IMG/VR virus record: IMGVR_UViG_3300013131_000021
Origin: a virus
DNA length: 64,000 bases
Reading direction: 5' to 3' (one strand)
Below, piece by piece: positions 1 to 64,000 of the stretch (within the stretch, counting starts at the first letter, position 1; the number at the start of each line of letters is the position of its first letter). A program made the translations under genes and the position numbers. The notes below the pieces were generated by a model. The model saw only the letters and a list, made by a program, of their open reading frames with translations. It was not told where the DNA came from and ran no database searches.

Positions 1-1
1 C

Positions 2-769
2 CTCGACGGTGCTACGCAGTCATTAACTATGCTCACGGGAGCATTGACTAACAATGGCAAACTGATATTTGGAACTGCCGCAGGCAACAATGCCGGCGAT
101 GCCAATGCTATAGAACTCAAAGCTACAGACGGCGATGTCTATTTAACTTCCACCGAAAGCGTGAAGATCACTGTGGATGCCAATGACAGCAGTGCCCGTG
201 TATGGACTTTTGATCCTACTGGCGAGCTAACTGTTCCTGGTAATATTTCAAGAGTCGATGGCGGTGACTTAACTATATCCGCAGCGGCCAACATCTACAT
301 TGACAGTACCAACAACAGTAGTCTGTGGATAGGTACTGCCTCTAATACTGACAGCGTGATTCTAGGATCTAAGACAAACGGCAACGATGTGGCTGTGTTG
401 GGTGACCTACAGATCATCACCGGTGTATATGAAACATTTAGTTCCATAGCAGATGCCACAGGAGTGGTTACTCATAACTGTTCCAACGGACATATATTCT
501 ACCATACCAGCCCAGATGCCAACTGGACCGTGAATATAACCAACTTGAACTCTACACAAAACAGAGCCACTACTATTACCTGCATAATTTCACAGGGCGG
601 CACTGGCTATTATCCCAACGCACTACAGATCGCAGGAGCAGCACAGACTATCAATTGGCAGGGCAACACAACACCAACACCTAGCACAAACAGAACTGAT
701 GTGGTAACATTCAGTATCCTAAATACCAGCGGTGGTTATACCGTGCTGGGACAGCTGACAGGATTCTAA
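2..769 (+). CDS. Tail fibre-like virion protein, C-terminal part (frame is open from the left edge)
   Basis: Gly/Thr/Asn-rich beta-type sequence. C-terminal domain (VTHNCSNGHIFYH...INWQGNTTPTP...DVVTFS) is typical of phage tail-fibre ends. No stop between position 2 and the ATG at 29. Confidence 0.65.
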   Translation, partial: LDGATQSLTMLTGALTNNGKLIFGTAAGNNAGDANAIELKATDGDVYLTSTESVKITVDANDSSARVWTFDPTGELTVPGNISRVDGGDLTISAAANIYIDSTNNSSLWIGTASNTDSVILGSKTNGNDVAVLGDLQIITGVYETFSSIADATGVVTHNCSNGHIFYHTSPDANWTVNITNLNSTQNRATTITCIISQGGTGYYPNALQIAGAAQTINWQGNTTPTPSTNRTDVVTFSILNTSGGYTVLGQLTGF

Positions 770-770
770 T

Positions 771-2162
771 ATGTTTAGTAGTTTCTCAGGTTCATTTAAG
801 TTTGGTCGTAGGCGAGTAGCGGCAGCTACACCTGCTGCTCTAGTGCTGGGACTAGATGCTAATACCTACAGCGGATCAGGTGCTTGGTTAGACAGCACTG
901 CCAACGACAATGATGCTACCATAGTTCAGAGTCCAACTTACAGTTCTTTACAGGCCGGATATTTTACATTCGATGGCGGAACTGCGTCACCTCCTGGATC
1001 TGTTGATAGTTTTTCTGTAGCTGATTCAGCATCCTTACATCCTAGTTCGGGAATATCTATCATAATGTGGATCTATATCAGCGTTATTCCTAATGCCGAT
1101 CCTAATCTATTATTCACTAAAAGAACTACCACCGGTGACGGATTAGTAGGGTTCTACAATCAAACATTATATAGATTTAGAATAGGAACTTCGGGCACTG
1201 GCACGGGCAATTCTTTGGACTGGACCACATCGCCTACTGTAGGAGCCTGGCAACAGATTGTAGTAACTGTAGGTGCTGCTGGTGGTAAGATCTACAAAGA
1301 TGGGATATTGGTAAGAAACGATACAAACTATGTGGGAAACTTTGCTAACATCAGTACAACAGAATCCTTGCTAATTGGAGACTGTAAACCTCTTAGTTCA
1401 GGAGTAAATGGTTTCCGAGGCAGAATGAGTATTTTCCAAGTATACAATGGTGTGCTAACTGCTGATGAAGTTGTAACAGAATTTAACAAATACCGAGCAC
1501 GATATGGCCTAGAAGCCATAGGTGTGGCGGCAACAGATCAACAATTATACCTGATCCCAGGAGCTTATTCTGGATCAGGTACTAGCTGGACTGATAATAG
1601 CCCCAATGCCTATACTACAACATTGGTAGGTTCGCCTACATTTAACACCACTTACTTTAACTTCCCTAATACCTCGGCTAGGTATATTGACACCAATCAA
1701 AGTATAAGTTCAGAATCATTTAGTGTGGGCATTTGGTTTAGAACTTCAGCCACGGGTATTAAAATGACTCTGTGTAAAGAGACTACAGGAGGCTGGCCTT
1801 GGAACTATCGTATTTGGTTCAATGGGGGTCAGATCGTAGGAGACATAGCCAACGGTGCTGGATCTAGTGAAAGTATTACCAGTCCTTTAACAACTTATAA
1901 CAACGGTGCTTGGCACTTAGTAATGTTCACTAGAGATTCATCTAATCTGCGCTTATATGTCAATGGGGTTGAGGTCGCTAACAGTGCCGCAAGTCTAGCC
2001 ACAGTTTCTAACAGTCAAGAAGTATGGATTGGACGAAGTGCATTTGCTGGTGCTTATCAATGGGTTGGGGATCTTGGAGAAGCCTTTATCTATAGCAGAG
2101 TACTAACTGCCAGTGAAATACTAGCAAACTACAATGCTACTAAACCAGCATACGGATTATAA
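771..2162 (+). CDS. Tandem concanavalin A/LamG-like lectin domain protein (putative receptor-binding or tail accessory protein)
   Basis: Two LamG-type repeats (SIIMWIY...WQQIVVT...IYKDG...LLIG; SVGIWF...WHLVMFT...LYVNG...VWIG...YSRVLTASEI). Confidence 0.8.
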   Translation: MFSSFSGSFKFGRRRVAAATPAALVLGLDANTYSGSGAWLDSTANDNDATIVQSPTYSSLQAGYFTFDGGTASPPGSVDSFSVADSASLHPSSGISIIMWIYISVIPNADPNLLFTKRTTTGDGLVGFYNQTLYRFRIGTSGTGTGNSLDWTTSPTVGAWQQIVVTVGAAGGKIYKDGILVRNDTNYVGNFANISTTESLLIGDCKPLSSGVNGFRGRMSIFQVYNGVLTADEVVTEFNKYRARYGLEAIGVAATDQQLYLIPGAYSGSGTSWTDNSPNAYTTTLVGSPTFNTTYFNFPNTSARYIDTNQSISSESFSVGIWFRTSATGIKMTLCKETTGGWPWNYRIWFNGGQIVGDIANGAGSSESITSPLTTYNNGAWHLVMFTRDSSNLRLYVNGVEVANSAASLATVSNSQEVWIGRSAFAGAYQWVGDLGEAFIYSRVLTASEILANYNATKPAYGL

Positions 2163-2190
2163 CGGTAAATATTAAAAAGAGAGCGTAATT

Positions 2191-2766
2191 ATGGCCATAC
2201 AAACAATCAATATCGGAAATGTAGTAAACGACGGGCTAGGCGATGACCTACGAACTGCATTCCAAAAAGTAAATGCCAACTTCACTGATTTGTCGGCACA
2301 GCTGACTATAACTGCATCCAACATAGGGGTTTCAGGAGTTGGAGTGTTTAAACAAAAGACTGGAACTAATCTCGAATTTAAGAATCTCGTTAGCGGTACA
2401 AAAATGCTTCTTAATGACACTGGTACAGCCATTATAATGAATAATACTGCTCCGGATGCTTTTATACGATTTGACACCGATTCGGGTAATGTTCAGGCCA
2501 GTTCTTATCAACAGTTAACATTGGGTGGTGCATCTGCTTCAGGAGCGACGACAAGTAGAAAAGATATAGAAGTTTCTGCTTTTGGTTCTACGGTTTCATT
2601 CAGGACCAGTATACCAATCACTGACATTTTAACTTCTTATGATTTTGGTAAGATAACTGGTGATTTGAATAATTCTCTACAAGCTCTTTTCGCAGCATCA
2701 AATATGGATTTTGGCACCATAGGACTACCTTCTACAGTTAGTATTGATTGTGGTGCTATTATATAA
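2191..2766 (+). CDS. Baseplate wedge / tail-fibre connector-like protein (T4 gp9/gp10-type N-terminus)
   Basis: N-terminal IQTINIGNVVNDGLGDDLRTAFQKVNANF motif; TAAATA at 2166-2171 upstream. Confidence 0.7.
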   Translation: MAIQTINIGNVVNDGLGDDLRTAFQKVNANFTDLSAQLTITASNIGVSGVGVFKQKTGTNLEFKNLVSGTKMLLNDTGTAIIMNNTAPDAFIRFDTDSGNVQASSYQQLTLGGASASGATTSRKDIEVSAFGSTVSFRTSIPITDILTSYDFGKITGDLNNSLQALFAASNMDFGTIGLPSTVSIDCGAII

Positions 2767-2778
2767 GGAGCAGTCCAG

Positions 2779-5253
2779 ATGATTACCTGGATTACACCTG
2801 CAGGAAGTTTAGGTTTACTAACCGAACGGATTATCATCGATATACCTTTATCTGCTAGTTCAGACATAGGTCCAATAACATTCACATTAATAGCCGGATC
2901 ATTACCTAGAGGTTTGAGGTTGAGCAATAGTTCAATCAAAGGCTCGCCGACAGAAGTTAAAGTGTATACAACAAGTAAGTTTGTAATTAGAGCTAGTGAT
3001 GGTATCGATTTGGAAGATAGAACTTTTAATATCTCAGTAGATGGTTCAGATAAACCGATATGGCTTACTCAAGAAGGTTTTTTAAATGTTGGGCCGGCTA
3101 ACGCTTATTTCGTCTTAGATAATGCCAAAGTTGATTTTCAATTAGAAGCCACAGACCCAGATCTAATAGCAGAAGATAATTTAGAATTCTATCTAGTACC
3201 CAACGGCGGACTATTACCTCCAGGACTATCTCTCAGTAGAGACGGTATTATATCTGGATATACAGATCCTATTTTCGCTTTAGAGTATCAAGGTAATCCG
3301 TTTGGAGGATACGATACTGCGCCATTAGACATAGTACCGATAGATTTTGCCGAAGCTAGATCAAACGGTTTTGATACATTTTTTTACGATAGTCAAGTTT
3401 TTGATTATAATGATCCTAGCCGAATACCTAGAAGACTGAGTAGAATTTATACCTTTATAGTTGCTGTTACGGACGGAGTATATACTGAAACTAGATTATT
3501 TAAAATTTATGTAGTAACCGAAGAATTCTTACAGGCTGATAATTCCATAGTCCAAGTTGATACAAATCTCTTTACTTCGGATGCAAACAGTAATAGAACG
3601 CCTATATGGATCACTGGATCTAATCTAGGAAGATTTAGAGCCAATAACTATGTAACAATTTTTCTGGATGTTTATGATCCTCCGACTTTGTCCGGAACTA
3701 TAACATATTTCTTAGTGCCCACTAATCCAGATAATTCTGTCAGCACTTTGCCTCCGGGAATGACTCTAGATAGTATTACTGGGGAGATAGCAGGCAAAGT
3801 TCCATATCAAGCCAGAGTCAGTAGATCATATGTGTTTACGATAAGAGCTGTGAATTTTCCCACAGCTTTGGCTTATGCAGATTATATATTAAAGGGAAGT
3901 TGGAATTTATCAGTAAATTATTTTGTTAATGATGCAGTAGTTTACCTAGGTATAATTTATATTTGTAAAGTGGCGAACCGGGGAAGATTACCTACTGATA
4001 CAGAATTTTGGATCCCAGGCGTGTCTAGTGCTGACAAAACATTTACAGTGGAGCTGATAGGTGAAATAGAAAGCGCAGTTCGTTGGATATCTGATATTGA
4101 TCTAGGAACTATAAAACCTAATCAACCGAGTCAATTATACGTAGAAGCCGAAAGTCTGTTGTACGGCGGAAGAATAGGCTACGAATGGGTTAGCGGAACG
4201 TTGCCGGCCGGCTTGACATTTTTAGGCAACGGAATTATAGAAGGCAAAATAAAACAATTTGCCGATGACGTCGGTCCCGGACTAACTAGATTTTATGAAC
4301 GTACCGATAGTTTAAATAATTTGGAAGATAGTTCTACATTGTCAAAAGATTTTGGTGGAACATTCGATGGTGGAGATACTTCGTTTGATAGAAAGTTTAC
4401 ATTTACAATTAGAGCAAGAGATAGTGTTAATTTTGCAACGTTGAATAAAACTTTTTATTTTTTAGTGATAGCCGATACTACAAAAACTTTTGCAAATTTA
4501 TATGTGAAAGCATTTCAATCGAAATCTAAAAGATTAAAATGGTATAATTTTATCACTGATGCTGTAATTTTTAAATCTGATGATATTTATAGATACGGTG
4601 ATCCTAATTTTGGTATACAGACCAATTTAAATGTTCTGATATACGCAGGTATAGAAAGCGTAGAAGCAGTCAAGTATGTACAGGCTATCAGTCGAAATCA
4701 TTACAGAAAACAGTTAAGATTTGGTGATCTAAGAGTATCTAAGGCTAAAGATCCTATCACACAGGAAACGATATACGAAGTAATATACGTTGATGTTGTA
4801 GATCAATATGAAAAAAATGGGCTGAGTATTAGTGATACTATTCATTTGGCTGACGATATAAAAAGTAAGGTTCTAATCAGTTATGATGCTATTAAAGTAG
4901 ACAGTGATATTCCTTTTGTCAGCGACAGCGATCATCAAAGAATATTCCCGAATTCAGTTAAGAATATGCGAAAACGTATAGCATCTGTTGGAACAAATGA
5001 TAGAGAATTTCTTCCGTTATGGATGCGCAGCATACAAGATACAGCATCGTATGAATTAGGTTATACCAAAGCTCTTATCCTTTGCTACTGCAAACCTGGA
5101 AGATCTGATTTGGTTTTATCAAGGATAGAACAGTCAAATTTTGATTTTAAACAAATTGACTTTGAAATAGATAGATACTTAATAGATATTATCGACGGAC
5201 AAATAGAGGATAAATACCTTGTATTTCCGCAACGTGGAGAAAAATTACCGTGA
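2779..5253 (+). CDS. Large virion structural protein with repeated putative Ig (He_PIG-like) domains, probably baseplate
   Basis: Repeated LPxGL(T/S)L...G.I.G units followed by F(T/V)IRA strands; located among structural genes. Confidence 0.65.
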   Translation: MITWITPAGSLGLLTERIIIDIPLSASSDIGPITFTLIAGSLPRGLRLSNSSIKGSPTEVKVYTTSKFVIRASDGIDLEDRTFNISVDGSDKPIWLTQEGFLNVGPANAYFVLDNAKVDFQLEATDPDLIAEDNLEFYLVPNGGLLPPGLSLSRDGIISGYTDPIFALEYQGNPFGGYDTAPLDIVPIDFAEARSNGFDTFFYDSQVFDYNDPSRIPRRLSRIYTFIVAVTDGVYTETRLFKIYVVTEEFLQADNSIVQVDTNLFTSDANSNRTPIWITGSNLGRFRANNYVTIFLDVYDPPTLSGTITYFLVPTNPDNSVSTLPPGMTLDSITGEIAGKVPYQARVSRSYVFTIRAVNFPTALAYADYILKGSWNLSVNYFVNDAVVYLGIIYICKVANRGRLPTDTEFWIPGVSSADKTFTVELIGEIESAVRWISDIDLGTIKPNQPSQLYVEAESLLYGGRIGYEWVSGTLPAGLTFLGNGIIEGKIKQFADDVGPGLTRFYERTDSLNNLEDSSTLSKDFGGTFDGGDTSFDRKFTFTIRARDSVNFATLNKTFYFLVIADTTKTFANLYVKAFQSKSKRLKWYNFITDAVIFKSDDIYRYGDPNFGIQTNLNVLIYAGIESVEAVKYVQAISRNHYRKQLRFGDLRVSKAKDPITQETIYEVIYVDVVDQYEKNGLSISDTIHLADDIKSKVLISYDAIKVDSDIPFVSDSDHQRIFPNSVKNMRKRIASVGTNDREFLPLWMRSIQDTASYELGYTKALILCYCKPGRSDLVLSRIEQSNFDFKQIDFEIDRYLIDIIDGQIEDKYLVFPQRGEKLP

Positions 5254-5831
5254 CTAGCAACATCAATTATATAGCGATCAATGAAAACTTTCCTGTAGCA
5301 GGGCAAGATAACGATACTCAGGTATTTCGTGATAATTTTGATACAATTAAAACTAATTTTCAATCTGCTAAAACTGAAATTGAAGATCTTCAGGATAATT
5401 CGGCGAGATTAGATCAATCGAATGATTATGGATATTTTACCCAGACATCTTTGATTCTACAAGATTCGTATCTAAGAAAAAAAGATTATGGAGCCACTAT
5501 TACAGCAATTACACAGGAAATATCATTTAAACAAGCTCTATATCACATAATTAAATTCGGTAATAACTGCGCTCTTTCGTTTATCGAATTTCCAACTGCT
5601 GCTGTATCAGTAGAGGGTTTAGGCAGTTTAGGAAAAGCTACTTTAGAGCTTTACGGAGATGGAACTGCAAGAACACTGACATTTACTGCATCCGGAATCA
5701 CTGTAATTAAAAAATCTTCTTCATTCCCGGTTTCATTGACAGTAACATCCGCAACCAATCCCACTTTGATAGAAGTGTGGCAACACAGTACTAATGTTAT
5801 ATTCCTTAACTATCTGGGAACTTTTGCCTAA
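5250..5831 (+). CDS. Virion structural protein (baseplate/tail associated)
   Basis: INENFPVAGQDNDTQVFRDNF..IK.NF N-terminus seen in large myophage structural genes; overlaps the upstream stop. Confidence 0.5.
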   Translation: MTSNINYIAINENFPVAGQDNDTQVFRDNFDTIKTNFQSAKTEIEDLQDNSARLDQSNDYGYFTQTSLILQDSYLRKKDYGATITAITQEISFKQALYHIIKFGNNCALSFIEFPTAAVSVEGLGSLGKATLELYGDGTARTLTFTASGITVIKKSSSFPVSLTVTSATNPTLIEVWQHSTNVIFLNYLGTFA

Positions 5832-6061
5832 TGTTTCATCCTCTCGAGTCAAATCTCAGCGATCTAAAAGATCAAGAAGTTGAAAATAAATTAATCGAAT
5901 TAAACAGAAAATATCATACCGCCGCAAGATTAGGACATACTGATCTCTTGACACAATTATCAACATTTATTACAATATATAGAGACGAATTACAGAAAAG
6001 ATACGCTCAAAAATTGAAAAATACAGATGATGATTTAGGTCAATTGATCAATGTCGACTAA
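5831..6061 (+). CDS. Hypothetical protein (helical)
   Basis: 76-aa ORF translationally coupled on both sides. Confidence 0.6.
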   Translation: MFHPLESNLSDLKDQEVENKLIELNRKYHTAARLGHTDLLTQLSTFITIYRDELQKRYAQKLKNTDDDLGQLINVD

Positions 6062-6521
6062 TAACATAGACCAATTAATTACAGGCATATTGAAATATGG
6101 GCCAGATATTTTGGAACATACTTTATGCTCTGAAGATTTAACTGACTACATTGATAAAATATATCAAGAACATCTAGATTACCCAGTCCCCCCTACTACA
6201 ATTTATAAAACTAATTGGTTTATTCCTCAAGAATATAAAGATCTAGATATTGAACAATATTTAATAAGTGTGTGTCCTAACGAAAATCTTGATAGATTAT
6301 CACAAGAATTAGAATTATACCGAGAAAATGAGATGATTCCTGTGCTGAAAACTATGAAATATATAGTAGATACGCTTAGAAAAAACAATATAGTTTGGGG
6401 TGTGGGCAGAGGATCTAGTGTATCAAGTTATGCGCTCTATTTGTTGGGAGTACATAAGATCAACAGTGTTAAATATAGACTGCCGTTAGACGAATTCTTT
6501 AAAGGAGAACAAAATGGGTAG
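6051..6521 (+). CDS. Stand-alone fragment of DNA polymerase III alpha subunit (DnaE palm N-terminal part)
   Basis: RL..ELE...GVGRGSSVSSYALYLLGVHKINSVKYRLPLDEFF matches the DnaE GRGS region; the ORF ends before the PDIDxD catalytic motif. Confidence 0.75.
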   Translation: MSTNNIDQLITGILKYGPDILEHTLCSEDLTDYIDKIYQEHLDYPVPPTTIYKTNWFIPQEYKDLDIEQYLISVCPNENLDRLSQELELYRENEMIPVLKTMKYIVDTLRKNNIVWGVGRGSSVSSYALYLLGVHKINSVKYRLPLDEFFKGEQNG

Positions 6522-6744
6522 AACATACACAAGTGTAAGAGGTAAAGAAATTGATATGGAAAAATTAACTCTTAGACATGAAAAAACACCAGCAGTAGGA
6601 AACATGAAAGTAAATGCTAGAGGAGATGAACTAGGCGACGGTGGTAAGATAATTCGCACTAGAGAACAAGTATTAGCAGATTACTATGCACAGAATCCTA
6701 ACGCTATGCGCGAAGAAGTTGCTACTAGAGCAAATAAAAAATGA
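6514..6744 (+). CDS. Hypothetical protein
   Basis: 76-aa ORF with a GGAG RBS and coupled start. Confidence 0.6.
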   Translation: MGRTYTSVRGKEIDMEKLTLRHEKTPAVGNMKVNARGDELGDGGKIIRTREQVLADYYAQNPNAMREEVATRANKK

Positions 6745-6752
6745 GGAATTAA

Positions 6753-7145
6753 ATGTACGACATAAAAAATATCACTGTAAGACCTCTATCCAGAGATATA
6801 CTAGTTTATAATATGGATATAGGTGAACAAAAAACAGCAGGCGGGATAGTAATTCAAAGTGATGACGGTAAGTCTCATGGAATTAAACCTAGGTGGGCTC
6901 AGATTTATAAAATCGGTAGCGATTGCGAAATAGATGCAGCTCCAGGTCAATGGATATTGATCGAACATGGTAGATGGACTAGAAAGATTAAGATTGATGA
7001 TGGTGATGGTATAAAAGAAATACAAAAAGTTGAAACATCATCAGTATTAGCTGTAGCTGACTATCGACCTAATGATGTTTATCTAGGTCAAGAATTTGCT
7101 AACGGATCAAGCTTCAATGTTCGGCCAGAAGATTTCTCTAGATGA
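6753..7145 (+). CDS. groES: GroES/Cpn10-like co-chaperonin
   Basis: VRPL..DILV, KTAGGIVI mobile loop, and (V/I)..IG...GQWILI pattern. Confidence 0.75.
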   Translation: MYDIKNITVRPLSRDILVYNMDIGEQKTAGGIVIQSDDGKSHGIKPRWAQIYKIGSDCEIDAAPGQWILIEHGRWTRKIKIDDGDGIKEIQKVETSSVLAVADYRPNDVYLGQEFANGSSFNVRPEDFSR

Positions 7146-7381
7146 TCGATGATAATGAAAACACTGTAGCTGAATTAGCACATCGGCTACACTCATTATC
7201 AAGAAAATGTAACAATCCATATCTACACGATTCTGAATCATTCGAATTCAAAAAAGACCTATATCTAATCAAAGACTTAGTAGATGATGCGTTAGTATCA
7301 ACCAAATATTTTGGTGAAATGGAACATCAATGGTTGACAGAGCGTGATAAAAAACGTATCATTAAAATACTTAAATCATAG
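7142..7381 (+). CDS. Hypothetical protein
   Basis: 79-aa ORF with ATGA overlap. Confidence 0.55.
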   Translation: MIDDNENTVAELAHRLHSLSRKCNNPYLHDSESFEFKKDLYLIKDLVDDALVSTKYFGEMEHQWLTERDKKRIIKILKS

Positions 7382-7390
7382 GAAAATATT

Positions 7391-7792
7391 ATGACCAATC
7401 CTTTTAGGGATCAAGAAAAATTCATGTTGGCTTCGAATCAATCCGTAGATCGAGGTAATACTGATCAGTTCAACATGTATCTAAAATTAATTGAGGAAGA
7501 AGCAGAAGAATTAAATCAAGCTATCCTTAATAAGGATAGAGTAGAAATGCTAGACGCACTCATAGATATGATAGTAGTTACTATCGGTGCTATTCATAGC
7601 ATGGGCGCAGATGCCGAAGGAGCATGGAACGAAGTCATGCGTACTAATTTTGCCAAAATCGATCCTGCCACAGAGAAAGTTAAAAAAAGAGAAGATGGTA
7701 AAGTTTTAAAACCAGAAGGATGGCAACCTCCTGTATTAAAAACGTATCTTTCTAAAGAAGAATCCTATATCAAACAAGGATTAGAACAATGA
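7391..7792 (+). CDS. MazG-like / PRA-PH family NTP pyrophosphohydrolase
   Basis: LIEEEAEEL...EMLDALID all-alpha motif; C-terminal KREDGKVLKPEGW. Confidence 0.8.
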   Translation: MTNPFRDQEKFMLASNQSVDRGNTDQFNMYLKLIEEEAEELNQAILNKDRVEMLDALIDMIVVTIGAIHSMGADAEGAWNEVMRTNFAKIDPATEKVKKREDGKVLKPEGWQPPVLKTYLSKEESYIKQGLEQ

Positions 7793-8223
7793 AGATCGGG
7801 TTTACCTGTTCTACCTTTGATCTATTTCACGCAGGTCATTTGCTGATGTTAGAAGAAGCAAAAAAACAATGTGATTATTTAATTGTAGGATTGCAAACTG
7901 ACCCAACCATCGATCGTCCAGAAACAAAGAATAAACCGATTCAATCGTTATTTGAAAGATTTGTACAACTTAAAGCCTGCAAATACATCGACGAAATCAT
8001 TCCATATTCGACTGAAAAAGAGTTGGTAGACATCTTGCTTTCTTATCCTATTAATGTTAGAATATTAGGAGATGAATATCAAGATAAAGATTTCACTGGA
8101 CGTTGGGAATGCGAAGCCAAAGGTATTGAATTTTATTTCAACAAGCGCGAACATTCTTTTTCAACAACGGAACTTAGAAATCGCGTAGTAGCTATAGAAG
8201 TAGAAAAAGGATTACAACAATGA
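7789..8223 (+). CDS. Cytidylyltransferase (TagD / glycerol-3-phosphate cytidylyltransferase-like)
   Basis: FDLFHAGH (HxGH motif), VGLQTD, and SFSTTELR. Confidence 0.85.
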   Translation: MKIGFTCSTFDLFHAGHLLMLEEAKKQCDYLIVGLQTDPTIDRPETKNKPIQSLFERFVQLKACKYIDEIIPYSTEKELVDILLSYPINVRILGDEYQDKDFTGRWECEAKGIEFYFNKREHSFSTTELRNRVVAIEVEKGLQQ

Positions 8224-8423
8224 ACATGGATGTAGCAGCGGTCTTTTTAGCTAGTAGTATCTTGACAATGCTAGCCGCAATAGTATGGGTTATGGCGATT
8301 TTGGTTATTAATAATCTCATCCATAAGTATTGGAAACCAATCGGATTGTATAAAATGATTGACCCAAATCAAAGATTCGCTGAGCCGCGTGAATTAGAAA
8401 AAATAGACAAGGATAAAAAATGA
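8220..8423 (+). CDS. Small membrane protein
   Basis: One long hydrophobic segment; ATGA overlaps. Confidence 0.55.
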   Translation: MNMDVAAVFLASSILTMLAAIVWVMAILVINNLIHKYWKPIGLYKMIDPNQRFAEPRELEKIDKDKK

Positions 8424-8587
8424 ATATTCAACCCAAAGATACGAGTAAGGGTCATTTTTATGTAAGTCTTGTAAAGAGTGGTTTTAGGATTCTAGCAGGA
8501 GCCAATATCTGTTTCGGAAATTTAATTGTTGGTGGTTCTTTAATTATTGTAGCCGAAATGTTAGGCATTGTAGAGGAATTGGTATGA
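8420..8587 (+). CDS. Small hydrophobic protein, 55 aa (absent from the ORF track): MNIQPKDTSKGHFYVSLVKS...IVEELV
   Basis: Read by hand; ATGA overlaps with both neighbours exactly fill the gap. Confidence 0.7.
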   Translation: MNIQPKDTSKGHFYVSLVKSGFRILAGANICFGNLIVGGSLIIVAEMLGIVEELV

Positions 8588-9504
8588 AAGAATTATGGGT
8601 TGAAAAGTATCGCCCTAAAACTATAGAAGGTTATGTTTTTAGAGACGATCATCAACGAAAACAAGTTGAAACATGGATCAAAGATCAAAGCATTCCACAT
8701 CTACTACTGAGCGGCAACGCCGGTATCGGCAAGACCACTTTAGCTAAAATTCTCATTAAAGAACTAGGTATTGAAGATTACGATGTTTTAGAAATAAATG
8801 CCAGTAGAACTAACTCAGTAGAAGATGTTCGAGATAAAATTACAAACTTTGTCCAGATGATTCCGTTTGGACCTTTCAAGGTGGTGTTATTAGATGAAGC
8901 TGATTATCTTAGTCCGAACGCTCAGGCGGCGCTACGTGGGGTCATGGAGGAGTATCATTCAACTGCTCGTTTCATCCTCACCTGTAACTACCCTAATCGC
9001 ATTATCCCTGCTTTACATTCACGATGTCAAGGATTTCACGTTGAGCGAACGGATCTTACTGAGTTTACCGCTCGTGTTGCTACTATTCTTGTTGAAGAGG
9101 CTGTGGATTTCGATCTTGAGACGTTAGACAATTACGTCAAGGTCGCATATCCAGATTTGCGAAAATGCATTAATCTTGTTCAACAAAACATACAAGAAGG
9201 AAAACTTATGGCTTCAAACAAGGGAGATGAAGGCGCGGCAGATTGGAAATTTAACATGGTCGAACTTTTTACCGCTGGAAAAATAACCGAGGCACGTAAA
9301 CTACTCTGCGGAAAACTTAGAGCCGAAGAGATGGAAGAAGTTTATCGATGGCTGTACGATCATATTGAAATTTTTGGCGATTCGACGAAACAAGATTCAG
9401 CGATACTGATAATAAAACAAGGATTAGTTGATCAAACAATCTGTGCTGATCCTGAAATAAATTTATCAGCAACATTAATTAAACTTGCAAGGTTGTCAGC
9501 ATGA
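8584..9504 (+). CDS. Clamp loader AAA+ subunit (RFC small subunit / T4 gp44-like)
   Basis: WVEKYRP, Walker A GNAGIGKT, Walker B DEAD, SRC motif. Confidence 0.92.
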
Positions 9505-9824
9505 GTTATCTTGTAACTGAAAATTGTATTAATTGTAAGCATACTGTTTGTGTAGAGGTATGTCCAGTTGACTGTTTTCACGAAGGTCCTAATTTCCTTG
9601 TGATCAATCCAGATGAATGTATTGACTGTGCTGTCTGTGTACCAGAATGTCCTGTTAATGCTATTGTAGCAGATAATGATACAAATATAGACACAGAATT
9701 TTGGACTGATCTTAATCGTAGACTAAGCAAAAAATGGCCTATTCTTACTAAAGCCAAAAAACCTCTTCCTGATCATGAAATGTGGAAAGACAAACCTAAT
9801 AAACTGACACAATTAGAAGAATAA
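9501..9824 (+). CDS. fdxA: FdxA-type dicluster ferredoxin
   Basis: [17 protein letters not shown] and [12 protein letters not shown] cluster motifs with a C-terminal WP.I extension. Confidence 0.9.
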
Positions 9825-10280
9825 ATGAAATTAAAACTTAAAAATGCTTATATGAAAACTGCAGAAACGTTTGCGGAACTGAGCCATGCACGTAGACTTC
9901 ATGTAGGTGCCATCGTAGTTAAAGATGATAGGATTATTTCAATTGGTTATAATGGTATGCCTGCGGGATGGGACAATAATTGCGAGGATGAAGTAGTTGA
10001 AAATTACGCAGGATACGAAGGTGCTATACATCATGCTAAACTAAAAACCAAACCAGAGGTATTACATGCTGAAACTAATGCAATCGCTAAGTTGGCAAAG
10101 AGTACAGAATCAGGTTTTGGTGCTACTATGTTTATCACCCACAGTCCTTGTTTAGACTGCGCTAAGTTAATCTATCAGTCCGGTATCAATAAAGTCTTTT
10201 ATCGGGATGCTTATCGTAATACCGACGGTATCGACTTTCTTACAAAATCTGGAGTTTGGGTGGAGAAATTAGATGGATGA
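9825..10280 (+). CDS. dCMP deaminase
   Basis: VGA.IV, IGYNG, HAE and PCLDC zinc motifs. Confidence 0.92.
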   Translation: MKLKLKNAYMKTAETFAELSHARRLHVGAIVVKDDRIISIGYNGMPAGWDNNCEDEVVENYAGYEGAIHHAKLKTKPEVLHAETNAIAKLAKSTESGFGATMFITHSPCLDCAKLIYQSGINKVFYRDAYRNTDGIDFLTKSGVWVEKLDG

Positions 10281-10515
10281 AAGATATATGATAGTATCGT
10301 ACTTACAAAAACCTAACGGTAAGTATGATGAAATTACAGAATTTAAACGACATTACAGAACTAAACATATTCAAAGTGCCAAAGTTATTCTAGACCTTCA
10401 AGAAAAAAAAGTCATCAAAAACGGAATTAATCCAGCGGCTGGGTACGACGATATGCTGGAATTTTATAAAAGAATGTTGGGGGATCGATTGACCCCCCAT
10501 TTACCCAAAGATTAG
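10273..10515 (+). CDS. Hypothetical protein
   Basis: 80-aa ORF overlapping the upstream gene; converges on phoH. Confidence 0.55.
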   Translation: MDERYMIVSYLQKPNGKYDEITEFKRHYRTKHIQSAKVILDLQEKKVIKNGINPAAGYDDMLEFYKRMLGDRLTPHLPKD

Positions 10516-11252
10516 TTGTCTCCGTAAATAGCTAAAATCTCCTTAACTGCTTCGTGTCTCTCGACATCATTAATATCAAACTGCACGATGTCTACGTACC
10601 TGTGATTTTCAAAATTATTATAAAGTTGTAAAAATTCTAATAATCCATTAGTACTTGGGCGATCAGCTTGTTGCAAATCACCCGTTACGACCATTTTACT
10701 ATTTTGTCCTAGTCTAGTTAACAACATTTTCATTTGACTAGGAGTAGCATTTTGCATTTCATCTGCAATGATGACTGAATTTTTAAAAGTCCTACCTCTC
10801 ATATATGCTAAAGGACTGGTTTCTATCACCCCCTCTCGTACAAAATTTTCTATCTCCCTAGCATTAAAATTCTCAGAAAATACGTCAAAAATAGGCTTGG
10901 TCCAAGGTTCCATTTTTTGATTAAGGTCCCCGGGCAAGAATCCGTGTTGCTCATCAACACTGACAGCAGGTCGAGTTATAATCACTTTATCTGCAGATCC
11001 ATATTTTAATTGATCGATAGCCCACTGAACGCCCAACATGGTTTTACCCGTACCAGCTGGGCCGATAGCGAATATAATCATTTTATTAGTGTCGTTTAGT
11101 TTGAGTAGATAAGTCTCTTGACTTAGATTTTTGGGATATATTTGAATTCGCTTTCGCTTTTCATTTAATCGGTGATCAATATTTATAACATTGCTGTGAA
11201 ACCGTGGATCGTATTGCTCTTTTTGCTGAACTTGCGCTCTTTTACGCTTCAT
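10512..11252 (-). CDS. phoH: PhoH-family ATPase
   Basis: GPAGTGKT, RPAV, GFLPG, YMRGRT, DEMQN, TGDLQQAD; RBS GAGGAGG. Confidence 0.93.
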   Translation of the reverse strand: MKRKRAQVQQKEQYDPRFHSNVINIDHRLNEKRKRIQIYPKNLSQETYLLKLNDTNKMIIFAIGPAGTGKTMLGVQWAIDQLKYGSADKVIITRPAVSVDEQHGFLPGDLNQKMEPWTKPIFDVFSENFNAREIENFVREGVIETSPLAYMRGRTFKNSVIIADEMQNATPSQMKMLLTRLGQNSKMVVTGDLQQADRPSTNGLLEFLQLYNNFENHRYVDIVQFDINDVERHEAVKEILAIYGDN

Positions 11253-11273
11253 ATAAGGTTAGCCCTCCTCTAA

Positions 11274-11317
11274 GTGTTAGGCACGGACCCTAAACCGTTG
11301 TGTCCGTAGCCGAACAC
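11274..11317 (-). promoter_or_regulatory. GC-rich stem-loop in the phoH leader, just downstream of a TAAATA box (11323-11328, - strand)
   Basis: Arms 11274-11288 and 11302-11317 are complementary with one mismatch and one bulge. Confidence 0.65.
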
Positions 11318-11392
11318 AAAGTTATTTAATCCAGACTGACAAAAGTAAACTGTTATGTTTGATTTTTGTCGATAAATACAAAGGGAGAAATT

Positions 11393-11932
11393 ATGGCTGA
11401 TATAAAAGATATTATAGCTAACGTAGAACAAGTATACGGTTCTAACAACAGCTTGAATCTGCTTAAGGATTTTGAGCGGGTAATAGACGAATTAGATGTC
11501 TATGTGTACGAAAACTGGATTGATGGCGAACTAGTCAGCGGACCTAACGAAAGTAGATATTTTGTGGAATGCACGTTTATGTGGCCGGAAGATAAAATGC
11601 CGGAACCGGCAGGTGGGAAACGTCTGTTAGAATACGGATGTAAGGTCCGTGTAGCACAGAGCGAAATAGCAAAAGTAAGAAAAATTAAAATACCGGATGA
11701 TATTCGCCCAGGAACACGTAAAGGTAAGATAGACAGAGATCCAATATGGATGATAAAAATTTCTATGCCTAAAAAATTAATGAATGACATCAATAGAGGG
11801 TATACTGAACTAGACAAGAATAAAATTGAAGATATTATAAATGGAATGGGGGTAAATGCCCACATTGATCCCGCAGAACAACAAGCACAGGAGATGGCCA
11901 ATGCACAGGCAGAACAAACACCAGCAGCTTAA
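11393..11932 (+). CDS. Conserved phage hypothetical protein (late)
   Basis: ATG at 11393 with GGGAG RBS; TAAATA at 11373-11378. Confidence 0.65.
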   Translation: MADIKDIIANVEQVYGSNNSLNLLKDFERVIDELDVYVYENWIDGELVSGPNESRYFVECTFMWPEDKMPEPAGGKRLLEYGCKVRVAQSEIAKVRKIKIPDDIRPGTRKGKIDRDPIWMIKISMPKKLMNDINRGYTELDKNKIEDIINGMGVNAHIDPAEQQAQEMANAQAEQTPAA

Positions 11933-12659
11933 TGAAGGTCTTCGTGCTATGGATCTTAAAGAAATGATACAAAACATTTTTGAAGTTGATGCTTTCAAGT
12001 CAAAAATGGGAGAAGATAAAGATGTTTGTGTCTTAAGTTTCAAGGTAAAAGACCGACATCCTGCAATAGATCTTATGGAATTTATCGAAAAAGGTTTTCC
12101 TTTCGTACTAGATGCCGATGTCAGTTCGGGTGAGAACGATCAAGGGGATTACTCTGTATTTGTAGAAATTTCTAGAACTCCTAAATTATCAGAAGAGATA
12201 AAAGAAATATGCTACGGAATTAAAAGATTAACAGGCATAGAAGATTTTAAATTCAAATATCATAAAGAATCAACAATTCACGAAGCGTCAGAGACAAATT
12301 TAAAAAATCACATTCCACCTACACCAAATGAATACACAGGTTTCGTAACAAAGATACGAACAGAAGGTATAAAAAAATTCTTTAATAAAACTTTAATGGA
12401 CGATTTAAAACTTGATGGTAATATTATTACGATTTATAAACCATTCGACAAACAAATTAAATTAGAAATAGTTAAAGAATCAACAACTAAATCTATATTA
12501 GAGGAAATAGGTGTTGGCCCGTCAGTAGATGAAAGCTCTATGAGCGAAATTTTCTGGCTTACAAAAGTTTTAGGTGATTACAATATTAACAAATTAGGAA
12601 ACAATTTTATTTTTAATAATGGTGATCACTCTATTTTATTGAAAAGGATCGAAAAATGA
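11901..12659 (+). CDS. Hypothetical protein, possibly a head protein with an N-terminal LNE propeptide
   Basis: ATG at 11901 preceded by CAGGAG; begins MHRQNKHQQLNE|G. Alternative start at 11949. Confidence 0.55.
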   Translation: MHRQNKHQQLNEGLRAMDLKEMIQNIFEVDAFKSKMGEDKDVCVLSFKVKDRHPAIDLMEFIEKGFPFVLDADVSSGENDQGDYSVFVEISRTPKLSEEIKEICYGIKRLTGIEDFKFKYHKESTIHEASETNLKNHIPPTPNEYTGFVTKIRTEGIKKFFNKTLMDDLKLDGNIITIYKPFDKQIKLEIVKESTTKSILEEIGVGPSVDESSMSEIFWLTKVLGDYNINKLGNNFIFNNGDHSILLKRIEK

Positions 12660-13285
12660 GCTTTACATTTAATTTTACCAAAGATCAACTAAAACAAATG
12701 ATTCCTAAGAATCCATATATTGATAACTGGTACAAAGCTATATCTGAAATTCTGCCAGAGTACGAAATTAATACACCAAAAAGAGTAGCAGCATTCTTAG
12801 CACAGTGCGCACACGAAAGCGGTGGTTTTATTTTCTTAAAAGAAAATCTAAACTACAAAGCACCTAGCCTACGTAAAGTATTTCCTAAATATTTTGCAGA
12901 CGATGCTACCGCAGCAGCCTATGCAAATAAGCCAGAAAAGATCGCTAACAGAGTCTATGCTAATCGTATGGGCAATGGAGATGAGAATAGCGGAGACGGA
13001 TGGCGTTATTGCGGTCGTGGACTGATCCAGTTGACAGGTAAAGATAACTACACATTCTTTGCTGCATCCTTAGATATCCCTGTTCAGGAAGCAGCAGAAT
13101 ATCTACAGACATTCGAAGGCGCTGTTCAATCAGCTTGCTTCTTCTGGGAACAGAACAATCTTAATCAATGGGCAGACAAGGGAGACATCCTCACATTGAC
13201 CAAACGTATCAACGGTGGTACTATTGGACTTGAAGATCGTCAAAAGCATTATGAACACGCTCTGCATATCTTCGAAGCTCACTAA
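12656..13285 (+). CDS. Glycoside hydrolase family 19 (chitinase-like) endolysin
   Basis: FLAQCAHESGG, YANRMGNG, YCGRGLIQLTGKDNY, RINGG.IGLEDR. Confidence 0.92.
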   Translation: MSFTFNFTKDQLKQMIPKNPYIDNWYKAISEILPEYEINTPKRVAAFLAQCAHESGGFIFLKENLNYKAPSLRKVFPKYFADDATAAAYANKPEKIANRVYANRMGNGDENSGDGWRYCGRGLIQLTGKDNYTFFAASLDIPVQEAAEYLQTFEGAVQSACFFWEQNNLNQWADKGDILTLTKRINGGTIGLEDRQKHYEHALHIFEAH

Positions 13286-13287
13286 CA

Positions 13288-13755
13288 ATGTGGTATATTC
13301 AATGGATGCTGAGTCTTATTCCAGATAGCATTTATATTTGGATCACATATGGCCTAATGGGTCTGGGACTAGCACTGTACATAGCTAGTAAACTTGTAGC
13401 GTGGATTCCACTGATCAGTCAATATAAATTACCGGCTGAGGTAATTGGTGTGATTGTGCTGGTGGGTGGTGCTTTTTTGTTTGGCGGATACGGTGTTGAG
13501 ATGTCATGGAGAGCTAAAGTAGCCGAACTTCAAGAACAGATTAAAGCTGCAGAAGCCAAGAGTCAAGAAGTCAAGGTACAGATACAAGAAAGAATAGTTT
13601 ATAAAACCAAAGTAGTGAAAGAACGGGAAACAGTGTACGTTGACAGAATAAAAGAAATAGCTAAAGAAGTTGATGCCAAGTGCGAAGTAGATCCTAGAGT
13701 AATAGAGCAAATTAACAATGCAGCCGAAGATCCATTTAAGGAAGAAAAGAAATGA
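13288..13755 (+). CDS. Inner-membrane spanin (Rz-like)
   Basis: N-terminal TM segments, coiled-coil periplasmic domain with Cys; lies between the endolysin and a lipoprotein. Confidence 0.7.
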   Translation: MWYIQWMLSLIPDSIYIWITYGLMGLGLALYIASKLVAWIPLISQYKLPAEVIGVIVLVGGAFLFGGYGVEMSWRAKVAELQEQIKAAEAKSQEVKVQIQERIVYKTKVVKERETVYVDRIKEIAKEVDAKCEVDPRVIEQINNAAEDPFKEEKK

Positions 13756-14018
13756 AATACACATTATTAATAATTTCATTTCTATTAGCAGGATGTTCTA
13801 CTTCTATACCTGTGAAAATGAAATTTCCAGAGGCACCGGAGGCTCTACTGCAAAAATGTGAAGATCTAGAAAAACTACCCGTCGATACTAAACAGTTAAG
13901 TGTTACTGCCGAATCAGTGATTAAAAATTACAGCAAATATCATCAATGTCGTATCAAGGTAGAAGAATGGCAGGAATGGTATAAGGCCAACAAAAAACTC
14001 TATGATGATATCAAATAG
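13752..14018 (+). CDS. Outer-membrane spanin lipoprotein (Rz1-like)
   Basis: Lipobox LLAG-C, Pro-rich segment, Y..C near the C-terminus. Confidence 0.78.
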   Translation: MKYTLLIISFLLAGCSTSIPVKMKFPEAPEALLQKCEDLEKLPVDTKQLSVTAESVIKNYSKYHQCRIKVEEWQEWYKANKKLYDDIK

Positions 14019-14026
14019 GAGTTATC

Positions 14027-14272
14027 ATGAAATGGTATCATAGTATGCTCACAGATGGCACAGACTATGGCATAAGCAGTAAAAGAGCTATCACTGTAGC
14101 AGCTTTTATTCTATGTGCAGCTGGCTTCGTTGGTGATCTTATGTGGGACAAGAAAGTAGATCCTAATGTTTATGAAGCGATGATGTACATCGTGATAGCA
14201 GGACTAGGATTCACAGCGTCAGAAAAATTCAGTAAAGCAAAAAAAGAAGATAGTAGTAATAGTAGCAGTTAA
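14027..14272 (+). CDS. Putative holin (two TM helices)
   Basis: SSKR followed by two hydrophobic helices and a charged tail; lysis-cassette context. Confidence 0.55.
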   Translation: MKWYHSMLTDGTDYGISSKRAITVAAFILCAAGFVGDLMWDKKVDPNVYEAMMYIVIAGLGFTASEKFSKAKKEDSSNSSS

Positions 14273-14341
14273 TCCAAGAAAGTATTTCTTGCTTTTTTTG
14301 GGTAAATAACTTTGTAGTTAATGTTATGCGGAAGGAGCGAT

Positions 14342-14626
14342 ATGAACGCAGATCTAAAATTATTCAAATGGGTGATAATCTTACTAGCACTGCCATTGAG
14401 TCTAGCAATTTTTGGCGGCGATAGTTTCCGCTATCCCTGTCAAGATCCCAAAAACTGGGACAAGGAAATGTGCAAGTTACCTACCTGCGATGTAACTAGA
14501 ACCTGTCCAGAGCACATCTTCAAAGGTCAAAGAGATCCTAGATTAGGACCTCTCAAGGATGGGGAGACAACTCCGGCAGCAAAACCAGCAGTATCAATGG
14601 CTCAAGACAATAAAGGATGCAGATAA
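14342..14626 (+). CDS. Membrane-anchored Cys-rich periplasmic protein
   Basis: ATG at 14342 with AAGGAG RBS; N-terminal TM, then YPCQDP...C...C...CP. Confidence 0.6.
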   Translation: MNADLKLFKWVIILLALPLSLAIFGGDSFRYPCQDPKNWDKEMCKLPTCDVTRTCPEHIFKGQRDPRLGPLKDGETTPAAKPAVSMAQDNKGCR

Positions 14627-15180
14627 TGGAAATTTTACAAAAGTTTAAAAAAGAAGATAAGGATACAGGAGATCACTTTATCTATACAGAAGAGCAATTG
14701 ATGGCTCGATTGAAATTTTTTATTGGTATATGTCTAGCGTTGACATTAACAGGAATTGTGTTTGTTGTACTTTATTCCATAATTTTTGTGACCCAACCGT
14801 TAAATGCAATTAGTCCTATCGATCAAAAGTTTTTTGAATTGATTATCCCTATTGCAACGTTTTTAACAGGTACTCTGTCTGGTATCATGTTAGCCGGTAA
14901 TGATAAAGACCTCAAAGCTAAAGCTTTAGAAGCAGCAAATAAGGCTCCTACTGTAAGTCCAGCTCCATCAAGTAATAGCACTGGCGGGGGCGGGTTCGGA
15001 GCATCATTGAATATAGGCGGAGCAACTGCTAGTTTTAAAGCGCCAGGCCCATTCGGTTCAATGGCTGCTACACCTGCTTTTGGAGCATCGACCGAAAGTT
15101 TTGCCGCAGCACCAGCAGCACCATTGATGAGCAGCACTGGTAAACCAATGCCTCAACAACCAGACCACCCAGAAATCTAA
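14626..15180 (+). CDS. Two-TM membrane protein with Ala/Pro-rich tail (holin-like)
   Basis: Two hydrophobic helices followed by a low-complexity tail; TAATG coupling. Confidence 0.55.
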   Translation: MEILQKFKKEDKDTGDHFIYTEEQLMARLKFFIGICLALTLTGIVFVVLYSIIFVTQPLNAISPIDQKFFELIIPIATFLTGTLSGIMLAGNDKDLKAKALEAANKAPTVSPAPSSNSTGGGGFGASLNIGGATASFKAPGPFGSMAATPAFGASTESFAAAPAAPLMSSTGKPMPQQPDHPEI

Positions 15181-15190
15181 GGAGATAAAG

Positions 15191-15418
15191 ATGAAACATA
15201 TTATTTTTGTAGCAGGTTTAGCACTAGCATTATCGTATCCAACTGTCTATGCTGCTGACGCAGATAAGAAGCCAGAAACTAAAAAAGTTTGTGTTGATGC
15301 TCAAGGCAAAGATGGAAAACCTATCATGGATCCAAAAACAAACAAACCAAAACAAAATTGTAAAGAAGTAAAAGTACACAAGAAACATGAAGGCACAGAA
15401 GTTCCTACTAAAAAATAA
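15191..15418 (+). CDS. Small secreted Lys-rich protein
   Basis: Sec-type signal peptide ending VYA-A, two Cys, AGGAG RBS. Confidence 0.6.
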   Translation: MKHIIFVAGLALALSYPTVYAADADKKPETKKVCVDAQGKDGKPIMDPKTNKPKQNCKEVKVHKKHEGTEVPTKK

Positions 15419-15445
15419 TTTTAGCTCAGTAAATCTTAAGTAAAT

Positions 15446-15474
15446 AAAAGGACTACAATTTGTAGTCCTTTTTC
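15446..15474 (+). terminator. Intrinsic terminator-like hairpin (possibly bidirectional)
   Basis: AAAAGGACTACA-ATT-TGTAGTCCTTTT followed by TC. Confidence 0.7.
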
Positions 15475-15490
15475 TATTATAAAAAATAAA

Positions 15491-16333
15491 ATGGATTATT
15501 ACGGTACTTTAGGTTTGAACAGAAATGCGTCTGAAGACGAAATTAAAAAAGCATATCGCAAATTAGCGATGAAGTATCATCCCGATCGTGGAGGTGATCA
15601 AAATAAATTTAAAGAAATTTCAACTGCATATGAGGCATTATCAGATCCAGAGAAGAAAAGAATAATTGATATGGGAGGCGATCCTAATGCACAGCCCAAC
15701 ATGGGCGGATTTAATCAAGGTCCTTTTGAATTTCATTTTGGAACTGAGAATCTTCATGACTTATTCGGTAATTTCGGCTTCGGCGCTTTTGGTAGACAAC
15801 CTGCTAAAAGAAACAGAACGTTGAGTATAAATGTAGAAATCACGTTAGAGGATGTACTATTAGGAAAAGAAATTAACGCTGATATTTCTATACCAGGTGG
15901 TAAAAGTAAAATGATTAATATACAAATTCCCCCCGGAATAGAGCATGGTCAACAAATAAGATACGAAGGAATGGGAGATAATTCTATTCAAGGATTAAGA
16001 CCTGGAGATCTTTTAGTAAACATTCTCGTTAGACAACACAATTTGTTTAGACGTGAAGGAACATCTTTAATAATAGAAAAAGAAATAACAGTATGGGATG
16101 CTATGTTAGGCACATCGATTAACATAGAAACTTTAGATAACAAAAAATTATCAATCAATATTCCACAAGGAACACAACCCGAAACAGTTTTAAGTTGTAA
16201 AGGTGAAGGTATTCCTCATATGCGCACACGTCAACGAGGCAATTTGTTAATTAAAGTAAAAATTAAAATTCCCAAATCGTTGCCAGCGCATCAAAAATCT
16301 ATAATAGAAAACTTTCAAAAAAATGGAATATAA
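15491..16333 (+). CDS. DnaJ/CbpA-type co-chaperone (J domain plus C-terminal domain, no zinc finger)
   Basis: YY..LG, HPD motif, G/F-rich linker, GDLLV, GNLLI. Confidence 0.9.
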   Translation: MDYYGTLGLNRNASEDEIKKAYRKLAMKYHPDRGGDQNKFKEISTAYEALSDPEKKRIIDMGGDPNAQPNMGGFNQGPFEFHFGTENLHDLFGNFGFGAFGRQPAKRNRTLSINVEITLEDVLLGKEINADISIPGGKSKMINIQIPPGIEHGQQIRYEGMGDNSIQGLRPGDLLVNILVRQHNLFRREGTSLIIEKEITVWDAMLGTSINIETLDNKKLSINIPQGTQPETVLSCKGEGIPHMRTRQRGNLLIKVKIKIPKSLPAHQKSIIENFQKNGI

Positions 16334-16817
16334 ATTAGGACCTCATCAGAGTTTAATTACCAAAAGCACAGAGTGGAATTTTTTCACTGACGGTGATGCA
16401 GAATTACTCGAAGCATCTATGATTAAATTTATGCTGACATGCAAAGGAATTGGATTAGCAGCCAATCAAATTGAAATTACTAAACGTGTGTTTATTATAG
16501 GCAGTGAAAATATCGTTGGATTTCCTAAACCGTTCGCCTGTTTTAACCCGCGTATATTGGAGTACGGTACTGAACAAATATTAGATGAAGAAGGTTGTTT
16601 AAGTTATCCGGGTTTATTTTTAAAAATAAAAAGACCTACTTGGGTGATTGCCGAATATCAAAATAGTAAAGGCGATTTAATAGAAGCTAAATTTGAAGGA
16701 TATCTAGCCAAATGTTTTCAACACGAACTAGATCATCTAGATGGTATATGTTTTGTTGACAGAGTCAGTAGGTTGAAACTAAACTTAGCTATGAAGAAAT
16801 TAAAGAAGGTAAAATAA
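16323..16817 (+). CDS. def: Peptide deformylase
   Basis: GIGLAANQ, EGCLSYP, QHELDHLDG. Confidence 0.93.
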   Translation: MEYKLGPHQSLITKSTEWNFFTDGDAELLEASMIKFMLTCKGIGLAANQIEITKRVFIIGSENIVGFPKPFACFNPRILEYGTEQILDEEGCLSYPGLFLKIKRPTWVIAEYQNSKGDLIEAKFEGYLAKCFQHELDHLDGICFVDRVSRLKLNLAMKKLKKVK

Positions 16818-19165
16818 TGATCGAACCAAGTAAAAATCTCCAAGATATTTTTCAAAATTCAATTAATGTTGCTAAAAAACTTAATCACGAATATATCACT
16901 GTAGAACATTTGATTTATTGTATAATGTTAGATTCGGATGCATATAATCTAATAGAAAGTTTTGGTGCTGATGCTAATTTTATTAAAACTAATTTAGATC
17001 ACTATCTTAAAAATAATTTAAATGACATTAAAACTTCCGATGCAGATTTTAAACCAAAAAAAACTAATAGTGTAGAACGTGTACTTAATAGATGCTTTAC
17101 ACAAGTCTTGTTTAGCGGCAGACAGCGCATGGAGGTTGCTGATGTTATTATTAGTGTGTTAAGTGAAAAAAATAGTTTTGGTTATTATTTTCTCACTAAG
17201 GGTGGAATAACAAAAGAAAAATTTATTAAATATTTTCAAGAAAATCTTATAGTAGAAATCGACGAAGACATAGAAGTTGAAACTAGGAGTATTACTACGA
17301 ATCAAATTGACAGAATACTAAATCAGTTTTGCACTAATCTAAGTTTAAAAGCAAAACAACGTAAAATTGATCCAGTAATTGGTAGAGATGAAGAAATTGA
17401 AAAAATCCAACTGGTACTTGCTAGAAGAAATAAAAGCAACGTACTGATGGTAGGTGATCCGGGTGTCGGTAAAACTGCCATCGCAGAGGGCCTGGCCCGT
17501 AAGATTTTTGAAAAGAAAGTTCCTAAATTTATTCAAGATCATCAAGTCTATTCTTTGGACATCAGTGCATTACTAGCAGGTTCTAAGTATCGAGGAGATT
17601 TCGAAGAAAGATTTAAAGCTGTTATGACTGCTTTAGAAAAGAAAGAAAAGGTAATTTTATTCATTGATGAAGCACACGTGATGCAAGGAGCAGGTGCTGC
17701 TAATCAAAGCTCAAACGATATGAGCAATATGCTGAAACCTATTCTCACCAAAGGCGTTATTAAGCTAATGGCATCTACAACTTGGGAAGAATATAGAAAA
17801 TATTTTGAAAGCGATCGTGCTTTAATGAGAAGATTTCAAAGAGTCAGCATAGAGGAACCATCTGCAGAAATGACAGTGAAAATACTTAAAGGACTGAGAA
17901 AATATTACGAGAATCATCACAAAGTAAAAATCAGTGAAGCCGCTATCGAACAGGCAGTAAAATTATCTATGAAATATATGTCTGATAAAAAATTACCGGA
18001 CAAAGCTATAGATATAATCGATTGTGCATGTGCTAGATATAAGATAAAAGATGATGCTGCAATGGAAGGAGTAGAACAGATTGTCGATATTGAACAAATT
18101 ACATATGAATTAAGTAAGATGATCAATATGCCTCTAGAAACTGTAGCACAGAAAGAAAGTAAAAATCTCAGTGATCTAGAAAAGCAAATGAAATCTGTTG
18201 TTTACGGTCAAAATAATGCTGTCGAAACTTTATTAGATAAAATTTTTGTAAGTCAAGCTGGCATGAAATCACCCAACAAGCCCATAGGAAGTTTCTTATT
18301 TCTAGGACCAACCGGTTGTGGAAAAACCGAAACAGCTAAACAATTGGCGGACAAAATGGGGATGCAACTTATTAGATTTGATATGGGTGAATATCAAGAA
18401 AAACACAGCGTAGCTAGACTTATAGGTGCTCCTCCCGGATACGTTGGTTATGAAGACAATGCTGGTATGTTGATCACTAAGCTACAAGAACATCCAAATT
18501 CTATTTTGTTATTAGATGAAATAGAGAAAGCGCATCCAGACGTTTCTAATATTTTACTAGCATTTATGGATAATGGATTTGTAACTGGTAGCAATGGTAA
18601 AGTGGCAGACGGTAGAAACAGTATTCTTATTATGACTTCTAATTTAGGTGCTGCCGATAATGAACGTAATACTATAGGTTTTGGAGATTTAGAAAGAGAT
18701 GGTGAAGATGAAAAAGCGGTTAAAAAATTCTTTGCTCCTGAATTTCGTAATCGATTAGATAGTGTAATTAAATTCAGTAAATTATCAAACGAAACTGTAT
18801 CGCAAATTGTAATTAAATTCATTAATGATTTGAATCAACAATTAAAAGATAAGGGTATAGAAATCGTAGCAAATAGCAAATCTGTTGTATGGTTGTCCGA
18901 GAAAGGCTATGATTCTAAGATGGGGGCTCGTCCTTTAGCTAGATTAATTGATAATGAGATTAAAAGTCCGTTGAGTCGTAGAGTTTTATTTGGAGATTTA
19001 GTTAACGGCGGCAGGGTGAACATCGATGTCATAGATGATAAATTAGAATTCACTATATCTGAAATTCCTAAACCGCTAACAAAAGAAGAAAGAAAAGCAG
19101 CAAAAGCAGCAGCAGCCGCTAGAGAATCTGCAAAGGCAGAAGAAAATGTTATCAACCAAAACTAA
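16817..19165 (+). CDS. clpA: ClpA-type AAA+ unfoldase
   Basis: Clp N-domain, two Walker A motifs (GDPGVGKT, GPTGCGKT), IGF loop for ClpP docking, no M-domain. Confidence 0.92.
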   Translation: MIEPSKNLQDIFQNSINVAKKLNHEYITVEHLIYCIMLDSDAYNLIESFGADANFIKTNLDHYLKNNLNDIKTSDADFKPKKTNSVERVLNRCFTQVLFSGRQRMEVADVIISVLSEKNSFGYYFLTKGGITKEKFIKYFQENLIVEIDEDIEVETRSITTNQIDRILNQFCTNLSLKAKQRKIDPVIGRDEEIEKIQLVLARRNKSNVLMVGDPGVGKTAIAEGLARKIFEKKVPKFIQDHQVYSLDISALLAGSKYRGDFEERFKAVMTALEKKEKVILFIDEAHVMQGAGAANQSSNDMSNMLKPILTKGVIKLMASTTWEEYRKYFESDRALMRRFQRVSIEEPSAEMTVKILKGLRKYYENHHKVKISEAAIEQAVKLSMKYMSDKKLPDKAIDIIDCACARYKIKDDAAMEGVEQIVDIEQITYELSKMINMPLETVAQKESKNLSDLEKQMKSVVYGQNNAVETLLDKIFVSQAGMKSPNKPIGSFLFLGPTGCGKTETAKQLADKMGMQLIRFDMGEYQEKHSVARLIGAPPGYVGYEDNAGMLITKLQEHPNSILLLDEIEKAHPDVSNILLAFMDNGFVTGSNGKVADGRNSILIMTSNLGAADNERNTIGFGDLERDGEDEKAVKKFFAPEFRNRLDSVIKFSKLSNETVSQIVIKFINDLNQQLKDKGIEIVANSKSVVWLSEKGYDSKMGARPLARLIDNEIKSPLSRRVLFGDLVNGGRVNIDVIDDKLEFTISEIPKPLTKEERKAAKAAAAARESAKAEENVINQN

Positions 19166-19826
19166 ATTAACTAATCGTAAATTTTATAACAAGTGGTTAT
19201 ATAAAACCACGTTAGAAATCGAAGGCGGTGCAATATTTAGGCTCAAAAATATAGAAGAGATTAAGAAATTTTGTTATTCTCCAGATCAATCGGAACACAA
19301 ATATTCTATATGGTCAAAGGCTTATAAAAATAAAAACAACATTTTGAATATTTGTGAGATTTTAGAAACTTATGACAAAAATATATATCAAACCCGTGTA
19401 GAAAGAAACTTAATTGATTTTTATACTAACGATAAAACATTTTACAGTCAGTTATCTGTGAAATTTGAGAATATTTTAAGACATAGATTTGAGCCTAGTG
19501 ATGCTACAATTAACGCTATAAGTGAATCAAATTGTTCTATCGCTGTGAAAAAATTACCCAAAGATAGATATCAATACAGAGTTTACTTACTACCTCATAA
19601 ACTAGCAGGAGATAAAGAAGCTAAAGTTAGATATATTGATTGGCTTAAATCTCAAAACGATAGAATCACCTGTACTAAAGCTATCGAAAAATGGTTTATA
19701 GAGACAGACTGGAATTGGGACCGAAGATATGTTCTAGTAGAAGACGAACGAGCACTGTTGATGTTAAAACTTAGAAACGCTGAGCTAATAGGACGGATTT
19801 ACAACTTTGTTATAACCGATAAATAA
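19146..19826 (+). CDS. Hypothetical protein
   Basis: 226-aa ORF overlapping the clpA end. Confidence 0.6.
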   Translation: MLSTKTKLTNRKFYNKWLYKTTLEIEGGAIFRLKNIEEIKKFCYSPDQSEHKYSIWSKAYKNKNNILNICEILETYDKNIYQTRVERNLIDFYTNDKTFYSQLSVKFENILRHRFEPSDATINAISESNCSIAVKKLPKDRYQYRVYLLPHKLAGDKEAKVRYIDWLKSQNDRITCTKAIEKWFIETDWNWDRRYVLVEDERALLMLKLRNAELIGRIYNFVITDK

Positions 19827-19829
19827 CAT

Positions 19830-20204
19830 ATGAGCTTCGAAACCGTCAAATTATTAGAAAATATCACTGTAAACTCTGCCTACGGTAGAGATTATAATTC
19901 ATTATTAGATTCCGAAACTTTATTCTATTCGGATAAAGGAAGGGGAGCGGGATACTACAAGTCTAATAACGGTATTCAAACAGTATTTTTTCATGTTGAA
20001 TCATTTGTAGGAACAATAAAGATACAGGCAACCTTAGAATTAAATCCAGGCGATATTGATTGGTTTGATGCTCATATAGAAACTTTTGCTTTAGACAGTT
20101 CAAATTCAAATAGATCCGCTACATTAACCGGGAATTTTGTTTACTTAAGAGCGGAATATCACATCGAAAACGGCGAAATCATAGACGTCCGTTATAATTA
20201 CTAA
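19830..20204 (+). CDS. Hypothetical late protein (beta-rich)
   Basis: TAAATA at 19820-19825 directly upstream. Confidence 0.55.
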   Translation: MSFETVKLLENITVNSAYGRDYNSLLDSETLFYSDKGRGAGYYKSNNGIQTVFFHVESFVGTIKIQATLELNPGDIDWFDAHIETFALDSSNSNRSATLTGNFVYLRAEYHIENGEIIDVRYNY

Positions 20205-20218
20205 CCTCCAAAGTTCGA

Positions 20219-20250
20219 TAAATATAGTATCATCTTAGGAAGATACTATG
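20219..20250 (+). promoter_or_regulatory. Late-promoter box plus RBS/start-occluding hairpin
   Basis: TAAATA at 20219-20224; ATAGTATC (20224-20231) pairs with GATACTAT (20242-20249); the loop contains AGGA. Confidence 0.6.
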
Positions 20251-21360
20251 AGAGACTTATTATCTAAATTAGACAGCATCGTCAACGAAACAGAACTTAA
20301 AAATCAGGGAGACCTGGAAGCTAAACGAAAAGCTTTAGATGAATTAGAAGCTGATCCTGTAGCTGCAAAAGATCCTGAAATTTCAGCTGCCATAGATCAG
20401 CGTAGATTAGACTTAGAAAAAGAAGCCAAATCAAAAGGGTTTGCCGAAGAATTCGAAATAGGTGATGATTTTGGTATAAGTTTTTCTGAAGATTTTGAAA
20501 TCTCAACAGAAATTTTAGGGTTTGTAGAAGATGGAATCGTTATCGAACTGGATGATCAAGCATTAGAACATCTAACCAACGAAGGTATTATATTCATCGA
20601 TGGCGAATTATCTGAATCTATAGACGAAGCTCGTGGGCCTTGTTGGGTCGGATATAAACAAGAAGGAATGAAAAAGAAAGGCAACAAAATGGTGCCTAAT
20701 TGTGTAAAAGAAGATCACGGTCCAGAAGATCCTGATGCAGAGTACAACAAAGGCGAATACGATCGTGAAGGCGATATGGCCAAAGACGATCTAAGAACCT
20801 TAAACGATGCTGCTAAAGAATTGTACGGTATCATCCAAGCGGACGAAAACTTGCCAGAATGGGTACAGGCTAAGATCGTCAAAGCCATGGACTATCTAGA
20901 TACTGCACGTGATTATATGAAAGCCAACAAGTATGCAGAAGACTACGACATTGATGAAAGCGGATTACAATATTCAATAGGTGTAGATAAACACGGTAAA
21001 GATTATATGACCAAGGCTGCTAAACTTATGCGTAATGGCGGCACCCAGCAACAACTTGGTGCTCTAAGAGATAAAGAAAGCAAGGCATATAAAAACAAAA
21101 AAGAAGATTTCGAAGTTGATGAAGCAGAGTATCGTGGAAAAAATGTTCCGTTAGGTAAGAAACTGCCCGGTGATGTTAAGAAATCAAAAGTCTATGTACG
21201 CAAGCCTAACGGCAATATTGTCAAGGTAAACTTCGGCGATAAGAAGATGCGTATCAAGAAATCTAATCCGGCACGTAGACGCAGTTTCCGTGCTAGACAT
21301 AATTGTAAGAATCCCGGCCCGCGCTGGAAGGCACGCTATTGGTCTTGTAGGAGCTGGTAA
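20248..21360 (+). CDS. Mosaic acidic/basic multi-module protein, putative internal head protein
   Basis: Modules bounded by IDE|A, VKE|D, IDE|S, VDE|A; highly basic Cys-containing terminal module. Confidence 0.55.
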   Translation: MRDLLSKLDSIVNETELKNQGDLEAKRKALDELEADPVAAKDPEISAAIDQRRLDLEKEAKSKGFAEEFEIGDDFGISFSEDFEISTEILGFVEDGIVIELDDQALEHLTNEGIIFIDGELSESIDEARGPCWVGYKQEGMKKKGNKMVPNCVKEDHGPEDPDAEYNKGEYDREGDMAKDDLRTLNDAAKELYGIIQADENLPEWVQAKIVKAMDYLDTARDYMKANKYAEDYDIDESGLQYSIGVDKHGKDYMTKAAKLMRNGGTQQQLGALRDKESKAYKNKKEDFEVDEAEYRGKNVPLGKKLPGDVKKSKVYVRKPNGNIVKVNFGDKKMRIKKSNPARRRSFRARHNCKNPGPRWKARYWSCRSW

Positions 21361-21695
21361 TGCTTTTAAAAGAGATGTGGAGTCCTATAGGGGCGCCTAA
21401 AGTAGACGATCAAGAAATAGATTGGTTAGATGATTTACATTATCATATAGATAATAACGATTATCTGCTAAACAAATATTTTTTCCCCGCGGTTAAACGT
21501 CATAAAGAACATAAAGGTAATCCTAATGTTTTTAAGGTTTATATTAGACCTTTGGAAAAATGTAAAGAAAATTACTGCGAGCAATATAATATAGAAAATC
21601 CAGAAGAGAAATTTCCAAAAGAAAAGATAATTGAATTAGCGAAAAGATTTGCTGAAGAACAAGATAAACATATTGAAAAAGGCGATTACGATTAA
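21360..21695 (+). CDS. Hypothetical protein (MLLKE N-terminus)
   Basis: Coupled ORF within the internal-protein cluster. Confidence 0.55.
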   Translation: MLLKEMWSPIGAPKVDDQEIDWLDDLHYHIDNNDYLLNKYFFPAVKRHKEHKGNPNVFKVYIRPLEKCKENYCEQYNIENPEEKFPKEKIIELAKRFAEEQDKHIEKGDYD

Positions 21696-22942
21696 TGCTG
21701 TTAAAACAACTGTTCGAGTCTGATACTAAGCATGTCACATTCTGCTTCGGTAGGATAAATCCTCCTACCATTGGACACAAACAGGTTCTCGATACTATGA
21801 AAAGTCAAGGCGGAGATATGAAAATATTTGTCAGCCAAAGTCAAGATCCTAAAAAAAATCCTTTGGATTATTCTACAAAAATAAAATTTATTAAAGCTAT
21901 GTTTCCTGAATACGCAGGTGATGTAGTGGATGATGCTGGTCTAAATACCATAGTGAAAGTAGCTGCATATCTATACGACCAAGGTTATAATGCTGCAACT
22001 TTTGTAGCTGGTAGCGATCGATTAGAAGATATAAAAAAACTTCTAACACAGTATAATGGCGTCGAAGGTAAAGCTCACGGATTTTATAATTTTGAAGTTT
22101 TAGATTTTGTTTCAAGTGGTGAACGTGAAGACGGTGCAGAGGGAGTTGCAGGAGTTAGTGCCAGTGGTGCTAGAGCTGCTGCGGCCAATAATGATTTCTC
22201 AGCTTTCCAAGAAGCTACTGGCGCAGGCGAATTAGCCAAACCACTGTATGATGCTGTACGAAAAGGCATGGGCATCAAAGAAAGTGTCAGCGAAGGTTGG
22301 AAGAGCAAGGCTGCAGGTGCAGCTCTAGCTGCTGCTAACTTGCTAGGATCGCCTGCACAGGCCACAGACGAACCAGTGAAACCAATCACGATCGCTTATG
22401 TAAAAATAGATGGTGAAGTGCGAAGTTATAATCTCGGAGATAAATTTGCCAATGCTAGAGAAGCAGAAGAATTCATCACTAAAATTTTAGATAAACAAGG
22501 ACTCAGCGGATATTATCTCGAAATCAAACATGGTTATCCTAAGAAAAAAAATGAATCTATAAAAGAAGCTCCTATAGAAATGGATCCTGCAGACCCGATG
22601 GATCCCATGATCTATGGACACGATAAAGCCAACCCTGCAAAGTTAAAATATAGAATGCTGAGAGCAGCTAATCAAATCAAAGATCTTGCCAGTCGTGTAG
22701 ACAATGCTAGTCCTGCTGAATGGCAAACAATAACTCGTCAATTCGATGAATTGAAAATGAATGTTGAACAAATACGACATGCTCTAGAAGAACTAGCCAA
22801 GGTTCGTAAGAAGGGCGGGGTTCGTAGTCGTGGCATAGATAAATTTATCGATAGTATAGAAGAGGGATACGGACGTTATTGGTGTTCAACAGATAAGAAG
22901 TGGAAAACTCGAAAGGGTCCTAAACAGAGTAGAAAATCATGA
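21695..22942 (+). CDS. HIGH-superfamily nucleotidyltransferase domain fused to extra modules
   Basis: MLLKQLFE leader, FGRINPPTIGH (TxGH), KNPL, VAGSDR, SASGARAAA; unrelated modules follow VSE|G, IKE|A and IEE|G. Confidence 0.7.
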   Translation: MLLKQLFESDTKHVTFCFGRINPPTIGHKQVLDTMKSQGGDMKIFVSQSQDPKKNPLDYSTKIKFIKAMFPEYAGDVVDDAGLNTIVKVAAYLYDQGYNAATFVAGSDRLEDIKKLLTQYNGVEGKAHGFYNFEVLDFVSSGEREDGAEGVAGVSASGARAAAANNDFSAFQEATGAGELAKPLYDAVRKGMGIKESVSEGWKSKAAGAALAAANLLGSPAQATDEPVKPITIAYVKIDGEVRSYNLGDKFANAREAEEFITKILDKQGLSGYYLEIKHGYPKKKNESIKEAPIEMDPADPMDPMIYGHDKANPAKLKYRMLRAANQIKDLASRVDNASPAEWQTITRQFDELKMNVEQIRHALEELAKVRKKGGVRSRGIDKFIDSIEEGYGRYWCSTDKKWKTRKGPKQSRKS

Positions 22943-23883
22943 GAGCAAAAGAATTTATCATAGAAAATAAAAAAGATCGCAGAGCTAAAAAATACAATAT
23001 CAAGCCTCGTAACCCTATGGGTACTGCTCCTCAAACAGGTGCTGGCGCACACAAAGATAAAAAGAAAGCCGACAAACAAGGTGATGTCAAACACAAAGGC
23101 AAACAGTTTGACGAAGGTGTGGCGGAAGGCTCACTAAGTGAATTTGCACCAGGAGGTAATTCTTCGTCAAGTTATTATGCTGTCACTGCAAACTTTGTGA
23201 TTGATTTTGTTCAACAAAAAGAAGAAGAAACACAGGATCTAATAGATTCTGGATGGACAAAACAAGACTTGGAGCAATCAGGCCACTGGCAAGGTCAGGA
23301 AGCTGACATTACATATTTTGCACAGGTGCGTGATGGTTTCTTAAAAGGACTAAAGTCGGGGTTTGATGCATACTTGCAAGGTGACACACAGTTAAAAGAT
23401 CAGTTAGGTGAATACTGGATAGACAACGGTTTATCACTTAACCAAAACTGGAAAAAGATATACGGTGAACCTTGGGGCCGTGATGAGTATGATGAAAGCA
23501 TGATGGAAGCCACAGGTGATAACAAGTTTGATAAGATGCTTAAAGGTATCACAGGTAAAAAACCGGTAGCCAAACAACAAAAAGCAGATACCAAACAACA
23601 GGCACGTGGTGCTTTTGATAATATGTTTGGTGGAGGCAATCCTGCTGACAAACTTGGCATTAGGAAAAAAGGTGTGGCGGAAGATACCAATATCCCTTTT
23701 AATCAATGTCCGCATTGCCGTGGTCCTATCTTTCATGAAAGCTTAATAAATGAAAAACAGGATGCCTGTTATCATAAAGTTCGCAGCAGATATAAAGTAT
23801 GGCCTTCGGCATATGCTTCGGGTGCATTAGTTCAGTGTCGCAAGAAAGGTGCTAAGAATTGGGGTAATAAGAGTAAAAAATGA
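22939..23883 (+). CDS. Mosaic protein with a CTS-like N-terminus (MRAKEFIIE)
   Basis: Modules separated by GVAE|G, MME|A, GVAE|D and INE|K. Confidence 0.55.
   Translation: MRAKEFIIENKKDRRAKKYNIKPRNPMGTAPQTGAGAHKDKKKADKQGDVKHKGKQFDEGVAEGSLSEFAPGGNSSSSYYAVTANFVIDFVQQKEEETQDLIDSGWTKQDLEQSGHWQGQEADITYFAQVRDGFLKGLKSGFDAYLQGDTQLKDQLGEYWIDNGLSLNQNWKKIYGEPWGRDEYDESMMEATGDNKFDKMLKGITGKKPVAKQQKADTKQQARGAFDNMFGGGNPADKLGIRKKGVAEDTNIPFNQCPHCRGPIFHESLINEKQDACYHKVRSRYKVWPSAYASGALVQCRKKGAKNWGNKSKK
23114..23683 (+). repeat. 15-bp direct repeat AAGGTGTGGCGGAAG at 23114-23128 and 23669-23683
   Basis: Exact in-frame copies (encoding GVAE) 555 bp apart. Confidence 0.85.
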
Positions 23884-24488
23884 GATTTTTTGAAATAGAA
23901 GATTTTAGAAAAGTTCCGATAGAAAACTTTGTTCCTAAAGAAGAAGATCTAAACGACTTAAAATCTAAGTTTTTGCCCGATTGGGAAATGCTAGATCATC
24001 AATATCTCACTGCCAAATACGTAGCTAAAGATCACAGACACGCTTTTAAATTTATTGATTTTATAAATCGTCTTTCAGAAAAGATGGATCATTTCACTGA
24101 AGTAACTCAAGATGTTGCAGAAGTAAAAGTTCGCACATCAACTTTTGATGTAGAGGGCTTAACAATTTTAGATTTTAAAATAGCTCTTTATATAGATAGA
24201 TACGCAGAAAAAAACGACATAGAACAAGTTCGAATGAGCGGCAATTTCGGAATGCACGAGAATCTAAAACAATGGTTTAAAGATAAATGGGTTAGATTTG
24301 GTCCTGATGGAAAGATTCGTGGAAACTGCGCTAGAGGTTCAGATAAAGAAGGTAAACCTAAATGTCTGCCACAAAGTAAAGCTCACAGCCTAGGAAAAAA
24401 AGGGCGTGCCACCGCGGCAACTCGTAAACGCAGAGAAGATCCTAATCCAGAACGCAAAGGTGCAGCTAAAAATGTTAGAACTAAATGA
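23880..24488 (+). CDS. Pterin-4a-carbinolamine dehydratase-like domain fused to a basic C-terminal module
   Basis: PDWE...AF.FI..I..LSEKMDHF.EV....V.V.T.T.DV.GLT..DF pattern; basic module after MHE|N. Confidence 0.6.
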   Translation: MRFFEIEDFRKVPIENFVPKEEDLNDLKSKFLPDWEMLDHQYLTAKYVAKDHRHAFKFIDFINRLSEKMDHFTEVTQDVAEVKVRTSTFDVEGLTILDFKIALYIDRYAEKNDIEQVRMSGNFGMHENLKQWFKDKWVRFGPDGKIRGNCARGSDKEGKPKCLPQSKAHSLGKKGRATAATRKRREDPNPERKGAAKNVRTK

Positions 24489-24687
24489 CCTTAAGCGTCT
24501 AGCTGGAATAAACGAATTCAAAGGCTACCAGCCCTATGGTGGTAGCAACATAAGTATCACTGGTAATGAAAAAGGTGAACTCATGCGTAAGCACAATATT
24601 AAACCTGGAACTCCAGAATGGTTTCAGTTGTGGTTTAGCTTACCTTATCTAACCGGAGAAAAACCTGTGGGAGATAAAAATGGTTGA
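24472..24687 (+). CDS. Small protein ([15 protein letters not shown] leader)
   Basis: ATG at 24472; LKRLAGI-x-E leader; [11 protein letters not shown] motif. Confidence 0.55.
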
Positions 24688-25006
24688 AATAACTGAAAAT
24701 GCAAAACAGAAAGTCATAGACTTATTGATTGATGAAAACAATCCAAACCTTATGCTTCGCACATTTGTCCAAGGCGGTGGTTGCAGTGGATTTCAATATG
24801 GATTCACATTCGACGAAGAACAGAACGAAGATGATTTCGAAATATCATTAGATGAGAAATGGAAATTAGTCGTTGATGCCATGAGTATGCAGTATCTAAC
24901 AGGAGCTGTAATCGATTATAGTGAGGATCTAAACGGCGCTAATTTCAGCATCAAAAATCCAAATGCACAAACTTCCTGTGGATGCGGATCAAGTTTTTCA
25001 GTATGA
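24680..25006 (+). CDS. erpA: A-type Fe-S cluster carrier (ErpA/IscA, HesB family)
   Basis: GGGCSGFQY and [14 protein letters not shown] motifs. Confidence 0.92.
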
Positions 25007-25009
25007 TAT

Positions 25010-26080
25010 ATGAGAGCTAAAGAATTTATATTAGAAAAAAGACGTAAAAGACCTCGCTGGGCAGCGTATGGTCCAGGACTATACGGTGGTTATGGTTATG
25101 ATTCTGGTTATAGTGGCGACGGAGTAGGAGAAGCGTCATATGAAGGAAATATAGGAATTATGGAGCTGTCCAAATTTTTCCAAACTGCTTCGGAAAAACA
25201 AAAAGAATTATTTAAGCAATTTTTAGAAAAAGGTAAAAAAGGTTTAGCTTGGAAATTGGTGCAAGATACTGTAGGTGTACAATTACAAGGAAAAGAATTC
25301 GAAGATCAACATCCAAACGAAAAATCTAGAGGTACTGAATTTAAACCAAAGAAACTTGTTGTCTTTGATATAGACGACACATTGGTCAATACTCAAACAA
25401 AAGTACATGTAATTAAAGATGGACGGGTGGTTGACAGTTTAAACAGTCATGACTTCACGCACTATAAACTAAAGCCTGAAGAGAGTTTTGATTTTGAAGA
25501 TTTCCGTAATGCCAAAGAATTCTTTGAAAAATCTAAACCAATTATACCTATGATGAATCAACTAAAGCGTGATATCGCCACAGGGAATAAAGTAGTAATG
25601 GTTACGGCTAGAGCAGACTTTGATGATAAAGTATTATTTTTAGACACTTTCCGCAAACATGGCGTAGACATAGATAAAGTACATGTTTATCGTGCAGGTA
25701 ATAGTAAACAAGGTACTACAGAAGAACGTAAAAAAGCCATCATTAAAAATCTTTTAGATAAAGATAATTACACCAAAGCTATTATGTATGATGATGCTAA
25801 ACCTAATCTACATACTTTCATAGAACTTAAACAAGATCATCCCAACACAAGATTCTATGCTTGGCATGTAAACTCAATAGGAAATGCATCTGAATATATG
25901 CGTGAAAACTTTGCTGATGGTAAAATTAAGGGTAAAAGTCGTCCTGGGCGGGTAAAGCGTGCTGGTGCTAGTTGCAATGGATCCGTTACAGATTTACGCA
26001 AACGTGCTAAAAATGCTTCGGGCGAAAAAGCCAAAATGTATCATTGGTGCGCTAATATGAAGAGCGGAAAAAATAAATAA
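25010..26080 (+). CDS. HAD-superfamily phosphatase domain within a CTS-led mosaic protein
   Basis: MRAKEFILE leader; VVFDIDDTL, VTAR, K, YDD motifs; basic module after MRE|N. Confidence 0.7.
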   Translation: MRAKEFILEKRRKRPRWAAYGPGLYGGYGYDSGYSGDGVGEASYEGNIGIMELSKFFQTASEKQKELFKQFLEKGKKGLAWKLVQDTVGVQLQGKEFEDQHPNEKSRGTEFKPKKLVVFDIDDTLVNTQTKVHVIKDGRVVDSLNSHDFTHYKLKPEESFDFEDFRNAKEFFEKSKPIIPMMNQLKRDIATGNKVVMVTARADFDDKVLFLDTFRKHGVDIDKVHVYRAGNSKQGTTEERKKAIIKNLLDKDNYTKAIMYDDAKPNLHTFIELKQDHPNTRFYAWHVNSIGNASEYMRENFADGKIKGKSRPGRVKRAGASCNGSVTDLRKRAKNASGEKAKMYHWCANMKSGKNK

Positions 26081-26086
26081 TATATT

Positions 26087-26347
26087 ATGAAAATACGTGA
26101 TATTTTAGAATCAGCTACCGCAGGTGCTACTAGTGCAGGTAATATTGCGGCGGTGAAAAATCCACATATCAGCCCCGGAAAAGCCCGAGGTAAAAAAAGT
26201 TATATAGGAAGTCCTACAAGTGGCAGTGGTACTAAATCTCCACCCCAACCAAAAGTAGTTCAGCCTAAAAACAAAGACGGAACAGCTAAAAATGCGCTAG
26301 ATCAACGTGCCAGTTTATTTGGTGAAGGCAATTACGTCAAAAGATAA
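26087..26347 (+). CDS. Small basic protein with a CTS-like leader (MKIRDILE|SATAG)
   Basis: TAAATA at 26074-26079; Lys/Gly/Pro-rich body. Confidence 0.6.
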   Translation: MKIRDILESATAGATSAGNIAAVKNPHISPGKARGKKSYIGSPTSGSGTKSPPQPKVVQPKNKDGTAKNALDQRASLFGEGNYVKR

Positions 26348-26376
26348 ATACATTATAAAACTTTAGGATCATCATT

Positions 26377-27678
26377 ATGGACTTTAAAACACTTATTACA
26401 AAAATCAGCGAGCTAGATGACAAAATTAACACTATCCCTGCTCCGGAATTACAAAAAGCTGTGCAGTTAAATGAGGATGCACAACTACGTGTATTAGCTG
26501 GTACTTCTTCTTACATTGCAGAAGCTAAGAAAAAAGCCGAAGAAAAGAAAGAAGATAAAGTAGATGAAGGTCAAGAAGATCTTAAGAAAGTTGGCGACAA
26601 AGTTAAAACTTCTAAAGGCGTGATGACAAAAACTGCTACAGGACTAAAGCATGAACGTTCTTATGAAAAAGAAAAAGACGAAGATGATGATGCTCCTAAA
26701 GCTAAAAAAGCAAAGAAAGAAAGTATTGAGCCTGAATTCAAATCTAAGTTCATGAAGATGGTTGAAGCTAAGAAAGAAGAAAAAGACGCTAAGAAAAAGA
26801 AAGAAAAGAAAATGGAAGAAGCTGTGACTCTTAAGCCTGGTGTTAAAGAAAAAGCAGAAAAAGAAAAAGCAGAAAGAGAAGCTGAAGCAAAACGCCGTGC
26901 AGAATCACCTGGCGTAAGTCTGAAGAAAAAACCAATGGGCGAAGCAGCCAAACCAGATTTCCTAGATCTCGACAAAGACGGTGACAAGAAAGAGCCTATG
27001 AAAGGTGCTGCCAAATCTAAAGGCGGCGATAAGAAAGAAGGTGGCAAGAAGGGCATGAGTGCTGCGCAGGCCAAATATTTCGGTGGCAAGAAAAATGAAT
27101 CGGTCAAAGCGTCTAAGAAAGTAGTTGCTGAGTCAGTTGAAACAGTCATGACATTCAAAGACATGGTCAAGCTAGTTCAGGAAAGCGGTGGACAACAACA
27201 GATCGATACATTAGACACTGAATTGTTTAATTGGGCGCAACGTGTTGCAAAAAATAAATTGGGTGAAGGTATGAAAGCAGATTTATATGCTGGTTTGATC
27301 TATGAGCGTAACGGCGGCAAGTTCGAAATGTACGACGTACTGGCAGAAAATCAAAAAAAAAAACTAAATGAATACGGAGATGATTATGAAGGAGATATTG
27401 ATCCAGATAATCCGCCGTTAGATGCTACTGGTATGGATTATTATGAAAAACATAATTCAAGAGATATGATGTGCCCATTTATTGCTAAACAAGCTGGCAT
27501 TCCGGATCAATCTCATCGCGTTCTTTATTTTGACGATGCCGATCTTGTTTTCTATGAGAAAAACGTAGCAAACTTAAATGATACAATTGGCGAAATGATC
27601 GAAAAAGTAAAATCGTTTATGCAAACCAATCCAAAGTATGCAAGCAGAACTATAAAATTAGCAGCGAATATGAGATAA
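26377..27678 (+). CDS. Lys/Glu-rich low-complexity protein, putative prohead core/scaffold or internal protein
   Basis: TAAATA at 26345-26350; many x-x-E|A/G/D boundaries; DFLDLDKDGDKKE motif. Confidence 0.55.
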   Translation: MDFKTLITKISELDDKINTIPAPELQKAVQLNEDAQLRVLAGTSSYIAEAKKKAEEKKEDKVDEGQEDLKKVGDKVKTSKGVMTKTATGLKHERSYEKEKDEDDDAPKAKKAKKESIEPEFKSKFMKMVEAKKEEKDAKKKKEKKMEEAVTLKPGVKEKAEKEKAEREAEAKRRAESPGVSLKKKPMGEAAKPDFLDLDKDGDKKEPMKGAAKSKGGDKKEGGKKGMSAAQAKYFGGKKNESVKASKKVVAESVETVMTFKDMVKLVQESGGQQQIDTLDTELFNWAQRVAKNKLGEGMKADLYAGLIYERNGGKFEMYDVLAENQKKKLNEYGDDYEGDIDPDNPPLDATGMDYYEKHNSRDMMCPFIAKQAGIPDQSHRVLYFDDADLVFYEKNVANLNDTIGEMIEKVKSFMQTNPKYASRTIKLAANMR

Positions 27679-27698
27679 TTAAATTAAAAATTGTAATT

Positions 27699-27731
27699 AA
27701 AAAAGCCAGTCATAGGTTGACTGGCTTTTTT
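27699..27731 (+). terminator. Intrinsic terminator
   Basis: AAAAAAGCCAGTCA-TAGGT-TGACTGGCTTTTTT ending the internal-protein cluster. Confidence 0.85.
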
Positions 27732-27766
27732 ATTGACTATATAATAGCTCTATAAGGAGATATTAT

Positions 27767-28033
27767 ATGGCTAAAATGTACGGTCCTGAAGAGCGAGCAA
27801 AATTAGAAAGACTGATCAACGAAGGCAGCAATGTGCTTCGTGAAGTTGAAGATCTACAAGAAGGTCTTAAAGAAACTGTCAAAGCGGTAGCAGAAGAGCT
27901 GCAGGTCAAACCAAGTATTATCAATAAAGCGATCAAGATTGCACATAAAGACAATTGGAAATCTCACGAAGAAGAATGGGATGAGATTGAAATGATTTTA
28001 GGCGTTACAAAGAAATTACCAGAGAAAGATTAA
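27767..28033 (+). CDS. Small helical DNA-binding protein (T4 DsbA/GapR-like)
   Basis: Pattern of extra copies/E..E.L...KETVK.V.EE..V.P..INK.IK.AH; AAGGAG RBS; upstream of the polymerase. Confidence 0.5.
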   Translation: MAKMYGPEERAKLERLINEGSNVLREVEDLQEGLKETVKAVAEELQVKPSIINKAIKIAHKDNWKSHEEEWDEIEMILGVTKKLPEKD

Positions 28034-28327
28034 ATGATCAATGATATTTTCCGACCAACCTTAGAATGGATAAAGGATGATTGGAATTCCAACCCTATTC
28101 GTTTTACTGTTGAGCTTTTTGCTTGGTTCATTAGCATTGGTTGTTCGATCGTCATGGCTTTTACAGTCCCCAATCCGCCCTTACTTATACTATATCCTAT
28201 ATGGATCCTTGGTTGTGCTATGTATGGTTGGGCTGCTTTTACTAGGAAATCATTTGGGATGTTGGCTAACTATTTATTGTTAGTCAGCATAGATTCTATC
28301 GGTTTAATAAGAATGATATTGCAATAA
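28034..28327 (+). CDS. Membrane protein
   Basis: Three hydrophobic segments. Confidence 0.6.
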   Translation: MINDIFRPTLEWIKDDWNSNPIRFTVELFAWFISIGCSIVMAFTVPNPPLLILYPIWILGCAMYGWAAFTRKSFGMLANYLLLVSIDSIGLIRMILQ

Positions 28328-28440
28328 TGTTAATAATAATTTTTACATTATTATCTTATTGGATATCTATGGGAATAATAACAGCAGCGATTATGTATAT
28401 CAGTTTGAAAATTGCTGTAATATGCGAAAAAAATTTCTGA
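28327..28440 (+). CDS. 37-aa hydrophobic peptide (absent from the ORF track)
   Basis: MLIIIFTLLSYWISMGIITAAIMYISLKIAVICEKNF; TAATG coupling to the upstream gene. Confidence 0.45.
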   Translation: MLIIIFTLLSYWISMGIITAAIMYISLKIAVICEKNF

Positions 28441-28476
28441 CTATCGTACAGAAAATAAATAACTGTGTGAAAAGTT

Positions 28477-28524
28477 TAATCAGCTATAAATGATTAGAGG
28501 GTATTTGCGAGCCACAAATCGCAA
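28477..28524 (+). promoter_or_regulatory. Tandem hairpins in the DNA polymerase leader (putative translational operator)
   Basis: TAATCA-GCTATAAA-TGATTA and TTGCGA-GCCACAAA-TCGCAA; the second abuts the SD AAGGAG (28523-28528). Confidence 0.65.
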
Positions 28525-28533
28525 GGAGAAAAG

Positions 28534-31203
28534 ATGAGCTACGTTGACGCATTCTATGATCGCGACGACGATACAATTCGTGTCGTTGAGCGCGATGCCA
28601 AAGGGCAGAGGCATTACAAAGACTACGCTGCCAAACACCTATTCTATTACTACGATCCTAAAGGTAAATTTCAAAGCATCAAGGGCGAACCTCTGAGCCG
28701 TGTCAGCTGTAAGAATGTCAAAGAACTACGCAAAGAGCTAGCCATCCATAGTAATAAAAAACTATATGAATCAGATATCAATCCCATCTATCGTTGCTTA
28801 GAAGATAATTATCTAAATCAAGATGCTCCAAAACTTAATGTTGCATTTTTCGATATTGAGGTAGACTTTGATCCAGAGCGCGGATATGCAAGTCCCGACG
28901 ATGCATTTATGCCCATAACTGCTATTGCTGTTTATCTGCAATGGATGGATACACTAGTATGTCTTGCTATTCCGCCTAAGACCATGAATATGGAAGAAGC
29001 TAAGAAAGCCGTAGAAGAATTTTCTAACACTATGTTGTTCGATAACGAAGCAGATATGTTAGATACTTTCTTAGATCTCATTCAAGATGCCGATGTATTA
29101 AGCGGCTGGAATTCGGAGGGTTTTGATATTCCATATACTGTTAATCGTGTTATCAAAGTCTTAAGCAAAGAAGATACTAAACGTTTTTGTTTGTGGGATT
29201 GCTATCCCAAGAAGAGAGAATACGAAAAATATGGCAAAGCCGCAGTCACTTATGATTTAATTGGCCGTGTACATTTAGATAGTCTTGAGCTTTACAGAAA
29301 ATACACTTATGAAGAAAGACATACTTATCGTCTAGATGCTATTGGCGAAATGGAGATCGGAGAAAACAAAACTGTCTATGAAGGTACACTGGATCAACTA
29401 TACAACAATGATTTTCGAAAGTTTATTGAATACAATAGGCAAGACTGTGCTTTATTAGATAAGTTAGATAAAAAATTAAAATTTCTAGACCTTGCTAATA
29501 AAATCGCTCATGAAAATACAGTGCTTCTGCAGACAACCATGGGTGCAGTAGCAGTTACTGAACAAGCGATCATTAACGAGGCACATCGTAGAGGTATGAT
29601 CGTTCCTAATCGTAAGAAGATGGAAGAGCACGGTGATACACAGGCAGCAGGCGCTTATGTTGCGTATCCTAAAAAAGGTATCCATGAATGGATTGGTTCT
29701 CTTGATATTAACTCTCTATATCCGTCAGCCATTCGCGCCTTAAACATGGGCCCGGAAACTATTATTGGACAATTACGTCAGGACGGCACTAAAGCTCATC
29801 TCGAATCAGAGATGGCAAAGGGTAAATCGTTTGCTGCTGCATGGGAAGGTATATTTGGTAGTTTGGAATATATCGCTGTAATAAATCGAGAAGTAGGTAG
29901 AGAAATTACCATAGATTGGGAAGGCGGTGGTTCCGATATACTAAGCGCAGCACAGATTTATGATCTAGTATTTGAAAACAATCAGCCATGGATGCTGTCT
30001 GCTAATGGTACTATTTTTACATATGAAGTTGAAGGTGTTATTCCTGGATTACTAGCACGTTGGTATAAAGAACGTAAAGAAATGCAGGCCAAACTCAAAG
30101 AATGTGTGCAAGCTGGCAACAAAATTGAAGAAGAATACTGGGACAAGCGACAGTTGGTCAAGAAGATCAACTTGAATAGTCTTTACGGTGCTATTCTTAA
30201 TCCCGGTTGTCGTTTCTTTGATAATAGGATTGGACAAAGCACAACTCTTACTGGTAGACAAGTTGCCAAACACATGGCAAGTAAAGTTAACGAAATTATC
30301 ACTGGAGAATACGATCATGTAGGTAAAGCAGTTATCTACGGAGATACTGATTCTTGTTATTTTTCAGCATATTCAACATTAAAAAAAGATATCGAAAAAG
30401 GAATAATTCCTTGGACTCTAGAATCGGTAATAGAACTTTATGATACTATAGGAGAAACTGTTAATGGTACGTTCGTCAAATTCATGCAAGATGCTTTCCA
30501 CTGTCCAAAATCTAGAGCAGAGGTCATCAAAGCAGGTCGCGAGATTGTTGCAAGCAAAGGTCTCTTTATCACCAAAAAGCGATATGCAGTGCTCTACTAC
30601 GACAAAGAAGGCAAAAGAGCAGACAGTAGCGGTTCTGCTGGCAAAATCAAAGCCATGGGTCTAGATCTCAAAAGATCCGATACTCCTGTTGTAATACAAG
30701 ACTTTCTTTCAGAAGTTTTGACAAAAGTTCTTACAGGCATAAGCAAAGAAGAAGTTCTTGAATATATCACAGACTTCAGAACAGACTTTAAAACTAGACC
30801 TGGTTGGGAAAAAGGTTCACCTAAACGTGCTAACAATATCACAGAATACGCTGCTAAAGAAAAGAAACAGGGCAAAGCCAATATGCCAGGGCACGTTCGT
30901 GCTAGTCTTAACTGGAATACTTTGAAGCGTATGATGGATGACAAGTATTCTATGCAAATAGTCGATGGTGCTAAAGTTATTGTCTGTAAGCTCAAAGACA
31001 ATCCTATGGCATATACCTCTGTAGCGTATCCGGTTGACGAGTTGCGATTACCTCAATGGTTCAAAGATCTACCTTTTGACGATGGCGAAATGGAAACTAC
31101 TGTTATCGATGAAAAATTAGAAAACCTTATTGGTGTTTTGGAATGGGACATCAGTTCAACAAGGTCAGACAATACATTCAGTAAACTTTTTGATTTTGAG
31201 TGA
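28534..31203 (+). CDS. polB: Family B DNA polymerase (T4 gp43-like)
   Basis: Exo I FDIEVD, GWNSEGFD, YNRQD; Pol SLDINSLYPS, KINLNSLYG, YGDTDS, KKRY; no intein-sized insert. Confidence 0.97.
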   Translation: MSYVDAFYDRDDDTIRVVERDAKGQRHYKDYAAKHLFYYYDPKGKFQSIKGEPLSRVSCKNVKELRKELAIHSNKKLYESDINPIYRCLEDNYLNQDAPKLNVAFFDIEVDFDPERGYASPDDAFMPITAIAVYLQWMDTLVCLAIPPKTMNMEEAKKAVEEFSNTMLFDNEADMLDTFLDLIQDADVLSGWNSEGFDIPYTVNRVIKVLSKEDTKRFCLWDCYPKKREYEKYGKAAVTYDLIGRVHLDSLELYRKYTYEERHTYRLDAIGEMEIGENKTVYEGTLDQLYNNDFRKFIEYNRQDCALLDKLDKKLKFLDLANKIAHENTVLLQTTMGAVAVTEQAIINEAHRRGMIVPNRKKMEEHGDTQAAGAYVAYPKKGIHEWIGSLDINSLYPSAIRALNMGPETIIGQLRQDGTKAHLESEMAKGKSFAAAWEGIFGSLEYIAVINREVGREITIDWEGGGSDILSAAQIYDLVFENNQPWMLSANGTIFTYEVEGVIPGLLARWYKERKEMQAKLKECVQAGNKIEEEYWDKRQLVKKINLNSLYGAILNPGCRFFDNRIGQSTTLTGRQVAKHMASKVNEIITGEYDHVGKAVIYGDTDSCYFSAYSTLKKDIEKGIIPWTLESVIELYDTIGETVNGTFVKFMQDAFHCPKSRAEVIKAGREIVASKGLFITKKRYAVLYYDKEGKRADSSGSAGKIKAMGLDLKRSDTPVVIQDFLSEVLTKVLTGISKEEVLEYITDFRTDFKTRPGWEKGSPKRANNITEYAAKEKKQGKANMPGHVRASLNWNTLKRMMDDKYSMQIVDGAKVIVCKLKDNPMAYTSVAYPVDELRLPQWFKDLPFDDGEMETTVIDEKLENLIGVLEWDISSTRSDNTFSKLFDFE

Positions 31204-31211
31204 TTTCAAGG

Positions 31212-31240
31212 TTGATTTTTACTCAAGATCTAAATATAAT
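31212..31240 (+). promoter_or_regulatory. Sigma70-like promoter
   Basis: TTGATT-17 bp-TATAAT upstream of the gene at 31268. Confidence 0.6.
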
Positions 31241-31267
31241 CTTATTATACTTCTAAAGGAAAAAAAA

Positions 31268-32005
31268 ATGAAAGATATTCTCCAGGACATTGTAAGCCAC
31301 ACTCAAAATCTAGGCTTTCTAACCACAGTTAAAATCACAGGCACAGAAGAAGGCACCGGTGTGTTTTCTATGGCTGATGATCGGTCAGTAATTATGGAGG
31401 CTACTACTGCCAATCCATATCCTGATATGATTGGTACCTTTGGCATGCCTCAACTTAACAAACTCAAATATCTCTTAGACGGTGCTGAATATAAAGAAGA
31501 TGCAAAGATCACTATTACGTCAGCAGAGCGCAACGGCGAAACTATCCCCGTTGGCATACACTTTGAAAACAAAGACGGCGACTTCAAGAATGACTATCGC
31601 TTTATGAATCAGGAAATCATCAATGAAAAGATGAAGACTGTGAAGTTCCGCGGTGTTAAGTGGGATGTTGAAGTTGAGCCAACCGTGGCTGCGGTGCAAC
31701 GTTTTAACTTTCAAGCAGGTGCTAACAACGAGCATCCAACATTTCTTGCAAAAACAGACGGAGGAAATCTAAAGTTCATCTTCGGCGATGCCTCAACACA
31801 CGGCGGTGAGTTTGTATTTGCACAAAATGTTGCAGGTAAACTTGATCGTGGTTGGACTTGGCCAGTTCTGCCAATTCTAAGCATTCTTAAGATCACTGAT
31901 GTCAACAATACCAAGATGTCATTAAGCAATGAAGGTGCTATCCAGATTACACTAGACAGCGGTCTTGCTACTTACAAATACATCATTCCAGCACAGGCAG
32001 CTTAA
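31268..32005 (+). CDS. Putative sliding clamp (gp45/PCNA-like)
   Basis: 245 aa with a two-domain beta/alpha pattern, directly after PolB; clamp loader present in the window. ATG at 31268. Confidence 0.6.
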   Translation: MKDILQDIVSHTQNLGFLTTVKITGTEEGTGVFSMADDRSVIMEATTANPYPDMIGTFGMPQLNKLKYLLDGAEYKEDAKITITSAERNGETIPVGIHFENKDGDFKNDYRFMNQEIINEKMKTVKFRGVKWDVEVEPTVAAVQRFNFQAGANNEHPTFLAKTDGGNLKFIFGDASTHGGEFVFAQNVAGKLDRGWTWPVLPILSILKITDVNNTKMSLSNEGAIQITLDSGLATYKYIIPAQAA

Positions 32006-32376
32006 TGATTAATTCTTTTACACAAGCATCTAAGTATATTACTGCATATATGGGATCTACTAATGATCCCTATTTCAGTATGTCTGCACCAAGTGCAGGT
32101 ATGTTGAGATTTAACGGGGATATGAGACAGCTAGAAGTTTATGACGGTACTAGCTGGAGAACAATGGGTGGTACTTCAGCTAGTGTAAGCTTGGCACCAG
32201 ATGCTGAGCAGGCTATTGAATGGGCTATTAATCGTATGGAACAGGAAAAAGAGTGGTACAAACTTGCTTCAAATAACGAAGCAGTTCGTATAGCATTAGA
32301 GCAGTTAGAACAGGCACTGACAAGATTAGAACTTACAACAATATTGGCGAAAGAATATGAGCAAACAAGCAGTTGA
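32005..32376 (+). CDS. Hypothetical protein
   Basis: GMLRFNG...LEVYDG..W motif plus a C-terminal helix; coupled start. Confidence 0.55.
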   Translation: MINSFTQASKYITAYMGSTNDPYFSMSAPSAGMLRFNGDMRQLEVYDGTSWRTMGGTSASVSLAPDAEQAIEWAINRMEQEKEWYKLASNNEAVRIALEQLEQALTRLELTTILAKEYEQTSS

Positions 32377-33904
32377 TTTAACACCATTGCAGAAAGACTA
32401 TGCGGTATATTTGCCTGCGATTAGCAGTTTTTATAGCACTTACATTGCAAAGCAAAGATTAGAAAAATTCATTCCAGATAGTCGAATCCCTCAAGGATTC
32501 GATCGTGGCATTGAAGGTATGAATTTTCTTAACCCCGAACAAGGGTATTTTTATTACAAATTTGCTCTGTATTCTGCAGGACACGCCCAACTCGATGTTG
32601 AAAAAAGCATAGACCAAGAGTCTATGATCCAACAACGTGATCGTTCAAAAACTATGATCTTAGGTGATTCCGGTGGATATCAGATTGGTAAAGGTGTTAT
32701 CAAATTTGATTGGCAAGATTTTGAAGGTACTGCTGCTAATAAAGTTCGTGAAAAAATTCTTACTTGGCTAGATGTTACTGCTGATTGGTCGATGATGCTG
32801 GATGTTCCGACCTGGGCCTGTGATCACATTCACTCACCAAAAACAGGATTGAAAACATTTGAAGACTGTCTTGACAAAACTCGGTTCAACAACAAATATT
32901 TTATTGATAATAGATTGGGGTCTTCAGAAGGTGGAACAAAATTATTAAATGTTCTACAAGGTTCAAACTGGGAGAACGCAGAAGCATGGTATCAAGGTGT
33001 AAAAGAATATTCCGATACTAACAAGTATGGAAATAGAGCTGCAGAAGGTTGGGCCATGGGTGGTGCTAATATGTGCAAGATGCCTATTACGCTACGCAGA
33101 CTAATCACTATGCGATTTGATGGTATGCTAGAAGGCAAAGATTGGATGCACTTCTTAGGCACTGCACAGCTGGATTGGGCTTGTTATCTTACAAGCATTC
33201 AACGACAAATCAGGAAACATATCAATGAAAACTTCACTATCAGCTTTGACTGCGCAAGTCCCTTTATCGCAACAGCTCACGGATTGGTATATACTAACGC
33301 CCAACATACCTCTAAACGATTCTCTGTTATCATGGATAAAGCCCCGGACAATAAGGGTCTTGCCGGACGGCAGGATATACCTTTTCCTTTCGAAAGCGAT
33401 TTCGGTCGCAGACTTACGATCGCAGATATCTGCCACTATGCTCCGGGAATGCTGAACAAGATTGGCAAAGAAGGCAAAACATCGTGGGATTCATTTGCCT
33501 ATGCACTGATGATGGGGCACAATGTCGAATGCCATATCCGTGCAGTGCAACGTGCCAATAACTTGATGGATATCGAATGTGCCAAACATCGTCCAGACTG
33601 GAGACGCTGGCGTAAAGTCAAAGACGCTGATAAAAGTGATGAAATCTCTGAATGGGTTCCGAGAAACGTACTATATTTTGATAGATTTGCGGAAGAGCTG
33701 TTTAATCTCGAGACCAAAGATGATGCTTTTGCTATGATTGCAGAAGCAGAACGTTTAGGATTTTTACAAAATCTCGAAGGCGCACGATTGCGTGGAGGAG
33801 TAACTAATATTGCGGATACATTGTTTTATGAAGAAACTGAAGAAGAAACTGCTTGGACCGATGATAGAGAAGACGAAAAATTAAACAATCTTGTTATTGA
33901 ATAA
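32357..33904 (+). CDS. dpdA: tRNA/DNA-guanine transglycosylase-fold protein, DpdA-like 7-deazaguanine inserter
   Basis: GDSGGYQ (TGT DSGG motif), MMLDVP, NVLQG, GWAMGG, HFLG, FDCASP; co-located with folE, queE and a T-fold gene. Confidence 0.75.
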   Translation: MSKQAVDLTPLQKDYAVYLPAISSFYSTYIAKQRLEKFIPDSRIPQGFDRGIEGMNFLNPEQGYFYYKFALYSAGHAQLDVEKSIDQESMIQQRDRSKTMILGDSGGYQIGKGVIKFDWQDFEGTAANKVREKILTWLDVTADWSMMLDVPTWACDHIHSPKTGLKTFEDCLDKTRFNNKYFIDNRLGSSEGGTKLLNVLQGSNWENAEAWYQGVKEYSDTNKYGNRAAEGWAMGGANMCKMPITLRRLITMRFDGMLEGKDWMHFLGTAQLDWACYLTSIQRQIRKHINENFTISFDCASPFIATAHGLVYTNAQHTSKRFSVIMDKAPDNKGLAGRQDIPFPFESDFGRRLTIADICHYAPGMLNKIGKEGKTSWDSFAYALMMGHNVECHIRAVQRANNLMDIECAKHRPDWRRWRKVKDADKSDEISEWVPRNVLYFDRFAEELFNLETKDDAFAMIAEAERLGFLQNLEGARLRGGVTNIADTLFYEETEEETAWTDDREDEKLNNLVIE

Positions 33905-33913
33905 GGAAATATT

Positions 33914-34105
33914 ATGTATCATGAAAAAATTAAACACCTCGAAGAAGCACACCGAATGTTAAATGCAAAAATAGATAAAATGGAAAAAACTGGTGTATAT
34001 GATGATATGAATATAGAAACTTTGAAAAAAGAAAGATTGCTTTTAAAAGATCAAATTACTATACTTAAACATAAACAAAAACGCCAAGATTATGAAAACG
34101 ATTAA
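33914..34105 (+). CDS. DUF465/YdcH-like coiled-coil protein
   Basis: L.E.H..L...I........I..LKKERL.LKD.I pattern. Confidence 0.6.
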   Translation: MYHEKIKHLEEAHRMLNAKIDKMEKTGVYDDMNIETLKKERLLLKDQITILKHKQKRQDYEND

Positions 34106-34304
34106 CACTTTTACACTAAATCGATCACAAATAGAGAAACTTGTAAAAATGGCAAATCATTTTAAAGAAGTAGAATGGTTTACTTTGGAAGAAAGCAACA
34201 GCAGCGGAATTGGTCCTACAGTTGTTGTCAAGTTCAACTTATTCAACGATAGCGATAAGGACGTCGACACTACTGTTGATATCACAGATGTAAGTACATG
34301 GTAA
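34092..34304 (+). CDS. Hypothetical protein
   Basis: 70-aa coupled ORF ending TDVSTW. Confidence 0.6.
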   Translation: MKTINTFTLNRSQIEKLVKMANHFKEVEWFTLEESNSSGIGPTVVVKFNLFNDSDKDVDTTVDITDVSTW

Positions 34305-34861
34305 TGAAAAGAAATTATGAATCCGGGGTGGCAGATAGTATAACTTTCTTTACAGGAGTAGAGATTGAGCATACACCTGCATATGGAATGAAAACTCTTT
34401 TTGTAGTTGGTGTTCATGAACCCGAAACTATTCTAGAAATAGTCAGAGAAAGTAGATCTTATCTAGACGAATCAAAACATATCAAGCATATCTATTTTGG
34501 TGCTAATCAAAGTTTTAAGACTAATGGCGTTAGTGATACTGAAACTTGGCGTCCTTGGGAAAACATGATTTACGTTTGCCTAGATTCGGAATATGACCTT
34601 TGGTGTACTCTAGACTTCGATGTCCGTGAAACGGAAGGATTGCTGGAGAGCGGTCTTACCGAAAAACGTAGATTTATTCCGCAGATCAGTGTAAAATTAC
34701 CTTATATTAATCAACTAGGCTATAATGCTACACTAAAGATCGATGATAAAGATTTTTCTGCAACCAATCCTGGGGTTTGGTGCCATAACCTACAGGACCT
34801 TCTGGGAAGAGATCGCTTCACAGATTGGGATCAATATGACAAAGATGAGATAATCAAATGA
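34304..34861 (+). CDS. Conserved hypothetical protein in the dpd cluster
   Basis: ATG at 34304 (TAATG); EIEHTPAYGMKTLFV, HIYFGANQSF, NPGVWCH motifs. Confidence 0.65.
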   Translation: MKRNYESGVADSITFFTGVEIEHTPAYGMKTLFVVGVHEPETILEIVRESRSYLDESKHIKHIYFGANQSFKTNGVSDTETWRPWENMIYVCLDSEYDLWCTLDFDVRETEGLLESGLTEKRRFIPQISVKLPYINQLGYNATLKIDDKDFSATNPGVWCHNLQDLLGRDRFTDWDQYDKDEIIK

Positions 34862-35217
34862 GTGTTTATGGACAGGCGATCGCTACTATCGGCTCAGCAA
34901 AGTCAGCAGATAGACCGCGAAAGATTAGAAAGGCAAGAAAAATGAAACTGACATTTAGACAACGCATTCGTAATTGGTTGATGCAAGATGACTTCGAAGA
35001 AGATGTACCTCAAATTGTAGAAGCAGATCATGATAGGCTTTCTAGTGAAGGTATGCGTCTACAGATTTATAAAGCGTCGGGTGGTTATGTTGTAGAGACT
35101 CGTAGCTATGATCGTCGTAAAGATCAAAATTTTAACACCATGCATGTCATTCGAGACGATCAAGACCTCGGTGATTCTCTAGGTAAAATCGTTATGATGG
35201 AGGCTTTACAACGATGA
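34858..35217 (+). CDS. Hypothetical protein
   Basis: 119-aa ORF with ATGA overlaps. Confidence 0.55.
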   Translation: MSVYGQAIATIGSAKSADRPRKIRKARKMKLTFRQRIRNWLMQDDFEEDVPQIVEADHDRLSSEGMRLQIYKASGGYVVETRSYDRRKDQNFNTMHVIRDDQDLGDSLGKIVMMEALQR

Positions 35218-35609
35218 TTATCAAACAGGATATACGTCCAAATAAAATGATTTGGGTCACATTCCGCAAAGAAGGTATCCACAAATATCCCGCAGCCGCT
35301 ACGGATCCCAATCTAGCAACAGGAGATGAATATGATGTTTCGTTTTTGGCTAATCCCCATCGCCATATTTTTCATTTTAGGGTATGGATTAGTGTCACCC
35401 ATAATGACAGAGATGTGGAATTTATACAATTTAAACGATGGTTGGAAAAATTGTATTCTAGCAACGAAGGTGTATTGTCGCTAGACTATAAGAGTTGTGA
35501 AATGATGAGCGATGATCTATATGCTCAGATTCACGCAAAGTATCCAGATCGTGAGGTCTGGATTGAGGTCTCCGAAGATGGAGAAAATGGTTCATTTATC
35601 AAGTATTAA
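35214..35609 (+). CDS. dpdL: QueD-like T-fold protein with the DpdL signature (putative CDG decarboxylase)
   Basis: LANPHRHIF matches LxxxHRHxF (versus QueD CxxxHGH); SCE and VSEDGENG T-fold motifs. Confidence 0.72.
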   Translation: MIIKQDIRPNKMIWVTFRKEGIHKYPAAATDPNLATGDEYDVSFLANPHRHIFHFRVWISVTHNDRDVEFIQFKRWLEKLYSSNEGVLSLDYKSCEMMSDDLYAQIHAKYPDREVWIEVSEDGENGSFIKY

Positions 35610-35629
35610 ACTACAAGGAAGAAGCTAAA

Positions 35630-35860
35630 ATGGCTCGTAATTATAAGGACTATTCTTATTTCGCTAATCGCCCGGATGTTGTTAAAGTTTGGGAAGATCT
35701 TGAAGCCTTTCACGACTGGTGTAGATTTGAATTACGTGAGTTCAATCCTGCAGAATTGTATAAAAAAGAAGCACCAAATTATAGTGCATATCTGTTTAGT
35801 AAACGTTCGCGCAGACCTTATCAAGGAAATAGAAACAGAACAGATAGGAAAGAATATTAA
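35630..35860 (+). CDS. Hypothetical protein
   Basis: 76-aa ORF with a basic tail. Confidence 0.55.
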   Translation: MARNYKDYSYFANRPDVVKVWEDLEAFHDWCRFELREFNPAELYKKEAPNYSAYLFSKRSRRPYQGNRNRTDRKEY

Positions 35861-35861
35861 T

Positions 35862-36962
35862 ATGACCAGAGTTTTCCTTATTGATCTAGAAGCGGTGGAA
35901 ACTAGATATACTAGTCAGTGGAAAACTCACTTTCCTGCTCTATTAAGAAAGAGAGGACACGATGTTCAAGTTATTAGTGGTCCTGAAGATATTCCTAAAG
36001 CCACTACTCCTGGCGCCTTTCTTAATTTTGGTGGCACTAATATCTATAAGTCTCGCCAAGTTGAAGAATTTAGTCGTCTATTTACATCCGGAGCAGTTAA
36101 GCCTGGGGATCATTTTATTTTTACTGATGCTTGGCATCCTGGCATCATAAACTTGAAATACATGAGTGAACTGCTCGATATCAAAGTAGTCATTCATGCT
36201 CTATGGCATGCTGGTAGTTATGATCCTCAAGATTTTTTAGGTAGACTAATTGGTAATCGTTCTTGGGTTCGTCATGCTGAAAAAAGTTTTTTCTTTTCAG
36301 CAGATTATAATTACTTTGCCACAGACTTTCACATTGAGATGTTTATGCGTAATCTTATCAATGATGAAATGTTTGAAAATCCCTGGATAGAAGAACAAAT
36401 CAACGAAGCTATACGAGGAGAATATTCAGGTATAGTAAGAACTGGTTGGCCTATGGAGTATATGTCTGATACTTTGTTAATGTATAAGAATATGCTTAAG
36501 CGAGATCTTATACTTTTTCCTCATCGTATCGCTCCAGAAAAACAACTGCCTATTTTTGAAGATCTTAAAAAACATTTACCACAATATGAATTCAAAATTT
36601 GTCAAGAATATCCATTGACTAAAAATGAATATCATAACATGCTAGGTGAAGCTAAGATTGTCTTTTCAGCTAACCTACAAGAAACACTAGGTATTAGCTG
36701 GTATGAAGGTGCCCTAGTAGATGCCATACCAATGGTTCCGGATAGATTAAGTTATAAAGAAATGGCATTTGACACGTTCAAATATCCTAGTAAATGGACA
36801 GAATCTTTTGAATCTTATGAAATTCATAGAAAAGATATCTGTTATAAAATCATACAGTACATGGATAATTATGAAAAGTTTCTACCAAGCCTAAATAAAC
36901 AGGTAGATATATTAACTAAGAATTATTTTAGTTGCGATAATCTACTAGAGATGTTAAAATAA
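35862..36962 (+). CDS. GT-B fold glycosyltransferase (GT4-like)
   Basis: ATG at 35862; FPHRIAPEK, and ETLGISWYE matching the Ex7E motif; PDRLSYKE. Confidence 0.75.
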   Translation: MTRVFLIDLEAVETRYTSQWKTHFPALLRKRGHDVQVISGPEDIPKATTPGAFLNFGGTNIYKSRQVEEFSRLFTSGAVKPGDHFIFTDAWHPGIINLKYMSELLDIKVVIHALWHAGSYDPQDFLGRLIGNRSWVRHAEKSFFFSADYNYFATDFHIEMFMRNLINDEMFENPWIEEQINEAIRGEYSGIVRTGWPMEYMSDTLLMYKNMLKRDLILFPHRIAPEKQLPIFEDLKKHLPQYEFKICQEYPLTKNEYHNMLGEAKIVFSANLQETLGISWYEGALVDAIPMVPDRLSYKEMAFDTFKYPSKWTESFESYEIHRKDICYKIIQYMDNYEKFLPSLNKQVDILTKNYFSCDNLLEMLK

Positions 36963-36969
36963 ATGTATG

Positions 36970-37527
36970 TTAGAGATATCTAAAAAAGTTTTGAACGGTC
37001 ATTTCTTTTCTATCAGACAATCTACAAACTCTACAAATGTTTTTAGATTGTTGAGAAACTGCTTTCATAACTTTAGAATGATTTTCTCTAAATTGAGTAG
37101 AAGAATGAGTTTGTTTTCTTTTAGCGATTTGTTTTTGACGAAACTCTTCATTTGCCCAATGATCTTTCATTGCTTTAGATCTACCTTTTTTAACCTGGTT
37201 CTTGGGTTTTCTAACATAAACATCGGGCCTATGAAATCTTTTTCCTCCCTTGTTCTTGTTCAACAGAAGAGGATTTTTCCAATTCTCGCTAATAAGAAAT
37301 TCTTCGAACTCAAGAGCATCCTCTTTAGAAATAAATTGGGCAAGAATAGTCCAATTAAACTCATTAAAGATAGGTTTTACTTTCTTAGATGTAGTATAAT
37401 AAACTTTACCGAGATCGTCTTCGGGAGACAGGTTTTTTCGTTGATTAGAATACCGAACTCCTATATAAAATTGTCCGGTGGTTTTATGTGTACCTAAATA
37501 GACATACGGTGAAATAATATTGAACAT
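36970..37527 (-). mobile_element. Free-standing GIY-YIG homing endonuclease (Seg-like)
   Basis: YVYLGTHKTTGQFYIGVR, conserved E (ALEFE) and N (LLNKNKGG), basic C-terminal DNA-binding part; TATAAATA at 37533-37540 on - strand; opposite orientation to its flanks. Confidence 0.8.
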
Positions 37528-37568
37528 AATATTATTTATAAAAATTTGTATAACTCGGAGAATAATAA

Positions 37569-38405
37569 TTGACACAAGAATTTAAACCAGACCCTATATT
37601 AAGCACAGAAATCGATAAATCTTTTGTAAAAGATGAATACATACCCGTAAAAAAACAAGTTTATATTAAAAAAGAAACTGCCTTAGATGCTATGGCCGGT
37701 GATGGCGGATATCAAGAAGCATATCTAGCAGATGCGATCCGCTTTAAGATGAAACGTGATAACAAGCGTTTCTGGGCAGGCGATAACATCAGTGATTACG
37801 TCACTGAAGAAATGAAGCACAAGTTAATCGATGAAGCAACTAAAGCATTTGAACTGGTACTTGATCGTTTACTGATCGATCGCGAAACTGATCCAAACAG
37901 TCAAGGTACAGCACGTAGATTGGCTAAGATGTATTTTAATGAGATAATGGCAGGTAGATATGAACAAGCCCCAGATTGCACAGCGTTCCCAAACGATTCG
38001 GAGGACCGCTACGAAGGTATGCTGGTTGTTCGCAGTGAGCTTCGCAGTATGTGTAGCCATCATCATCAGCCCGTTAGTGGTGTTGCCTATATTGGCATTA
38101 TTGCGGCTTCCAAGCTCATTGGCCTCAGTAAGTACACAAGAATCGCCCAATGGTGTGCCCGACGTGGTACTCTTCAGGAGGAACTTGCTAATGATATTGC
38201 TCGCGAGATCGCCCGTGCCACAGGAGCCAAAGACGTAGGCGTATATATTCAAGCCACACATGGATGCTGTGAAAATCGTGGTATCATGGCACATAGCAGT
38301 TTAACACAAACTACTGTACTAAAAGGTGCATTCAAAGATGACCAAAGCACAAAGAAAGAATTCTTTGATAACATCAAACTACAACAGGACTTTGCCCCTA
38401 GATGA
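37569..38405 (+). CDS. folE: GTP cyclohydrolase I
   Basis: SMCSHHHQP, IGLSKYTR, LQEEL, HGCCENRG; TTG start. Confidence 0.93.
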   Translation: MTQEFKPDPILSTEIDKSFVKDEYIPVKKQVYIKKETALDAMAGDGGYQEAYLADAIRFKMKRDNKRFWAGDNISDYVTEEMKHKLIDEATKAFELVLDRLLIDRETDPNSQGTARRLAKMYFNEIMAGRYEQAPDCTAFPNDSEDRYEGMLVVRSELRSMCSHHHQPVSGVAYIGIIAASKLIGLSKYTRIAQWCARRGTLQEELANDIAREIARATGAKDVGVYIQATHGCCENRGIMAHSSLTQTTVLKGAFKDDQSTKKEFFDNIKLQQDFAPR

Positions 38406-39328
38406 AAATATTTTTAACTGGTAGCAGTGGATTTATTGGTATTAACTTGAAACCTTTATTAGAAAATAAAGGTTTCGAAGTTTACTGCCTACTTAATGAT
38501 CTAATGAATTTTGATGCGGTATCTGATGAGATTTTACTCGCCCAACCAGACATCATAGTTCATTTAGCTGCAAGAACTGAGGTTGAAAAAAGTTTTTACG
38601 AACAAATTACTTTTAGTCAGATCAATTATGTAGGCAGCGTAAATCTAATCGAAGCAGCCAGCAAAGTTAAAAATCTCAAAAACTTTGTGTTTGCCAGTAC
38701 TATGGAAGTCTACGGTTGGCAACCAATCAGCGATGAGATCAAACATAACGGGGTTCCTAAAGAATTTGTAGTATTTGACGAATGCACAGAACCTCATCCC
38801 AATGCTCCATATGCTGTAGCAAAATATGGAGTGGAAAAATATTTAGAGTATATGCATCGCAGTTGCGACTTTCCATTTACTGCTATTAGACAGACAAATA
38901 GTTATGGAAGACATGATAACGATTTTTTTATTACAGAACAAATCATAACACAGATGTTAAAAAATAAAGATGAAATATTCTTAGGTTATTCTGAACCTTA
39001 TAGAAACTTCATTTACATCGACGACCTTCTGGATGCATGGATGACTTGTATAGAAAATTCTAAATTAGTAAATGATGGAAAAATTTTTACACTAGGTCCA
39101 AAAAATCCTATTAAAATTTCAGAATATGCTGACATGATAGCTAATATTTTAAATTGGGAGGGTCGCATTCATTGGAATACTAAACCAAAGCGTCAAGGAG
39201 AAATCTTTTATCTTTGTAGCGATCATAATCTAATAACCAAGACGACAGGATGGTATCCTAAAATAAATTTAGAAGACGGCATCAGAACTACTATAAATTT
39301 TTGGAAAGAAAAATTAAACATAGTCTAA
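38402..39328 (+). CDS. NAD-dependent NDP-sugar epimerase/dehydratase (extended SDR)
   Basis: TGSSGFIG, VHLAA, ASTMEVYG, YAVAK (YxxxK), RNFIYIDD. Confidence 0.9.
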   Translation: MKIFLTGSSGFIGINLKPLLENKGFEVYCLLNDLMNFDAVSDEILLAQPDIIVHLAARTEVEKSFYEQITFSQINYVGSVNLIEAASKVKNLKNFVFASTMEVYGWQPISDEIKHNGVPKEFVVFDECTEPHPNAPYAVAKYGVEKYLEYMHRSCDFPFTAIRQTNSYGRHDNDFFITEQIITQMLKNKDEIFLGYSEPYRNFIYIDDLLDAWMTCIENSKLVNDGKIFTLGPKNPIKISEYADMIANILNWEGRIHWNTKPKRQGEIFYLCSDHNLITKTTGWYPKINLEDGIRTTINFWKEKLNIV

Positions 39329-39336
39329 AAAATCAT

Positions 39337-39762
39337 ATGAAAATTGTTCCACTCGAAGACAACTTAATGGTTCAACAGCAGTTGCCTGCAAAAAACATTC
39401 GCCATCAACAATGGCAACATATGGTGGCTGTAATTATGCTCAATCAAACTGGAAGAAAGGTGGTCAAATATGTACTGCCTCTTTTTTTAGAACGTTGGCC
39501 TACTCCTAATAAATTTTTGTTTGCAACTGATGATGAAGTGAAAGAAGTCATTTGGCCTTTGGGTATGTATAATGTCCGTTTTCAAAGACTCAAGAGAATG
39601 ACCGCTGATTTCTTGACTTGGGACGGCAATGATGCTACAATATTATATGGTATAGGGAAATACGGTAGCGACAGTTATGAAATCTTTTTCAAACAAAACT
39701 ACACTGTAGAACCTACAGATAAAGAATTACAAAGATATCTAAAAGAGGAGATATTATGTTAA
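39337..39762 (+). CDS. MBD4-like HhH-GPD DNA glycosylase
   Basis: VAVIMLNQT, PLGM...R, LYGIGKYGSDSYEIF, D..L..Y pattern; no Fe-S motif. Confidence 0.75.
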   Translation: MKIVPLEDNLMVQQQLPAKNIRHQQWQHMVAVIMLNQTGRKVVKYVLPLFLERWPTPNKFLFATDDEVKEVIWPLGMYNVRFQRLKRMTADFLTWDGNDATILYGIGKYGSDSYEIFFKQNYTVEPTDKELQRYLKEEILC

Positions 39763-40070
39763 CTTTAGAAGACACATACAATCTGATTCAAGAATTAAAC
39801 GAAGAAGCACATAACTTATCTTGGGATACTTGGATTCAAGCTGACGAACTAATGGAATCCGATGACGAAAATGATTGGGAGGCCGCTGAAGAACTTAGAG
39901 AAGAAGCCTCAATAGAACAGGCAAGTTATTTTAGAGATTCTTACTATGAGCTTGATGCAGAACAACAAGACAGTATTAAACATTGGCTATCTAACAACGA
40001 ATCTTTCAAAGAAGAATTTTCAGTGTGGTTTGGTGAAAAAGAATTTGAAAACAAGTTTGGCGAAGAATAA
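39756..40070 (+). CDS. Highly acidic hypothetical protein
   Basis: Strongly Glu/Asp-rich 104-aa ORF. Confidence 0.55.
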   Translation: MLTLEDTYNLIQELNEEAHNLSWDTWIQADELMESDDENDWEAAEELREEASIEQASYFRDSYYELDAEQQDSIKHWLSNNESFKEEFSVWFGEKEFENKFGEE

Positions 40071-40501
40071 TGTTCCTGAAGCTTCTAGAAAAAATAGGTC
40101 GTAAACGTATCATCATGGATAGGATGAGTGACGAACCTTATCTTGAACGCTACTATCTTTTCTTGAAGGAACGTGAACACTTTCCGTTTAATGTTTTCTT
40201 ACACAAGTTCCTAAAAGGCGATCCAGACGATCTTCATGATCATCCTTGGCCTTATGCTACATTGATTTTAAAAGGTGGCTATTGGGAAACAACGCCCGAA
40301 GGTCGTTTTTGGAGAGGTCCTGGACATTTTAGAACCTGTAGTGCTGAGAGCTATCATAGAATTGAACTAGAATCAGGTGTAGATTGTTGGACTTTGTTTA
40401 TGCCTGGTCCTCATCGTCGTGAATGGGGATTTGATGTCAACGGTCGTTGGGTACAACACGAACAATACCTTAAGGAAAGATATGAACAAGCGCATAATTA
40501 A
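40070..40501 (+). CDS. Cupin-fold protein
   Basis: LHDHPW...GGYWE...YHRIEL...WTLF cupin metal motifs. Confidence 0.7.
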   Translation: MFLKLLEKIGRKRIIMDRMSDEPYLERYYLFLKEREHFPFNVFLHKFLKGDPDDLHDHPWPYATLILKGGYWETTPEGRFWRGPGHFRTCSAESYHRIELESGVDCWTLFMPGPHRREWGFDVNGRWVQHEQYLKERYEQAHN

Positions 40502-41066
40502 TCAACAAGAACTAACAGGCCTAGTGAATAAAATATGTAGAGATATTTTAGTTAGCAAATGGGAACCGGATTACATAGTAGGAATTACTCGTGGCGGACT
40601 GATTCCATCTGTAATGATTAGTCAATATTTAGACGTTCCGATGCATGCGTTAGGAGTTAGCCTTAGAGATGGAAGTGGCGGAGAAAGTAATCTTTGGATG
40701 GCTAGCGATGCTTTCGGTCATACTACTAACGAAAGATTTATTGAAGATGAACACAACATAGGCAGCATTTTATCTGCTGCTAGCGATATATTAGAATCTG
40801 GAACTTATACTAATATTTTACTAGTTGATGATATTAACGATACCGGCGCTACTTTTAATTGGATTATGGAAGATTGGAAATCTGGTTGTTTTCCAGACAG
40901 TCCGACATGGGATGAAGTATGGAATCAAAATGTTAAATTTGCTGTGGTAGTTGATAATTTATCTAGTCAATGTAATGTAAAAATGAATTTTGTTGGTATG
41001 GAAATCAACAAAGCAGAAAACGATGAATGGATCGATTTTCCTTGGGAGGAATGGTGGACAAAATGA
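40482..41066 (+). CDS. Type I phosphoribosyltransferase (purine PRTase-like)
   Basis: IVGITRGGLIP and PRPP-binding LLVDDINDTGAT; C-terminal WIDFPWE. ATG at 40482. Confidence 0.85.
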   Translation: MNKRIINQQELTGLVNKICRDILVSKWEPDYIVGITRGGLIPSVMISQYLDVPMHALGVSLRDGSGGESNLWMASDAFGHTTNERFIEDEHNIGSILSAASDILESGTYTNILLVDDINDTGATFNWIMEDWKSGCFPDSPTWDEVWNQNVKFAVVVDNLSSQCNVKMNFVGMEINKAENDEWIDFPWEEWWTK

Positions 41067-41455
41067 AAGACACAGTAAAAGTAATGCTAGCTCAACCTTC
41101 ATTTATTGAAGATTCAAAAGCACCGTGGACTGAACTTGTAGAAGAAGATTATCATGTCAAAGTATTCAGAGACATCTATCCGGTGACAGAAGGTCATTTA
41201 TTATTTGTACCTAAATATAATACTGTGTCTGTATTAATGGACTGTTTTGAAGCTGCTATCACGGACGGTATGAACAGAGTTCAAAAGGGAGAATGGGATG
41301 GGTTTAATGTAGGCCTTAATTACGGCCCTGCTGCTGGTCAAACGGTTGAATGGCCTCACGTTCATCTAATCCCTAGACGCAAAGGCGACATGGAAGATCC
41401 CACTGGCGGGGTACGTCATGTTATTCCCGAAAAAGGTAATTATCGAAAATGGTAG
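41063..41455 (+). CDS. HIT family nucleotide hydrolase
   Basis: DIYPVTEGHLLFVPK, AAGQTV.WPHVHLIPR. Confidence 0.85.
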   Translation: MKDTVKVMLAQPSFIEDSKAPWTELVEEDYHVKVFRDIYPVTEGHLLFVPKYNTVSVLMDCFEAAITDGMNRVQKGEWDGFNVGLNYGPAAGQTVEWPHVHLIPRRKGDMEDPTGGVRHVIPEKGNYRKW

Positions 41456-41646
41456 AAATACAAGTTCCGTGGACTGGGTATCAGAGCAATATCTGGTGGA
41501 ATGAGATATGTGCCGACATCGTAAACCATTTTGGATTACCCGGTGGTAGATACACAACAGAAGTTAGCGTGAATAGCATGAATTTCTTTTTTAAAGATGA
41601 AAAAGATGCATTAATGTGTAAAATTTTAGTCAGCCATAAAATATGA
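41449..41646 (+). CDS. Hypothetical protein
   Basis: 65-aa coupled ORF. Confidence 0.55.
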   Translation: MVEIQVPWTGYQSNIWWNEICADIVNHFGLPGGRYTTEVSVNSMNFFFKDEKDALMCKILVSHKI

Positions 41647-41861
41647 AATCTAAAATGCTACTGATAATAATATTAATCCTTTTAATGATAATATTATTAT
41701 CAAGCGATTTTGCAGGTCAAAGAAAAATATATGACTGCAATTATTCTGAAATAAATCCAGACTTTCCTCAAGATGTAAAAGACGAATGTCGTAGACTTAG
41801 ACACGAACAATGGGAACAGGAAAAAGAATGGTATCATCCGAAAAAAATCATACGAACATGA
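41643..41861 (+). CDS. Small membrane-anchored protein
   Basis: N-terminal hydrophobic helix and two Cys. Confidence 0.5.
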   Translation: MKSKMLLIIILILLMIILLSSDFAGQRKIYDCNYSEINPDFPQDVKDECRRLRHEQWEQEKEWYHPKKIIRT

Positions 41862-42019
41862 AAAGATGGACATTAAATGTAGAAGAAGATCCGGACACGG
41901 GCGACGGTATACTTACGTTTCCTTCGGACTTATTACAGGAAGCTGGATGGAAAGAAGGTGATACATTAGTATGGACTGATCAAGGTGATGGATCTTGGAC
42001 TCTATCTAAAAGTAAATAG
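41858..42019 (+). CDS. AbrB/MazE-like swapped-hairpin small protein
   Basis: ILTFP..LL..AGWKEGD.L.W pattern; ATG at 41858. Confidence 0.6.
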   Translation: MKRWTLNVEEDPDTGDGILTFPSDLLQEAGWKEGDTLVWTDQGDGSWTLSKSK

Positions 42020-42023
42020 ATTT

Positions 42024-42524
42024 ATGATAAAACAAGGACATGTTATCCCTTTTTGGAATAATAAACATACATTACTTACATATAAAGAAAAATATTTTAA
42101 TGACCCGACAATGATAGACCAATGGGTCGCTGCAGGATATAAGGGAAATTTTGGCGGTGGCACTTATGATATGCAAAAGAAAATGCCCAACTGGGCTACA
42201 CCTTTTTTTTCTATATTTTCGGGAAAAAATGTTAGCATAACTTTTTTTAAAATGAAGATTTCAGATATTCTTCCAACTCATGTTGATACGTACCAAAGAT
42301 ACATAAAAATTAACAATATAGAAAATCCTCATACAATTAAAAGAGCTATTATTTTTTTAGATGATTGGAAACCTGGACACATTTTCGAAATAGAAAATCA
42401 ACCTATAACATCTTGGAAGGCGGGTGATTTTGTGTTATGGAACTATGGTGCTCCTCATATGGCAGCAAACATCGGAATAGAGCCACGATATACTTTACAA
42501 ATAACTTTTGTAGACAATATATGA
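42024..42524 (+). CDS. 2OG-Fe(II)/cupin-type oxygenase
   Basis: LPTHVD (HxD) and a distal H in PHMAAN.G...R.TLQIT. Confidence 0.65.
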   Translation: MIKQGHVIPFWNNKHTLLTYKEKYFNDPTMIDQWVAAGYKGNFGGGTYDMQKKMPNWATPFFSIFSGKNVSITFFKMKISDILPTHVDTYQRYIKINNIENPHTIKRAIIFLDDWKPGHIFEIENQPITSWKAGDFVLWNYGAPHMAANIGIEPRYTLQITFVDNI

Positions 42525-43714
42525 ACTCAGAGCACAATTTATATTATAGAAATTTTCCTAGGCAAGTATCTAAGTCTATTAAAATAAGGACATATCTAGG
42601 ATCACAAAAATTCGTAGAAAAACTGTTAATAGACAACAAACCTAGTTATTTTTACAACGGTTTAAATAACATCTATAAATTAGAAAATCAAATTCTTACC
42701 AAACGAGAAAAAGAATTTTTAAACAATACGGGAGTGGATATATATCTTTTAGAACCATTATGTTATCGATCTGCCGATTCTCATAATTGTGAATATTACA
42801 GCGAATTTGTCGGTAATGAAAAAATTAGTTCTATAAAATCTAATGAATTAGATTGTATTAAAAAATTTGTAATTGAAAATAATTTAAAAAATATTAGAAT
42901 TTTTACCTGCGATTACAATGTAAAATTATTAAACGAAACTTATCCAGAACTTAATCTTAATTGTTATGATCTTACTATTCGACACCTAGGATATAATATT
43001 CAGAATAAAATAGAAAACAATAAAAAAGAAATCAAAAGAAAGTTCTGGTCCTCTCATAGAAGATATACTTTACATAGACATTTATTAATTTCTTATCTAG
43101 CATCCATGGACGGTGTATATGGTTGGAATTTTATATGTAATGAAAAATCATTATTAGAAAATCCATGGTTTAATTTTTCTAATTTGGATACAATAACATA
43201 TCAAAAAATAATAGTCGGAAACAACAAATTAAATGATTCAACATCAATTATCGACAATGAATTTCCTCCAGAAAATGTAAACAAATATACCCAGAGCGTA
43301 TCGGGAATGGGAACTATTTACAAATGGCATAATGATAAATTTTTAGATAGTTTAGATGAATGCTTTTGTGCAATCGTTGGAGAGACTAGGTACGCACAAC
43401 CTTTCACGAATATAAGCGAAAAAACGTTTCATCCAATATTTAAAAAAACTCCTTTTATATTAGGGTCAACTGTTCGAAGTCTAGAATATCTTAAAAAATT
43501 AAATTTTAAAACTTTTGATAGATGGTGGGACGAAAGCTATGATCAAGAGGAAAATAATGAAAAACGAATGATTAAGATTTTTGAAATCATTGAATTTATA
43601 AACAATAAAAATATTAAAGAACTTCAAAATATCTACGAGGATATGCAAGAAGTTTTAGATCATAATTTTGATATTTTAAAAACATTGTCAACAAATAGAA
43701 CTATCTTATTATGA
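42521..43714 (+). CDS. Putative glycosyltransferase-like protein
   Basis: C-terminal IVGET...ISEKTFHPI...PFI.G...L..L..F.TF..WWDESYD, a pattern seen in phage sugar-modification loci. Confidence 0.45.
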   Translation: MNSEHNLYYRNFPRQVSKSIKIRTYLGSQKFVEKLLIDNKPSYFYNGLNNIYKLENQILTKREKEFLNNTGVDIYLLEPLCYRSADSHNCEYYSEFVGNEKISSIKSNELDCIKKFVIENNLKNIRIFTCDYNVKLLNETYPELNLNCYDLTIRHLGYNIQNKIENNKKEIKRKFWSSHRRYTLHRHLLISYLASMDGVYGWNFICNEKSLLENPWFNFSNLDTITYQKIIVGNNKLNDSTSIIDNEFPPENVNKYTQSVSGMGTIYKWHNDKFLDSLDECFCAIVGETRYAQPFTNISEKTFHPIFKKTPFILGSTVRSLEYLKKLNFKTFDRWWDESYDQEENNEKRMIKIFEIIEFINNKNIKELQNIYEDMQEVLDHNFDILKTLSTNRTILL

Positions 43715-44337
43715 ACGATATTGTTAGACGATTTGAATTAGAAATATCTAAATTTTATAACGCACCATATGCTGTGGCCGTTGACAGTTGTACTCATGCG
43801 ATAGAATTATCTCTACGATATACAAAAATTAAAAAAACATCATGTCCGGCACATACTTATATTTCGATTCCGTTCATATTTGAAAAATTAAATTTAAAGT
43901 GGTCTTTTGAAAATTATTATTGGGAAGATTATTATTTTTTAGGAGAATCCAATATAGTAGATGCTGCCGTTTATTGGCAGAGAAACGGTTATATTCAAAA
44001 TACGTTTATGTGTTTAAGTTTTCAATATCAAAAACATCTAAGTCTAAGCAGAGGAGGTATGATACTCTGCGACAAAGAACATGATTATAGTATATTAAAG
44101 AAAATGAGTTACGACGGACGGATGTCCGGTATTCCTTGGAGGCAACAAAATATCGATACTATGGGATTTCATTATTATATGACTCCGGAAACTGCAGAGA
44201 TAGGTCTAAAAAAATTTTCTGAAGTGGCGGACAAAGATCCAAAAAAATGGAAATCGACTGAGTATCCATACCTGCCGGATATGAAAATTTTTAATAAATT
44301 AAACAATGGTGTTGTTCTTTCAAAGAAAAGAGTGTAA
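43711..44337 (+). CDS. Short DegT/DnrJ/EryC1/StrS PLP aminotransferase
   Basis: AVAVDSCTHA, VDAA, SFQYQKHL..RGGMI (Schiff-base Lys), G..Y.M. Confidence 0.8.
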   Translation: MNDIVRRFELEISKFYNAPYAVAVDSCTHAIELSLRYTKIKKTSCPAHTYISIPFIFEKLNLKWSFENYYWEDYYFLGESNIVDAAVYWQRNGYIQNTFMCLSFQYQKHLSLSRGGMILCDKEHDYSILKKMSYDGRMSGIPWRQQNIDTMGFHYYMTPETAEIGLKKFSEVADKDPKKWKSTEYPYLPDMKIFNKLNNGVVLSKKRV

Positions 44338-44340
44338 ACT
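44312..44340 (+). promoter_or_regulatory. Sigma70-like promoter for queE
   Basis: TTGTTC-17 bp-TAAACT immediately before the queE ATG. Confidence 0.4.
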
Positions 44341-44345
44341 AAACT

Positions 44346-45197
44346 ATGGAAAAAATTAAATTAGCAGAGCTGTTTTACAGCATACAAGGTGAGGGTAGAT
44401 ATATGGGAGTTCCCAGCGTGTTCCTTAGAACATTTGGCTGTAATTTCAAATGTGCTGGTTTTGGTATGCCGAAAGGCGAATCTACAAGAGAAGTAGAACC
44501 GATCGCTGCCAATGTTCATTTATATAAAACATACGAAGAACTCCCATTGGTATCTACAGGATGCGACAGTTATGCTTCCTGGCATCCTGCATTTAAACAT
44601 CTTAGTCCGTTTTATACTCCAGACGAAATCGTAGAGAATATTATGGAAATTCTTCCGTATGGTCGATGGGAAGATGAACATCTAGTTATCACCGGGGGAG
44701 AGCCCTTATTGAAATGGCAGAACATTTATCCGGAATTATTAAATCATTCTAAGATGAAATCACTTAGAGAAATTACGTTTGAAACAAATGGCACACAAGA
44801 ACTAACTCCCGAATTTAAAAAATATCTTATGCATTGGGGATTTAAAACAAGAGGATATCATAAACTAACCTTTTCTGTCAGTGCTAAACTAAGTTGCAGC
44901 GGTGAAGAAAGACATGTAGCTATACGTCCGGACATTATTAGACAATACGAAGAAGTGGGATACACGTATCTAAAATTTGTTATTGCCACAGAAGAAGATG
45001 CTGAAGAAGCATTAGAAACTATTGATGTGTATCGTGCTGAAGGATTTGCAGGTCCAATATATTTAATGCCTGTGGGGGGTGTTGAAAGTGTTTACACATT
45101 AAATAATCGTCGTGTAGCAGAATTGGCAATGAAGAATGGGCTAAGATATAGTGATAGATTACAGGTACCGTTGTTTAAGAATGAGTGGGGAACTTAA
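44346..45197 (+). CDS. queE: 7-carboxy-7-deazaguanine synthase (radical SAM)
   Basis: ELFYSIQGEG, FLRTFGCNFKC...GCDS (third Cys displaced by an insert), ITGGEP, FETNG, SAKL. Confidence 0.9.
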   Translation: MEKIKLAELFYSIQGEGRYMGVPSVFLRTFGCNFKCAGFGMPKGESTREVEPIAANVHLYKTYEELPLVSTGCDSYASWHPAFKHLSPFYTPDEIVENIMEILPYGRWEDEHLVITGGEPLLKWQNIYPELLNHSKMKSLREITFETNGTQELTPEFKKYLMHWGFKTRGYHKLTFSVSAKLSCSGEERHVAIRPDIIRQYEEVGYTYLKFVIATEEDAEEALETIDVYRAEGFAGPIYLMPVGGVESVYTLNNRRVAELAMKNGLRYSDRLQVPLFKNEWGT

Positions 45198-45634
45198 TGA
45201 AAATTATTAAAAAACTTTTTGGTATAGACAAATTAGAAGCCAACATAGCAGAAATGCAGGCCAAAGAAAAAGAAGCGATTGAACAATTGGCTTTCAATCA
45301 AAGAGAAGCTGAACGGGCTAGACAAGATGCAGAAGAAGCCAAATTAAATCCAAAAGAGAGAGCTACTCGTAAGAAAGAACCGTGGATTGGTGTTTTAAAT
45401 ACTCATGTAAACAAAGAAAATATTAGAAACGGGTTCTTTGAGCTTGACTGGAATGAGTATTTTGTGCTACAATTAAAACAAGAAGGTTATGGTGCAGACG
45501 GCGATAAAGATGAAGAAATTGTTGATCGTTGGTTCCGTGAGCTTTGCGCCAATGTTGTAGTAGATGGCGATTATGGTGGTCCTGTGCAAACTGGATCTTT
45601 GGACATACAAAATGTAAAGAAGACCAATCAATGA
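45197..45634 (+). CDS. Conserved phage hypothetical protein
   Basis: Coiled-coil N-half, FELDWNEYFV...WF C-half; TAATG coupling. Confidence 0.6.
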   Translation: MKIIKKLFGIDKLEANIAEMQAKEKEAIEQLAFNQREAERARQDAEEAKLNPKERATRKKEPWIGVLNTHVNKENIRNGFFELDWNEYFVLQLKQEGYGADGDKDEEIVDRWFRELCANVVVDGDYGGPVQTGSLDIQNVKKTNQ

Positions 45635-46617
45635 CATATATTCTAGTTGATACTGCTAACACGTTCTTTCGTGCTAGACACGTTATTAACGGTGATGCTG
45701 ATATCAAACTTGGCATGGCATTCCATATCACCCTTAATTCTATACGCAAAGCGTGGCAGCAGTTCAATGGCATTCACGTTATCTTCTGTTTAGAAGGTAG
45801 ATCTTGGCGCAAAGACTATTATGCTCCGTATAAGCGTAATCGTGCAGAATCACGTGCTGCGCTCAACGAGCGAGAGCAAGAAGAAGATCGTGTATTCTGG
45901 GAAGCCTTTGACACGTTCAAAGAATTCATCACAGATAGAACCAACTGTACTGTACTGCGCAACGAACAGTTAGAAGCAGACGATCTCATTGCAGGCTGGA
46001 TCCAAAGTCATCCAAATGACGATCACGTGATCATCTCCACAGACACAGATTTCGTTCAGCTTATCGCACCCAATGTAAAACAGTATAACGGAGTGATGGA
46101 ACATACGATCACACACGAAGGAATTTTTGATGACAAAGGTAAATCAGTCATCGATAAAAAGACCAAAGAACCTAAAGCCGCACCAAACCCAGAATGGCTC
46201 CTGTTTGAAAAATGTATGCGTGGTGATACCAGTGATAATGTCTTCTCAGCGTATCCAGGTGTTCGCACTAGAGGCACAAGCAAAAAAGTGGGTCTTATGG
46301 AAGCGTTCGAAGACCGTGGCACCAAAGGATTTGCGTGGAACAATCTCATGCTTCAGAGATGGACTGACCACGAGGGTATAGAACATCGAGTGTTAGAAGA
46401 TTATGAACGTAATCGTAGATTAATCGATCTCTCATATCAACCAGATCATATTAAAGGTATTATTTCAAAGACCATTAGTGAAGCTATTTCTACAAATAAA
46501 AATATTAATCAGGTCGGAGTAAAACTCATGAAGTTCTGCGGCCTTTATGATCTTAAAAAGATTTCAGAACAGGCTCAGAGTTATGCTGAACCATTAAATG
46601 CAAGGTACACACTATGA
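45631..46617 (+). CDS. rnh: T4 RNase H-like 5'-3' exonuclease / flap endonuclease
   Basis: LVDTAN, YK.NR, EADDLI, STDTDF.QL, GDTSDNV. Confidence 0.9.
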   Translation: MTYILVDTANTFFRARHVINGDADIKLGMAFHITLNSIRKAWQQFNGIHVIFCLEGRSWRKDYYAPYKRNRAESRAALNEREQEEDRVFWEAFDTFKEFITDRTNCTVLRNEQLEADDLIAGWIQSHPNDDHVIISTDTDFVQLIAPNVKQYNGVMEHTITHEGIFDDKGKSVIDKKTKEPKAAPNPEWLLFEKCMRGDTSDNVFSAYPGVRTRGTSKKVGLMEAFEDRGTKGFAWNNLMLQRWTDHEGIEHRVLEDYERNRRLIDLSYQPDHIKGIISKTISEAISTNKNINQVGVKLMKFCGLYDLKKISEQAQSYAEPLNARYTL

Positions 46618-47090
46618 CAGAGATTCATGCAAAACCAATTATTGATAATAAATTTTGGATTGTTGAAAAGGACGGAGAAAAGTTTGCCACGCTGAGAAAA
46701 AATGAGGACAATCGATTCGTAATGAGTAATGACAGCGGTGTACAGATTTATGACAACAAAGAAAGTCTTACTAAACAGTTTGGAAAACATTTTTTTACAG
46801 TTAAGATTGTAAAAGAATCTATAAATTCATTGCCCAACGAAGTTCATGGATATCCTACTAGTTGCGATCCTCATAATGCGATGTTTGATATTAGAAAAAA
46901 ATTACCACTATTCACAAAAAGTGAAGATTCAAAAAGTTTATATTGTGCAGGATATTATACAATTAAGTTTGATAAAGGATGGGTTAAAAGTTTTTGTCCA
47001 AAAAAAATAACCTTAGAAAGATATCCTTATAGGGGTCCGTTCAAAACAGAATTAGAAATGAAACAGGTATTAACAAATGTTTCAAAATAA
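46614..47090 (+). CDS. Hypothetical protein
   Basis: 158-aa coupled ORF. Confidence 0.6.
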   Translation: MTEIHAKPIIDNKFWIVEKDGEKFATLRKNEDNRFVMSNDSGVQIYDNKESLTKQFGKHFFTVKIVKESINSLPNEVHGYPTSCDPHNAMFDIRKKLPLFTKSEDSKSLYCAGYYTIKFDKGWVKSFCPKKITLERYPYRGPFKTELEMKQVLTNVSK

Positions 47091-47325
47091 AATTCCAGAT
47101 ACATTGCCCACTATTGAAAAATTGATAACTCGAATATCAATGGCTGAAAGAAGTCAACAAAAAGAAATTCGCATTACCATTCAAGAAGCGAGAGATTTAA
47201 CGTCCGAACTAGCTTTACTCACTAGTAAATTAGGTGGTACAGTTAAGGAAATACATGAACTTTTACATGAAATTAAGATGTCAACTACGCAAATAGATGT
47301 TAAATTCGACGGAGGTCAATTCTAA
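47077..47325 (+). CDS. Hypothetical protein
   Basis: 82-aa coupled ORF. Confidence 0.55.
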   Translation: MFQNKIPDTLPTIEKLITRISMAERSQQKEIRITIQEARDLTSELALLTSKLGGTVKEIHELLHEIKMSTTQIDVKFDGGQF

Positions 47326-47331
47326 TCGGCA

Positions 47332-47370
47332 TAAATATATACGTGGTTAATTAGGAAACACGTATAAATG
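47332..47370 (+). promoter_or_regulatory. Late-promoter box plus RBS-occluding hairpin
   Basis: TAAATA at 47332-47337; TATACGTG (47338-47345) pairs with CACGTATA (47359-47366); AGGA in the loop; ATG at 47368. Confidence 0.6.
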
Positions 47371-47652
47371 AGTAGACCGAAGCCAAAGATTCTTTTAGAG
47401 TACGCTAATAAAGAAACTTATAAAGTAGAACAAATTTTGGAAAGTGATGCCATATGGGCTGTGTTTTTCAAAGGTCAGCCTTTTAATCTCAAAAGTGGTT
47501 CTCTTGTATCAAGCTATCCAGGCCCTAAATATAAAAAAGTAAGTTTTTCAAATCCGGGTCATGCCTATAATCTAGCAAAAAAGTTAAACAAATTGTTTAA
47601 ATGTCAAGACTTCGCAGTGTATAAATTGACCTCCGGCGAAGAGGTAAAATAA
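47368..47652 (+). CDS. Conserved phage hypothetical protein
   Basis: MSRPKP...YPGPKYKKVSFSNPGHA motif. Confidence 0.65.
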   Translation: MSRPKPKILLEYANKETYKVEQILESDAIWAVFFKGQPFNLKSGSLVSSYPGPKYKKVSFSNPGHAYNLAKKLNKLFKCQDFAVYKLTSGEEVK

Positions 47653-48054
47653 ATGGACATTAAGGATACCTACACTAAGGTATTCTTGCAGGCTGCAAAC
47701 ATAGATATATCAGACGAAAAAAAAGTAAAAGAATATAAAGCAGCTTGGTGGTGGAGTTTTAGAAATAAACACAATGGTGGACTTCGACTTACCGAACAGG
47801 CAATTAATTTTATAGAAGAATATTCTAAGATCAAGACCTATAAGATTGATTTCCCTAATGAGTTTTCCTATACCGCTCAAATCTTAATTTGGCTAGACCA
47901 ATACTTAGATACCCCTTATTTCATAGACAAAAAATACATAATTGTATTACGAGAAAAATCAGCATTTGAGTTATATCTATTTTCTGGCGATATAAGAAAA
48001 TTAGGTCATAATAAAGCTACTAATAAACTTCTTAATCAAGAATCAAGTCTGTAA
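47653..48054 (+). CDS. Hypothetical protein
   Basis: 133-aa ORF; GGLRLT motif. Confidence 0.6.
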   Translation: MDIKDTYTKVFLQAANIDISDEKKVKEYKAAWWWSFRNKHNGGLRLTEQAINFIEEYSKIKTYKIDFPNEFSYTAQILIWLDQYLDTPYFIDKKYIIVLREKSAFELYLFSGDIRKLGHNKATNKLLNQESSL

Positions 48055-48081
48055 TTAACGCAGTACATAAATATTTTCACT

Positions 48082-48351
48082 ATGTTCGATCTAAATCCTA
48101 AAGATGTGCTAAATCAAAGAAAACTTGGATTTATGCCGCCTCATTTTTCAAAAATTAAAATAGCGGACAACGAATTCTTTGATGGAGTCGAAGAATGGGT
48201 GAAGACCAAATTAAAGGGAAGATATTGCATTGTAAGATATCCAAACTTAGATCAAAATTCTTCTTTACGTTCGTCATATTGTTTAGGTCTTGAAGATCAA
48301 AAAGAACTTACATTTTTTATGTTAGCATGTCCACATTTAAGGAGAAATTAA
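48082..48351 (+). CDS. Hypothetical protein
   Basis: TAAATA at 48068-48073 upstream. Confidence 0.55.
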   Translation: MFDLNPKDVLNQRKLGFMPPHFSKIKIADNEFFDGVEEWVKTKLKGRYCIVRYPNLDQNSSLRSSYCLGLEDQKELTFFMLACPHLRRN

Positions 48352-48587
48352 TGACAGAAGAAGTTAAAACTCAACAAGAACCAGTTGACACAACTCAGAC
48401 AGCAGATGCTGCACAACCAGCACCTGCAGGTCCTGATTTAAATGTTAGCGATTTAGTTGCTTTAAAAAACATCATAGAGATCGCAACACAAAGAGGTGCA
48501 TTTAAAGCAGCTGAACTAGAAGCAGTTGGAAAAACATTTAACAAACTTAATATGTTTTTAGATGCAGTAGCTAAAAAGGAGTCGTAA
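48351..48587 (+). CDS. Hypothetical protein
   Basis: ATG at 48351 with AGGAG RBS; RGAFKAAEL motif. Confidence 0.6.
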   Translation: MTEEVKTQQEPVDTTQTADAAQPAPAGPDLNVSDLVALKNIIEIATQRGAFKAAELEAVGKTFNKLNMFLDAVAKKES

Positions 48588-48588
48588 A

Positions 48589-49236
48589 ATGGCTGAACCA
48601 TTAAAACACGTGGGCAGGATGGGAAATACTGGAGCAAAAGTTTTGGTTGTCTTTAGAACTTTACCGGGAGAATCTAATCAGGCATTAGTGTTGCCTGTAG
48701 CCCAACTACCGGATTCTTATCATGATTCTATTATGACTTTAGTGGAAACTGATCAAGCACAAGAAGCTTTTGAGTTAGGAGAAATTATGTTTATAAGAAC
48801 TTTCCCTGATGGCAGACCTATGCTTCAAGCTATGCAAGCAGATAATCGTTTGCAAAAAGTTCCAACAGATACTGTGCTAATGACTCCCACAACTAATAAC
48901 AGCATCGTACTTTCTGATTTAAATTCTTTGATTGCAGAACAAAAGAACTGTGCTATAGATGATCTTTATACATTTGTAAAAGGTGCTCCGTCTAAAGAGC
49001 AAATTTCACAAAATAAAGAAATAACTGCTATTGAAGAAAAAGAAATCACAGTACAAGCAGAAAACAATCCATTGACAGATAAAGATCTAGCTAAATCTTA
49101 TCGAAGCCAAGCAGACTCTATGTATAAAGAAGCGGCTAGACTACGAAAACAAGCAGATGAGTTAGATCCTCCTAAAAAGAAGATTTCTGTAAAAGATAAT
49201 CCAGAAGCAGAAAAACTAGTCGCAGAGAATGCCTAA
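48589..49236 (+). CDS. Hypothetical protein
   Basis: 215-aa ORF with AAGGAG RBS and a coiled-coil C-terminus. Confidence 0.6.
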   Translation: MAEPLKHVGRMGNTGAKVLVVFRTLPGESNQALVLPVAQLPDSYHDSIMTLVETDQAQEAFELGEIMFIRTFPDGRPMLQAMQADNRLQKVPTDTVLMTPTTNNSIVLSDLNSLIAEQKNCAIDDLYTFVKGAPSKEQISQNKEITAIEEKEITVQAENNPLTDKDLAKSYRSQADSMYKEAARLRKQADELDPPKKKISVKDNPEAEKLVAENA

Positions 49237-49534
49237 GCCTTTGTTTAAACCGCCCAGGCATCTAGTTAAAGAATGGCCTGAAGTATTTGAAGATCTTTAT
49301 ATGAATACTATGCCTGTGGCGTATTTAGACTTAGTTCATCTAGAATTTGAAGATGGAAGAATCTGGGAAATAAATGTCAGAGCTGAATTAGAAAAAAGTG
49401 ATGCTGATTCTATAGCTGGTATTTTATTGAGTACTCTTCAAGAATATAAAAACGAAATAAAAAAAATTGATTTTAAAGTAGATGTCAAAAGATTAAAAAA
49501 AGACATTGGCAATTCTACAAAAGATCTTCTTTAA
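49229..49534 (+). CDS. Hypothetical protein
   Basis: 101-aa ORF; its end overlaps the convergent radical SAM gene by 20 bp. Confidence 0.55.
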   Translation: MPKPLFKPPRHLVKEWPEVFEDLYMNTMPVAYLDLVHLEFEDGRIWEINVRAELEKSDADSIAGILLSTLQEYKNEIKKIDFKVDVKRLKKDIGNSTKDLL

Positions 49535-50753
49535 AATTAAATTTAATGTTTCTATGTTTTTCAAAAAATTCTATTTTTTCTAAACACATTTTCCATAATT
49601 TAGGATTACCGGAAGTAGTTGTAATTTTTCCTAAATAACTTCTTAGCATATCTAGTCTTTGAGTATCTTTCCATAAAGACAGATAGGCTTCATTTTTATT
49701 TTCCCATTCTTTAAATTTTTCTAAAGATTTTTGTTTAATCTCTAATGGAAGATTTACAGCATCGATCCAATTTGGAGAATATACATAGTTAAACATAGGA
49801 TATGGTTCTATAGACGGTAATTTAGAAGAAATTTCTTTCATCCAATCTAAAAATTCATTAACATATAAACAATTTAATGAATTAAATGTTGAATGTATTT
49901 GAATAGAGATATTAGATTGTTTTTGCGCTATTTCATTTACTAATTCTAAATTAGAAATTAGTTTATCCCATTTCATTGGAAATCTAATAAATTCATTTAA
50001 TTCTTTATATGCATCAACACTTGCGCACAGATATACCTTTTTAAATTCTTTCCAACACTCTAGAATTTCGCTAGGTACTTTAGTTAAATTTGAATTATAA
50101 CTTAAAATAATATTTTTAGATACACCCAATTCTATAAATTTTTTCAAGAATTCTTGATGTTCAATTATTAAAGGTTCGCCACCGACAATATGTATTCTTT
50201 GCACTTTACTAATATATTGATATAGTTTTTCAAATTGTCGATGATCTTCGAACCAATCAAGTTTAATTAATCTATCATATTCCTTCATACCAATTTGATT
50301 GGTCTCTAACTGCTCCTTAAGAAATAAAGTACTGTTATATCCGTTGCACATAACACACTTTAGATTACATCGATTTCCAAATGTAATATCCAAATATAAA
50401 AATTCTGTATCTTTTATTACTCCGTTAGTATCACATTTTGATATCCAGTATTCCTCATCAGTCATTGAATTAAAACTTTCATTGAACCATTGTCTCCAAG
50501 AAATTTTTCCTTGATCTTCAATCTCCCAACATTTTTTACAACTAGGATGACGTTTATCCTCGATCATAAATTTTCTAACTTTTCTATGAAAAGAATTATT
50601 AAAATTATCCAAAACATCAAACTTAGGATCAGAAAAGTTTTTATTTTTTTGCACTTCATTCCATCCATCATTATTACAACAAATTCTTTGCTTACCTTGA
50701 TTGTCAAGGCTAAATGCTGCAAATGGATATAGACAAAAGTTTTTTCTTTTCAT
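49515..50753 (-). CDS. Radical SAM protein with an N-terminal Cys-rich (SPASM/twitch-like) region
   Basis: FCLYPF, ICCN, CKKCW, CNLKCVMC, GGEP. Confidence 0.88.
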   Translation of the reverse strand: MKRKNFCLYPFAAFSLDNQGKQRICCNNDGWNEVQKNKNFSDPKFDVLDNFNNSFHRKVRKFMIEDKRHPSCKKCWEIEDQGKISWRQWFNESFNSMTDEEYWISKCDTNGVIKDTEFLYLDITFGNRCNLKCVMCNGYNSTLFLKEQLETNQIGMKEYDRLIKLDWFEDHRQFEKLYQYISKVQRIHIVGGEPLIIEHQEFLKKFIELGVSKNIILSYNSNLTKVPSEILECWKEFKKVYLCASVDAYKELNEFIRFPMKWDKLISNLELVNEIAQKQSNISIQIHSTFNSLNCLYVNEFLDWMKEISSKLPSIEPYPMFNYVYSPNWIDAVNLPLEIKQKSLEKFKEWENKNEAYLSLWKDTQRLDMLRSYLGKITTTSGNPKLWKMCLEKIEFFEKHRNIKFNFKEDLL

Positions 50754-51709
50754 TTTTCTTTAGTTATTAAAATATCTGTGCCGCAATGGCAGTAATCTTT
50801 TTGACATATAATAGATTCGGAATTTATTTCAAATTTATGAAATATATTTCCGAGGATCGGACCTTGTCCGCAACTAGCCGCTCTCATTGTACCAGATGGT
50901 GAAATAAAGATTGATTCATTTACTTTGCATTTCCATCCTTTGAAAAAATTCCTGTTTTCAGCTACTAATCGATTACTATTTAATAATTTTTTAGATCCGT
51001 CATCGTAGTTTTCAATAGATGCAAAAGACAATTTTATATTTGGTTTTTTAACAGTAATCTTAGTTTCGAAATTATTTTTATTTAAAAATTCTGTAATTTT
51101 GGGATCTTTATATTCCCACGGAACAGCACCAATACTCATTTCTTTCAATAACGGAACCCATTCTAAATTATAATTTTTTAATTTTTCTTTTATCTCGTTG
51201 CCTAAAGAAACCATGTCTTCAAATTTTTCTTCCAGCATCATCATCCTAAGACAGAGGTAATTTATCTTATCTTGTAAAAATTCTGCGATCTCAAAGTAAT
51301 TGTTTTTATTGGCAAACTCGGGGTGATAACTAGCCACCACATCATCAAAAAGATTATAATAGTTTTTCCACCAACCTATTTTTCTGCTAAGATTTGTGTT
51401 AATTCCTAAAGTTACGTTATCTCCTAACCTTTCTTTAAAAAACTCAGACACAGGAATTAAATTTTTCCATAGCGTAGGTTCGCCTCCACTATAAAAAACT
51501 TTAAAATTAACATAATTTCTAGATTTATAATAACTTATTACATCACTTAAATTTGATAATAATATGTCTAAACCGTGTTCGTTGGTGTGCTTTCCGTTCC
51601 AGTTTCCTTCATTACAATACGAACATCTGTAATTACAAAGATTATTAACTTGCCATGTTATAGAAACGTATGGATCTTTCTCGGGTGTTATTGATATTAG
51701 ATTAGGCAT
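50750..51709 (-). CDS. Radical SAM protein with a C-terminal Cys cluster
   Basis: CNYRCSYC, SGGEP, NTNLS; C-terminal C...SCG...C...CHC. Confidence 0.88.
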   Translation of the reverse strand: MPNLISITPEKDPYVSITWQVNNLCNYRCSYCNEGNWNGKHTNEHGLDILLSNLSDVISYYKSRNYVNFKVFYSGGEPTLWKNLIPVSEFFKERLGDNVTLGINTNLSRKIGWWKNYYNLFDDVVASYHPEFANKNNYFEIAEFLQDKINYLCLRMMMLEEKFEDMVSLGNEIKEKLKNYNLEWVPLLKEMSIGAVPWEYKDPKITEFLNKNNFETKITVKKPNIKLSFASIENYDDGSKKLLNSNRLVAENRNFFKGWKCKVNESIFISPSGTMRAASCGQGPILGNIFHKFEINSESIICQKDYCHCGTDILITKEK

Positions 51710-54174
51710 ACTAACTCCGGAAATGAGTTTGAAAAATTTGTTCCTCTATGAGCATCGAGCATAGAGTTAAATTTTAAAAATTCTTGTATACTACTATTTC
51801 CATTATCGGTGGCAGTATAGTAATCATATAATCTTTGAAATACATCTTCGCTGACAAACATCTTTAAAGATTCTAAATTTTTCACAGTATTTTTAATTTG
51901 CTCTAATACATTTTTTCGAATATTTAGAGACCATACCTGTGTTCTCATATAGTTAGGATTATCTAAAAATATAGGATACCAAGACACATAACGATACCTA
52001 GAAATTTCATTGATATATTTTAAAATATCTGATATAGAATATAGATTATAAGCACTTACCACTGTATAAAATACTATCTTGATATTATTCAAATCTAATA
52101 TACTTTTAACATTATTATGAAACTCATTCCAATTGACTGGATATCGAATATAGTTAGCTTGATCTCCAATGCCGTCAATGCTGATCTGTATCTCATTATT
52201 TGGAAACTGTTTTATTAATTCTAAAAGCTCACTGTCTGCAACTGTTCCGTTGGTAGTAAAACTTACAAAACAATTTGTATTACCTGTTTTTATTAATTCG
52301 TGCAGTAAATTTCGATTCTCTTTTATTAAGGTAGGCTCGCCACCTGTTAAATAAATTCTTCCTAGATTTCCAGCAACGCTATCGATATTATTCTTATAAG
52401 TATCATTCTTAAACCATTTATTAATTTCACGAGGAATATTTAATTCCGAATTCCATAAAGAATGCAATTTACTATCCTTGGCTTCTTTAGAAAGTATGTT
52501 TATACGTTCTTCATTTACTTTACTAGAACTATACCCCCAACACGAATTACATGACAAATTACAGGTATTTCCTAATCTTAATTCGAGGCTGGTTAAATTG
52601 GACAACGGTACTTGATCCTTGATTAGAAATTCGTTAACTGAATGTACGATCTTTCTTTCTGACATATATTTTCTATTAGATTCAATCCGACTGCTACTAC
52701 CAGTTAATTGTTCATGCCGATAACAATCTTTACATTCGTTTACTTCTTCTCCCATTAACATTTTTAATCTTACATTAGATAAATGAGAACTATTCCATAT
52801 ATTTTCTATGTTATCGATACCTAGATTAAAATCTGTTTGATCAGATTTTTTTATATGAGAATTATCTCTTATATTGCAGCACAGTTTTACACTACCATCG
52901 GTGTTGCTGTTCAAATTAAAAAAAGGAAATACACAGAACGTCTTTGAATTCATTGAAGGAATTCTTAAATGATCTTCGAGCTCCGGAAATATTTCATATA
53001 TTTTTTCATCTCTTATATTATCTACAGAATCATTAACATAAGAAAACTTTTCTAATAATTTATATTTTGACTCAGGTTCTGTTTTAAGAAAATTTATAAC
53101 ACTTTCGAACTGACTAACTATTCCGTTTGAATGCTCTACTTTTTCCTTGGTCCAGTTAATTAAATCGTACCATCTGTATATTATTAGTTCTTTATTTTCT
53201 AAAACATTTGCCTGTTGTCTTGGAGGATGTGTTAAAATGTTTAATCTTATATTGTTCGGATCTAATAAATCGGTTTCAACCCATTCTTTATAAAAATCAG
53301 GAAAATGCCATACATTAAACAAACTGATCGTAGGAGTGATATGAAATCTAACACCTGGTAATAATTTTAATTTTTTTCTATTATCAACTATGTTATTCCA
53401 AACAGTGCCCTTGCGAATATATTCAGCTCTTTTACCAGAGGCATCTAAGCTGGCATAAATTTCTATATTTTTAAATTTACTCCAAATATCAAATAAATCT
53501 ATCTGTTTATACTTCAAAGTAGATAAGTTAGTGGTATACATTATTTTTACATCAAATTTTTCAAGTTCTATTAACTTAAACAATGCAGCGTAATGTTCTT
53601 CTTGCATCAAAGCTTCGCCGCCGGCGAACACTATTTCTTCAGCAGTTTCTAATGCTTGTTCATAATATTGCCAAAATTTATCTCTAGGAATCTGTATTAT
53701 TCCCGGATCTGGTTGATTTTTAAGTAATGGTATCTCTGGTCCCCATTTGCTACTAAGTTCGGGTCCGCAGGTCCTACATTTAAAATTACAAATATTGCTA
53801 AATCTAATATCTAAATATCTAACCTCGCTCATTGTTAATTTATTGGAATCGATAATCGGCTTTATGTGATGAGCAAAACTAAAATTAGTAGTTTTACGTA
53901 ATGTTTGAATTCCAGATTCCTCTAATTGATAACATCTATTACAGCCTTCGGGTTTTTGACCGTTTATCAACTCTTCTCTTAATTTTTTATAATTTTCATT
54001 ATTAACTAGATCCTCGATGTTCTCTTTATTGATATTCCCTAAAGGTTTATGAGAATCATACATACAACACGGAAATACAGAACCGTCTGGCCAAGCGTGG
54101 ATTCCAATCCACGGCTGAATACAAAATGTATCTTCGTTCATATGTGTTGTTTTCTTTTTTAAAAAATTTGTCAT
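51697..54174 (-). CDS. Tandem double radical SAM protein
   Basis: Two complete units: FCIQPW/PCC/CNRC/CNFKCRTC/GGEA and FCVFPF/LCCN/CKDC/CNLSCNSC/GGEP. Confidence 0.88.
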   Translation of the reverse strand: MTNFLKKKTTHMNEDTFCIQPWIGIHAWPDGSVFPCCMYDSHKPLGNINKENIEDLVNNENYKKLREELINGQKPEGCNRCYQLEESGIQTLRKTTNFSFAHHIKPIIDSNKLTMSEVRYLDIRFSNICNFKCRTCGPELSSKWGPEIPLLKNQPDPGIIQIPRDKFWQYYEQALETAEEIVFAGGEALMQEEHYAALFKLIELEKFDVKIMYTTNLSTLKYKQIDLFDIWSKFKNIEIYASLDASGKRAEYIRKGTVWNNIVDNRKKLKLLPGVRFHITPTISLFNVWHFPDFYKEWVETDLLDPNNIRLNILTHPPRQQANVLENKELIIYRWYDLINWTKEKVEHSNGIVSQFESVINFLKTEPESKYKLLEKFSYVNDSVDNIRDEKIYEIFPELEDHLRIPSMNSKTFCVFPFFNLNSNTDGSVKLCCNIRDNSHIKKSDQTDFNLGIDNIENIWNSSHLSNVRLKMLMGEEVNECKDCYRHEQLTGSSSRIESNRKYMSERKIVHSVNEFLIKDQVPLSNLTSLELRLGNTCNLSCNSCWGYSSSKVNEERINILSKEAKDSKLHSLWNSELNIPREINKWFKNDTYKNNIDSVAGNLGRIYLTGGEPTLIKENRNLLHELIKTGNTNCFVSFTTNGTVADSELLELIKQFPNNEIQISIDGIGDQANYIRYPVNWNEFHNNVKSILDLNNIKIVFYTVVSAYNLYSISDILKYINEISRYRYVSWYPIFLDNPNYMRTQVWSLNIRKNVLEQIKNTVKNLESLKMFVSEDVFQRLYDYYTATDNGNSSIQEFLKFNSMLDAHRGTNFSNSFPELVCLI

Positions 54175-54178
54175 AAAT

Positions 54179-55555
54179 CTATTGTTCTAAACATTCCATA
54201 TAGAAATCTTTTAAAGTTGGAAAAGTTTTTATAAAATCGGTTCCTCGTCGACGATCATATTCTGTAAACCATCGATAAAAATCTTTTTTTCCTTCATATA
54301 ACTTGTCTTCAGAATATGATGTTGTTTCCATATATTTTACAAGTCTTTTAATTTTTTCTAATTCTAATAATCCAAATTTTGTTTTATCAAGGTCTACTAC
54401 ATTATTTTCAACGAATTTAAGATTTTCTTGCATTATGGGAACAAATTTATCTTTAGGCAGTATATTAATATCATATTGTAAAGGTTCTTTTAAATACGGA
54501 ACATCAAATCTTATATTTCTAAATCTTTCATGTTCTGGATCTCTATACTTTATATATTTTGTTCTCCATTCTAAAATCTTTTCTAATAATTTTTTAAAAT
54601 TAGGAATACTTAAAATATTAACTGTTATCATTAAACTTACAGGACTGCAAGTTGTTGTAATATAAGTTTCGAGATTTTTTTCCCATACTGTTAAGTCTAA
54701 CCCAGTTCGAATATATTCAGCCTGCGGTCCCCATGTATCTATACTAGTAAAAAGTTGAAAGCTTTTGATACATTTATTATCTTTGAGATATTTGATCTTT
54801 TCTGACAATCTTTCAACTAAAATAGGTTTGACTCCGAGATTGCTGTTTATGTTTAATTCTAACTCTGGACGTGGATTCACTGCTAATTCATCTAACAACT
54901 TCCACGTACTCTGTTGCAATAATGGTTCACCGCCCGTGATTCTTAAAATTGTAAGGGTCTTACTTACTTCGGGCCACCAACGCCACCATGCATCAACATA
55001 TGGATTATTTTCTTCTTCATAAATTTTAAACCAATCTATATCATTCCTATGGTGTTTGACCATATGATAGGGGCCATGATCTTTTATTTCTTTGTAATAA
55101 CTGCTGCTATGTTTGGGATGACAATAACCGCATTTGAAATTACATTCATTACCGAAGCTAACTTCAATGTACTGAGGATTAACATTCATATCCCACTCCC
55201 CGTCTTTAATTTGTTGATATCTCTCGGGAGTGAATATAGATGCATTTCTTTCTTTTCGATCGCTAATATAGTCTTCACCTAAATTCTCTATATTCCAACA
55301 ATATTGACAACCAGATGGTTTACCTCCATTCAGCATTTCAAGACGCTCCATCTTTTTTTGACTTGTATTATGTAATGAACTAGGATCAATAGAAATTTCG
55401 TCTAAAGGAATTTTATGAGGAGCTGGATGATAGCAACTATGAGTTTCTCCAGTTTGAAGATATATAGTCGTATGATGCCATTTAGCCAAACAGAATGTTG
55501 GACTAATTTCATTCATTATAGGAATAAATTTTTTAATTCTTTCTATATCGTTCAC
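54179..55555 (-). CDS. Radical SAM protein with an N-terminal Cys-rich region
   Basis: FCLAKW, SCYH, CQYCW, CNFKCGYC, TGGEP, NSNL. Confidence 0.88.
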   Translation of the reverse strand: MNDIERIKKFIPIMNEISPTFCLAKWHHTTIYLQTGETHSCYHPAPHKIPLDEISIDPSSLHNTSQKKMERLEMLNGGKPSGCQYCWNIENLGEDYISDRKERNASIFTPERYQQIKDGEWDMNVNPQYIEVSFGNECNFKCGYCHPKHSSSYYKEIKDHGPYHMVKHHRNDIDWFKIYEEENNPYVDAWWRWWPEVSKTLTILRITGGEPLLQQSTWKLLDELAVNPRPELELNINSNLGVKPILVERLSEKIKYLKDNKCIKSFQLFTSIDTWGPQAEYIRTGLDLTVWEKNLETYITTTCSPVSLMITVNILSIPNFKKLLEKILEWRTKYIKYRDPEHERFRNIRFDVPYLKEPLQYDINILPKDKFVPIMQENLKFVENNVVDLDKTKFGLLELEKIKRLVKYMETTSYSEDKLYEGKKDFYRWFTEYDRRRGTDFIKTFPTLKDFYMECLEQ

Positions 55556-57464
55556 AAAATTGTTCCTCTAACCATTTAAAATCATTGATCTTTCTTAATT
55601 CATCAATATTGCCTCTATTGAATAAGCCGTATTCTTTTCCAGTCAATGCTCCATCTATTGCATATTCGCCGAACAGTTTATCTGAGCCTGCTGTACACCA
55701 TATATCTAATCTTTCTTCAGATTCTTTATCTATTTGACCTTGTATAGATCTAGAAGCTAGTTTTACACATTCTCTAAAAGCAGATCTCCATGTTGTAAAG
55801 CCATCGGTATTAAATCCCGTGATATTGGAAGTCGTTGGCATTGGTTTAAAAGATGAGGATATGCTAGTAGTCATGTCTGGTTTAGTCATATCCATGTTCA
55901 TAGTCAGCTTCGTCGGTAATAATTTTACACCACCATAACCGTATTCTAAATCATTTATGGGATTTCGACTCCGCCACACATGCACAGTATTTTGATCCCA
56001 TATAGCTACCTGATGTTCAAATTTAAAACCATCTACAATTTGAGCATCACCGTCGACTACCCAAAACATTTTAGTGTTAGATAAAGCTGCTGCTTTTATG
56101 TGTGCATTATGAATTCCGGTAATTCCATGCACTCTCTTAACATCTGGATACTTAGATTTAAGTGCTACAAAATTTTCATCTGCATTAGGTTCCTGGTAGC
56201 TAATAAAAACGATATCAAATTTCTTAGGAATACTCGAGTCTATATCAACTTCAACTTTATCTGTAAAAAATCTAAATTCTATTTCTTTTCTAGAATATAC
56301 GGTTTTCTTAGGCATTAAACAAATGCCGTCGTAATAATTTTTATTTTTAAAAACGTGAACCAAATGTTGATTATAAGTGGGCACTTGATAATCAAATTTA
56401 AAAGTTGACAATATTTCTAAATCATTCCAGACTGCCCAGAACATATCGCTCCGGCACTCATTTTCTGCTTTAAGATATTCTTCATAGTCATTAATATAGA
56501 AAATATCAAAAGTCTTAGGATCGCTCAAATTCTTGTCAACTTCTATTTTATCTATAAAAAATCTAAACTCTATTTCTTTTCTAGAATAAATTTTAGATTT
56601 TGGCAACAGGCAAATGCCGTCGTAATAATTTTTATTTTTAAAAACGTGAACCAAATGTTGATTATAAGTGGGCACTTGATAATCGAATTTAAAATCTTTT
56701 TTAACTTCTATGTTATCCCAAACAGCCCAGAACATGTTAGTTTTAGAATTGCCGACTGCCGTCAGATAGTCGTCATAAGACTTTAAATTGTATATGTTGT
56801 ATTCGAGCGGATGACTAGCTACTATATCGATTTCTTTCTTTTCAGTAAAAAATCTATGTTCAAATTCTTTTTTTGAAACTAACTTATGTTTTGGAAACAA
56901 ACAAACGCCATCATAATGTTCACCGTTTTTAAACACATGATTTATATTTTTATGAAATAAATCATAATAAGGAATATAATAATTAAACTCAAAATTATCA
57001 GCTATAATAATATCATTCCATACGCACCAGAACATGTCTGTGGTCGATTTTTCAGCTGCTTGTAAATATTCTTCATAAGTGTCGATATAAAATTTATCAT
57101 ATGCCTTAGGAACAGATGCTTGTATATCGATTTCTTTCTTTTCAGTAAAAAATCTATGTTCAAATTCTTTTTTTGAAACTAACTTATGTTTTGGAAACAA
57201 ACAAACGCCATCATAATGTTCACCGTTTTTAAACACATGAACATACATGTCATCCCATTTAGTAGCTTTATACTCTGATAGGTTGAATGACGTTAATTTT
57301 ATGTCGTCCCAGATAACCCAGAACATTTTTGTAAAAGACTTTGATCGTATGTCTTCGTAAGATCGTATGTTTGTAAGCCGCTGAGCAAGAGGATACTTAG
57401 ACTTTATTTCAGTCCAGTCTTTGGTATTTCCTTCGCCCTTCGAAACATAAAAAATGTCATACAT
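55533..57464 (-). CDS. Five-module glycosyltransferase-like protein
   Basis: Four ~97-120-aa modules containing MFWxVW and DG(V/I)CL, then a terminal GT-A-like domain (FISYQEPNA, MFWVVDGD). Confidence 0.6.
   Translation of the reverse strand: MYDIFYVSKGEGNTKDWTEIKSKYPLAQRLTNIRSYEDIRSKSFTKMFWVIWDDIKLTSFNLSEYKATKWDDMYVHVFKNGEHYDGVCLFPKHKLVSKKEFEHRFFTEKKEIDIQASVPKAYDKFYIDTYEEYLQAAEKSTTDMFWCVWNDIIIADNFEFNYYIPYYDLFHKNINHVFKNGEHYDGVCLFPKHKLVSKKEFEHRFFTEKKEIDIVASHPLEYNIYNLKSYDDYLTAVGNSKTNMFWAVWDNIEVKKDFKFDYQVPTYNQHLVHVFKNKNYYDGICLLPKSKIYSRKEIEFRFFIDKIEVDKNLSDPKTFDIFYINDYEEYLKAENECRSDMFWAVWNDLEILSTFKFDYQVPTYNQHLVHVFKNKNYYDGICLMPKKTVYSRKEIEFRFFTDKVEVDIDSSIPKKFDIVFISYQEPNADENFVALKSKYPDVKRVHGITGIHNAHIKAAALSNTKMFWVVDGDAQIVDGFKFEHQVAIWDQNTVHVWRSRNPINDLEYGYGGVKLLPTKLTMNMDMTKPDMTTSISSSFKPMPTTSNITGFNTDGFTTWRSAFRECVKLASRSIQGQIDKESEERLDIWCTAGSDKLFGEYAIDGALTGKEYGLFNRGNIDELRKINDFKWLEEQFCERYRKN
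56320..57240. repeat. Two pairs of exact internal repeats: 74 bp (56320-56393 / 56611-56684) and 118 bp (56823-56940 / 57123-57240)
   Basis: Direct base-by-base comparison; spacings of 291 and 300 bp, both in frame. Confidence 0.85.
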
Positions 57465-58374
57465 TTGTTGGCACTGGCATCTTAAAATAAGTGTCGTTTA
57501 AATTCATTGTTTCATTATACAGATCTAGAGTAAATTTACTTTGCTGTGCATCAAGAAACGGCCAGTCTAGTCCTAGACCAATTTTTATTTTTTCGCCTAG
57601 ATTTTTAATCTCATCTATTAGTCCGTTGCCATTTACATCTTCATAAGGTTTACCGTATTGAGAATAAATGTCTCTAAGGATTTCAAAGTCTCGAACATCA
57701 ACATAATTCCATTGTGTGCAATTAGTCATCCATGTGCCTAATCTAGCACCATACACAGCATAAATTCCGTTTTCTTCGTGGACACCGACTGTTGACCACA
57801 TACGCAGTCTATGGATATTATGCCACCATATACGTTCTTTGATTTCCATAGACGGAATTTTTACTCCGTCCAGTAATGTCATTTTCACTCCTTCACGAAA
57901 TCCTGCTCGCCATGCCTGAAACGGAGATCCTGTAATAACACTTTCACTAAACGTTAATGGAAAATTTCTATATCCATCTTCCCAACAGAAGTCTACCTGG
58001 CCTCGATCGCTGTCTGAGTTTTCATGTGTTCGCATGTTTAGAACAAAATCTTTACGCCAGATTTTTAATCCGCCATTGCCGTAGCGCAGACCGTTAATTA
58101 CATTCCAGCCGCACCAACCATAGACCTGTATCTTAGGATCTGTCATGTCTAGATCGATATTAAAAAATCTAGGATCAACAATATTATCAGCATCTACTGT
58201 AATAAACCAATCTGTTTCTGAAAGTTCTGCTGCTGCTTTGTGTGCATGATCTGATCCTTTTATGCCATGAATTCTTTTAGCCCAAGGAACTTTTGTACAT
58301 AAATCAGCATAATGAACGTCTGCATTAGGTTCATCGTAGCTTAAAAATATAACATCAAATTCTATAATTTTCAT
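57457..58374 (-). CDS. GT-A-like glycosyltransferase, paralogue of the terminal module of 55533-57464
   Basis: FLSYDEPNAD, HGIKGSD.AH, TVDADN (DxD), YGNGGLK, AWRAGFRE. Confidence 0.65.
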   Translation of the reverse strand: MKIIEFDVIFLSYDEPNADVHYADLCTKVPWAKRIHGIKGSDHAHKAAAELSETDWFITVDADNIVDPRFFNIDLDMTDPKIQVYGWCGWNVINGLRYGNGGLKIWRKDFVLNMRTHENSDSDRGQVDFCWEDGYRNFPLTFSESVITGSPFQAWRAGFREGVKMTLLDGVKIPSMEIKERIWWHNIHRLRMWSTVGVHEENGIYAVYGARLGTWMTNCTQWNYVDVRDFEILRDIYSQYGKPYEDVNGNGLIDEIKNLGEKIKIGLGLDWPFLDAQQSKFTLDLYNETMNLNDTYFKMPVPTNV

Positions 58375-58985
58375 TTGTATTCTATTATATAATTTTTAAA
58401 TAAACGTCTAGTATAAACACTGAAGTTTTCGTATGCAAAAGGAAAAGTTTTATAATTTCCTATTAACTCATTAATAGTGCAATATATAACTTGATAAGGT
58501 ACATTAGGATCATTATAATCTGTTATATAAAATATCATATTTGTATCTCCCGACCATATAATATTTCTTTTTTTATAAGGTTCTATGGGATCTTTAGTTC
58601 CACCTATTTCTTTTGATAATTCTATTTTTAAAAGATTTTTTTTCTTATGATGAGAAATATACACATCGGCATTTTTACAATCTGAAAATTTTAAAATTGG
58701 TACTCTATGTAAAACATCATCAATCTTATAAACAGATCTCGTTTGAGATATTTCTAGTGTATTTGAATTTATATCTACTACACAAGAATTGATCTGTATT
58801 TCCGATTTAATAATCGATTCGGCTAAATCGGCATCAATTGGAATCTTATGTTTTTCATTTTCAAAAGCATGAGCCGGCCCAACACTTTTAACTTTACCTG
58901 TTTCAAAGTTAAAAACTGCTACATATTCAACAGGAGGTAATTGCAAATTACTGATCCATTGATCAAAATCTTTTATTTCTTCCAT
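58371..58985 (-). CDS. Hypothetical protein
   Basis: 204-aa coupled ORF within the GT block. Confidence 0.55.
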   Translation of the reverse strand: MEEIKDFDQWISNLQLPPVEYVAVFNFETGKVKSVGPAHAFENEKHKIPIDADLAESIIKSEIQINSCVVDINSNTLEISQTRSVYKIDDVLHRVPILKFSDCKNADVYISHHKKKNLLKIELSKEIGGTKDPIEPYKKRNIIWSGDTNMIFYITDYNDPNVPYQVIYCTINELIGNYKTFPFAYENFSVYTRRLFKNYIIEYK

Positions 58986-59809
58986 AATATTTTCTCTAAG
59001 ATATGAATCATTTCTTCAGTAATTTTATTTTTTTCTACGTAATGAAAAATGTCTGACTGCTGATAATTTCCTATTTTTAATTGTCCTTTTTTATTGAAAT
59101 AAAATCCTACATGATCGCTCCAACAATCAGACGGCCACGGCCAGCATTGTATCATTGGTTTCATATGTACTATTCTTGGAAATTCTAAAGGATATGCTAT
59201 TTCGTCTTCGATTCCTAATATTTTTGCACTCAGAGCAAATGCCTCGTCAGTTCCCATTATTTTTGGTTTATATTCTGATAAAAATAAATTAGTAAATTCT
59301 ATTGGATTATTAGTTATGTCTCTTGCTAGATCAAAAAATTTATTTGCTAATTTACTGTCCTTTTTATAAAAGGTAAACATAGAATATAAATTTGGTAAAT
59401 TGTTTTTTATAAATGCTTTTCTATAGTAAGGATCATAAATTAATTCTCCCCTATATGTATAACATTTATTAGCAACATATAATTCACAATTCTCAAGAAA
59501 ATAATCTATCCAATGACTATAATCTCTTAAAAAAAGCATGTCTACATCAAGACATATTGTAGCGTCAAATGGACTTAATTGATCCATCCAACTTCTTCCA
59601 TTCCATCCGATTTGTTCATTCCACTCTATTATATGATCAAACACCCAATGACTTTTTAATTTTATATTTGCTTTTTTATCTATTATTAAAGCGACCTGAT
59701 CATATCCAGGTCTCTGGGTATTTTTAATACTTAGAGCCAGTGCATATGCTAATTTTAAATAATCTGTATTTTCGTTAGATGAAACTACTAGTAAATATCC
59801 GAATTTCAT
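58973..59809 (-). CDS. GT-A glycosyltransferase (GT8-like)
   Basis: YLKLAYALALS, SPFDATICLDVD (DxD), GTDEAF, HMK, FHYVEK. Confidence 0.7.
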   Translation of the reverse strand: MKFGYLLVVSSNENTDYLKLAYALALSIKNTQRPGYDQVALIIDKKANIKLKSHWVFDHIIEWNEQIGWNGRSWMDQLSPFDATICLDVDMLFLRDYSHWIDYFLENCELYVANKCYTYRGELIYDPYYRKAFIKNNLPNLYSMFTFYKKDSKLANKFFDLARDITNNPIEFTNLFLSEYKPKIMGTDEAFALSAKILGIEDEIAYPLEFPRIVHMKPMIQCWPWPSDCWSDHVGFYFNKKGQLKIGNYQQSDIFHYVEKNKITEEMIHILEKILWKK

Positions 59810-60666
59810 ATTAATTTCAATAACTTATCTTTATTTCTGACTATACTTTGCTTGTTCATTATATGAATATCAACTCCCGATATAGATGCTAGACAATAAT
59901 CTGAATCTAATCTTGGCGTTATCAACGCTTGTAAATTATTTGATTTTACATCAAATAATATATCTTTATCTAATAATGTCAAAATTGGAGGTAAATCTCC
60001 TGATTGACTTTCTTCAAATCCATTTAATATGTGTTTGGCTATACTAAAAGCAATATCATTTCTATACTGTCTCTCATCAAATCTAAAAGTGTCTGCAAAA
60101 TATTGATAATTGTTTTTTATAGTGTTTACTAGATCAAAAAATATTTTACTATTTTGATTCTTAGTGAACATCACAGTTGTAGCCCAATACAATTTAACCC
60201 CGACATCTGAAATGAACTTATCGTGATATCCCAACCTTGAATCCGCATATATGTCATTGATCGAATTTCCTAACATTACATCTATTTCAACATTCCAATA
60301 TTGAGATAATCTGTTTGAAAATATTAAAAAATCGCTGTCTATTAATAATGTACGATCGTAAGGAGTTAGATCCCAAGCAGAGCATCTATTTGTATTAATA
60401 AAAGAAACAGTTTCATTATCGGTTCCATCATATAATCTTCTACTATTATAATCGTCGGGTCTTTCGACGACAATGATATTTTCAAATGTATCTTTTGTTT
60501 GTTCGTATATGTTTGAAAGTTTCATCCATTCTATTGTCGACGTATCTGTAACTATCGAAACAGGCACATTTAAATTTTTCTTGGCTAAATTTGCTGATAT
60601 TAGAGAAATTACCGCATAATCTAAAGATTTGCTATTATGTGCATATATGAGAATACCTTTTTTCAT
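59806..60666 (-). CDS. GT-A glycosyltransferase (GT8-like), paralogue of 58973-59809
   Basis: TPYDRTLLIDSD (DxD), WATTVMF, RNDIAFS, HIMNK. Confidence 0.7.
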   Translation of the reverse strand: MKKGILIYAHNSKSLDYAVISLISANLAKKNLNVPVSIVTDTSTIEWMKLSNIYEQTKDTFENIIVVERPDDYNSRRLYDGTDNETVSFINTNRCSAWDLTPYDRTLLIDSDFLIFSNRLSQYWNVEIDVMLGNSINDIYADSRLGYHDKFISDVGVKLYWATTVMFTKNQNSKIFFDLVNTIKNNYQYFADTFRFDERQYRNDIAFSIAKHILNGFEESQSGDLPPILTLLDKDILFDVKSNNLQALITPRLDSDYCLASISGVDIHIMNKQSIVRNKDKLLKLI

Positions 60667-61013
60667 TATTCTACTAACGTTTCTACTGATCTACTTTTTT
60701 TAAGTTTTTGATTTTCTTCGAAGTATTCGTATGTCACTTCAAAATACCTACTGGAAATTTCTTCTTTAAATGAAATCAAATTATCTATAAGAACTGGATT
60801 TTTATTTGAATCAAGCAACACTACACCGGAAATCCGATTATTATTGCATAGCATGTCTACAAAAGATAACAGATTGGTATCTATATAAAACATACCTCCG
60901 TTAAATCCAAAAGTTAATTTAGATTCGCATTTTTCTTTAAGGATTTTTTTTTGAATTGAAAAGGTGTGTTGATAGTTTGAAAACTCTAAGGCTTTCTTTA
61001 ATTGCTCTTGCAC
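60666..61013 (-). CDS. Hypothetical protein
   Basis: GTG start with AAGGAG RBS; TAAATA at 61041-61046 (- strand) upstream. Confidence 0.6.
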   Translation of the reverse strand: MQEQLKKALEFSNYQHTFSIQKKILKEKCESKLTFGFNGGMFYIDTNLLSFVDMLCNNNRISGVVLLDSNKNPVLIDNLISFKEEISSRYFEVTYEYFEENQKLKKSRSVETLVE

Positions 61014-61073
61014 GGTTTCTCCTTAATTATATACGCAGATTATTTAGCGTAGCATAATTATGAGGAAAAATTA

Positions 61074-62090
61074 TTATGGTGCTATAGCACTTAGCGTTAT
61101 GGTTGGAATAGAGACAGTGAAATTTCCTGTGCCTGAAGGTACTAATACTCCAGATGCATAGGTAATTGTAAGTGAAGTTGTAAATAAACCATCTACTTGA
61201 TCAATTGGCGGTATAGTCGATGGAGTATGTGGAGGTACTGCTGGATCAATATAGTTATCAACAAATTCTACTCGTATTTCGCCCGACTTTGATGTTCCAG
61301 TGCTATTACCAGCGACATCAGTAACTCTGGCTAATAATCTATAACTGTTTGATCCGTACGGACTTGATCCTGACCTAGAATAGTATTGCTGAAAACTATT
61401 AGTGCATCTATACCAATTAGTTCCGTCATTTGGAGATGTTCCTGTACCTGGATTATTTCCGCCGAAACTCTGAGAACCGGCACCACTTAAAATTGTTGTC
61501 CACTGGGTTGCCTGAGATGTACCTAATGACCCTCCACTTCTGCTGCTGGCTATGTTAATCTGGCCACCACTGTTAAAAAAATGTCTAGCGGCATTAGCAG
61601 TTGCGAATGTAAAACCTACAGTACATTGAATTTTAGTATTCCATGTAGCGCCATATGGGCCCGCGGGTGTGCCCGGAGGAGGGGTTGGACCTGGCCAATT
61701 TGTTGAAGTAGTGTAAGGATTCCCCGATATTGGATCTGTTGAATTTATAGAAGATTGTCCTACACCCACATTAAATCTATTACTTACTAAATTATTAGCT
61801 AATGTATCATAAGTTGTAACCGGAGCATCGACAGCACTGAATCGTATTCTACCGCCTTCGGATATGGTTACAGTTGCCGGTGTGGTTCCATTTTGATGTA
61901 CATATGCGTTAATTATATCATATCTTAAATTAGCCCATTCGTTTATACTGACCTTGTTGCCTACGGCCACTGCTGTACTAAGAATAGTTTGTCCATACCC
62001 AGAATTTCCAGAACCGACACTCATTACACCAATAACTTTATTTCTTATTGAGTTGTAATCTGCTTCTTTAATGATATCATTTACAGCCAT
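61074..62090 (-). CDS. Virion structural protein (Gly/Ser/Thr-rich)
   Basis: ARHFFNSGGQI motif; TAAATA at 62115-62120 (- strand) upstream; paralogue of 62126-63043. Confidence 0.6.
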   Translation of the reverse strand: MAVNDIIKEADYNSIRNKVIGVMSVGSGNSGYGQTILSTAVAVGNKVSINEWANLRYDIINAYVHQNGTTPATVTISEGGRIRFSAVDAPVTTYDTLANNLVSNRFNVGVGQSSINSTDPISGNPYTTSTNWPGPTPPPGTPAGPYGATWNTKIQCTVGFTFATANAARHFFNSGGQINIASSRSGGSLGTSQATQWTTILSGAGSQSFGGNNPGTGTSPNDGTNWYRCTNSFQQYYSRSGSSPYGSNSYRLLARVTDVAGNSTGTSKSGEIRVEFVDNYIDPAVPPHTPSTIPPIDQVDGLFTTSLTITYASGVLVPSGTGNFTVSIPTITLSAIAP

Positions 62091-62125
62091 TTAGTCCTCT
62101 GATTTACAAAGTTGTATTTAAACTT

Positions 62126-63043
62126 TTAAGTAGTGGTGATGCTTGAAAGAGAATAGCTAGGACTTGTAATCGCGAATGTTCCAGAAGGTACCATAGTTCC
62201 GGATGCTTTCAATTCAGATACTGAGATAGTTAAAGTTCCGTCTACTTGGTCTATTGGTAATACCGTCGATGGTGTATGAGGTGCTACGGCTGGGTCGACA
62301 TATAAATCCGATAATGTAATTCTCAAATACACTGTTGTGGCTGTACCTGACGAGTTATTTACAACATTACATCTAGCCTGTAATCTATAATTATTCGATG
62401 AATACGGAGTACTCAAATTAATTTGATAATACGTTTGATAACTATTAGTTAGTGTATAAAAATTAATAGACGGATCTGTGTCAGAACCAAAAGATCTAGA
62501 TCCCGATGTATTAAGTATATTTTTCCACGCATTTACTTGTGAGGTAGGTGATCCGCCTGTTATAGATGATATTACATTAATCTTACCACCGCTATTAAAA
62601 AAGTATCTAGCAAGATCTGATGATGCGAATGTAGCTGTTAATTCACATTGGGCAAGATTGGTCCATGTAGCCGATGTTGTAGCAGAACTTATCGAAGATA
62701 CTACAGATTGACTAGCTGCTATTACAAACTTGTTAGTAATGGCTGTTTCTAATAACGTGTCATAACTTACTATCGGATAACTAGCTCCATAACCGATTAA
62801 ATCACCAGATTGTACTTCTTGGACAGTCGGCACAATACCAGTCTGATGATATCTTATATTAATAATATCATATCTCAAAGCATCCCATTGTGCTTTGGTG
62901 ATTTGATTTCCTGTGAAGACATCAGCAGACTGAACAGTCTGACCATATCCTCTGGTTGTAGATCCGGAACCTAATAAAGACTCGGCTTTATTTTGTAGAG
63001 TTACAAAATCAGAAGCTAATATTTGAGAACCTGAACTGGGCAT
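62126..63043 (-). CDS. Virion structural protein (Gly/Ser/Thr-rich)
   Basis: W..LRYDIIN, ARYFFNSGGKI, LYVDPAVAPHTPST..PIDQVDG shared with 61074-62090. Confidence 0.6.
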   Translation of the reverse strand: MPSSGSQILASDFVTLQNKAESLLGSGSTTRGYGQTVQSADVFTGNQITKAQWDALRYDIINIRYHQTGIVPTVQEVQSGDLIGYGASYPIVSYDTLLETAITNKFVIAASQSVVSSISSATTSATWTNLAQCELTATFASSDLARYFFNSGGKINVISSITGGSPTSQVNAWKNILNTSGSRSFGSDTDPSINFYTLTNSYQTYYQINLSTPYSSNNYRLQARCNVVNNSSGTATTVYLRITLSDLYVDPAVAPHTPSTVLPIDQVDGTLTISVSELKASGTMVPSGTFAITSPSYSLSSITTT

Positions 63044-63045
63044 AA

Positions 63046-64000
63046 TTATAAAATTACTGCTTCAATTAATTTTTCGTCGATGTTATCGCTAGATTCTAAA
63101 GCAATAGCAAAAACATCGCTGGAATGATGAACCGCTGCTACAGCGCACCCATCGGTTGAAGCAATTAATTTGTCTCCTTTCTTAATAACTCCAAATACCC
63201 TTACAGGCACCCTACCTTTAAGAGCTACATATACACCACCCTCGAGATCTTTATTCATCATAAAGGCTGGATTTTGACTTATAGCACCTATAGCTCGTTG
63301 CCCCCAAGTGCTTGCTGTTATTTCTTTATCACCACCGATCACTACAACAGTACCTACAGGATATTCCTTATCTGATAGATACTTTTCAGCAAGGTCGGCA
63401 TATTTTGCAGCCGTTGCTGTACCGTCAAAAATATTAGCTAATAAATTTCCACTTGCATCACGAGCTGCAATAGTATAAGCAGTTTTAGTAGTTTTTGCTG
63501 ATCTATATTGTGTACTTGCTGTTGCACCATTCCAAGCCGGATCAGTAGCAGCATCATTGATTCTCATTCTATCAGTTTTATCTGAGATCCCTATAAACTG
63601 ATTGGCATATATATTTCCGCTGGTATCTCTCACCGGTATAGTAGCCACTGCTGTTCCTGGAATAGCGATAGACGGATCAAGATCGTTTAATTTACTAGCG
63701 TTTGTTGCAGTAGCAGACGACCCAGTAACCGAGCCTGTAAGAGTTCCGACTAAGTTTGCCCCAGCATATCCAATCTGCTTAGTTGTTGCGTTTATCATAA
63801 CAGTATTGTCTGAAGCTAAAAGATTGCCTGTATGTATACCGTTAGTATTTCCTGTTACGTTTCCAGCTAAATTACCTGTGAACAAACTTGCATAAACATT
63901 GTTCCATTTAGAGTTTGTAGCGCCTAGAGAGTAGACATTGTCATTTCCCGGTACTAGACCATTGCTTGTTATAACAGCTATATCTCTTTCATCACTAGTT
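63046..64000 (-). CDS. Tail fibre / virion protein, C-terminal part (frame is open to the right edge)
   Basis: RDASGNL repeats and a terminal ADLAEKY...GTVV.IGG..EIT...AL.GRVPV domain; no stop between 63885 and 64000. Confidence 0.65.
   Translation of the reverse strand, partial: TSDERDIAVITSNGLVPGNDNVYSLGATNSKWNNVYASLFTGNLAGNVTGNTNGIHTGNLLASDNTVMINATTKQIGYAGANLVGTLTGSVTGSSATATNASKLNDLDPSIAIPGTAVATIPVRDTSGNIYANQFIGISDKTDRMRINDAATDPAWNGATASTQYRSAKTTKTAYTIAARDASGNLLANIFDGTATAAKYADLAEKYLSDKEYPVGTVVVIGGDKEITASTWGQRAIGAISQNPAFMMNKDLEGGVYVALKGRVPVRVFGVIKKGDKLIASTDGCAVAAVHHSSDVFAIALESSDNIDEKLIEAVIL

Follow-up and report, generated by a model that had tools for sequence, protein, structure and literature searches.

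A shuffled cassette of probable head-cargo genes in an uncultured large relative of phage T4

The DNA considered here (the window: the whole stretch of 64,000 nt analysed, IMG/VR record IMGVR_UViG_3300013131_000021) comes from an uncultured large T4 relative and carries an 8-kb block of genes, hereafter the cassette, whose neighbours are replication and metabolic genes, not head genes. A DNA-level search against phages returned short module matches only and no close relative. The features of the block are given below, with P0 to P10 naming gene products (positions around a cut are always called cut-site positions), residue ranges in brackets and an arrow (↓) marking a joint between modules or a putative cut site.

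19830..20204, + strand: P0, 124 aa, acidic, starts MSFETVKLLE↓N
20218..20224, + strand: ATAAATA box, T4-type late promoter-like, 30 nt 5' of P1
20248..21360, + strand: P1 polyprotein, 370 aa, starts MRDLLSKLDSIVNE; leader (1-14), acidic piece (15-127), CWxGY basic mini-module (128-155), acidic helical piece (156-237), a further module (238-292), basic two-Cys module G (293-370)
21360..21695, + strand: P2, 111 aa, starts MLLKE; conserved in 64 related loci
21695..22942, + strand: P3 polyprotein, 415 aa; leader MLLKQLFE (1-8), NMNAT-like nucleotidyltransferase (9-200), module A (201-291), helical module B (292-390), basic module C (391-415)
22939..23883, + strand: P4 polyprotein, 314 aa; leader MRAKEFIIE (1-9), basic DUF7230-like piece (10-63), acidic piece (64-248), CPHC knuckle (249-272), basic WPSAYASG module F (273-314)
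23880..24488, + strand: P5, 202 aa, starts MRFFEIE with short leader MRFFE/IE; pterin-4a-carbinolamine dehydratase (PCD, 6-127), basic two-Cys module D (128-202)
24472..24687, + strand: P6, 71 aa; 15-residue leader, then a small basic protein
24680..25006, + strand: P7, 108 aa, IscA/HesB-like Fe-S protein
25010..26080, + strand: P8 polyprotein, 356 aa; leader MRAKEFILE (1-9), basic Gly/Tyr-rich piece (10-41), HAD phosphatase (42-299), basic two-Cys module E (300-356)
26087..26347, + strand: P9, 86 aa; leader MKIRDILE, then SATAGATSAGNIA; present in 75 loci
26344..26350, + strand: ATAAATA box, 33 nt 5' of P10
26377..27678, + strand: P10, 433 aa; leader MDFKTLITKISE, Lys/Glu-rich region, extra C-terminal module
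27698..27732, + strand: intrinsic terminator, GCCAGTCA-loop-TGACTGGC with a T run behind it, closing the block
27717-27745: sigma-70-like promoter after the block terminator

In 52 related loci a P0 homologue immediately precedes the cassette, and P0 probably belongs to the block. The word ATAAATA is rarer than expected across the window (13 found, 40.7 expected) and stands before P0, P1, P9 and P10, the same four places as in relatives, where it lies about 31 nt 5' of P1-type genes, 11 nt upstream of 48 of the 52 P0 homologues and 5' of 67 of the 74 P10 homologues. The sequence-only reading that such boxes lead the block is borne out; of the four, those at 19819 and 26073 leave only 4-7 nt between box end and ATG, which makes a promoter role for them doubtful. 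The canonical T4 box TATAAATA was not found upstream of the block, and since ATAAATA also precedes the DNA polymerase gene (28455), late timing of the block is not secure. The strong terminator proposed for its end is likewise present: a simple terminator scan missed the hairpin at 27.7 kb, which folding confirmed (-22.4 kcal/mol, z = -7.2).

The cassette proteins alternate between acidic pieces (pI about 4.1-4.2), basic pieces (pI 9.6-11.5) and enzymatic domains, as had been described from the letters alone. Three enzymes were matched: the P3 nucleotidyltransferase (Pfam PF01467, cytidylyltransferase-like; phrog_395/3041), whose predicted fold resembles NadM NMNAT and PPAT, the P5 dehydratase (PF01329) and the HAD domain of P8. 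Module A of P3 opens with the signal-peptide-like GWKSKAAGAALAAANLLGSPAQA. At least 7,999 database proteins contain module F; among phages it was matched in 365 records, with some annotations as structural or virion protein in the cyanophages S-E7, S-B68 and S-SCSM1; module D recurs in gp160 of S-CREM2; and the P6 homologues of 58 loci share its start ATG. The extra C-terminal module of P10 (about residues 325-433, behind VLAE↓/KLNE↓) is missing in most relatives, the homology stopping at residue 327 in 55 loci. Pfam gave no match for P1, P2, P4, P6, P9 or P10, nor did PHROG profiles give a family for P2; Foldseek with the P1 model found nothing at E <= 0.001, and the ESM Atlas offered no usable match for P3 modules A and B. 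The IscA-like P7 (PF01521, conserved in 67 loci) was considered as cargo and set aside as probably not belonging to it: MVEITE at its start seems to be part of the folded domain, no joint follows, and no convincing leader is present.

Between the modules lie joints ending in hydrophobic-x-Glu. All seven internal boundaries quoted in the sequence-only reading are found in the proteins: SIDE↓A (127/128) in P1, SVSE↓G (200/201) and SIKE↓A (291/292) in P3, GVAE↓G (63/64) in P4, GMHE↓N (127/128) in P5, YMRE↓N (299/300) in P8 and QLNE↓D (33/34) in P10. Modules A, B, C, E and G were seen in 82 distinct contexts; cut-site position P1 is Glu in every one, and cut-site position P3 is hydrophobic in 75. 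Module G taken alone (149 database representatives at <=50% overall identity, with 145 distinct upstream octamers) has Glu at cut-site P1 in 149/149, against a background Glu frequency of 7.9%, Ala at P1' in 148 and V/L/M/I at P3 in 133. Glu is invariant at the joints of unrelated modules, while cut-site position P2 and the sequence upstream vary; some joints depart from the hydrophobic P3, and in ESIEHE↓N the hydrophobic residue is at P4. Homology breakpoints fall near hydrophobic-x-Glu twice as often as near randomly placed sites (p about 0.001).

Not every hydrophobic-x-Glu is a joint, a point that the sequence-only reading did not anticipate. The joints are low-confidence linkers in AlphaFold models, whereas the other such sites lie inside folded parts and are not shuffling points. 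In P1 the low-confidence segments coincide with the joints, and in P3 the pLDDT drops below 50 at residues 1-9, 197-228, 283-312 and 376-394.

The same ending closes the N-terminal leaders. T4-type N-terminal propeptides, about 10-20 residues long, end in Leu/Ile-x-Glu, and the cassette leaders, whose N-termini are all present as they had been quoted from the ORF list, end likewise: LFE8 in P3, IIE9 in P4, ILE9 in P8, ILE8 in P9, INE15 in P6, ISE12 in P10 and VNE14 in P1. Three classes can be told apart, M-R/K-A-x-E-F-I/V-x-E (the nine-residue consensus among relatives), M-K-I-x-E/D-I-L-E and M-L-L-x-x-L-F-E. The leader pattern occurs in 9/11 cassette genes of the window vs 11/84 others (Fisher p = 6e-6) and, in relatives, in 118/261 distinct cassette N-termini vs 45/446 flank N-termini (p = 5e-26, on N-termini that are not independent). 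Many P4-type leaders of relatives do lack the final Glu, e.g. MKAKEFIPASKPRNFV. Translation of NC_000866 gives MKTYQEFIAE↓A as the start of T4 IPII and IPIII and MKTFKEFTSTTTPVSTITE↓A as that of IPI. MKTYQEFIAE is the experimentally defined capsid-targeting sequence (CTS), with a hydrophobic or aromatic residue at positions 4 and 7; the window leaders MRAKEFIIE↓N and MRAKEFILE↓K share a KEFI.E core with it, and the resemblance claimed for them is evident at the level of sequence. Between the two genes the leader codons differ synonymously and the DNA 5' of them is unrelated, which indicates that selection acts on the peptide; on the same grounds we rejected the idea that the leaders are conserved DNA or recombination joints.

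Seventy-nine related viral contigs carry the cassette's modules reordered, dropped or swapped exactly at the joints. The E-sites coincide with the homology breakpoints of these relatives, a point on which the sequence-only reading had staked itself. In P1 relatives the middle modules are inserted, dropped or reordered. For the P3 type, the orders seen included CT-A-B-C, CT-B-A-C, CT-PCD-C and CT-sigma4-A-B. Modules A and B trade places in L037, L053, L055 and L062 carry an inserted PCD or sigma-70 region 4 module, and in L053 and L055 the P5-type PCD lies within the nucleotidyltransferase chain, with module C next after GMHE↓. When module B comes last, it ends without a linker. Module E stands directly behind the leader in relatives (MRAKEFVIE↓NFADGK) and internally in the window's P8 (YMRE↓NFADGK), with the same Glu↓Asn joint at the same residue. 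In P4, the module behind the 10-63 piece differs in about 30 relatives, always after hydrophobic-x-Glu, and behind the 10-41 piece of P8 relatives carry GH19, HAD or other modules. The module repertoire includes NMNAT-like, PCD, HAD/NT5C, GH19, sigma-70 region 4 and ligase-like DUF6267 modules.

The relatives also carry a protease of the fitting type. In four of five large cassette-bearing related contigs a gp21-type protease (PF03420, Peptidase_S77) scores above cut-off, its gene adjoining gp22-like and gp23 (PF07068) genes, and the relatives' scaffold protein starts MLDIVKQLFE↓, like the P3 leader MLLKQLFE. Virion data come from cultured phages. Mass spectrometry of virions of the T4-like cyanophage S-CREM2 detected ORF154, ORF155, ORF156 and ORF160, each identified from only 3-7 peptides (PMC10665884); ORF154 is a cytidylyltransferase with the leader MKNFSSFLTE, and ORF160 strings together modules D, H and F in tandem, split by MVHE↓, EISE↓ and KLSE↓. 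NMNAT-like proteins recur in cyanophage virion proteomes (PMC9602691).

We consider it likely that the genes of this block specify head cargo for a T4-type phage, cut into modules by the prohead protease, and the phage would then probably pack a swappable protein set into its capsid. The short leader would bind each variable gene product to the scaffolding core of the prohead. Behind it, unrelated modules would follow in a chain (NMNAT-like enzyme, PCD, HAD phosphatase, acidic spacers, basic two-Cys peptides), joined by flexible linkers whose hydrophobic-x-Glu plus small residue matches the specificity expected of a gp21-type protease. Inside the prohead, the protease would strip the leaders and cut the chains into separate proteins; the released pieces would remain with the DNA, which we infer the basic peptides may bind, and presumably reach the next host, where individual modules may have roles of their own. 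Cargo could be freely added, dropped or reordered by recombination because every module carries its own cut site. The earlier reading of the cassette as a modular capsid payload is supported, every test that could be run being in agreement with it.

A first alternative, which we regard as rather unlikely, accepts packaging and cutting and denies that the products are effectors: they would be prohead core or filler and DNA counter-ions, with acidic spacers leaving the head once cut, basic peptides staying behind to neutralise and condense the large genome, in the manner of adenovirus VII and mu or the internal peptides of T4, and the enzymes travelling as passengers. That acidic modules of pI about 4.1 alternate with strongly basic ones of pI 9.6-11.5 suits such a role, as do the large size of the phage, with contigs of close relatives reaching 281 kb, and the precedent of T4 gp22, gp67 and gp68, which are cut into small peptides (PMC5694885). 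No other pieces come near the small basic modules in how widely they are spread (G in at least 3,891 cluster representatives, F in at least 7,999 proteins). What this alternative does not explain is the conservation of catalytic motifs, the well-folded enzymes, the sigma-70 region 4 and GH19 modules and the export-signal-like segments. A filler or counter-ion role for the basic peptides alone is compatible with the cargo reading.

These segments are a new observation, drawn from module starts directly behind joints: Sec-like stretches (GWKxK, then an Ala/Gly/Leu stretch, then AxA) and two Tat-like ones (RRxFLK), some preceding a GH19 domain. They could point to a destination other than the capsid, and they speak for a second alternative, in which gp21 or another protease cuts the chains for export of modules in the producing cell, such as a signal-peptide GH19 lysin for lysis, with neither packaging nor delivery. 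We find this quite improbable, since such segments are missing from most modules, the leaders match the capsid-targeting sequence, homologues are virion-associated (PMC10665884) and T4-type gp21 is active only within assembled proheads (PMC9026906). The least probable reading, that these are ordinary multidomain cytoplasmic proteins, neither cleaved nor packaged, whose Glu linkers and N-terminal words are kept for folding, translation initiation or recombination, would suit a cassette set among replication and metabolic genes with an unrelated IscA gene embedded, and a tripeptide that is common and occurs inside folded domains too, but it has against it the invariance of Glu at cut-site P1 across unrelated modules in hundreds of contexts, the interchange of leader and internal joint at the same residue, the loss of the linker when a module is terminal, the synonymous codon differences of the leaders and the homologues in purified virions (PMC10665884).

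The putative head cargo has its closest counterpart in T4, where a tag of ten residues directs proteins into the head and is then removed by gp21; a Glu-to-Asp change in this T4 tag blocks the cut. Mullaney and Black (1996) are said to have dealt with this capsid-targeting sequence and its gp21 processing in the T4 internal proteins; to our knowledge, reviews have only speculated on wider use of the system in relatives. The capsid-targeting sequence and gp21 processing are on record for IPI, IPII, IPIII and Alt (reviews PMC9026906, PMC3012670). Like the cassette, these proteins have a short MK-x-F/Y-x-EF-x-x-E leader ending in hydrophobic-x-Glu, small basic mature forms, a locus hypervariable between relatives, a gp21-type protease in the clade and an enzyme (Alt) among the cargo. 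Unlike them, the cassette encodes polyproteins, with one leader followed by several unrelated modules, each with its own predicted cut site; its module set is much larger and freely permuted, some modules have export-signal-like starts, and past the leader its proteins show no homology to IPI-III. The cassette is best filed as a variant of the T4 internal-protein system; no published description of such polyproteins was found in the literature searched.

More distant systems share single traits. Inner-body and ejection proteins of phiKZ, 201phi2-1 and SPN3US are processed by a gp21-related protease (PMC5694885, PMC10052503): in line with what is proposed for the cassette, a prohead protease related to that of T4 cuts many of their head-internal proteins behind Glu, the propeptides may hold several cut sites, and paralogues share N-terminal words. 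That group differs in its Ser/Ala/Gly-x-Glu motif and in propeptides of about 100 residues or more, and its proteins are not chains of shuffled small modules; the cassette joints have V/L/M/I at cut-site P3 in 89-91%, no modules homologous to that group were found, and the PHROG and Pfam matches lead to uncharacterised families of marine T4-like phages. Polyvalent proteins hold many unrelated effector domains per polypeptide, predicted to travel with the DNA and be cut, with few reported in cyanobacteria (Iyer et al. 2017, PMC5512222). They carry their own embedded peptidases and occur in MuF, portal or type IV secretion contexts, whereas the cassette joints match an external prohead protease and the window proteins and ten diverse relatives contain no peptidase or MuF domain. 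By analogy only, the adenovirus core precursors pVII and pX/mu also yield very basic DNA-associated peptides freed inside the capsid by a maturation protease; virus, protease and sequences have no kinship with those here, and enzymes are missing from the cargo.

If the cargo reading is true, abundant aquatic phages, among them cultured cyanophages in whose virion proteomes these proteins have already been found, equip themselves with large and rapidly evolving collections of ready-made proteins that they bring into their hosts, and the genes follow a format that is easy to recognise. That format would give function-by-context for thousands of "hypothetical" marine and freshwater phage proteins, account for the recurring nucleotidyltransferases in cyanophage virions and provide a natural template for delivering several protein cargoes by phage. 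More tentatively, and as something possible rather than probable, this plug-in grammar (leader-module-joint-module, in thousands of proteins) may be general in aquatic T4-like phages, with the cuts unmasking Sec/Tat signals so that an injected GH19 hydrolase and a small alpha/beta domain would be re-exported by the infected cell into its periplasm, while the NMNAT-like enzyme, a sigma-70 region 4 decoy and the basic peptides would act in the cytoplasm.

A last, newly noticed feature concerns P9. The gp23-type capsid protein of the relatives contains YLAE↓SATAGATSAGN, and SATAGATSAGNIA of P9 agrees with it in 12/13 residues behind YLAE↓; the small P9 copies the residues behind a probable capsid-protein cut site.

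The window derives from an uncultured large T4-type phage, and its cassette comprises eleven densely packed, mostly overlapping + strand genes (products P0-P10, 19830-27678) lying between a DnaJ/ClpA-like chaperone pair and a family-B DNA polymerase. The N-termini and internal boundaries quoted in the sequence-only reading are all present in the ORFs, and cutting the products at these boundaries leaves pieces of sharply different character, including acidic spacers (computed pI ~4.1-4.2) and strongly basic peptides of 25-78 residues (computed pI 9.6-11.5). Family matches place three enzymes in the cassette: a cytidylyltransferase-like nucleotidyltransferase, whose predicted fold resembles NadM-type NMN adenylyltransferases and PPAT, a pterin-4a-carbinolamine dehydratase, and a HAD phosphatase. 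The following basic modules each have exactly two conserved Cys, possibly a disulfide or metal site:

20629-20712, + strand: module H, in P1
21124-21357, + strand: module G, in P1
23755-23880, + strand: module F, in P4, usually with a CPxC knuckle ahead, giving four Cys altogether
24261-24485, + strand: module D, in P5
25907-26077, + strand: module E, in P8

Inside the cassette, an IscA/HesB-type Fe-S assembly gene (24680-25006), kept in 67 relatives, has neither leader nor joints. Immediately 5' of the putative head cargo genes (15491-19165), the phage encodes its own chaperone or unfoldase pair: the DnaJ homologue, with matches to PF00226 and PF01556, and a ClpA/ClpB-like AAA+ protein of 782 aa (phrog_4871).

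Leaders, short N-terminal segments ending in Glu, are concentrated in the cassette. Their pattern occurs in 9 of its 11 genes versus 11 of the 84 others in the window (p = 6e-6) and, over 79 related loci retrieved from IMG/VR with P3 as query, in 118/261 distinct cassette N-termini versus 45/446 flank N-termini. The recurrent classes are M-R/K-A-x-E-F-I/V-x-E, M-K-I-x-E/D-I-L-E, and M-L-L-x-x-L-F-E, the last resembling the start MLDIVKQLFE of the gp22-like scaffold protein in relatives; in T4, internal proteins IPII and IPIII begin MKTYQEFIAE/A and IPI begins MKTFKEFTSTTTPVSTITE/A (a slash marks the cut, a predicted one outside T4). P4 and P8 start MRAKEFIIE and MRAKEFILE, encoded by different synonymous codons behind unrelated upstream DNA, and the remainder of the two proteins is unrelated. 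The final Glu is missing from many P4-type leaders of relatives. Outside the cassette, a small gene (48327-48587) has a start like the T4 capsid-targeting sequence (CTS), MSTFKEKLMTE, with an ATAAATA box upstream at 48067.

The joints, hydrophobic-x-Glu followed by a small residue, persist as modules are shuffled. A comparison of module order, proposed in the sequence-only reading, found the same polyprotein modules in other orders (CT, cytidylyltransferase-like domain; PCD, the dehydratase; L-numbers, loci of related viruses):

Window P3: CT-A-B-C
L037: CT-B-A-C
L053: CT-PCD-C
L055: CT-B-PCD-C
L062: CT-(sigma-70 region 4)-A-B
L064 and L066: chains of ~1,100 residues ending B-(A)-C

A terminal module B lacks the linker found behind it elsewhere. 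Across the unrelated modules A, B, C, E, and G, Glu immediately precedes the module in 82/82 distinct contexts, with a hydrophobic residue at cleavage position P3 in 75 of them. Module E immediately follows a leader in relatives (MRAKEFVIE/NFADGK) and the HAD enzyme in the window (YMRE/NFADGK), with the same junction residue. A module G profile built without the joint matched at least 3,891 proteins among 1.84 billion representatives; in the best 149 of these, with 145 different upstream octamers, P1 is Glu in 149/149, P1' is Ala in 148/149, P3 is V/L/M/I in 133/149, and P2 varies. Module F, found in at least 7,999 proteins, likewise follows hydrophobic-x-Glu, and a second joint type, GES[IV][EK]xE/, has its hydrophobic residue at P4. 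The expected coincidence of Glu sites with homology breakpoints was borne out, tblastn alignments ending near hydrophobic-x-Glu twice as often as at random (p ~0.001). In AlphaFold models of products P3 and P1, the leader and all homology-defined joints fall within low-confidence linkers, and the remaining hydrophobic-x-Glu triplets lie within folded parts.

A Peptidase_S77 homologue (gp21, the T4-type prohead protease) scores above the Pfam cut-off in 4/5 large cassette-bearing contigs, adjoining genes for a gp22-like scaffold and a gp23-type capsid protein. The latter reads RKYLAE/SATAGATSAGNVATLN; this cut is predicted, not aligned, because by BLASTP its Glu lies 12 residues closer to the conserved core than T4 gp23 E65/A66. 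P9 of the window (26087-26347) reads MKIRDILE/SATAGATSAGNIAAV and matches 12 of the 13 positions of SATAGATSAGN[IV]A, the stretch behind YLAE/ in the gp23-type N-arm of relatives (L090:1465-2628, -). P9 may mimic the cut site or N-arm of the capsid protein. The protease-holding head-gene cluster also contains a 158-aa gene with WSSGPTA and IYIFGFD motifs (L087:2905-3381, -; L086:71-547, +).

Similar gene runs occur in other phages. Cyanophage S-CREM2 has a comparable gene run behind its late sigma factor gene; its cytidylyltransferase starts MKNFSSFLTE, and its gp160 consists of modules D, H, and F in tandem, separated by KLSE/, MVHE/, and EISE/. ORF154, 155, 156, and 160 are present in the published S-CREM2 virion proteome (PMC10665884), and NMNAT-like proteins have turned up repeatedly in virions of other cyanophages (PMC9602691). 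In the similar cassette of phage C48C1, module G is a separate gene with its own leader, MKKFKQYIDE.

The best-supported reading has four steps:

(i) The leader would target the product to the prohead core.
(ii) A gp21-type protease would cut the chains at the joints.
(iii) The pieces would be retained in the head.
(iv) They would be delivered together with the DNA.

Comparative evidence and T4 precedent (PMC9026906, PMC5694885) argue strongly for targeting and cutting as the probable first steps. The detection of homologues in virions supports a possible retention; delivery, and a function for each piece, we infer. The small basic peptides gave no fold or family match in Pfam or in a structure search with the P1 model, so their earlier label as DNA-binding is unsupported. 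Full-text literature searches gave us no description of protease-jointed polyproteins in T4-like aquatic phages; they did yield the CTS concept, giant-phage ejection proteins, and "polyvalent proteins". The cassette lacks the defining features of the polyvalent-protein and phiKZ inner-body families; membership of both was rejected, and we therefore file it with the T4 internal proteins, as a variant of that system.

The window is markedly depleted of ATAAATA (13 observed vs 40.7 expected). Each of the nine copies on the + strand stands a short way 5' of a gene on that strand, and four belong to the cassette. Those at -30 of P1 and -33 of P10 have good spacing for a T4-type late promoter; relatives keep the box before P0, P1, P9, and P10 and lack it before internal genes. 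The claim that TAAATA boxes lead the block holds: ATAAATA is placed and conserved before P1. A sequence search did not find the full T4 box TATAAATA at the block. The polymerase gene has an ATAAATA copy upstream as well, so the predicted late transcription of the cassette is likely rather than demonstrated. Folding confirmed the strong closing terminator (hairpin 27698-27732, -22.4 kcal/mol, z = -7.2). The terminator tail overlaps a sigma-70 promoter close to consensus (TTGACT and TATAAT with a spacer of 17 nt; 27717-27745), and the small gene behind this promoter (27767-28033) matches the phage transcriptional regulator family phrog_639.

Many modules open, right behind the joint, with a Sec-like segment (GWKxK, 12-15 Ala/Gly/Leu, AxA):

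22295-22363, + strand: Sec-like segment directly after a joint, residues 201-223 of product P3

Two relatives have a Tat-like RRxFL[KR]G segment in its place, and in some, export-signal-like segments precede a GH19 (PF00182) wall-hydrolase domain; such segments occur in relatives at L077:12437-13606, L081:8476-9861, L064:10381-10986, and L038:9983-11452. The nucleotidyltransferase polyprotein of relatives can hold a sigma-70 region 4 domain (PF04545; in L062:10001-11539, residues 262-309) as an additional module flanked by joints. This domain may be packaged to act as a decoy or to modify host transcription.
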